The notes under the pieces: model-generated
What the model saw: only the letters and a program-made list of their open reading frames with translations
Databases searched by the model: none
Told to the model about the DNA's origin: nothing
Translations under genes and position numbers: made by a program
In this document: positions 1 through 10,257 of the stretch, piece by piece
How the letters are laid out: each line of letters starts with the position of its first letter
How positions within the stretch are numbered: position 1 is the first letter of the stretch
Source: a virus
Lineage: Duplodnaviria; Heunggongvirae; Uroviricota; Caudoviricetes
Direction: 5' to 3' (one strand)
DNA length: 10,257 nucleotides
Virus record (IMG/VR): IMGVR_UViG_3300002854_000123
Location: 1-10,257 of that record

Positions 1-1
1 T

Positions 2-697
2 GATGAGGTAATCGTTAATGAGAAGGAGGCAACCGCGCGCTCTCTGCTGAGCCTGCAGACGGACGTCAACGGCAACAAGGCATCCATCAACAGCCTGAAC
101 CAGACGTTCTCCGATTACCAGCAGGCTATGGCCACGCAGGTAAACAGCATCACAGCAACAGTCAATGGTCACACTTCTGCGATCACCACCAACGCGCAGG
201 CCATAGCGAACGTAAACGGCGACCTGAAGGCGATGTACAGCATCAAGGTCGGGCTTTCGAGCAATGGTCAGTATTACGCGGCAGGGATGGGGATCGGCGT
301 GGAGAATACGCCGTCCGGGATGCAGTCGCAGGTTATCTTCTTGGCTGACCGCTTCGCGGTAACGCACCAGGCAGGAGCGACCGTTACGCTTCCGTTCGTG
401 ATTCAGAACGGGCAGACCTTTATCCGAAATACTGTGATTGGCGAAGGGACTATCGACAACACCAAAATCGGCAGCTACATCCAGTCCACAACCTGGGACG
501 GCACCGGGAACGTTGGCTGGCACATCAATAAGTCGGGCTATGCAACCTTCAACAACGTGACCGTTCGCGGATCGATTTACGCCACAAACGGTAATTTTTC
601 ATTTAACGGATCCGGTAATACCACAGTCATTAACGGTAATGGTGTCACCATCAATATTCCGGGTGGTGGCCGGATCGTACTTGGAACATGGTCATAA
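2..697 (+). CDS. Phage tail tip / host-specificity protein (lambda J-like), C-terminal portion; 5'-truncated by window edge
   Basis: Frame 2 is open from the first base to TAA at 695-697. The sequence is N/G/T-rich and beta-strand-like, typical of tail receptor-binding C-termini. The next gene's ATG follows 1 nt after the stop. The J-like assignment is from memory of J C-termini, not a search. Confidence 0.5.
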   Translation, partial: DEVIVNEKEATARSLLSLQTDVNGNKASINSLNQTFSDYQQAMATQVNSITATVNGHTSAITTNAQAIANVNGDLKAMYSIKVGLSSNGQYYAAGMGIGVENTPSGMQSQVIFLADRFAVTHQAGATVTLPFVIQNGQTFIRNTVIGEGTIDNTKIGSYIQSTTWDGTGNVGWHINKSGYATFNNVTVRGSIYATNGNFSFNGSGNTTVINGNGVTINIPGGGRIVLGTWS

Positions 698-698
698 A

Positions 699-1664
699 AT
701 GCCGACAGGATTATTGATAGAACTGAATGACGGCGGAAAGCGTATGGAGATAACGGCGGGCCTGAGATGTCCGTCGTATGGGGCCAGTTTTGACAGTGGT
801 TACCAGAAAGCAAAATACGCGGATATTGCCGGTTATGTTTCAGGGGCGCAGGTGCTGTTTATCCCGCACGCTACGGCTTACCTTGATTCAGGTCTGCTTC
901 ATAAGATGAACTCGGTCACCATATCGGGGGGCCGCGTCACGCAGAACTCAACGATGAAAGACAACCGCATCAGCGAACGGGATAGCACTTACACGTTTCC
1001 GGGAAGCCTATGGCAGATATTCCCGACAGGTCAGCGAAGTGGTGTGGGCTTGCTCATCAGCAACAGTACAGACTTCACCTCGATAACCAATGCCACACAG
1101 TCAGGCCAGTGTATCTGGAAGGGTACCGTTAATGTTCCGACCGGGGGTTGGGCGGTTCCCACGATAGCAGGTTATGACAAGTCGAAATATATCGTTTTTG
1201 GACGCTGCAACAGCGGCAATACGATTGACTTCGACGGAAATACGGTCAGGTTCTTCAGCCCTCCGTCCACGAATGATGACGCCCCCGCAACAGGCACGAT
1301 AGACATCGTTATCTTCGCCAGCGGTGTAGCGCCGCAGCCTGGTACCGGCCTCAATATTTTCAATGCTGCCGGTGCCTGTACGTTTTCAACCACAAAACGG
1401 CCATTCGTATATCTGAACCAACTCTGGAGCCCTTCGACAAGCGCCGTGAGCATCGGTAGCGGCTATGTTCCGCTGGGGAGATTTGGGCTGATGGTTCATA
1501 TGGTCAATGGCATGTACGTGTATCGGATGTTCGGGATAAAAATACAGAACGGGAACGCTTCAGTTCAGGGAGGGAAATATCTTGGTCGCGAGCAGTATGC
1601 CATTTTCGGTAATAACACGATAACGCCGCTCAGCCTTCCGGTTCTGCCTGATATGTACGTCTGA
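699..1664 (+). CDS. Hypothetical phage tail-associated protein (321 aa), translationally coupled to the upstream J-like gene
   Basis: ATG at 699 lies 1 nt after the upstream TAA (TAAAATG). Long ORF in the same coding-strand block as the tail genes. An alternative in-frame ATG at 639 would overlap the upstream gene. No family recognised. Confidence 0.6.
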   Translation: MPTGLLIELNDGGKRMEITAGLRCPSYGASFDSGYQKAKYADIAGYVSGAQVLFIPHATAYLDSGLLHKMNSVTISGGRVTQNSTMKDNRISERDSTYTFPGSLWQIFPTGQRSGVGLLISNSTDFTSITNATQSGQCIWKGTVNVPTGGWAVPTIAGYDKSKYIVFGRCNSGNTIDFDGNTVRFFSPPSTNDDAPATGTIDIVIFASGVAPQPGTGLNIFNAAGACTFSTTKRPFVYLNQLWSPSTSAVSIGSGYVPLGRFGLMVHMVNGMYVYRMFGIKIQNGNASVQGGKYLGREQYAIFGNNTITPLSLPVLPDMYV

Positions 1665-1686
1665 ATTAACTGTATATTCAAATCAA

Positions 1687-1708
1687 CCTCGCTTCGGCGG
1701 GGTTTTTT
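1687..1708 (+). terminator. Rho-independent terminator (6-bp GC-rich stem, UUCG tetraloop, T6 tail)
   Basis: cctcgc-ttcg-gcgggg followed by tttttt, directly after the stop of the 699-1664 gene and 17 nt before the tail-fibre start codon. Confidence 0.6.
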
Positions 1709-1724
1709 ATTGCCTGGAGAAAAT

Positions 1725-3011
1725 ATGCTTTATAACACCGGCACCATCGCCGTTAATGGAAATACAGCAACCGGCACCGGCACGAACTGGACGGCACCCG
1801 CCAGCCAGGTTCGCGCTGGCCAGACGATTATCGTGATGTCTAACCCGGTGCAGCTGTTCCAGATTTCATCCGTGAACAGCGCGACGTCTTTGACGGTTAC
1901 GCCAGCTGCTTCCCCGGCGCTGAGCGGCCAGAAGTATGGAATCCTGGTGTCAGACAATATCTCAGTCGACGGCCTGGCACAGGCCATGTCGCAGCTCATC
2001 AAAGAGTATGACGAGAACATCGGCGCGTGGGAGACGTTCGCCACTACCTCAGCAAACCAGAGCATCACGGTTACCATCAATGGCACCCCTGTTACGATCC
2101 CCGGCATCGGTAAACTGGCGCAGAAAGGGAGTAACGGTGCGCTGGCTGTTGCTGACGGCGGAACCGGAGCAACAAAGGCAGAAGACGCTCGCACAAACCT
2201 CGGTTTAGGAAGTAGTGCGTTGAAGAATTTGCAAAGCACAACCGAGGATAAAACGACTGGGGCTGTTTTGCAGGTCGGCTCCTTCGGTTTGGGTGCAGAG
2301 GCACCAGTTATTCCTGCCAATGATGCTAACCAAATTACTGGCTATAACGGTTTTGTTTCAGGTGCTGGGGCTCCTGGAACGAACTGGGTAAACGTATACG
2401 GCCCTATGCTCGTTATGAGGAGAATCAGTGCCGTTGCTCAGGTCCAGGTAAACGCTGTGGGTGGACTGGCATCACGCTACGGTCTGGTTACGGACATGAC
2501 CGTTAACAATGGCGGGGCGTGGTGCGTTCACTGGCATGACAGAAACACAACTGTGGACTCAAGCGGGTTCATAAAACGGGCTTCGCCTATCGTTAAGTTG
2601 TTTTCTGATGGAGGCTACGAAACAAATGATGAATCTGAGGGGTGCACAGTTCGCCGTATCGAAACAGGCCAATATCTTATAGAAGGATGTCATGGCCTGA
2701 ATGCAGAGGCTATTTGGGGCGGGGTTGATGGTGGTTTTGAGATCCCCTCAGACCGTAATAAACAGCCGCTGGTATGGCTGGATTATGAGGTAAATGCTGA
2801 TGGTTCGGTGTTGGTTAAAACGTATCATCGAGCACACCCCGAAGCGCCGACGTTCGCCAGGAATGAACTGCAGGGTATCAACGACGGCGACCCAATCGAC
2901 ATTCCCCGCGATCAGTTTGTGTCCGTGCGTGTCGAAATGCCTGGCGATTCTGTATACAACCAGAAACTCAGAGCCGTAGAGCTAATCCTTGCTACTGATG
3001 AAGGTGAATAA
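1725..3011 (+). CDS. Phage tail-fibre protein: N-terminal virion-attachment domain (about 1725-2201) fused to C-terminal cassette 1 (2202-3011)
   Basis: ATG at 1725 is preceded by GGAGA at 1715-1719 (the ORF-track start at 1710 is TTG). The N-terminus MLYNTGTIAVNGNTATGTGTNW is tail-fibre-like. Crossover site A is internal, at the NLGLGSSA hinge. The TAA stop at 3009-3011 lies inside crossover site B. Confidence 0.8.
   Translation: MLYNTGTIAVNGNTATGTGTNWTAPASQVRAGQTIIVMSNPVQLFQISSVNSATSLTVTPAASPALSGQKYGILVSDNISVDGLAQAMSQLIKEYDENIGAWETFATTSANQSITVTINGTPVTIPGIGKLAQKGSNGALAVADGGTGATKAEDARTNLGLGSSALKNLQSTTEDKTTGAVLQVGSFGLGAEAPVIPANDANQITGYNGFVSGAGAPGTNWVNVYGPMLVMRRISAVAQVQVNAVGGLASRYGLVTDMTVNNGGAWCVHWHDRNTTVDSSGFIKRASPIVKLFSDGGYETNDESEGCTVRRIETGQYLIEGCHGLNAEAIWGGVDGGFEIPSDRNKQPLVWLDYEVNADGSVLVKTYHRAHPEAPTFARNELQGINDGDPIDIPRDQFVSVRVEMPGDSVYNQKLRAVELILATDEGE
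2188..2213. other. Crossover site A (gix/hix/mix-like 26-bp site) inside the tail-fibre gene
   Basis: ctcgcacAAACC-TC-GGTTTaggaagt: inverted AAACC/GGTTT half-site cores around a central TC (2200-2201), as in Gin/Hin-family sites. Same orientation as site B, inverted relative to site C. Encodes N-L-G-L-G-S. Confidence 0.6.
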
Positions 3012-3028
3012 AGGTCGGTTTAGGAGAT
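3003..3028. other. Crossover site B (gix/mix-like), overlapping the tail-fibre stop codon
   Basis: ggtgaataaagg-TC-GGTTTaggagat. The right half-site matches sites A and C closely; the left half is degenerate. Central TC at 3015-3016. Confidence 0.65.
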
Positions 3029-3850
3029 AGCGTCACAGCCAACTTTGGAAGCCTCGAAATTGGAGCGAAGAAAGCCTCTTCTGCAAGCTTCGTTGATTTC
3101 CATTTTCTTGGCACTAACGACTATGACGCGCGAATCCTGTGCGGTGGTAATTCCAGTGGTGCCATGGGGAAAGGAGACTTTACATTTTACGCAGGGAGAT
3201 ACATTTTTATCGGCGATAGCTTTGAATTTCGTAATCCAATTACCTGCCAGAACAGCATAAGCGCATCAGCTAAAATCGCGACCAGTGCTGATATGGAATG
3301 CAAAACTAAAATTGCTGTTTTGGCCCCAGCTGACAATCAGAATGCCCACGTATGGTTCTATGGCACAGGTGGGGCATCCAGGGGGGTTATTTATTCCGGG
3401 CAGACAGGAATCATTCAGATCCGTCCTGACAACAATGATAATGGAGGCTCCAACGGATACTCTTTTGCGTTTGGGGCTGATGGTAAGTTCACCTGCGTCA
3501 CGATGAATCAGACTTCGGATGAACGAGTTAAATTCGACAAAGAACCCGTCAGTAACGCTCTGGAGAAGATCTGTTCACTGACGGGGTATACGTTTGGCAT
3601 TCAACTGACTGAATCGGAATCAATACGCAGCGCAGGTATCATCGCCCAGGAACTGGAGCGTGTTCTTCCTGTCGCGGTAAGTTCAGGCGGTACCGGAACA
3701 ACGCAGAATGGAGAAGAGATTAACGATCTCAAAACCGTGGACTACAGTGCGATGAGCGCCCTGTATGTTGAGGCCATGAAGGAGCTGGCCAACCGGGTAA
3801 AAAGCATTAAGAGTGAGCTTGCTGAACTCAAAGCCCGATCCGCGATATAG
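3017..3850 (+). CDS. Promoterless tail-fibre C-terminal cassette 2 with C-terminal intramolecular chaperone (peptidase S74-type) domain
   Basis: Frame is open from site B to TAG at 3848-3850, with no canonical start before the ATG at 3164. The cassette begins GLGDS in the same phase as site A. Contains SDERVK (from 3515) and GIIAQELERVLP, typical S74 autoproteolytic chaperone motifs, and ends in a coiled-coil-like tail. Confidence 0.65.
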   Translation, partial: GLGDSVTANFGSLEIGAKKASSASFVDFHFLGTNDYDARILCGGNSSGAMGKGDFTFYAGRYIFIGDSFEFRNPITCQNSISASAKIATSADMECKTKIAVLAPADNQNAHVWFYGTGGASRGVIYSGQTGIIQIRPDNNDNGGSNGYSFAFGADGKFTCVTMNQTSDERVKFDKEPVSNALEKICSLTGYTFGIQLTESESIRSAGIIAQELERVLPVAVSSGGTGTTQNGEEINDLKTVDYSAMSALYVEAMKELANRVKSIKSELAELKARSAI

Positions 3851-4064
3851 TGTATTAGCTCAGACTTGACCTGACAGTTTGATCTGGCAACAGACTATCA
3901 AAGCTGACCGTCTGCTTTGAGCGAGGAGAGGTAGTTCACTTTCGGGAAAACTCATCCACGTGCGATAGTCTCTAAATGAGAACAGGTCGTTAAGCTGGAT
4001 ACTTACACCCACCTCGGCGAAAGGCTGTACACTGATAACACTTATAGATGATTCTGAGTATTTT

Positions 4065-4847
4065 ATGATTTTATACAAATACATAGACAAAGCTTCATTA
4101 GGTCGGTTCTTCAAAGATGGATACATCTCCATAAAATTTACCCCGCACAGTGAGTTTAATGATCCTTTCGAAAGTTATGGATATGCACTTGATGATGCGT
4201 CAATTGAATCATTAACGATGAGGCATGAGATCAATAAAAACCTTGCCTGCTTATGTCTTTCAAAAAATCCACTCAACGTCTTGATGTGGTCACACTATGC
4301 TGAAAAGCATCAAGGATTTGTTGTAGCAATCGACATTGAGAAAGCAGGATACGATGATGAAGCAAAATGCCTGATTACAGCTCAGAAAGGTGATATTGAT
4401 TATTTAGGAAATAGAATAAAAAGCAAACTAAAAATCACGCAGGAAAATATCTATGATACTGATGTGATTAGTAAGCTATTGCTTACTAAATCATTGCATT
4501 GGAAATATGAAGAAGAAATCAGAATAATAAAAAAGACAGATTCATTACAGCAACAAGGTGCTGTTTTAATTGACAAAATATATGATCTTAATTCTATAGT
4601 CAGTATCTATATCGGGATTAACAACAGAGGAGTTGATGAAATCATTAGAAACAACAATGCATTAGAGACATTGATTTTAAACAAGACAGTACAGTTATAT
4701 CAGTGTGAATTTAAGAAAAGTACATGGGATCTCGACATAGAAGCTTATGAATACACCAAATACCCGCATGATATGCAGAGAATGGATGTATTTGATTCTG
4801 TCGCGAAGGTGTTGAGAGCAATGGAACGTAACCATATAGGCGATTGA
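4065..4847 (+). CDS. AT-rich cargo gene inside the invertible segment; DUF2971-like protein (260 aa), function unknown
   Basis: Clean ORF, visibly much more AT-rich than the flanking tail-fibre DNA. Motifs LYKY near the N-terminus, FNDPFE, LMWSHYAEKHQGF and WKYEEEIR match my recollection of the DUF2971 family; this needs an HMM check. Confidence 0.65.
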   Translation: MILYKYIDKASLGRFFKDGYISIKFTPHSEFNDPFESYGYALDDASIESLTMRHEINKNLACLCLSKNPLNVLMWSHYAEKHQGFVVAIDIEKAGYDDEAKCLITAQKGDIDYLGNRIKSKLKITQENIYDTDVISKLLLTKSLHWKYEEEIRIIKKTDSLQQQGAVLIDKIYDLNSIVSIYIGINNRGVDEIIRNNNALETLILNKTVQLYQCEFKKSTWDLDIEAYEYTKYPHDMQRMDVFDSVAKVLRAMERNHIGD

Positions 4848-4878
4848 GATTATTGATGGCGATTATCGTGTCAGAAAT

Positions 4879-4902
4879 GTCCGCTCCTGGCACAGAGCGG
4901 AC
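4879..4902 (-). terminator. Hairpin (8-bp stem), possible terminator between convergent cassette 3 and the DUF2971-like gene
   Basis: gtccgctc-ctggcaca-gagcggac; on the minus strand it is followed by a weak U-rich tract (auuucu). Lies about 70 nt downstream of the cassette 3 stop. Confidence 0.3.
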
Positions 4903-4969
4903 TGTCAGCTTAAGTTAAGCCCTGAGCAGTAACAGTGCCAAATCAAGTTTGAGCTAATACAGATATAGC

Positions 4970-5641
4970 TTACTGAGCTGAAACCTTAGTCGCAGCCTGT
5001 TCTTCCAAAACCCTGACGCGGATTGCCAGCGCTTTGATTGCTGCTAGCGCATCGAGCAAAATAGGGGTCTGATCAAGATGCAGTATGCCGCCTATTTCTT
5101 TCACGTATTCGGGATCAATCGTTTCAATCTGCTGTGATATTACCCCGCGTCGTGGGGTCTGCGTTTCATCGTCCTTAAAAGTGAAGTGTTTGAATTCCAT
5201 CCGGCAGATATTTAACAACGCCGCTTCCAGATCGAGGTCATCGCCAATGTTTTTCATTGTTCTGTCAGATACCGCTGAAGTCATGATCTCCTTCCACGGG
5301 CTCCAGGCATTGGTGTTGTAACCCCTGAAAAAAAATCGTCCAGCATCAGTTTGGCTTGGATATGGCAAACAAAACTGCGTTAGCGCTACGTCGGCAATAC
5401 GAACATAATTTTGAACATACCCATACCAACTTGAGATAGGTCCTGAGGTTGATTTCGACATATCCAAAAGTAAACGATAAGTTCCTGGCTCTGTAAGACT
5501 GTTGAAGTTTGTCCCATCAGGAGCAACTGCCGAGTCTGTTTTAAATACCCTGGCATCACCAGTAGGTAATCCAAATGCTCCCACTTGCATGACGTTCCCG
5601 GCTGCCGTTCCGACGTCCTTCGTAGCGCTACTTCCCAAACC
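4970..5641 (-). CDS. Promoterless tail-fibre C-terminal cassette 3 (inverted orientation) with C-terminal S74-type intramolecular chaperone domain
   Basis: Minus-strand frame is open from site C (stop at 5648-5650 just outside) to TAA at 4970-4972. Begins (N)VGLGSSATKDVG, homologous to the hinge NLGLGSSALK of the expressed gene. Contains SDRTMKNI and GVISQQIETIDPEYV motifs and a helical C-terminal tail. Confidence 0.65.
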   Translation of the reverse strand, partial: GLGSSATKDVGTAAGNVMQVGAFGLPTGDARVFKTDSAVAPDGTNFNSLTEPGTYRLLLDMSKSTSGPISSWYGYVQNYVRIADVALTQFCLPYPSQTDAGRFFFRGYNTNAWSPWKEIMTSAVSDRTMKNIGDDLDLEAALLNICRMEFKHFTFKDDETQTPRRGVISQQIETIDPEYVKEIGGILHLDQTPILLDALAAIKALAIRVRVLEEQAATKVSAQ

Positions 5642-5655
5642 GACGTTTTATAGAT
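5630..5655. other. Crossover site C (gix/mix-like), inverted relative to A and B, immediately upstream of the invertase gene
   Basis: Top strand acttcccAAACC-GA-CGTTTTatagat; reverse complement atctatAAAACG-TC-GGTTTgggaagt aligns with sites A and B. Central dinucleotide at 5642-5643. Confidence 0.65.
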
Positions 5656-5720
5656 TGCCACGAGGCGGCCTGGCCGATAACTTCATCTGATTTTTTTGCA
5701 GAATTTATTGGGTGAAAAAT

Positions 5721-6278
5721 ATGCAAATTGGCTATGTAAGGGTGTCAACAAATGACCAAAATACGGATCTTCAGCGGCAAGCACTCGAACGCGTAGGATG
5801 TGAACAGATTTTCGAAGAAAAAATGAGCGGAACAGTGGCGAACCGGCCAGCGTTGAAAAAGCTTCTTAAGGCGCTGAATGAGGGGGATACGCTGGTAGTC
5901 TGGAAGCTGGATCGCCTTGGGCGCAGCATGCGGAATCTGGTGCTGCTGGTGGACGAACTCCGGCAGCGCGGCATCCACTTTAAGAGCCTCACTGACAGCA
6001 TCGACACATCAAGTCCGATGGGACGCTTCATCTTTCATATTATGTCAGCCCTGGCGGAAATGGAGAGGGAGTTGATTGTGGAACGCACCCGGGCAGGCCT
6101 GGCTGCAGCTCGTGAGAAAGGGAGAATCGGCGGCAGGCGTCCGAAGCTCACCCTGGAGCAATGGGCTCAGGCAGGGCGGTTGATAGCGAACGGCGTAGAC
6201 AGGAAGCAGGTAGCGATAATTTATGACGTTGCAGTGTGTACGCTTTATAAAAAGTTTCCTGCAGGGATAAAGCTGTAA
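5721..6278 (+). CDS. Serine recombinase, DNA invertase of the Gin/Hin/Pin/Cin/Min family (185 aa)
   Basis: MQIGYVRVSTNDQ (catalytic Ser in VRVST), LVVWKLDRLGRS, SLTDSIDTSSPMGRF, MERELIVERT and a C-terminal HTH (KQVAIIYDVAVCTLYKK) are hallmark invertase motifs. ATG at 5721 is preferred over the GTG at 5712 used by the ORF track. Confidence 0.9.
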   Translation: MQIGYVRVSTNDQNTDLQRQALERVGCEQIFEEKMSGTVANRPALKKLLKALNEGDTLVVWKLDRLGRSMRNLVLLVDELRQRGIHFKSLTDSIDTSSPMGRFIFHIMSALAEMERELIVERTRAGLAAAREKGRIGGRRPKLTLEQWAQAGRLIANGVDRKQVAIIYDVAVCTLYKKFPAGIKL

Positions 6279-6384
6279 TGGTAAGGCAACTGAAGTATGC
6301 TCGACTGCCTTACTATGCTTAAAGCGCAACTTGGCGAACGGTCGGGAAATCTGAAACAAGTGGTTTACAGGCTCAGCAAACAAA

Positions 6385-6413
6385 GAACCCGGCTTTGCCG
6401 GGTTCTGTTTGTT
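6385..6413. terminator. Bidirectional rho-independent terminator between the invertase (+) and the minus-strand small-gene operon
   Basis: gaacccggc-ttt-gccgggttc (9-bp stem) followed by tgtttgtt on the plus strand and a T-rich tract on the minus strand. Confidence 0.5.
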
Positions 6414-6522
6414 AAGCTGCTTTCTTAACTGGTTTCTTCTTTGCTGCTCTCTCATTAATGTCATCAATGAGTCCACGCAGCCTATATGAGTTTAAAAGAA
6501 GGTTCTGGAGTGTTTTGTTCAT
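6412..6522 (-). CDS. Small ORF (36 aa, MNKTLQNLLLNSYRLRGLIDDINERAAKKKPVKKAA), basic C-terminus; hypothetical
   Basis: ATG at 6522 is preceded by AGGAG at a 9-nt spacing. It starts 25 nt downstream of the 125-aa gene's stop and ends at the terminator. Not in the ORF track because it is under 60 aa. Confidence 0.3.
   Translation of the reverse strand: MNKTLQNLLLNSYRLRGLIDDINERAAKKKPVKKAA

Positions 6523-10257: not shown

What the first reader, a model, noticed from the sequence alone, without database searches (positions are those of the whole stretch)
2188..5655. Three-site Min/shufflon-like inversion system that can put three different C-terminal domains on one tail-fibre N-terminus
Three related 26-bp sites are present, each with a central TC flanked by AAACC-like and GGTTT half-sites: A (2188-2213, inside the tail-fibre gene), B (3003-3028, at its stop codon) and C (5630-5655, inverted, upstream of the invertase). 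In all three the core TC occupies codon positions 2-3 and is followed by GGT-TTR-GGA (G-L-G) in the tail-fibre reading frame. Inversion A x C would therefore fuse N-terminal residues 1-159 in-frame to cassette 3 (...NLGLGSSATKDVG...). A subsequent A x B inversion would fuse cassette 2. In the present isomer cassette 1 is fused. This is a multi-site inversion architecture like the Min system of plasmid p15B, rather than the simple two-site G/C/P segments of Mu, P1 and e14. It predicts at least three host-range states from one prophage.
Basis: partly seen in the sequence, partly recalled or inferred. Interest (0 to 1): 0.85.

Follow-up and report, generated by a model that had tools for sequence, protein, structure and literature searches.

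The report
Three-site invertible tail-fibre switch in prophage
This Enterobacter-type lambdoid prophage has a Gin-like invertase and three matching crossover sites that can put any of three receptor-binding ends on one tail-fibre gene. The finding is real, but it belongs to a family in which the same three-way switch was recently shown experimentally (phage FRphi), so it is a good example rather than a discovery.

Summary
Three 26-bp sites share the core TC and the right half GGTTTRGGA: A at 2188-2213, B at 3003-3028, and C at 5630-5655 on the minus strand. Each opens a G-L-G-initiated reading frame in the tail-fibre phase.

The neighbouring gene (5721-6278) encodes a serine invertase 76.5% identical to Mu Gin. 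Mu gix sites have the same TC core.

The multi-site interpretation is supported by comparison with relatives:
- Both predicted fusion proteins (N-terminus + cassette 2, N-terminus + cassette 3) exist full-length at 96-97% identity in Enterobacter genomes.
- The cassette-2 type is found behind A-, B- and C-type left halves in different prophages.
- Pairs of related prophages differ by inversions A x C, A x B and B x C, with breakpoints in the sites.

Simulation gives four isomers that express cassettes 1, 2 and 3 in the ratio 2:1:1.

This is not new. Walker et al. (Nat Microbiol 2026, PMC13418256) showed by long reads and a gin deletion that Enterobacter phage FRphi shuffles three tail-fibre C-termini at about 50/25/25%. 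FRphi-like loci carry these same site types and a 97%-identical invertase. In a sample not selected for a B site, 13 of 47 loci were clearly three-site.

Verdict: a real feature, a new member of a known kind. A side observation is that a candidate defence gene (DUF2971, PADLOC PDC-S31) sits inside the invertible segment.

The parts
1725..2201 (+). Constant 5' part of the side tail-fibre gene (residues 1-159, ending ...ARTNL). It lies outside the invertible DNA and supplies the promoter, the start codon and the attachment domain.
   Evidence: ORF 1725-3011. The N-terminus is 77-98% identical in most related loci, down to 33-49% in a few, whatever cassette follows.
2188..2213 (+). Crossover site A: CTCGCACAAACC TC GGTTTAGGAAGT. 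It is the fixed site inside the expressed gene.
   Evidence: The A-type left half CTCGCNCAAACC is conserved in relatives. It resembles Mu gix TTATCCAAAACC TC GGTTTACAGGAA.
2202..3011 (+). Cassette 1, currently expressed. It has a Phage_tail_C_2 C-terminal domain and is the 'head' cassette that carries site B at its stop codon.
   Evidence: Pfam PF25670, E = 4.6e-60. Head cassettes in relatives end in ...GE* followed by AGG TC GGTTT.
3003..3028 (+). Crossover site B: GGTGAATAAAGG TC GGTTTAGGAGAT. It overlaps the stop codon of cassette 1 and lies in direct orientation to A.
   Evidence: A scan for the B-type sequence found 43 viral-contig loci, with B in either orientation relative to the constant part. 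Relatives show breakpoints at B.
3017..3850 (+). Cassette 2, silent in this isomer. It is 277 aa with no start codon of its own and has a C-terminal Peptidase_S74 intramolecular-chaperone domain.
   Evidence: Pfam PF13884, E = 8.5e-11. The constant part fused to cassette 2 exists as 436-aa proteins at 96% identity and 100% coverage (loci L005-L008).
3851..3945 (+). Conserved 3' flank of cassette 2, about 95 nt. It forms an inverted repeat with the 3' flank of cassette 3 and marks the left edge of the cargo slot.
   Evidence: Inverted repeats I2, I3 and I5. The alignment across loci carrying different cargo is conserved for about 95 nt and then diverges.
4065..4847 (+). Cargo gene inside the invertible segment: a 260-aa DUF2971 protein that matches the candidate anti-phage defence family PDC-S31.
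   Evidence: Pfam PF11185, E = 1.3e-9. PADLOC PDC-S31, E = 1.8e-26. The roughly 900-bp unit is 89% identical on Klebsiella and E. coli plasmids.
4876..4969 (-). Conserved 3' flank of cassette 3. It is the partner of 3851-3945 and marks the right edge of the cargo slot.
4970..5641 (-). Cassette 3, silent and inverted in this isomer. It is 223 aa with a Peptidase_S74 domain.
   Evidence: Pfam PF13884, E = 1.8e-8. The constant part fused to cassette 3 exists as 382-aa proteins at 93-97% identity and 100% coverage (L056).
5630..5655 (-). Crossover site C: ATCTATAAAACG TC GGTTTGGGAAGT (minus strand). It lies next to the invertase, and its left half is non-coding.
   Evidence: The C-type left half is conserved in more than 119 viral-contig loci.
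5721..6278 (+). Serine DNA invertase of the Gin/Cin/Pin/Hin family (185 aa from the ATG at 5721; a GTG at 5712 is also possible).
   Evidence: Resolvase and HTH_7 domains. 76.5% identical to Mu Gin over 97% of its length. E = 1.5e-87 to the Gin structure 3UJ3, with the catalytic Ser aligned. 98% identical to 'Fin' of phage LLS.
5814..5828 (+). Fis-consensus-like 15-mer (GAAGAAAAAATGAGC) at nt 94-108 of the invertase gene. It is a possible half of a recombinational enhancer.
   Evidence: It sits at the same position as GAAGATAAATTAAGC in Mu gin. A second site was not found with the simple consensus, so its function is not shown.

Best explanation
This is a multi-site, Gin-type DNA inversion switch for the side tail fibre of a lambdoid prophage.

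**Layout.** The prophage is integrated next to tRNA-Pro and yejM in an Enterobacter-like genome. One promoter-proximal constant gene part (residues 1-159) ends in crossover site A. Three promoterless 3' cassettes each begin with the same right half-site (GGT TTR GGA, encoding G-L-G) in the same codon phase. Cassette 1 follows A, cassette 2 follows B, and cassette 3 follows C on the other strand.

**Inferred mechanism.** The adjacent serine invertase would pair two oppositely oriented sites, cut at the shared TC core, rotate and religate. Site B sits on the stop codon of cassette 1, so cassette 1 and whatever lies behind B travel as a tandem unit.
- A x C flips the whole 3.4-kb segment and fuses cassette 3.
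- B x C swaps cassettes 2 and 3 behind cassette 1.
- A x B becomes possible once B has been inverted, and fuses cassette 2.

The result is four DNA isomers and three tail-fibre proteins (428, 436 and 382 aa) in an expected 2:1:1 ratio. Cassettes 2 and 3 carry their own S74 intramolecular chaperone, and no separate assembly gene is present in the segment.

**What is shown and what is inferred.** Shown here are the sites, the frames, the invertase family, the existence of all fusions, and all three inversion types among relatives. Inferred are activity in this particular prophage, Fis/enhancer dependence, and distinct receptors for each isoform.
For: - **Sites and statistics:**
- **In-frame cassettes:**
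- **Invertase:** 76.5% identical to Gin, with Resolvase and HTH_7 domains and the catalytic Ser.
- **Mu gix:** same TC core and the same AAACC/GGTTT halves.
- **Predicted fusions exist:** constant part + cassette 2 at 96% identity and 100% coverage in E. ludwigii, E. mori and E. kobei; constant part + cassette 3 at 93-97% and 100% coverage in E. cloacae and a metagenome.
- **Cassettes move between sites:** cluster K0 (cassette 2) is found behind A in 5 loci, behind B in 6 and behind C in 5. K1 (cassette 3) is found behind B, C and A.
- **Isomer pairs with breakpoints in the sites:** L004/L012 for A x C (97.5%), L042/L047 for A x B (97.4-99.7%), L003/L011 for B x C.
- **A relative in the inverted layout:** E. 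cloacae CP085080 (L056) has the arrangement A>c3 ... c2<B c1-like<C. This is the A x C-type counterpart of the window's layout.
- **Simulation:** four isomers with a 2:1:1 expression ratio.
- **Published experiment in the same kind of locus.** FRphi of Enterobacter sp. BIDMC93 shows three tail-fibre isoforms at about 50/25/25% by long reads, and a gin deletion abolishes the shuffling (PMC13418256). FRphi-like loci, with flagellin and a TnpB-like gene just after the invertase, have the same A/B/C sites and an invertase 97% identical to this one.
Against: - **No direct evidence of inversion in this prophage.** Its exact proteins occur on a single contig of one metagenome, so no same-sample isomers could be examined.
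- **Degenerate left halves.** B (AAAGG) and C (AAACG) depart from AAACC.
- **Enhancer unresolved.** Only one Fis-like 15-mer was found.
- **FRphi homology is indirect.** I could not obtain the FRphi sequence. Homology to it rests on FRphi-like loci that share its gene context, not on alignment to FRphi.
- **Some pairs are not close.** Two isomer pairs are only 88-96% identical, so cassette exchange by other routes cannot be excluded for those pairs.
- **A and B are direct repeats.** They could also mediate deletion of cassette 1. Loci L005-L008 look like the window minus cassette 1.
Confidence: 0.82

Rival explanations
1. The system is an ordinary two-site (A x C) G-segment-like switch. On this view B is only a conserved junction left where two cassettes were concatenated. 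Cassette 2 then rides along silently and is never expressed from this prophage.
For: - About half of the family is two-site: 24 of 47 loci are A>C<, as is phage LLS with its annotated IR-L and IR-R.
- B's left half matches AAACC at only 3 of 5 positions.
- B-type sites always follow one cassette family ending in ...GE*. Part of their conservation could therefore be coding conservation.
Against: - L042/L047 and L003/L011 differ by inversions whose breakpoints lie exactly at B.
- The same cassette types occur behind A, B and C.
- Cassette 2 is an intact 277-aa frame with no stop codon, although it has no start codon of its own.
- FRphi produces three isoforms, not two, and all three depend on gin.
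- The untranslated bases AGG TC after the stop codon are invariant.
Confidence: 0.07
2. The architecture is real but frozen in this prophage. The prophage would be cryptic or the invertase silent or inactive, so the window simply records one historical isomer.
For: - Only one arrangement of this exact sequence is on record.
- Several relatives have truncated invertases, for example L007, L018 and L049.
- The window does not show the rest of the prophage.
Against: - The invertase frame is intact and full-length, with the catalytic Ser.
- All three sites keep the identical TC core and an intact right half.
- All three cassettes are open.
- The tail module upstream is intact: the C-terminus of J, a DUF6453 protein and the fibre gene.
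Confidence: 0.1
3. The rearrangements seen among relatives come from RecA-dependent homologous recombination between the short repeats at cassette starts, not from site-specific recombination.
For: The repeats extend beyond 26 bp in some pairs. A and C share a 31-nt arm at 81% identity, and LLS is annotated with 57-nt inverted repeats.
Against: - A and B share only 21 nt at 81% identity, which is too short for efficient RecA recombination (established knowledge).
- In every locus a cassette joins an A-, B- or C-type left half exactly at the core, with no shifted junctions.
- A Gin homologue is always adjacent.
- Deleting gin locks the FRphi locus.
Confidence: 0.02

Closest known systems
Tail-fibre 'shufflon' of Enterobacter phage FRphi (Walker, Richard et al., Nat Microbiol 2026; PMC13418256; bioRxiv 10.1101/2025.07.22.666180)
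   Same: - It is a lambdoid siphophage of the Enterobacter cloacae complex.
- It has one N-terminal tail-fibre part, three alternative C-termini, and a downstream gin.
- Long reads show three isoforms at about 50/25/25%, which matches the 2:1:1 ratio expected from the A/B/C geometry here.
- A gin deletion locks the locus.
- FRphi-like loci (L042, L048) carry the same A/B/C site types and an invertase 97% identical to this one.
   Different: - This prophage has no fliC-tldR module after the invertase. It has DinI and small ORFs, then tRNA-Pro.
- Its three cassettes belong to different sequence clusters from those of the FRphi-like loci.
- It carries a DUF2971 cargo gene inside the segment.
- The text of the paper held here does not describe the crossover sites.
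- I could not align directly to FRphi.
Min multiple-inversion system of plasmid p15B (Sandmeier et al. 1990, 1992; cited)
   Same: - One Din-family serine invertase acts on more than two crossover sites.
- A single constant 5' tail-fibre gene part is joined to several alternative 3' parts by overlapping inversions.
   Different: - From established knowledge, p15B is a P1-like plasmid prophage with six sites, with P1 S-type fibre genes and separate assembly genes.
- Here there are three sites in a lambdoid side-fibre gene, and cassettes 2 and 3 carry S74 intramolecular chaperones.
- The region gave no megablast matches to P1-like plasmids.
- The Min sequence itself was not compared.
Two-site invertible segments: Mu G/Gin, P1 C/Cin, e14 P/Pin, and the annotated IR-L/IR-R + 'Fin' of lambdoid phage LLS
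   Same: - The invertase is 76.5% identical to Gin and 98% identical to LLS Fin.
- gix has the same TC core and the same AAACC/GGTTT halves.
- The LLS inverted repeats are A- and C-type sites.
- As in Mu S, the crossover lies inside the fibre gene at the boundary between constant and variable parts.
   Different: - A third site on the stop codon of one cassette adds a third isoform and gives four isomers.
- No U/U'-type assembly genes lie in the segment.
- The segment carries a cargo gene.
R64-type shufflons (Rci, sfx sites, pilV)
   Same: The logic is the same: one constant 5' part and several 3' ends chosen by multiple inversions. The FRphi authors use the word 'shufflon' for the tail-fibre locus.
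   Different: Shufflons proper use the tyrosine recombinase Rci and 19-bp sfx repeats (established knowledge). The recombinase here is a serine invertase.

Membership tests
Gin/Cin/Pin/Hin (Din) serine DNA-invertase inversion systems | Small serine recombinase with an N-terminal catalytic domain containing the nucleophilic Ser and a C-terminal HTH | tested here: met
   Resolvase (E = 1.2e-50) and HTH_7 (E = 6e-13) domains. The protein aligns end to end with the Gin structure 3UJ3 at E = 1.5e-87, and the YVRVSTNDQ motif is conserved.
Gin/Cin/Pin/Hin (Din) serine DNA-invertase inversion systems | 26-bp crossover sites made of two imperfectly symmetric 12-bp halves around a 2-bp core that is identical in all partner sites | tested here: met
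   A, B and C all have the core TC and the right half GGTTTRGGA. The left halves are AAACC, AAAGG and AAACG. Mu gix is TTATCCAAAACC TC GGTTTACAGGAA.
Gin/Cin/Pin/Hin (Din) serine DNA-invertase inversion systems | Partner sites in inverted orientation flanking the invertible DNA, with the invertase gene adjacent | tested here: met
   A(+)/C(-) and B(+)/C(-) are inverted pairs. The invertase gene starts 66 bp beyond C. A and B are direct repeats and become an inverted pair only after a first inversion.
Gin/Cin/Pin/Hin (Din) serine DNA-invertase inversion systems | Cis-acting recombinational enhancer with two Fis sites, located in the 5' part of the invertase gene in Gin, Cin and Hin | tested here: inconclusive
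   One Fis-consensus-like 15-mer lies at nt 94-108, at the same position in Mu gin. No second site was found with the simple consensus. Fis dependence cannot be tested with these tools.
Gin/Cin/Pin/Hin (Din) serine DNA-invertase inversion systems | Inversion actually occurs, so that isomers coexist | not testable with these tools
   Only one contig carries this exact sequence. Indirect support comes from isomer pairs among relatives. Contig L047 also ends in a junction that belongs to a different isomer. Inversion has been shown experimentally for FRphi.
Multi-site tail-fibre inversion systems (Min of p15B; FRphi tail-fibre shufflon) | More than two crossover sites with the same core, served by one invertase | tested here: met
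   Three sites are present. In a sample not selected for B, 13 of 47 loci are clearly three-site and a further 5 have a variant third site. Four-site loci also exist (L022, L034).
Multi-site tail-fibre inversion systems (Min of p15B; FRphi tail-fibre shufflon) | One constant 5' gene part plus several promoterless 3' cassettes, all starting at a site in the same codon phase | tested here: met
   TC occupies codon positions 2-3 and GLG follows in all three sites. Simulated inversions give complete 428-, 436- and 382-aa ORFs.
Multi-site tail-fibre inversion systems (Min of p15B; FRphi tail-fibre shufflon) | Every cassette can reach the expression site, so the fusions are observed | tested here: met
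   Full-length fusions of the constant part with cassette 2 and with cassette 3 occur in other genomes at 96-97% identity. Cassettes are found behind all three left-half types.
Multi-site tail-fibre inversion systems (Min of p15B; FRphi tail-fibre shufflon) | Sequence homology to the FRphi locus itself | tested here: inconclusive
FRphi-like E. hormaechei loci, with flagellin and a 310-aa TnpB-like gene after the invertase, share the site types and a 97%-identical invertase. Accession look-ups in the paper's Table S1 found nothing.
Multi-site tail-fibre inversion systems (Min of p15B; FRphi tail-fibre shufflon) | Homology to p15B Min, meaning a P1-like context and P1 S-type fibre genes | tested here: not met
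   The context is lambdoid, with J, a DUF6453 protein and a side fibre. The region gave no megablast match to P1-like plasmids. The locus works like Min but does not belong to that lineage. The Min protein itself was not aligned.
R64-type shufflon | Tyrosine recombinase Rci acting on sfx repeats | tested here: not met
   The recombinase belongs to the serine resolvase/invertase family.

The most novel reading that the evidence does not exclude
The convergent junction between cassettes 2 and 3 may be a dedicated cargo slot. It is bounded by two conserved 3' flanks of about 95 nt. Different prophages load this slot with different candidate anti-phage genes:
- here, DUF2971 (PADLOC PDC-S31);
- in L056, an AAA_15 ATPase pair;
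- in L007, an MBL/LmuA-like protein;
- in L005, an unknown 704-aa protein.

The slot flips with every A x C, A x B or B x C event. Cargo expression, through read-through from the late tail-fibre transcript, could therefore be coupled to the host-range isoform. One invertase would then phase-vary both host range and a defence function.
Probability: 0.12. Interest if true: 0.55.

Novelty: new member of a known kind. Interest (0 to 1): 0.3.

Why it matters
The window is a clean, fully readable example of how a temperate phage encodes three host-range states in 3.5 kb. It also adds detail that the text of the FRphi paper held here does not give.
- It gives the three site classes: A inside the gene, B on a cassette's stop codon, and C next to the invertase.
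- It shows that the geometry yields four isomers and a 2:1:1 isoform ratio.
- It shows that roughly a third of this prophage family in Enterobacter, E. coli and relatives is three-site or more.

In practice, genome assemblies of such lysogens freeze one arbitrary isomer, and annotators call the silent cassettes 'partial' or 'hypothetical' genes. Recognising the sites allows correct annotation and host-range prediction for prophages of clinically relevant Enterobacter. It is not a new mechanism.

Tried and rejected
- **Same-sample isomers.** Exact-protein look-ups of the window's tail fibre and DUF2971 protein found only the source contig, JGI 3300002855 pct1_10000241. Within-sample heterogeneity could not be tested.
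- **Direct link to FRphi.** Invertase accessions from my loci and their clusters are not in the paper's Table S1. That table is clustered, so the absence is uninformative. No FRphi sequence is in the supplement.
- **Reviews.** Johnson 2015 (PMC4384473) and Sandmeier 1992 (PMC206102) are not held. The gix sites were therefore read directly from the Mu genome, and statements about Min rest on established knowledge.
- **Enhancer.** A consensus scan found one Fis-like site at a position conserved with gin. The expected second site about 48 bp away was not found, so this stays inconclusive.
- **Loose palindrome search.** AAACCNNGGTTT with 2 mismatches is not enriched over shuffles. The specific signal is the core plus the right half.
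- **Fourth site.** The look-alike at 2272-2297 was rejected. It has no AAACC-like left half, a relative has a different core (TT) there, and it encodes a conserved FGLG motif.
- **Promoters and terminators.** The scan was no better than shuffles and was not used.
- **E. coli genomes.** No close match covers the whole region: 0 of 5426 genomes reach 80% coverage. The host is Enterobacter-like, not E. coli.

Full report
**1. What is in the window**

The window comes from a 104-kb contig of JGI metagenome 3300002855. It covers the right end of a lambdoid prophage that abuts tRNA-Pro (8293-8369) and a yejM-like gene.

| Coordinates | Strand | Feature |
|---|---|---|
| 2-697 | + | C-terminus of the tip protein J (Phage_Tail_Tip) |
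| 699-1664 | + | DUF6453 protein |
| 1725-3011 | + | Tail-fibre gene, 428 aa |
| 3017-3850 | + | Promoterless frame, cassette 2 |
| 4065-4847 | + | DUF2971 gene |
| 4970-5641 | - | Promoterless frame, cassette 3 |
| 5721-6278 | + | Serine recombinase gene |

The fibre's present C-terminus is a Phage_tail_C_2 domain. Cassettes 2 and 3 each end in a Peptidase_S74 intramolecular-chaperone domain.

**2.

- A, 2188-2213: CTCGCACAAACC TC GGTTTAGGAAGT
- B, 3003-3028: GGTGAATAAAGG TC GGTTTAGGAGAT
- C, 5630-5655 on the minus strand: ATCTATAAAACG TC GGTTTGGGAAGT

TCGGTTTRGGA matches exactly at these three places, against 0.28 matches expected, and none of 200 shuffles reaches the observed count. B overlaps the stop codon TAA at 3009-3011.

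In each site the TC fills codon positions 2-3 and GGT TTR GGA reads G-L-G in the cassette frame. The frames of cassettes 2 and 3 are closed just upstream of their sites.

**3. The recombinase and the sites are Gin-type**

The protein has Resolvase and HTH_7 domains. It is 76.5% identical to Mu Gin over its whole length and aligns end to end with the Gin crystal structure, including the catalytic serine motif.

Read from the Mu genome, gix is TTATCCAAAACC TC GGTTTACAGGAA. It has the same TC core and the same AAACC/GGTTT halves.

The lambdoid phage LLS carries a 98%-identical invertase, annotated 'Fin'. Its annotated IR-L and IR-R are A- and C-type sites, so LLS is the two-site version of this system. 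Its authors only inferred switching.

**4. Is B a working site? Comparative evidence**

A scan of viral contigs for the B-type sequence returned 43 loci. In these loci and in E. coli prophages the sites fall into three left-half classes:
- A, CTCGCNCAAACC, within the constant gene part;
- B, GGTGAATAAAGG, always on the stop codon of a cassette ending ...GE*;
- C, ATCTATAAAACG, non-coding and next to the invertase.

All have the same core and right half.

I clustered the cassettes at 85% or more amino-acid identity. The cassette-2 type (K0) lies behind A in 5 loci, behind B in 6 and behind C in 5. The cassette-3 type (K1) is found behind C, B and A. Many other clusters behave the same way. This is the pattern expected if strands are exchanged at the core among all three site classes.

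Pairs of related prophages differ by precisely such inversions.

| Pair | Inversion | Identity | Detail |
|---|---|---|---|
| L004 vs L012 | A x C | 97.5% in the inverted segment; 86% (constant part) and 99% (invertase side) in the flanks | The inverted segment is 2.3 kb |
| L042 vs L047 | A x B | 97.4-99.7% | The B left half is joined to one cassette in L042 and to the other in L047 |
| L003 vs L011 | B x C | 88% in the segment, 99.9% in the invertase flank | |

In each pair the alignment breakpoints overlap the 26-bp sites. Contig L047 also ends in a junction, the C left half joined to a cassette, that belongs to a different isomer. This suggests several isomers in that sample.

**5. The predicted proteins exist**

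- Residues 1-159 fused to cassette 2 give a 436-aa protein. It is present full-length at 96% identity and 100% coverage in E. ludwigii, E. mori and E. kobei (loci).
- The fusion with cassette 3 gives a 382-aa protein. It is present at 93-97% identity and 100% coverage.
- One carrier is E. cloacae CP085080, with the layout A>c3 ... c2<B c1-like<C. This is the A x C counterpart of the window's layout.

**6. How it works**

Simulating every allowed inversion on the real sequence gives four isomers.

| Number of isomers | Cassette expressed | Protein length |
|---|---|---|
| 2 | Cassette 1 | 428 aa |
| 1 | Cassette 2 | 436 aa |
| 1 | Cassette 3 | 382 aa |

B sits on the stop codon of cassette 1, so that 'head' cassette drags a second cassette behind it and is expressed in half of the isomers.

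Fis/enhancer dependence is inferred from the family. A single Fis-like 15-mer lies at nt 94-108 of the invertase gene, at the same place as in gin. The second site was not identified.

**7. Comparison with what is known**

Walker, Richard et al. (Nat Microbiol 2026, PMC13418256; preprint July 2025) studied the lambdoid prophage FRphi of Enterobacter sp. BIDMC93. They report the following.
- Long reads show a 'tail fiber protein shufflon' with three C-terminal isoforms, C1 at about 50% and C2 and C3 at about 25% each.
- The shuffling is abolished by deleting the downstream gin.
- Only isoform C2 could lysogenise the Enterobacter host strain, and the phage depends on the receptor FhuA.
- They note related loci with up to six paralogues.

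Their 50/25/25 split is the 2:1:1 ratio predicted by the A/B/C geometry. This match is my inference, because the figure itself is not available to me.

Several of my loci (L042, L048, L027, L046, L015) have a flagellin gene just after the invertase. L042 also has a 310-aa TnpB-like gene there, which is the FRphi hallmark. The three of these loci that span the whole tail-fibre region (L042, L048, L027) carry the same three site classes, and in all five the invertase is 97-98% identical to the window's.

I could not align to FRphi itself, so identity of the family is very likely but not proven.

In logic the system also matches Min of p15B, with one Din invertase and more than two sites. It is not of that lineage: the context is lambdoid, the cassettes carry S74 chaperones, and there are no P1-like matches. 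It is not an R64-type shufflon, because the recombinase is a serine type.

**8. How common it is**

I scanned for the C-type site, which does not select for B, and kept the 47 loci that span the region from the constant part to the invertase.

| Architecture | Loci |
|---|---|
| Two-site, A>C< | 24 |
| Three-site, A>B>C< | 9 |
| Three-site, A>B<C< | 4 |
| Three-site with a variant third site | 5 |
| Incomplete patterns, A site (or all sites) not detected | 5 |

Both orientations of B occur. Three-site loci are therefore ordinary within this family.

**9. Verdict**

The mechanism is of a known kind and was recently demonstrated in a near relative. The window is a new member of that kind, and I set interest at about 0.3.

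The residual novelty lies in the anatomy described here (the site classes, the stop-codon site, the four-isomer 2:1:1 logic) and in the cargo slot.

**10. Side observation: the cargo slot**

The two convergent cassettes end in homologous 3' flanks of about 95 nt, which form an inverted repeat. Between these flanks, different prophages carry different genes:
- here, a DUF2971 protein matching the candidate defence family PDC-S31 (E = 1.8e-26);
- in L056, an AAA_15 ATPase plus a 309-aa protein;
- in L007, an MBL/LmuA-like 408-aa protein;
- in L005, an unknown 704-aa protein.

The DUF2971 unit is 89% identical on Klebsiella and E. coli plasmids. I did not test whether inversion affects cargo expression.

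Noticed in passing
window 4002-4900 (gene 4065-4847, +): A DUF2971 gene sits inside the invertible segment and matches the PADLOC candidate defence family PDC-S31 (E = 1.8e-26). The roughly 900-bp unit is 89% identical on Klebsiella and E. coli plasmids and 78% identical in many E. coli chromosomes, so it looks like a mobile moron. It always stays downstream of cassette 2 and flips with the segment.
   Followed up: partly
window 3851-3945 and 4876-4969; L005 8306-8450 and 10870-11011; L056 8144-8290 and 10880-11023: The 3' flanks of cassettes 2 and 3 are homologous for about 95 nt, forming an inverted repeat with a GC-rich hairpin. They are conserved across loci, and similarity stops where the cargo begins. 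Relatives hold different cargo in the same slot: an unknown 704-aa protein in L005, an AAA_15 ATPase plus a 309-aa protein in L056, and a 408-aa MBL/LmuA-like protein in L007. This looks like a hotspot for candidate defence genes.
   Followed up: partly
window 2272-2297 (+): A fourth site-like sequence lies inside cassette 1 and encodes FGLG in frame: AGGTCGGCTCCT TC GGTTTGGGTGCA. It has the TC core and a good right half but no AAACC-like left half. A relative (L052) has core TT at the same place. It is probably a protein motif, but recombination with C would give an in-frame chimera.
   Followed up: partly
L047 1-105 versus L042 4442-4546: Metagenome contig L047 starts with 103 nt identical to the invertase-proximal flank and C left half, joined to a cassette that should follow A in that isomer. 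This junction belongs to a different isomer, which suggests the sample held several isomers and the assembler stitched them together.
   Followed up: partly
L005-L008 (for example L005 7001-8311) versus window 1725-3850: Two-cassette relatives (A>c2 ... c3<C, 96% identical) equal the window's locus minus cassette 1. This is what a deletion between the direct repeats A and B would leave. Alternatively, cassette 1 with its B site may have been acquired as a unit. I could not tell which.
   Followed up: no
L042 4-2599; also L048, L027, L046, L015, L029: Several relatives carry a flagellin gene just after the invertase. L042 also has a 310-aa TnpB-like (HTH_OrfB_IS605/OrfB_IS605) gene there, which is the fliC-tldR module of FRphi-type phages. 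The window's prophage lacks it and has a 125-aa unknown ORF, DinI and two small ORFs instead.
   Followed up: partly
window 8293-8369 (-) and 8441-10201 (-): tRNA-Pro (GGG) and a yejM-like gene lie immediately beyond the prophage end. The E. coli prophage in L003 sits at the same place, so tRNA-Pro is the likely attachment site.
   Followed up: no
window 3164-3850 and 4970-5284 as called in L009/L010: Gene callers annotate the silent cassettes as short independent genes (228 aa and 104 aa) starting at internal ATGs. RefSeq marks homologous cassettes as 'incomplete' pseudogenes (L003, L004). This is a systematic mis-annotation caused by the inversion design.
   Followed up: no

What the first reader, a model, noticed from the sequence alone, without database searches (positions are those of the whole stretch)
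3003..3028. Stop codon of the expressed tail-fibre gene is built into crossover site B
At first sight the tail-fibre ORF (frame 0) ends at TAA 3009-3011 and the downstream cassette ORF opens in another frame at 3008 with no start codon, which looks like a frameshifted pseudogene. It is not: the TAA sits in the left arm of site B, 4 nt before the crossover dinucleotide. Cassette 1 is thus terminated precisely at the site, and cassettes 2 and 3 are silent until recombined onto site A. The frame offset arises because the distance between the A and B cores is 815 bp, not a multiple of 3. The same ATAAA-(N)-TC-GGTTT arrangement occurs at site C, where ATAAA is not coding for tail fibre. That argues the conservation is site-driven, not protein-driven.
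Basis: seen in the sequence. Interest (0 to 1): 0.6.

Follow-up and report, generated by a model that had tools for sequence, protein, structure and literature searches.

The report
Stop codon inside tail-fibre inversion site
The stop codon of a prophage tail-fibre gene really does lie inside a DNA-inversion site, but this is the normal packing of a known kind of Gin-invertase "cassette shuffling" system that lets a phage switch receptor-binding tips.

Summary
The 428-aa tail-fibre ORF (1725-3011) ends at TAA 3009-3011, positions -6 to -4 of a 26-bp crossover site B (3003-3028). B matches site A (2188-2213) and the inverted site C (5630-5655); shuffles give no such matches by chance. A serine invertase about 75% identical to Mu Gin lies at 5721-6278. 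Two start-less cassettes, 3014-3850 (+) and 5644-4970 (-), begin in frame at B and C.

The system is a three-site Gin-family multiple-inversion switch with four configurations and three isoforms of 428, 382 and 436 aa. Cassette 2 needs two inversions, because A and B are direct repeats.

The stop-in-site layout is conserved. In 80 loci chosen only by invertase similarity, 18 of 21 internal sites hold the upstream cassette's TAA at -6, three have TGA at -16, and none has a stop beyond the core. A p15B-Min-like region has stops at -8 in every internal site.

Relatives exist as exact inversion isomers, one pair requiring an internal site. A three-cassette Gin system was shown experimentally in Enterobacter phage FRphi.

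"Site-driven" is only partly right: only the two A's of TAA are site-constrained, and ATAAA at C is one base out of register. Verdict: new member of a known kind, low interest.

The parts
1725..2201 (+). Constant 5' part of the tail-fibre gene (159 codons), up to the core of site A
   Evidence: ORF list. PHROG 1591 tail fiber. All in-silico recombinants share this part.
2188..2213 (+). Crossover site A: CTCGCACAAACC|TC|GGTTTAGGAAGT, core at 2200-2201
   Evidence: The inner 5+2+5 bp are identical to Mu gix.
2202..3011 (+). Cassette 1 (the expressed C-terminus, Phage_tail_C_2 domain), including its TAA stop
   Evidence: Pfam PF25670, E 5e-60. Homologous cassettes end the same way in E. coli and IMG/VR loci.
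3003..3028 (+). Crossover site B: GGTGAATAAAGG|TC|GGTTTAGGAGAT, core at 3015-3016, same orientation as A
   Evidence: (D4, I4). An identical left arm is joined to many different right-hand cassettes in relatives.
3009..3011 (+). TAA stop of cassette 1, at -6..-4 of site B
   Evidence: TAA at -6 in 18 of 21 internal sites of an invertase-selected sample.
3005..3007 (+). TGA in the cassette-2 frame, also inside B's left arm. It closes the silent frame 3 codons before the core.
   Evidence: Read from the sequence. The cassette-2 frame is open only from 3008.
3014..3850 (+). Cassette 2: silent, start-less, 278 codons, with a Peptidase_S74 intramolecular chaperone domain
   Evidence: Pfam PF13884. 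PHROG tail-fibre hits. In-frame fusion of 436 aa after two inversions.
3851..4969 (.). Spacer between the two convergent cassettes. It carries a DUF2971 / PDC-S31 gene (4065-4847, +) and is flanked by imperfect inverted repeats.
   Evidence: (I2, I3). The spacer is absent in E. coli relatives and different in L195.
4970..5644 (-). Cassette 3: silent, start-less, 224 codons plus stop, with a Peptidase_S74 domain
   Evidence: In-frame fusion of 382 aa after AxC inversion.
5630..5655 (-). Crossover site C (reverse complement ATCTATAAAACG|TC|GGTTTGGGAAGT), core GA at 5642-5643 on the + strand, inverted relative to A and B
   Evidence: (I1, I4). The same left arm lies next to the invertase in about 70 related loci.
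5721..6278 (+). Gin-family serine DNA invertase (185 aa)
   Evidence: Pfam Resolvase + HTH_7. E 1.5e-87 over residues 1-181 to Mu Gin, PDB 3UJ3, with the catalytic Ser9 present.

Best explanation
The region 1725-6278 is a three-site, Gin-family multiple-inversion switch for the C-terminal, receptor-binding part of a lambdoid prophage side tail fibre.

Layout. Each of the three cassettes begins at a 26-bp site, in a fixed frame relative to the 2-bp core TC. Only the cassette sitting at site A is fused to the constant 5' part and translated. Cassette 1 and cassette 2 lie head to tail. The left half-site of B belongs physically to the 3' end of cassette 1 and is never exchanged. It doubles as cassette 1's last codons, Gly-Glu-stop (GGT GAA TAA).

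Why the stop sits there. A stop on the left of the core is needed so that cassette 1 keeps one C-terminus whatever is recombined in downstream. Two of the three stop bases are the invariant A's (-5, -4) of the half-site. That is why the stop is always TAA when it sits there.

How it switches. The invertase inverts AxC and BxC in the configuration found, and AxB once B has been flipped. This gives four configurations and three isoforms of 428, 382 and 436 aa. Cassette 2 reaches A only after two inversions.

Shown versus inferred. Shown: the anatomy, the in-frame fusions, conservation of the layout, and real inversion isomers in relatives. Inferred: activity of this particular copy, and dependence on Fis and an enhancer.
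For: - Sites and significance: (3 hits, 0 in 200 shuffles).
- Invertase is a Gin orthologue.
- All junctions are in frame and there are four configurations.
- E. coli CX15 and CX07 carry the same prophage as exact AxC inversion isomers, with 1 mismatch in 6089 bp.
- IMG/VR contigs L027 and L064 become 99.96% identical over 5369 bp only after in-silico BxC plus AxC. This requires an internal site whose inner sequence, TAAAGG-TC-GGTTTAGGA, is the same as in the window's B.
- The same B left arm is joined to many different cassettes, and the [cassette 1-B] module occurs in both orientations (12 versus 9 loci).
- Unbiased sample: 18 of 21 internal sites have TAA at -6, three have TGA at -16, none has a stop past the core.
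- The p15B-Min-like region has a stop at -8 in all 7 internal sites.
- In Enterobacter phage FRphi, three tail-fibre C-termini are shuffled by gin and locked by a gin deletion. Isoforms occur at about 50:25:25 (PMC13418256). That is the 2:1:1 expected from the four-state model.
Against: - Only one configuration of this exact locus was seen. L012 is 100% identical and in the same state, so activity here is inferred from relatives.
- B's left half-site departs from the palindrome next to the core (GG instead of CC), so it may be a weaker site.
- The direct evidence for the GGTGAATAAAGG type of B (L046 versus L047) comes from a contig whose end looks chimeric.
- The Fis enhancer was not demonstrated. 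There is only slightly raised third-position identity to gin in the first 120 nt.
- I could not verify that FRphi has the same site layout as this window.
Confidence: 0.85

Rival explanations
1. The overlap of stop and site has no site-level cause. B's left arm is simply the inherited 3' end of one widespread cassette family, and the TAA position is conserved by common descent and compaction only.
For: - 23 of 36 distinct internal sites belong to one cassette family ending ...GE*.
- Position -6 differs among the left arms of A, B and C (C, T, A).
- Other families stop at -7, -8, -16 and -19.
Against: - At -6..-4 the stop is always TAA, never TGA or TAG, in all distinct sequences seen. Where the stop lies outside the invariant AAA, TGA also occurs (one of the Min-like internal sites; 3 of 3 at -16).
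- Unrelated cassette tails (…QFDITE*, …TAEDNE*, …HVDVGE*) all end GAATAAAGG.
- The TAAAGG is retained in CX15 and EC23HZZ201, where a premature stop 19 codons upstream makes it non-coding. That nonsense change may be recent, however.
Confidence: 0.2
2. Site B is a dead relic and cassette 2 is a decaying pseudogene. Only the AxC inversion works, as in a two-site G-segment.
For: - About 30 of 80 related loci are plain two-site systems.
- B's left arm is the poorest match to the palindrome.
- Some relatives carry damaged cassettes (L086, L017, CX15).
Against: - Cassette 2 keeps 278 open codons with no start codon and an intact Peptidase_S74 domain.
- B's core and right arm are perfect.
- The L027/L064 isomers require an internal site with the same inner sequence.
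- Different cassettes sit at B in near-identical backgrounds.
- FRphi expresses all three isoforms.
Confidence: 0.07
3. Cassette 1 and cassette 2 are one gene joined by programmed -1 frameshifting or readthrough at 3005-3011.
For: The two frames overlap, and cassette 2 has no start codon.
Against: - TGA (3005-3007) closes the cassette-2 frame only one base before the TAA of the cassette-1 frame.
- No slippery heptamer precedes the overlap.
- The same left arm is followed by many unrelated cassettes, and by inverted ones, in relatives.
- Cassette 2 starts with the same G-L-G motif that follows site A, as expected for a swap-in module.
Confidence: 0.02

Closest known systems
Min multiple-inversion system of plasmid p15B (Sandmeier, Iida, Arber 1990-92), examined here through its 99%-identical copy in pMCR_SCKP-LL83 (PMC5786510)
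   Same: - Serine invertase next to the region.
- More than two crossover sites.
- Start-less 3' cassettes in tandem, each beginning in frame at a site.
- The stop of every upstream cassette lies inside the left arm of the next site.
   Different: - Min has 9 sites with core TT, short (~145-170 aa) collar-type cassettes, separate Tfa chaperone genes and a P1-type myovirus backbone.
- Its stops sit at -8, not -6.
- The window has 3 sites with core TC, cassettes of 224-278 aa (two with built-in S74 chaperones) and a lambdoid siphovirus-type tail module.
G segment / Gin of phage Mu (also Cin of P1, Pin of e14, Hin)
   Same: - The invertase is about 75% identical to Gin.
- Same 2-bp core TC/GA and same inner half-site AAACC.
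- The site lies inside the fibre gene at the constant/variable junction.
   Different: Mu has two sites only. Its cassettes converge, so no cassette ends at a site and no stop lies in a site. Chaperone genes U and U' are separate.
Tail-fibre 'shufflon' of Enterobacter phage FRphi (Walker, Richard et al., Nat Microbiol 2026, PMC13418256)
   Same: - Lambdoid Enterobacter prophage with one N-terminal part, three alternative C-termini and a downstream gin.
- Shuffling was shown by long reads and abolished by a gin deletion.
- The 50:25:25 isoform ratio fits the four-state model derived here.
   Different: - It is a different prophage: there is no fliC-tldR module in the window.
- Its site sequences and stop positions are not described in the text I could read, so identity of the layout is unverified.
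Escherichia phage LLS 'Fin' invertase locus (PQ299149) and mEpX1-type lambdoid phages
   Same: The constant part of the fibre (about 91% nt identity), the A and C sites and the invertase are homologous.
   Different: These are two-site systems. LLS equals the three-site locus L086 minus exactly the A-core-to-B-core module.
R64-type shufflon (Rci / sfx)
   Same: It works alike: multiple inversions swap start-less C-terminal cassettes onto one constant gene.
   Different: Rci is a tyrosine recombinase with asymmetric sfx sites, so this is not the same family. Here the enzyme is a serine invertase.

Membership tests
Gin/Hin/Cin/Pin serine DNA-invertase inversion systems | Small serine recombinase: N-terminal catalytic domain with the active-site Ser, and a C-terminal HTH | tested here: met
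   Pfam Resolvase (E 1e-50) plus HTH_7. Full-length match to Mu Gin, PDB 3UJ3, E 1.5e-87, with Ser9 in the VSTNDQ motif conserved.
Gin/Hin/Cin/Pin serine DNA-invertase inversion systems | 26-bp sites: two imperfect 12-bp inverted half-sites around a 2-bp core, with identical cores in partner sites | tested here: met
   A, B and C all read AAA(C/G)(C/G)-TC-GGTTT(A/G)GGA. There were 0 chance matches in 200 shuffles. The inner bases equal Mu gix.
Gin/Hin/Cin/Pin serine DNA-invertase inversion systems | Inversion between inverted sites actually occurs, with exact breakpoints at the sites | tested here: met
   Met in relatives, not in this copy. CX15/CX07 are exact AxC isomers. L027/L064 are exact after BxC plus AxC. 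The only other copy of the window's own locus (L012) is in the same state.
Gin/Hin/Cin/Pin serine DNA-invertase inversion systems | Fis-dependent recombinational enhancer in cis (in Mu, inside the 5' part of gin) | tested here: inconclusive
   The 5' 120 nt of the invertase gene align with gin. Third-position identity there is 0.50-0.55, against 0.15-0.50 (mostly 0.15-0.40) further on. This is only a hint; no Fis-site test was possible.
Multiple-inversion systems of the p15B Min type | More than two crossover sites, including internal ones oriented like the gene-internal site | tested here: met
   There are three sites. B is direct relative to A and inverted relative to C.
Multiple-inversion systems of the p15B Min type | Several start-less 3' cassettes, each fusing in frame to one constant 5' part | tested here: met
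   There is no start codon in frame before 3164. In-silico fusions give 428, 382 and 436 aa.
Multiple-inversion systems of the p15B Min type | Tandem cassettes end in the non-exchanged arm of the next site | tested here: met
   In the window, TAA lies at -6 of B. In the Min-like region, TAA or TGA lies at -8 of all 7 internal sites.
R64-type shufflon (Rci/sfx) | Tyrosine recombinase Rci and asymmetric sfx sites | tested here: not met
   The recombinase is a serine resolvase/invertase. The sites are near-palindromic gix-like sites.
Frameshifted pseudogene or programmed frameshift | A single ancestral ORF broken by an indel, or a slippery site joining two frames | tested here: not met
   The break coincides with a crossover site. 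Downstream sequences differ between relatives from the core onward. A TGA closes the second frame 1 nt before the TAA.

The most novel reading that the evidence does not exclude
The left half-site of internal sites may be a selected dual-use element. It would encode the cassette's terminal Gly-Glu-stop, and by departing from the palindrome next to the core (GG, where A has CC and C has CG) it would set a hierarchy of inversion rates. That hierarchy would bias which fibre tip a phage population displays. The in-arm stops in two frames (TGA and TAA) would also insulate the silent cassette from any translation.
Probability: 0.2. Interest if true: 0.4.

Novelty: new member of a known kind. Interest (0 to 1): 0.2.

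Why it matters
It mainly matters for annotation and for phage engineering.

Annotation. Start-less cassettes after such sites are routinely called 'tail fiber domain-containing protein', 'hypothetical' or 'partial' genes from an internal ATG. Assemblies freeze one of four states.

Engineering. The rule is simple. The cassette starts one base before the core, and the upstream cassette stops within about 6-19 nt to the left of the core, using the half-site's A-tract. This gives an easy way to delimit receptor-binding modules and to predict every isoform of a prophage. It also explains the 2:1:1 isoform ratio reported for a related Enterobacter phage.

It does not reveal a new mechanism.

Tried and rejected
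Only 2 of 120 loci extend into the site, so it gave no taxonomic picture.
- The original p15B papers (PMC53420, PMC329034, PMC206102) are not held. I therefore could not check whether the stop-in-site feature was stated in print. I read it from a 99%-identical Min region instead.
- L046 versus L047 looked like an isomer pair for the exact B type of the window. However, L047 starts 91 nt before a site and carries the invertase flank at both ends, so it may be a chimeric assembly. I use it only as weak support.
- Accession numbers from the window's invertase cluster were not found in the FRphi paper's Gin table, so a direct link to that phage is unproven.
- The promoter and terminator scan of 1600-6400 was at background level and shows nothing in front of cassette 2. 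This is a weak test.
- The E. coli genome and phage collections hold no close copy of the whole locus; the best place covers 32%. The host is most likely Enterobacter.

Full report
**1. What is in the window**

The window is the right end of a lambdoid-type prophage. It is integrated at tRNA-Pro(GGG) (8293-8369, minus strand) next to yejM. The host is an enterobacterium. Its yejM is 78% identical to that of E. coli at the nucleotide level, and the 90% cluster of the invertase is dominated by Enterobacter.

The gene order from the left is:
- the end of a tail-tip J-like protein, then a DUF6453 protein;
- a 428-aa tail-fibre ORF at 1725-3011 (PHROG 1591; C-terminal Pfam Phage_tail_C_2);
- an open frame without a start codon at 3008-3850 (Peptidase_S74);
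- a DUF2971 gene at 4065-4847;
- a second start-less frame on the minus strand at 5644-4970 (Peptidase_S74);
- a 185-aa serine recombinase at 5721-6278.

The recombinase aligns over residues 1-181 with Mu Gin (PDB 3UJ3, E 1.5e-87), and the catalytic serine is present.

**2. The observation**

Three 26-bp sites share the pattern AAA(C/G)(C/G)-TC-GGTTT(A/G)GGA:

| Site | Coordinates | Sequence |
|---|---|---|
| A | 2188-2213 | CTCGCACAAACC\|TC\|GGTTTAGGAAGT |
| B | 3003-3028 | GGTGAATAAAGG\|TC\|GGTTTAGGAGAT |
| C | 5630-5655 (reverse complement) | ATCTATAAAACG\|TC\|GGTTTGGGAAGT |

With one mismatch allowed, the 16-mer pattern occurs only at these three places and in none of 200 shuffles. The repeat finder links them independently (D4, I1, I4).

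The inner bases and the core are those of Mu gix, TTATCCAAAACC|TC|GGTTTACAGGAA.

TAA 3009-3011 is at -6..-4 of B. The downstream frame is closed by TGA 3005-3007, so it opens at 3008, and it has no ATG, GTG or TTG before 3164. The A-B core distance is 815 bp.

The one inaccuracy concerns ATAAA. At C it lies at -8..-4, and at B at -7..-3.

**3. How the switch is built**

Cassettes start one base before the core, with the codon xTC followed by GGT TTx GGx, giving the G-L-G motif. I performed the recombinations in silico, with these results:

| Configuration | Fibre |
|---|---|
| As found | 428 aa, ending ...ATDEGE |
| After AxC | 382 aa (cassette 3) |
| After BxC | 428 aa, unchanged; cassettes 2 and 3 swap places |
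| After BxC then AxC (equivalently AxC then AxB) | 436 aa (cassette 2) |

There are thus four configurations and three isoforms. Cassette 1 is expressed in two of the four configurations.

A and B are direct repeats, so cassette 2 cannot reach A in a single inversion. B's left arm stays attached to cassette 1 in every state, which is why it can carry cassette 1's last codons and stop.

The silent frames are also closed inside the left arms. TGA sits at -10..-8 of B, and TAA at -7..-5 of C (plus-strand 5648-5650, read on the minus strand). This is read directly.

**4. Is the layout conserved?**

- *E. coli relatives.* MB06232 has the same ...GATGAAGGTGAATAAAGG|TC|GGTTTAGG, but a different cassette follows. 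CX15 and EC23HZZ201 have GGTGACTAAAGG. Their cassette 1 carries a premature TAA 19 codons upstream, yet the in-site TAA is retained.
- *Pattern scan of IMG/VR.* The pattern fixed -5..-1 but left -6 free. It returned about 50 invertase-linked loci with GGTGAATAAAGG, with the upstream cassette's stop at -6.
- *Unbiased sample.* I took 80 loci selected only by an invertase at least 94% identical. About 30 are two-site systems. Twenty loci carry 21 internal sites: 18 have TAA at -6, three have TGA at -16, and none has a stop beyond the core.
- *Other lineages.* Stops lie at -7 (ATATTTAAAAGG) and -19.
- *Min-like region.* In the Min-type region of pMCR_SCKP-LL83 (reported as 99% identical to p15B min, PMC5786510), all seven internal sites read GGCAT(A/G)AAAACG|TT|GGTTT. 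The upstream cassette's TAA or TGA is at -8.

So the feature is a general property of tandem cassettes in serine-invertase multiple-inversion systems, not a peculiarity of this window.

**5. Are internal sites used?**

- *CX15 versus CX07.* These E. coli strains carry the same prophage. CX07 equals CX15 with the segment between the A and C cores inverted, with one difference in 6089 bp.
- *L027 versus L064.* These IMG/VR contigs are 99.96% identical over 5369 bp only after in-silico BxC plus AxC. AxC alone leaves a 1.6-kb block inverted. Their internal site has the same inner sequence, TAAAGG-TC-GGTTTAGGA, as the window's B.
- *Orientation of the module.* The [cassette 1-B] module occurs in both orientations at similar frequency, 12 versus 9 loci.
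- *Phage LLS.* This two-site phage equals the three-site locus L086 minus exactly the 787 bp from the A core to the B core.
- *Experiment in FRphi.* Enterobacter phage FRphi has three alternative fibre C-termini, shuffled by gin and frozen by a gin deletion. Isoforms occur at about 50:25:25 in both chromosomal and virion DNA (PMC13418256). A four-state A/B/C system at equilibrium predicts exactly 2:1:1. This link is my inference, because I could not inspect FRphi's sites.

**6. Site-driven or protein-driven?**

It is both.
- In register, -6 is C, T and A in the left arms of A, B and C, and T or C in the right arms. The T of TAA is therefore free.
- The two A's at -5 and -4 belong to the invariant AAA.
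- Consistently, stops at -6..-4 are always TAA. Stops placed outside the AAA (at -8 or -16) are sometimes TGA.
- Unrelated cassette tails (…DEGE, …DAGE, …QFDITE, …TAEDNE, …HVDVGE) all end GAA-TAA-AGG.
- Against this, most -6 cases descend from one cassette family (23 of 36 distinct sites).
- The offset varies between families, which means all three frame relations occur.

What is functionally required is only that the stop precede the core.

**7. Alternatives**

- *Dead site or pseudogene.* This is unlikely. Cassette 2 has 278 open codons without a start and an intact S74 domain, and B has a perfect core and right arm.
- *Frameshifting or readthrough.* This is excluded in practice. The second frame is closed by TGA one base before the TAA, and there is no slippery sequence.

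**8. Comparison and verdict**

The locus is a member of the Gin/Hin/Cin/Pin invertase family by enzyme and by sites. It works like the Min multiple-inversion system and like the recently characterised FRphi 'shufflon'. It is not an Rci/sfx shufflon.

It differs from Mu in having a third, internal site. It differs from Min in site number, core dinucleotide, cassette type (two carry built-in S74 chaperones and there are no tfa genes) and phage backbone.

But the arrangement is the ordinary design of a known kind of system. Rating: new member of a known kind, low interest.

Noticed in passing
window 3851-4969 (gene 4065-4847, +): A 260-aa DUF2971 protein matches the PADLOC candidate defence family PDC-S31 (E 2e-26). 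It sits inside the invertible segment, between the two convergent silent cassettes. The spacer is AT-rich and flanked by imperfect inverted repeats (3851-76/4936-61 and 3901-31/4881-4911). The gene's orientation relative to the late operon flips with AxC and BxC inversions.
   Followed up: partly
L195 4330-6157 (IMG/VR relative); L326 4041-4826 (E. coli RM14723): The same inter-cassette spot in a related prophage holds a different PDC-S31/DUF2971 gene plus another ORF, on the opposite strand. E. coli relatives have no spacer at all. A 78%-identical DUF2971 gene in E. coli lies between ogr and a tail gene of a P2-like prophage. This suggests a mobile 'moron' that settles in prophage cargo hotspots.
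   Followed up: partly
L004 2007-2008 (E. coli CX07; also CX05 and CX21) versus L005 (CX15, CX04); L194 4532: In the inverted isomer, the core of site A reads TT instead of TC. This is the only difference in 6 kb. L194 also has TT at A with TC at B and C. A core mismatch should block productive exchange in Gin-type systems, so these copies may be locked in one fibre state.
   Followed up: no
L001 (phage LLS) versus L086 5654-6440: The two-site phage LLS equals the three-site locus minus exactly the segment from the A core to the B core (787 bp). The cassette removed is already broken in L086. Either A and B recombined as direct repeats (a deletion), or a cassette-plus-site module was gained.
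   Followed up: partly
L005 about 2738-2740 and L002 (E. coli CX15, EC23HZZ201): Cassette 1 carries a TAC-to-TAA nonsense change 19 codons before the in-site stop. RefSeq annotates the resulting pieces as 'phage tail protein', or as 'hypothetical protein, incomplete'.
   Followed up: yes
L047 1-103 and 2430-3060: This IMG/VR contig has the invertase-side flank of site C at both ends of the invertible segment. It is probably an assembly of mixed isomers. It shows that such loci mislead assemblers.
   Followed up: partly
window 6548-8188: Between the invertase and the tRNA-Pro attachment end lie four small genes: an unknown 125-aa gene (PHROG 16322), a DinI-like gene (7265-7528, minus strand), an unknown ORF of about 79-85 aa (7611/7629-7868, +) and a short HumD/UmuD-like ORF (7868-8188). 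They are typical prophage-end accessory genes and were not examined further.
   Followed up: no
window 5721-5840: Third-codon-position identity to Mu gin is higher in the first 120 nt (0.50-0.55) than over most of the rest of the gene (mostly 0.15-0.40, one bin at 0.50). In Mu this part of gin carries the Fis-dependent enhancer, so the same may hold here.
   Followed up: partly

What the first reader, a model, noticed from the sequence alone, without database searches (positions are those of the whole stretch)
3017..5641. Both silent cassettes end in S74-type intramolecular chaperone domains
Cassette 2 contains ...NQT-SDERVK... and GIIAQELERVLP. Cassette 3 contains ...SAV-SDRTMKNI... and GVISQQIETIDPEYV. 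Each is followed by a helical tail. These match the auto-cleaving C-terminal chaperone domains of phage tail spikes and fibres (T5 pb1 and K1F endosialidase type), where the Ser of SD-x-R-x-K is the cleavage site. The receptor-binding parts N-terminal of the cleavage site are short, about 110-160 aa, and differ completely between the two cassettes, implying different receptors.
Basis: partly seen in the sequence, partly recalled or inferred. Interest (0 to 1): 0.5.

Follow-up and report, generated by a model that had tools for sequence, protein, structure and literature searches.

The report
Switchable phage tail-fibre tips with built-in chaperones
Two unexpressed spare tail-fibre tips in a lambda-like Enterobacter prophage each end in a self-cleaving folding domain (S74 type), so a DNA-flipping enzyme can swap tips without a separate helper gene; both parts are known kinds, so this is a tidy but ordinary example.

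Summary
Cassette 2 (3017-3850, +) and cassette 3 (4970-5641, -) both pass Pfam's Peptidase_S74 threshold (E 8.6e-11 and 1.8e-8). Both keep the Ser-x4-Lys dyad (SDERVK, SDRTMK), which is invariant across 39 and 23 aligned homologues. Both end in a predicted long helix. Their receptor-binding parts (166 and 124 aa) are unrelated.

They are true silent cassettes of a Gin-type multiple-inversion system:
- Three crossover sites (2195, 3010, 5633) match AAASSTCGGTTTRGGA, with none expected by chance.
- The invertase (5712-6278) is 76.5% identical to Mu Gin.
- The predicted fusions (436 and 382 aa) match the lengths of full-length database proteins that are 95-97% identical.
- dN/dS is about 0.1.
- Two near-isogenic E. 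coli genomes differ by exactly this inversion.
- A related Enterobacter phage (FRphi) was shown experimentally in 2025-26 to shuffle three fibre tips with gin.

Unlike Mu and P1, no cassette carries a tail-fibre assembly gene. The chaperone sits in cis in the S74 tips, while the currently expressed tip has a different end (Phage_tail_C_2). NCBI already names such proteins S74 peptidases. I found no paper that links the S74 domain to invertible cassettes. Cleavage itself is untested. Interest is low to moderate.

The parts
1725..3011 (+). Currently expressed side tail-fibre gene (428 aa from ATG 1725; the ORF listing extends it to TTG 1710). The constant N-terminal part is 1725-2201 (159 aa). 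Variable tip 1 is 2202-3008 and ends in a Phage_tail_C_2 domain, not S74.
   Evidence: PF25670, E 4.7e-60; exact 428-aa product on record. The consensus N-terminus of homologues starts MLYNTG.
2195..2210 (+). Crossover site A (AAACC-TC-GGTTTAGGA), inside the fibre gene at ...TNLGLGSS. It marks the boundary between the constant and variable parts.
   Evidence: 13-nt core identical to Mu gix; 3 matches, 0 expected by chance.
3010..3025 (+). Crossover site B (AAAGG-TC-GGTTTAGGA), in direct orientation to A. It overlaps the stop codon of tip 1 and opens cassette 2.
   Evidence: The same AAAGG internal site is seen in L002-L005, L010, L013 and L019.
3017..3850 (+). Silent cassette 2: 277 codons from GLG plus the stop. 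It has no fibre N-terminus of its own. The receptor-binding part is 3017-3514.
   Evidence: It is 87.7% nt identical to the expressed tip of E. coli CX05. 436-aa fusions exist in Enterobacter at 96% identity. dN/dS is 0.12.
3515..3847 (+). S74 intramolecular chaperone domain of cassette 2 (111 aa). Ser codon 3515-3517, Lys codon 3530-3532, C-terminal helix.
3851..3931 (.). Conserved 3' flank of cassette 2. It is the left arm of an imperfect inverted repeat that bounds the cargo slot.
   Evidence: (I1).
4065..4847 (+). Cargo gene inside the invertible segment (cargo stretch about 3932-4875). It is a DUF2971 protein with low G+C (32-35%) and is not part of the fibre.
   Evidence: PF11185; PADLOC PDC-S31, E 1.8e-26.
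4876..4969 (.). Conserved 3' flank of cassette 3. It is the right arm of the imperfect inverted repeat.
4970..5641 (-). Silent cassette 3: 223 codons from GLG plus the stop, in inverted orientation. The receptor-binding part is 5270-5641.
   Evidence: 382-aa fusions exist in the Enterobacter cloacae complex at 95-97% identity. It is expressed in E. cloacae L005. dN/dS is 0.10.
4973..5269 (-). S74 intramolecular chaperone domain of cassette 3 (99 aa). Ser codon 5267-5269, Lys codon 5252-5254, C-terminal helix.
5633..5648 (-). Crossover site C (AAACG-TC-GGTTTGGGA on the minus strand), inverted relative to A and B, 64 nt upstream of the invertase gene.
5712..6278 (+). Gin/Din-family serine DNA invertase (188 aa).
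   Evidence: Resolvase + HTH_7; 76.5% identical to Mu Gin, 98% to phage LLS 'Fin'; phrog_125, DNA invertase.

Best explanation
The window holds the right end of a lambda-like prophage, probably of the Enterobacter cloacae complex, inserted next to tRNA-Pro and yejM. Its side tail-fibre gene is a three-tip multiple-inversion system. A constant 159-residue N-terminal part is joined at the sequence NL|GLG to one of three alternative C-terminal tips. A Gin-family serine invertase (5712-6278) recombines three 26-bp-type sites. Sites A and B are direct; site C is inverted. In the present state tip 1 (Phage_tail_C_2 type) is expressed. A x C inversion would fuse cassette 3 to the constant part and give a 382-aa protein. 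A further inversion between the constant-part site and B would fuse cassette 2 and give a 436-aa protein. Each silent cassette is a short receptor-binding module followed by an S74-type intramolecular chaperone. After translation the chaperone is expected to drive trimer folding. It would then cut itself off at the Ser of T|SDERVK (cassette 2) or V|SDRTMK (cassette 3), using the Lys five residues later. That would leave mature fibres of about 325 and 283 residues. Because the chaperone travels in cis, no tail-fibre assembly gene is needed in the cassettes, and none is present. Shown here: the domains, the dyad, the sites, the frames, the existence of both fusions in other genomes, purifying selection, and inversion in relatives. 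Inferred: inversion in this very element, Fis/enhancer dependence, autocleavage, and different receptors.
For: - S74 hits lie above Pfam's threshold in both cassettes.
- The Ser-x4-Lys dyad and the adjacent Asp are invariant.
- Ser aligns to Ser in solved chaperone-bearing fibres: 6F45 and 8HQZ_d.
- The cassette 3 model's top fold matches are the MyRF ICA domain 7DC3 (E 6e-4), then weakly 3GW6 and 3GUD.
- Three sites match the pattern, with 0 expected by chance. Their core is identical to Mu gix, and the invertase is 76.5% identical to Gin.
- The predicted fusion lengths of 436 and 382 aa equal those of database homologues that carry the same N-terminus.
- E. coli CX05 and CX15 differ only by an exact inversion between the outer sites. 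CX15 has the same layout as the window.
- E. cloacae L005 carries the same C1-siteB-cassette 2 unit, with cassette 3 expressed.
- dN/dS is about 0.1 in both halves of both cassettes.
- In a survey of genome loci with this invertase, most of the roughly 19 loci (this window included) that hold both the constant part or its crossover site and the invertase carry 2-4 cassettes, and most of those have at least one S74 tip.
- Published experiment on the related Enterobacter phage FRphi: three tip isoforms seen in long reads, locked by deleting gin, one isoform using FhuA (PMC13418256). Loci L030 and L034 have this invertase with a flagellin gene downstream, as in FRphi.
Against: - Only one orientation is seen in this window, so inversion here is not observed.
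- The cassette 2 structure model is unusable (mean pLDDT 36). The cassette 3 model is moderate (60.6), and its matches to phage chaperone structures are weak.
- No trimer model could be made.
- The upstream 'Arg sensor' and triple beta-helix that trigger cleavage in K1F and T5 were not identified.
- The short tips (124-166 aa) may lack a canonical beta-helix.
- LLS gp23 has Cys in place of the Ser, so the chemistry may vary within this family.
- I could not confirm that FRphi's own cassettes carry S74 domains.
Confidence: 0.85

Rival explanations
1. The S74-like domains act only as C-terminal trimerisation or folding modules that stay on the mature fibre. There would be no autocleavage, so the distal end of the fibre would be the helical bundle and not the short tip.
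For: Cleavage was not tested. LLS gp23 replaces the nucleophile Ser with Cys. The upstream sensor residues of K1F and T5 (PMC4690869) were not located. The tips are unusually short.
Against: Ser, Asp and Lys are invariant in both families despite 40-50% overall divergence. Such conservation is expected for catalytic residues. Every characterised member cited in PMC4690869 (K1F, T5, phi29/GA-1) and MyRF cleaves.
Confidence: 0.08
2. Cassette 2 is stranded. Site B lies in direct repeat with site A and its left half differs (AAAGG), so B may be inactive and only the A x C flip would operate, giving a two-state switch.
For: The only inversion seen directly in genome pairs is between the outer sites. 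B differs from A at 4 of 18 positions.
Against: The AAAGG-TC-GGTTT internal site is conserved in seven other loci from several genera. Cassette 2 homologues are commonly fused to the constant part as 436-aa proteins, which requires recombination at such a site. All three isoforms were seen in FRphi at 50/25/25%. Cassette 2 is under purifying selection. After an A x C flip, B becomes inverted relative to the constant-part site, so it is reachable in two steps.
Confidence: 0.05
3. The two cassettes are decaying remnants of former tail-fibre genes left by recombination and are not used.
For: Neither has its own start at the GLG boundary. Gene callers report only truncated ORFs of 228 aa and 104 aa.
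Against: The reading frames are open from the crossover site to the stop. dN/dS is about 0.1. The frame matches the constant part exactly at the crossover. Near-identical sequences are expressed as fusions in other genomes.
Confidence: 0.02

Closest known systems
Phage Mu G segment / P1 C segment / e14 P segment (Gin, Cin, Pin; Din family of serine invertases)
   Same: The invertase is 76.5% identical to Gin. The crossover-site core AAACCTCGGTTTA is identical to gix. The site lies inside the fibre gene, about 160-170 codons from the start, and splits a constant N-terminus from variable C-termini. The invertase gene lies directly beside the segment.
   Different: In Mu each half of the segment carries a fibre tip plus its own assembly-chaperone gene (S-U and S'-U'). 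Here no cassette has such a gene, and two of the three tips carry the chaperone in cis as an S74 domain. There are three cassettes and three sites instead of two. The host phage is a lambda-like siphovirus, not a myovirus.
Tail-fibre 'shufflon' of Enterobacter phage FRphi (Walker, Richard et al., Nat Microbiol 2026, PMC13418256), and the predicted switch of lambdoid phage LLS (PMC12315714)
   Same: Both are lambda-like Enterobacter or E. coli siphoviruses with one fibre N-terminus, two to three alternative C-termini (up to six in relatives) and a gin-like gene downstream. The LLS 'Fin' invertase is 98% identical to the one here. FRphi-like loci with a flagellin gene downstream (L030, L034) carry the same invertase and sites.
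   Different: Neither paper mentions S74 or intramolecular chaperone domains. This prophage has no fliC-tldR module, and it has a DUF2971 cargo gene between the cassettes.
C-terminal intramolecular chaperone domains (Peptidase_S74): K1F endosialidase, T5 pb1, S16 gp37, GA-1/phi29 appendage, MyRF ICA
   Same: The Pfam family is the same. The domain is C-terminal. The Ser-x4-Lys dyad sits at the domain start. A mixed alpha/beta part is followed by a long helix.
   Different: The known examples sit at the end of a single fixed gene. Here they sit at the ends of promoterless, interchangeable cassettes. The domains are shorter (99-111 aa, against 133 aa in T5 pb1).
Min multiple-inversion system of plasmid p15B (from memory, not checked here)
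   Same: A Din-family invertase with more than two crossover sites reassorts several fibre C-termini.
   Different: As I recall, it has six sites and its cassettes come with Tfa-type chaperone genes. I made no sequence comparison.

Membership tests
Peptidase_S74 / C-terminal intramolecular chaperone domain | Significant match to the family profile (PF13884) above the curated cut-off | tested here: met
   42.4 and 35.0 bits against a cut-off of 22, with nearly full profile coverage in both cassettes.
Peptidase_S74 / C-terminal intramolecular chaperone domain | Nucleophile Ser at the domain boundary with a Lys five residues downstream (T5 Ser1264/Lys1269, per PMC4690869) | tested here: met
   SDERVK and SDRTMK. 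S, D and K are invariant in A1 and A2. Ser aligns to Ser of 6F45 and 8HQZ_d.
Peptidase_S74 / C-terminal intramolecular chaperone domain | Located at the extreme C-terminus of a fibre or spike, ending in a coiled-coil helix | tested here: met
   The domains run to the stop codons. Predicted helices are H244-277 and H195-224. PHROG fibre profiles are matched at their very ends.
Peptidase_S74 / C-terminal intramolecular chaperone domain | Fold match to solved chaperone domains | tested here: inconclusive
   The cassette 3 model matches MyRF ICA 7DC3 (E 6e-4, probability 1.00) but matches 3GW6 and 3GUD only at E 0.2-0.4. The cassette 2 model is too poor to search (pLDDT 36).
Peptidase_S74 / C-terminal intramolecular chaperone domain | Trimerisation-dependent autocleavage and release of the domain | not testable with these tools
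   This needs protein expression, or mass spectrometry of virions.
Din-family (Gin/Cin/Pin/Hin) invertible tail-fibre segment | Small serine recombinase with a resolvase catalytic domain and C-terminal HTH, closely related to Gin | tested here: met
   (76.5% identity to Mu Gin over 179 aa).
Din-family (Gin/Cin/Pin/Hin) invertible tail-fibre segment | gix-like crossover sites, at least one pair inverted, placed in frame at the constant/variable boundary of the fibre gene | tested here: met
   All three sites encode GLG in the cassette frame.
Din-family (Gin/Cin/Pin/Hin) invertible tail-fibre segment | Segment actually found in both orientations | tested here: inconclusive
   Not observable in this single assembly. 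It is shown for relatives: E. coli CX05 vs CX15, window vs E. cloacae L005, and FRphi experimentally.
Din-family (Gin/Cin/Pin/Hin) invertible tail-fibre segment | Fis-bound recombinational enhancer in the 5' part of the invertase gene | not tested
   The 5' coding region aligns well with gin. However, coding constraint cannot be separated from enhancer conservation.
Din-family (Gin/Cin/Pin/Hin) invertible tail-fibre segment | Each alternative tip accompanied by its own tail-fibre assembly (Tfa/U) gene, as in Mu and P1. This is typical of the classic members but does not define the recombination system. | tested here: not met
   The only ORFs in 2195-5648 with support are the three tips and DUF2971. 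In relatives, cassettes abut within about 40 bp.

The most novel reading that the evidence does not exclude
Carrying the chaperone in cis is what lets these cassettes behave as fully autonomous plug-in units. That would explain why this lambdoid family freely mixes 2-6 tips of unrelated folds behind one N-terminus. In addition, the junction between convergent cassettes has become a conserved cargo slot, flanked by inverted repeats, that carries different candidate anti-phage genes which flip together with the fibre tips.
Probability: 0.35. Interest if true: 0.45.

Novelty: new member of a known kind. Interest (0 to 1): 0.3.

Why it matters
It shows a second solution to a design problem of switchable phage fibres. 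Each alternative tip needs its matching folding helper. Mu and P1 solve this by flipping a helper gene together with the tip. This lambdoid family fuses a self-removing helper to the tip. This is useful in practice. Such cassettes are compact and self-sufficient receptor-binding modules of about 220-280 codons, and they could be swapped into engineered phages or tailocins. Genome annotation also routinely mis-calls them as truncated ORFs. Conceptually the gain is modest, because S74 domains, Gin-type inversion and even this family's three-tip shuffling are already described.

Tried and rejected
- **Structure of cassette 2:** the AlphaFold2 model from a 23-sequence, low-diversity alignment had mean pLDDT 36 and could not be used for a fold search.
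- **NCBIfam:** there were no hits for either cassette, so I could not reproduce the 'pyocin knob domain' in NCBI's protein names.
- **Promoter and terminator scan of 2900-5750:** counts were not above the shuffled controls, so it says nothing about cargo or cassette expression.
- **Exact-product look-up of the 433-aa TTG-start ORF:** it failed. The ATG-1725 start (428 aa) is the one on record.
- **Literature searches** combining S74 or intramolecular chaperone with invertase or inversion found no paper that makes the link. The library is limited to open-access papers and bioRxiv.
- **Pseudogene idea:** rejected on dN/dS and the existence of the fusions.
- **IR 3851-3876/4936-4961 as a fourth recombination site:** considered and rejected. 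It does not resemble the crossover sites. It is the start of conserved 3' flanks shared with another genome around a different cargo.
Full report
**Setting**

The window is the right end of a lambda-like prophage. It contains, in order:
- the C-terminal tip domain of a J-type central fibre (128-697, Phage_Tail_Tip);
- a DUF6453 protein (639-1664);
- a side tail-fibre gene;
- two further fibre-tip reading frames with a small gene between them;
- a serine recombinase;
- a few small genes, including a DinI homologue;
- tRNA-Pro(ggg) at 8293-8369 and the host gene yejM.

The exact 428-aa fibre protein is on record on a 103,888-bp contig of JGI metagenome 3300002855. That contig carries lambda-type tail genes upstream: tape measure, M, L, K, I and J. 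The nearest protein relatives are from the Enterobacter cloacae complex.

**The observation**

Both peptide strings quoted for each cassette are present in the stated frames.

Cassette 2 is open from 3008, shares the motif GLG from 3017, and stops at 3848-3850. Cassette 3 lies on the minus strand from 5641 (GLG) to its stop at 4970-4972.

Pfam's Peptidase_S74 model scores 42.4 bits (E 8.6e-11) on cassette 2 and 35.0 bits (E 1.8e-8) on cassette 3. The curated cut-off is 22 bits, and the match covers essentially the whole 58-position profile.

The currently expressed tip (2202-3008) has no S74 domain. It carries a Phage_tail_C_2 domain instead (E 4.7e-60).

**The catalytic dyad**

In T5 pb1 the chain is cut between Thr1263 and Ser1264, and Lys1269 activates the Ser. 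The same residues were proposed for K1F endosialidase (PMC4690869).

Cassette 2 reads NQT|SDERVK and cassette 3 reads SAV|SDRTMK, so the spacing is the same.
- Among 120 listed homologues of cassette 3, 119 have S-D-x3-K. The exception is a 125-residue fragment.
- All 120 listed homologues of cassette 2 have it.
- In alignment A1 (39 sequences, mean column identity 48%), S127, D128 and K132 are invariant.
- In alignment A2, S168, D169 and K173 are invariant.
- A sequence search against solved structures aligns cassette 2 to the chaperone-bearing end of S16 gp37 (6F45, E 1.2e-9), with SDERVK opposite SDRRIK.
- The cassette 3 family profile aligns to an L-shaped tail fibre (8HQZ_d, domain E 8.7e-12), Ser to Ser.
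- Both cassettes also hit the MyRF ICA domain.

**Structure**

Monomer AlphaFold2 models were of limited use.

Cassette 2 reached a mean pLDDT of only 36. Only the last helix (about 250-278) was confident.

Cassette 3 reached 60.6. Its S74 part scored 61-89 and showed helix-strand-strand-helix-hairpin-long-helix. Foldseek placed MyRF ICA (7DC3) first (E 6e-4, probability 1.00). The K1F and GA-1 chaperones (3GW6, 3GUD) followed at non-significant E-values.

So the fold evidence is consistent but weak. The case rests on sequence.

**Are the cassettes really 'silent cassettes'?**

Yes. The evidence is as follows.
- Three copies of AAASSTCGGTTTRGGA occur at 2195 (+), 3010 (+) and 5633 (-). None is expected in shuffled sequence.
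- Their core AAACCTCGGTTTA is identical to the gix sites of phage Mu.
- The recombinase at 5712-6278 is 76.5% identical to Mu Gin and 98% identical to the 'Fin' invertase of lambdoid phage LLS.
- All three sites encode GLG in the frame of what follows.
- The constant part is 159 residues. Fusion at the crossover gives 159 + 277 = 436 aa with cassette 2, and 159 + 223 = 382 aa with cassette 3.
- These are exactly the lengths of the most similar database proteins, which begin with the same N-terminus (MLYNTGTIA...ARTNLGLG): 436 aa at 96% identity and 382 aa at 95-97% identity.
- Stand-alone ORFs of about 220-290 aa are also common in both hit lists. That is as expected if cassettes are found in either state.

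**Inversion in relatives**

E. coli strains CX05 and CX15 are near-isogenic, with the same coordinates and 99.8% identity. They differ by an exact inversion of 2,325 bp, with 27-bp overlaps at the two outer sites.
- CX05 expresses a tip that is 87.7% identical at the DNA level to cassette 2 of the window.
- CX15 has the window's layout: a Phage_tail_C_2 tip expressed, a middle cassette in direct orientation, and an outer cassette inverted.

E. cloacae CP085080 (L005) carries the same unit 'tip 1 - site B - cassette 2', but inverted, with cassette 3 fused to the constant part. That is the state expected after an A x C flip of the window.

From the present state, cassette 3 is one inversion away and cassette 2 is two inversions away.

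dN/dS against the expressed copies is 0.12 for cassette 2 and 0.10 for cassette 3. It is similar in the receptor-binding and chaperone halves, which rules out decay.

**Distribution**

A scan of one genome per species with the invertase as query returned 36 loci. They came from Enterobacter, Citrobacter, Pseudocitrobacter, Buttiauxella, Klebsiella, Cedecea and others.

I mapped the constant part, tip types, S74 domains and sites on all loci. The results:
- There are two to four cassettes per locus, mixing S74-ended and Phage_tail_C_2-ended tips.
- Internal sites always have the AAAGG left half.
- Neighbouring cassettes abut within tens of bases, so there is no room for an assembly-chaperone gene.

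In Mu, by contrast, each half of the G segment carries a tip and its own assembly gene.

**What is already known**

The LLS paper predicts tip switching from two opposed fibre genes and an invertase (PMC12315714).

Walker, Richard et al. showed the following for the Enterobacter sp. BIDMC93 prophage FRphi (PMC13418256):
- three C-terminal isoforms coexist, at about 50/25/25% of long reads;
- deleting gin locks the state;
- only one isoform infects the test host, via FhuA;
- related loci have up to six paralogues.

Two loci in my survey (L030, L034) have a flagellin gene just downstream of this invertase, as FRphi does. The experimental system therefore very probably belongs to the same family, but I could not obtain FRphi's own sequence.

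Neither paper mentions S74 or chaperones. No paper in the searchable library combines those terms with invertase.

NCBI's pipeline already names the homologues 'tail fiber domain-containing protein' or 'pyocin knob domain-containing S74 family peptidase'. A systematic survey lists 'tail fiber domain-containing protein' among the products enriched at programmed inversions (PMC9881135).

**Verdict**

The thing is a new, well-formed member of two known kinds at once: Gin-type invertible fibre segments and S74 intramolecular chaperones.

The combination is visible in databases but apparently not discussed. Its one instructive feature is that a cis chaperone replaces the Tfa/U gene of the classic systems.

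Autocleavage, receptor differences and inversion in this particular element remain inferences.

Noticed in passing
window 3851-4969 (cargo about 3932-4875; gene 4065-4847): A low-G+C (32-35%) DUF2971 gene sits between the two convergent cassettes, inside the invertible segment. It matches the PADLOC candidate defence family PDC-S31 (E 1.8e-26). The slot is bounded by imperfect inverted repeats of about 80-94 nt that start right after each cassette's stop codon. E. cloacae L005 (7243-9939) has the same flanks (88-92% identity) around a different cargo: a 309-aa plus 486-aa pair matching PDC-M62 and Septu-like PtuB/PtuA. This looks like a cargo or defence hotspot inside a flipping segment.
   Followed up: partly
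L044 (E. coli RM14723) 4541-5326: The closest E. coli homologues of the DUF2971 gene (78% nt identity, listed for many genomes) lie in a different place. In the one genome inspected, the gene sits in a P2-like prophage between the ogr gene and a tail gene annotated as VgrG/Pvc8 family. This fits a mobile accessory gene that moves between prophage hotspots.
   Followed up: partly
L001 (phage LLS) gp23, 3867-4940 (-): The S74 domain of LLS gp23 has Cys in place of the nucleophile Ser (NCDITLK), while Asp and Lys are kept. It may be a Cys-nucleophile variant of the chaperone or a non-cleaving one.
   Followed up: no
L003 (E. coli CX05) 2002-2017 versus L004 (CX15) 2002-2017: The left crossover site of CX05 (and apparently CX07 and CX21) has a central dinucleotide of TT, while its partner site has TC. 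CX15 has TC at both. A core mismatch is expected to block productive Gin-type recombination, so CX05 may be locked in its present state.
   Followed up: no
window 1725-2201 (constant part, residues 3-100): The constant N-terminus is homologous to the N-terminal domain of solved phage depolymerases (7LZJ, 7VYV; E about 1e-13) and, more weakly, to the chain in PDB entry 23gd named 'Distal tail protein gp20'. By inference this may be the particle-attachment domain. The GGTGA..ARxNLGLG hinge at the crossover also occurs in the SU10 tail fibre (7Z47) and in R2 pyocin fibres (6CT8, 6CL6).
   Followed up: no
L019 (Pseudocitrobacter vendiensis) 4084-8552: This locus has four cassettes (two S74-ended, two Phage_tail_C_2-ended) and four crossover sites (one at the constant part, two internal, one next to the invertase) behind one constant part. 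It is the most complex arrangement in the survey.
   Followed up: no
L005 (E. cloacae CP085080) 11935-12487: The invertase reading frame is split into two pieces (hits at 11935-12111 and 12104-12487), and no gene was called there. The invertase may be frameshifted, which would freeze this prophage with cassette 3 expressed.
   Followed up: no
window 1710-1724 and L043 gene calls: Mechanical ORF listing starts the fibre at TTG 1710, but homologues and the database record start at ATG 1725. In the source contig, gene callers report cassette 2 as a 228-aa ORF and cassette 3 as only 104 aa. Silent cassettes are therefore systematically mis-annotated.
   Followed up: yes

Follow-up and report, generated by a model that had tools for sequence, protein, structure and literature searches.

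A 1,111-bp cassette with inverted ends of about 88 bp, bounded by a 7-bp target-site duplication (GATATAG), occupies positions 3851-4961 of the window, a 10,257-nt stretch of a Caudoviricetes virus (IMG/VR record IMGVR_UViG_3300002854_000123) to which all coordinates refer. The favored reading, with a probability of roughly 0.65, is that the cassette is a non-autonomous, IS481-derived cargo transposon lodged in an invertible tail-fibre segment, and that its passenger is a DUF2971 defence gene with a DarT-like product.

The left copy of GATATAG (3844..3850), which supplies the ATA-TAG end of the neighboring fibre cassette, is followed by a type A end of about 88 nt (3851..3937, + strand) that begins TGTATTAGCTCAGACTTGACCTGACAG and is recognized in alignments and by nhmmer (E = 4.7e-20). 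The right copy (4962..4968) follows a type B end of about 89 nt (4873..4961, - strand; nhmmer E = 5.8e-22), which reads TGTATTAGCTCAAACTTGATTTGGCAC... on the minus strand and includes a hairpin, GTCCGCTC-N8-GAGCGGAC, at 4873-4902. The cassette edges form a 26-nt inverted repeat (3851-3876 and 4936-4961), with which the outer limits of 3851-4969 given in a preliminary description of this DNA coincide. This repeat is far beyond chance, because it opens two conserved elements of about 88 nt with the E values given above. Between the ends the sole credible ORF is 4065..4847 (+ strand), encoding a protein of 260 aa; the same description had placed a single gene of sharply lower GC content here, and GC is indeed 0.30-0.36 over 4051-4800 vs 0.46-0.50 on either side. 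The cassette has no transposase of its own and carries this passenger instead. DNA from 3910, 3989 or 4025 onward accompanies the gene in other contexts.

Homologues of the cassette ends are present in phage P2, as the "inverted repeats" annotated at its Z/fun site, where the nhmmer end profile matches at 1865-1951 and 3605-3515 of the P2 sequence (L105). These repeats are entered as repeat_region features in GenBank (AJ512676, AJ512680) and bracket foreign AT-rich ORFs. With one mismatch, the outer ~28 nt of the ends are also the right end (IRR), TGTATTAGCTCAGACTTGATCTGACAG, of a 1.2-kb IS481-family IS. The transposase of that IS scores 291.9 bits against NF033577 (cutoff 224), and its copies are flanked by the 7-bp duplications CAGTAAG and GCTACAA. 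This tie between Z/fun-type ends and an IS481-family IS is derived in the present analysis. Comparison of the sequences suggests that 3851-4961 is a non-autonomous derivative of such an IS, presumably mobilised in trans; no transposase was found inside the long cassettes (L047, L031, L035, L071 and others). For the 7-bp repeats, a tyrosine-recombinase or dif-module-like origin was rejected, since their sequence varies from site to site and a DDE-type IS matches the ends. Structured RNA or sRNA was dropped as an explanation of the ends because an Rfam scan of 3600-5200 (E≤1) returned no family and RNAalifold gave 0 consensus pairs for 34 cassette ends. Simple intrinsic terminators were likewise considered, and a scan found none at the ends. 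A literal search of papers for the end sequence gave only coincidental matches to Cryptosporidium primers.

The gene had been described as a horizontally acquired moron, and comparison with related prophages bears this out: besides the terminal inverted repeats and the 7-bp duplication, the prophage has a relative in E. coli, at the same tRNA-Pro/yejM site, with no cassette in the segment centre, and of three sister prophages with an identical site and 7-bp repeat, two have cargo other than DUF2971. Cargo exchange among the sisters is most simply explained by homologous recombination within the conserved ends. The whole pattern might be read this way, with no transposition at all, the ~88-nt elements being module-boundary sequences and the gene having entered and been exchanged purely by homologous recombination. 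Such an account explains the differing cargo of the sisters well, P2 and half of the cassette sites carry no duplication, and recombination at hotspots is favored by Rousset 2022 and a 2026 preprint. It is nevertheless quite unlikely, because homologous exchange is unable to create new sites or duplications. Perfect 7-bp duplications are present at 12 of 24 independent cassette sites vs 0 of 288 controls, and at these 12 sites the flanks are unrelated and the repeats lie exactly at the element tips. The tips, moreover, coincide with one end of an IS481-family IS whose insertions are likewise flanked by 7-bp duplications, and the cassette element is found in unrelated replicons, including lambdoid and P2-like phages, plasmids, and the chromosomes of several orders. 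A search of IMG/VR for the exact empty site (GATATAG once between two stop codons) gave 0 matches, and one of metagenomes gave 4, all chance matches in unrelated DNA. Among E. coli genomes the reconstructed empty TolA-C site is occupied in 796 of 796, and the reconstructed empty site of another cassette (L021) is absent.

The segment around the cassette has three crossover sites. The first, site a (2183..2224, + strand; core ACCTCGGTTTAGGA), lies inside a tail-fibre gene of 433 aa (1710..3011, + strand) that is currently complete with its own Phage_tail_C_2 C-terminus (PF25670, 4.7e-60), and it encodes NLGLGSS in the fibre frame. Site b (2998..3039, + strand; AGGTCGGTTTAGGA) overlaps the stop codon of that gene, encodes KVGLGDS, and starts fibre C-terminus cassette 1 (3011..3850, + strand), a Peptidase_S74 reading frame open from site b (3011/3164-3850) that is silent in the present orientation. 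Site c (5619..5660, - strand; ACGTCGGTTTGGGA) is inverted relative to a and b, and at it begins, with NVGLGSSATKD, the inverted cassette 2 (4970..5650, - strand), also with Peptidase_S74. A serine DNA invertase with a Resolvase N-terminal domain (1.3e-50) and HTH_7 (6.1e-13) is encoded at 5712..6278 (+ strand). Three alternative fibre C-termini are available, and E. coli L003 has the same three-site layout. The invertible segment of the preliminary description, with a chaperone domain in each flanking cassette, is retained, the one correction being that it has three crossover sites and not two.

Cassette 1 DNA is 88% identical to an E. coli tail-fibre cassette that adjoins the invertase in flipped orientation. 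In the window and in L092, cassette 1 abuts the fibre-side half-site; in L003 and L048, where recombinant half-site junctions are seen, it abuts the invertase-side one. Inversion has occurred in this lineage. That the cargo flips with each inversion, as had been proposed, fits the geometry and the presence of both orientations and recombinant half-sites among relatives.

In Mu, P1 and e14 the segment centre is occupied by Tfa/U-type assembly chaperones. Position alone would support a tail-fibre role for the central gene here, such as replacing these chaperones, and this is the most improbable reading of all. Both flanking cassettes have chaperone domains of their own, as noted earlier, namely the S74 domains; the E. 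coli relative functions with an empty centre; sister loci hold unrelated genes; and homologues elsewhere never adjoin fibre genes and the predicted fold is ADP-ribosyltransferase (ART)-like. A tail-fibre chaperone role was rejected on this context and fold.

The product of 4065..4847 matches the full Pfam DUF2971 profile (PF11185, 1-89) with E = 1.3e-9 and 39.7 bits, above the gathering threshold of 22. It also matches five PADLOC models of PDC-S31, a single-gene system (best E = 1.8e-26), and phrog_1762 (E = 5.5e-47); NCBIfam has no model that matches it, and PDC-S31 is named in no paper of the literature searched. An alignment of 49 sequences has 18 family-invariant columns, and the protein has every one of them, among them Y78, Y148, E149 and E151. 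The motifs from which DUF2971 likeness had first been recognized are these same columns: FNDPFE, MWSHYAE and WKYEEEIR hold the invariant F31 N32 D33 P34 F35, W75 H77 Y78, and W146 Y148 E149 E151 R153. A conserved Tyr and ExE motif have been reported for the DUF2971 family, with the Motif I His poorly conserved (PMC12522546). Homologues at 74-99% identity are intact in many genera. Close or near-identical ones are located on satellites, integrative islands, chromosomal islets and in a nin region, and a survey of their neighborhoods places them on mobile elements only and not in the core genome. With this and the domain match, two outcomes that would have told against the preliminary description did not arise.

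The model of the cargo protein has an ART beta-sandwich fold with a modest match to ADP-ribosyltransferases, the structures matched being those of DarT (PDB 7yk3, 7omu, 7omv, 8baq) at 6-14% sequence identity. Foldseek of the model against the PDB gave nothing significant, and a sequence profile of the protein found no match there. E149/E151 (ExE) and Y78/H77, candidate counterparts of the catalytic Glu and NAD-binding His/Tyr motifs of the DarT-like H-Y-E clade, are invariant in the family alignment. The protein is most likely an NAD+-dependent, DarT-like ADP-ribosyltransferase. Membership in DarTG was rejected because the one credible ORF leaves the cassette with no DarG macrodomain antitoxin.

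Candidacy of the gene for defence, raised in the preliminary description, holds by association and homology: the PDC-S31 matches, the published defence Aristaios, the DarT-like fold, the mobile-only homologues, and the contents of sister cassettes. Known defence genes dominate the latter. Cargo of other cassettes includes PD-T7-3, a Lit-like protease, Argonaute-associated genes and a Mrr-STAND protein, two further cassettes carry different PDC-S31 subfamilies, and passengers reach 5.6 kb and comprise whole defence systems. By analogy, we infer that the cargo gene is expressed and has anti-phage activity.

The ART-like fold would also suit a phage weapon, that is, an offensive or takeover ART resembling T4 Alt, ModA or ModB, or an anti-defence protein, used in lytic growth. 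As the segment now lies, the gene points the same way as the late tail-fibre operon, so read-through is possible, and no consensus sigma-70 promoter of its own was found in the upstream region (3938..4064, + strand). This use of the protein is unlikely: each inversion of the segment turns the gene around with respect to late transcription, the homologues occupy satellites, islands, islets and a nin region and not a conserved lytic module, the sole tested member of the DUF2971 family is a defence, and known defence genes dominate the sister cassettes. About as doubtful as an origin without transposition is the view that the gene is a selfish or neutral passenger, either a toxin-like stabiliser of cassette or prophage or a decaying hitchhiker without benefit. 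A DarT-like fold implies possible toxicity, copies with shortened cassette ends exist, and some cassettes bear seemingly arbitrary metabolic genes. Against decay, the ORF is intact with every invariant residue and its homologues are intact as well; against addiction, the cassette has no antitoxin able to create it.

Under the preferred reading of a cargo transposon with a defence passenger, the cassette would resemble a 'mobile insertion cassette', with two ~88-bp terminal inverted repeat subtypes (A left, B right) and one passenger. The convergent fibre cassettes have stop codons 1 nt apart, and transposition into this gap by a staggered cut would have duplicated GATATAG. Because it entered between convergent stop codons, the cassette would sit harmlessly in the middle of a Gin/Pin-type segment and turn over with it. 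Expressed by the prophage in the lysogen, the passenger would be a single-gene defence of the abortive-infection or superinfection kind, and an infecting phage would trigger it to modify nucleic acid or an essential protein. Once the first insertion had taken place, sister prophages may have swapped the cargo of the slot via recombination in the ends.

A broader proposal, to which we give slightly less than even odds, is that one IS481-family IS, found at low frequency both within and outside Enterobacterales, acts in trans to mobilise many transposase-less anti-phage cassettes. If true, the cassettes are a general vehicle by which defence genes reach moron sites and are reshuffled there (P2 Z/fun, the site by P2 gene A, the lambdoid Q-lysis region and, in the window, the centre of an invertible fibre segment), and by which they also reach plasmids and chromosomes. 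Rapid defence-gene swapping would thereby gain the mobilisation mechanism it has lacked, and a central T-R-A preference in the 7-bp target would explain landing at convergent stop codons with the phage unharmed. The DUF2971 gene alone is one more plausible single-gene prophage defence; testing it is worthwhile, given a large family in which a single distant member has a phenotype. Of broader value is the vehicle, with candidate cassettes whose cargo comprises PD-T7-3, Lit, Argonaute-associated, STAND and DUF2971 genes and which include the P2 Z/fun repeats. If confirmed, the cassette ends could be a sequence tag in searches for new defence genes and would help explain near-identical systems in unrelated mobile elements. 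The locus further shows that a tail-fibre segment that inverts can carry cargo safely in its silent centre.

Cargo flanked by inverted repeats at the P2-like Z/fun site was reportedly described by Nilsson, Karlsson and Haggard-Ljungquist in 2004 (Mol Biol Evol 21:1, doi 10.1093/molbev/msg223). The two loci share homologous terminal repeats, the same A/B asymmetry, AT-rich lysogenic-conversion or defence cargo, and a position directly downstream of tail-fibre genes. They differ in that the present host phage is lambda-J-type and not P2-like, the slot lies in an invertible segment, the cargo is DUF2971, and the 7-bp duplication is intact here and lacking in the P2 copy. IS481-family IS and MITEs have comparable TGT... 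termini and a short duplication, and about 28 nt of the ends is shared with the NF033577 IS; the cassettes are transposase-less and differ in ends of ~88 nt in two subtypes, passengers of up to 5.6 kb, and phage moron sites as targets.

Aristaios, a published DUF2971 defence from Lactococcus plasmid pUCCL641_199, is likewise a single DUF2971 protein with an ART-like predicted fold, as compared by the description in its Table 1 and Fig. 4 (PMC11381338). It differs in length (316 aa vs 260 aa here) and in its Gram-positive plasmid origin, and its mechanism is likewise putative. PDC-S31, five HMMs of which match the cargo, is itself a computational candidate only. DarT structures differ from the cargo protein in their low sequence identity, in the absence of DarG here, and in large helical inserts. 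The segment itself resembles Mu G (Gin), P1 C (Cin), e14 P (Pin) and p15B Min in its serine invertase, inverted sites of ~26 bp in the fibre frame, and alternative C-termini; the three sites recall p15B Min, a multi-site system. Unlike those segments, the present one has no Tfa/U genes, because the chaperone function is intramolecular in the S74 domain of each cassette, and a transposon cassette has colonised its centre.

The window carries the right end of a prophage that is integrated at tRNA-Pro(GGG) (8293-8369), adjoining yejM/lapC (8441-10201). Its genes encode a lambda-J-type tail tip, a DUF6453 protein, a tail-fibre protein of 433 aa (1710-3011), two fibre C-terminal cassettes, a serine invertase (5712-6278), and DinI-like and UmuD-like proteins. 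The fibre cassettes, cassette 1 (3011/3164-3850, plus strand) and cassette 2 (4970-5650, minus strand), are convergent, and each encodes a Peptidase_S74 intramolecular-chaperone domain. Only one credible ORF lies between them (4065-4847, 260 aa), and its GC content is 0.30-0.36 versus ~0.5 in the flanks. The product scores 39.7 bits against Pfam DUF2971 (threshold 22) and matches phrog_1762 and five models of the PADLOC candidate defence system PDC-S31 (best 1.8e-26); no NCBIfam model matches it. The preliminary description, which reported a single low-GC DUF2971-like gene and chaperone domains in both cassettes, was right in every particular. The region between the invertase and the attachment site (6548-8188) encodes a 125-aa protein of unknown function (phrog_16322), a DinI-family protein, phrog_3893, and a 106-aa 'UmuD-like' phrog_3469 protein. 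E. coli and IMG/VR relatives keep these SOS-related accessory genes.

The central unit between the fibre cassettes is an insertion. The stop codons of the two cassettes are 1,119 bp apart in the window; E. coli MSB1_9D has a prophage of the same family at the same tRNA-Pro/yejM site, with the cassettes tail-to-tail and 2 bp apart. The 26-nt inverted repeat at 3851-3876 and 4936-4961 is the mere tip of two ~88-nt elements, one at 3851-3937 on the plus strand (nhmmer E 4.7e-20) and one at 4961-4873 on the minus strand (5.8e-22). Directly outside both is the 7-bp sequence GATATAG (3844-3850 and 4962-4968). The pre-insertion sequence would have been ...GCGATATAG-C-TTACTGAGC..., in which the stop codon of cassette 1, a single nucleotide and the stop codon of cassette 2 would mirror the E. 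coli arrangement. Both fibre cassettes are undamaged. The earlier suggestion that the AT-rich gene was acquired horizontally is borne out by the inverted ends, the 7-bp duplication and the empty centre in MSB1_9D.

The ~88-nt element flanking the gene is a transposon end with a wide distribution. The 19-mer TGTATTAGCTCARACTTGA is present in 84 IMG/VR contigs, 60 plasmids and 73 stretches of species-representative genomes, the genomes being those of Enterobacterales, Alteromonadales, Oxalobacteraceae and one Legionellaceae MAG. Profile searches find the element nearly always as convergent pairs around 0.4-5.6 kb. Canonical tips are present at 24 independent sites; at 12 of these a direct repeat lies exactly at the tips with a perfect 7/7 match, and at three more the match is 6/7. 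None of 288 shifted control positions matched. Examples are CATAAAT, GCTAACT, TTTCATG, ATTAAAT, AATAATT, TATCATT, CTTAATC, CATAATC, AATAATA, TTTAAAT and ACTGAAC. Two subtypes of end, A and B, can be told apart, and every typed unit (18/18) has one of each, so that left and right ends are distinct. The ends have neither a consensus RNA structure nor an Rfam match, which fits protein-binding DNA. The duplications of the cassettes and of the insertion sequence described below are AT-rich, with the consensus NNTRANN; in this small sample 10 of 14 have a central TAA/TGA (one strand) at positions 3-5. Such a preference would steer insertion towards stop codons and AT tracts between genes, which may be why cassettes land harmlessly right after genes.

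In many genomes the match to the profile is confined to the outer 27-35 nt. Just inside these short ends, in Catenovulum, Xenorhabdus, Gilliamella, two MAGs and Pectobacterium fontis, is a gene for a 346-367-aa IS481-family transposase (NCBIfam NF033577, 291.9 bits versus a cutoff of 224; Pfam HTH_29 with rve/rve_3). The whole IS is 1,201-1,206 bp long. Its right end, TGTATTAGCTCAGACTTGATCTGACAG..., is the cassette tip, and its left end is TGTATTAGTCGCGAC...TCTGACA. Duplications of 7 bp at IS copies are perfect in two cases (CAGTAAG and GCTACAA) and 6/7 in a third (GATAATT/AATAATT). In P. fontis M022 the motif is at the ends of five contigs (28, 59, 62, 63 and 75; loci L172-L175 and L140), and contig63, at 1,203 bp, is exactly one IS. 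In assemblies this pattern is the mark of a multicopy element with recent activity, and the IS481-family element of this strain is probably active. Full-length copies annotated 'IS481 family transposase' are present in 77 of 5,426 complete E. coli genomes, at up to 10 places per genome. The cassettes encode no transposase and have the tips of the IS; they are therefore read as non-autonomous IS481-family derivatives. Mobilisation in trans would then account for their movement, and an IS481-family transposase may have placed the window's cassette in this way.

The cargo of the cassettes, assigned by Pfam/PADLOC matches, is diverse. P2-EC30 ORF1 is PD-T7-3 (3.5e-168), and P2-EC46 has a Lit/Peptidase_U49-like protein with an endonuclease-effector-like protein. 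Other loci have an Argonaute-associated nuclease with a PD-T7-1/5-like protein and DUF4365 (L031), a 919-aa Mrr_cat protein with a STAND NTPase (L071), a ParA-like ATPase with a RelA/SpoT protein (L030), an FRG-domain protein (L019) and Hp1-Hp2-Hp3 (L035). A second, different DUF2971/PDC-S31 protein (350 aa, L080) adjoins a P2-like gene A. Non-defence cargo (a chemoreceptor; FadL, MscS and alkylsulfatase genes; TauE) is in the minority. The L012 type, a 131-aa TolA C-terminal mimic, is found in 786 E. coli genomes between Q and the lysis genes, and could be a decoy blocking TolA-dependent phage or colicin entry. This commonest cassette is 616 bp long in E. coli FDAARGOS_497 (L107, 4501-5120), with the duplication GTTTATT, and lies in a Qin-like prophage between antiterminator Q/tRNAs and holin, beside a second tolA-like gene. 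No empty TolA-cassette locus was found; every genome with the locus has the slot filled.

Two sister prophages of the window, L092 and L048, share its site, duplication and ends, and their slots hold different cargo: a 244-aa HhH protein in L048, and a 205-aa protein with a third DUF2971/PDC-S31 protein (242 aa) in L092. The same duplication with different cargo is most simply explained by one ancestral insertion, after which cargo would have been swapped by homologous exchange in the ~88-bp ends.

The exact cargo protein is found on a single JGI contig. Homologues with 62-96% identity are present in Buttiauxella, Serratia, Citrobacter, Enterobacter, Klebsiella and E. coli, and all contexts examined are mobile. 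In E. coli P2-like prophages the gene lies between D and ogr, with one complete B-type end still present; in a P4-like satellite it follows the primase. It also occurs next to an AAA_15/21 pair in an int/AlpA/DUF927 island located at smpB, in a small chromosomal islet, and in the nin region (P-Q) of a lambdoid prophage, there with 99.3% DNA identity over window 3910-4904. The nin-region copy comprises the gene and, from each end, just the inner ~25-30 nt. The unit common to all contexts extends from ~3910/3989/4025 to 4903-4911 of the window. In two of the P2-like prophages (L001/L002, 6585-14887) the gene is on the opposite strand to gpD and ogr, gpD is annotated at only ~800 bp, and the tail block from sheath to gpU has the opposite orientation to D, with a 'recombinase family protein' at its far end; these are rearranged P2-like remnants, in which another inversion system may be present. 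The int/AlpA/DUF927 island (L006) has a second copy, 90% identical, of the 30-nt inner B-type hairpin (window 4873-4902) at 9351-9380, ~1.5 kb downstream of the DUF2971 gene and beside the AAA_15/AAA_21 ATPase and 262-aa gene pair; this hairpin copy may be a remnant of another cassette. The nin-region copy (L096, 4155-8622; 99% aa identity) belongs to a group of accessory genes bounded by replication gene P and antiterminator Q; its neighbours there encode a C92 permuted-papain amidase, a GNAT acetyltransferase and an LprI-domain protein.

The cargo protein is predicted to have an ART-like fold, and may be an active NAD+-dependent ADP-ribosyltransferase that would be expressed from the cassette in the lysogen and abort infection by other phages. 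The lack of a consensus sigma-70 promoter upstream of the gene counts against such expression and abortive infection. GenBank annotations of the P2-EC cassettes place promoters inside them. The gene is not fused to anything, so inversion should alter only its orientation relative to late read-through.

The invertible segment is genuine and has three crossover sites with the core TCGGTTTRGGA: a (2183-2224, plus strand), b (2998-3039, plus strand) and c (5619-5660, minus strand), the last inverted relative to the others. Translated in the relevant fibre frame, all three read x-(L/V)-G-L-G. Site a lies within the 433-aa fibre gene, so that the current Phage_tail_C_2 C-terminus of this fibre is itself a third exchangeable module. 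Fibre cassettes 1 and 2 are silent in the present orientation, and the layout allows cassette 1 to be expressed only after two successive inversions. In the window and L092 the half-site next to cassette 1 is the fibre-side one, and in L048 and E. coli MSB1_9D (L003), the latter also with the three sites, it is the invertase-side one; these junctions prove that inversion occurs in the lineage. The invertase-proximal flank of L003 (5964-6842) provides a GTG start whose reading frame crosses site c and enters whichever cassette adjoins it; the protein is annotated at 292 aa. The equivalent short leader in the window (5640-5690, minus strand) is closed by TAA (ctataaaac versus ctattaaac in E. coli). 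The 'silent' position may be expressed in some relatives. In L048 (7383-9887) the reading frame of host-specificity protein J continues into the last 156 residues of cassette 2, an in-frame fusion that apparently arose by a large deletion of the DUF6453 gene, the 433-aa fibre gene and the cassette start; this prophage is probably defective.

Two GenBank records, AJ512680 (P2-EC46 proviral Z-region) and AJ512676 (P2-EC30), contain features labelled 'left/right inverted repeat' that match the inner part of the ~88-nt element; both records underlie the 2004 work of Nilsson, Karlsson and Haggard-Ljungquist. Published work covers the DUF2971 family, its probable fold and a defence phenotype of one member, and annotation of the P2 Z-site repeats dates from 2004. 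Neither inverted repeats nor transposition come up in Rousset et al. (2022), and a 2026 preprint calls the swapping mechanism unresolved. In the searchable literature, exclusive of Nilsson et al. (2004), which may anticipate part, we found no report of the 7-bp duplications, the A/B asymmetry of the ends, their tip identity with an IS481-family IS, the spread of cassettes over lambdoid phages, plasmids and several bacterial orders, or cassettes inside an invertible fibre segment. The three-site layout resembles the p15B Min multi-inversion system more closely than Mu G. The ~88-nt element also flanks the Z/fun genes of P2, right after the tail-fibre assembly gene G and before FI; the P2 right repeat is of the same subtype as the window's left end, and the P2 left repeat of the same subtype as its right end (alignment A1).
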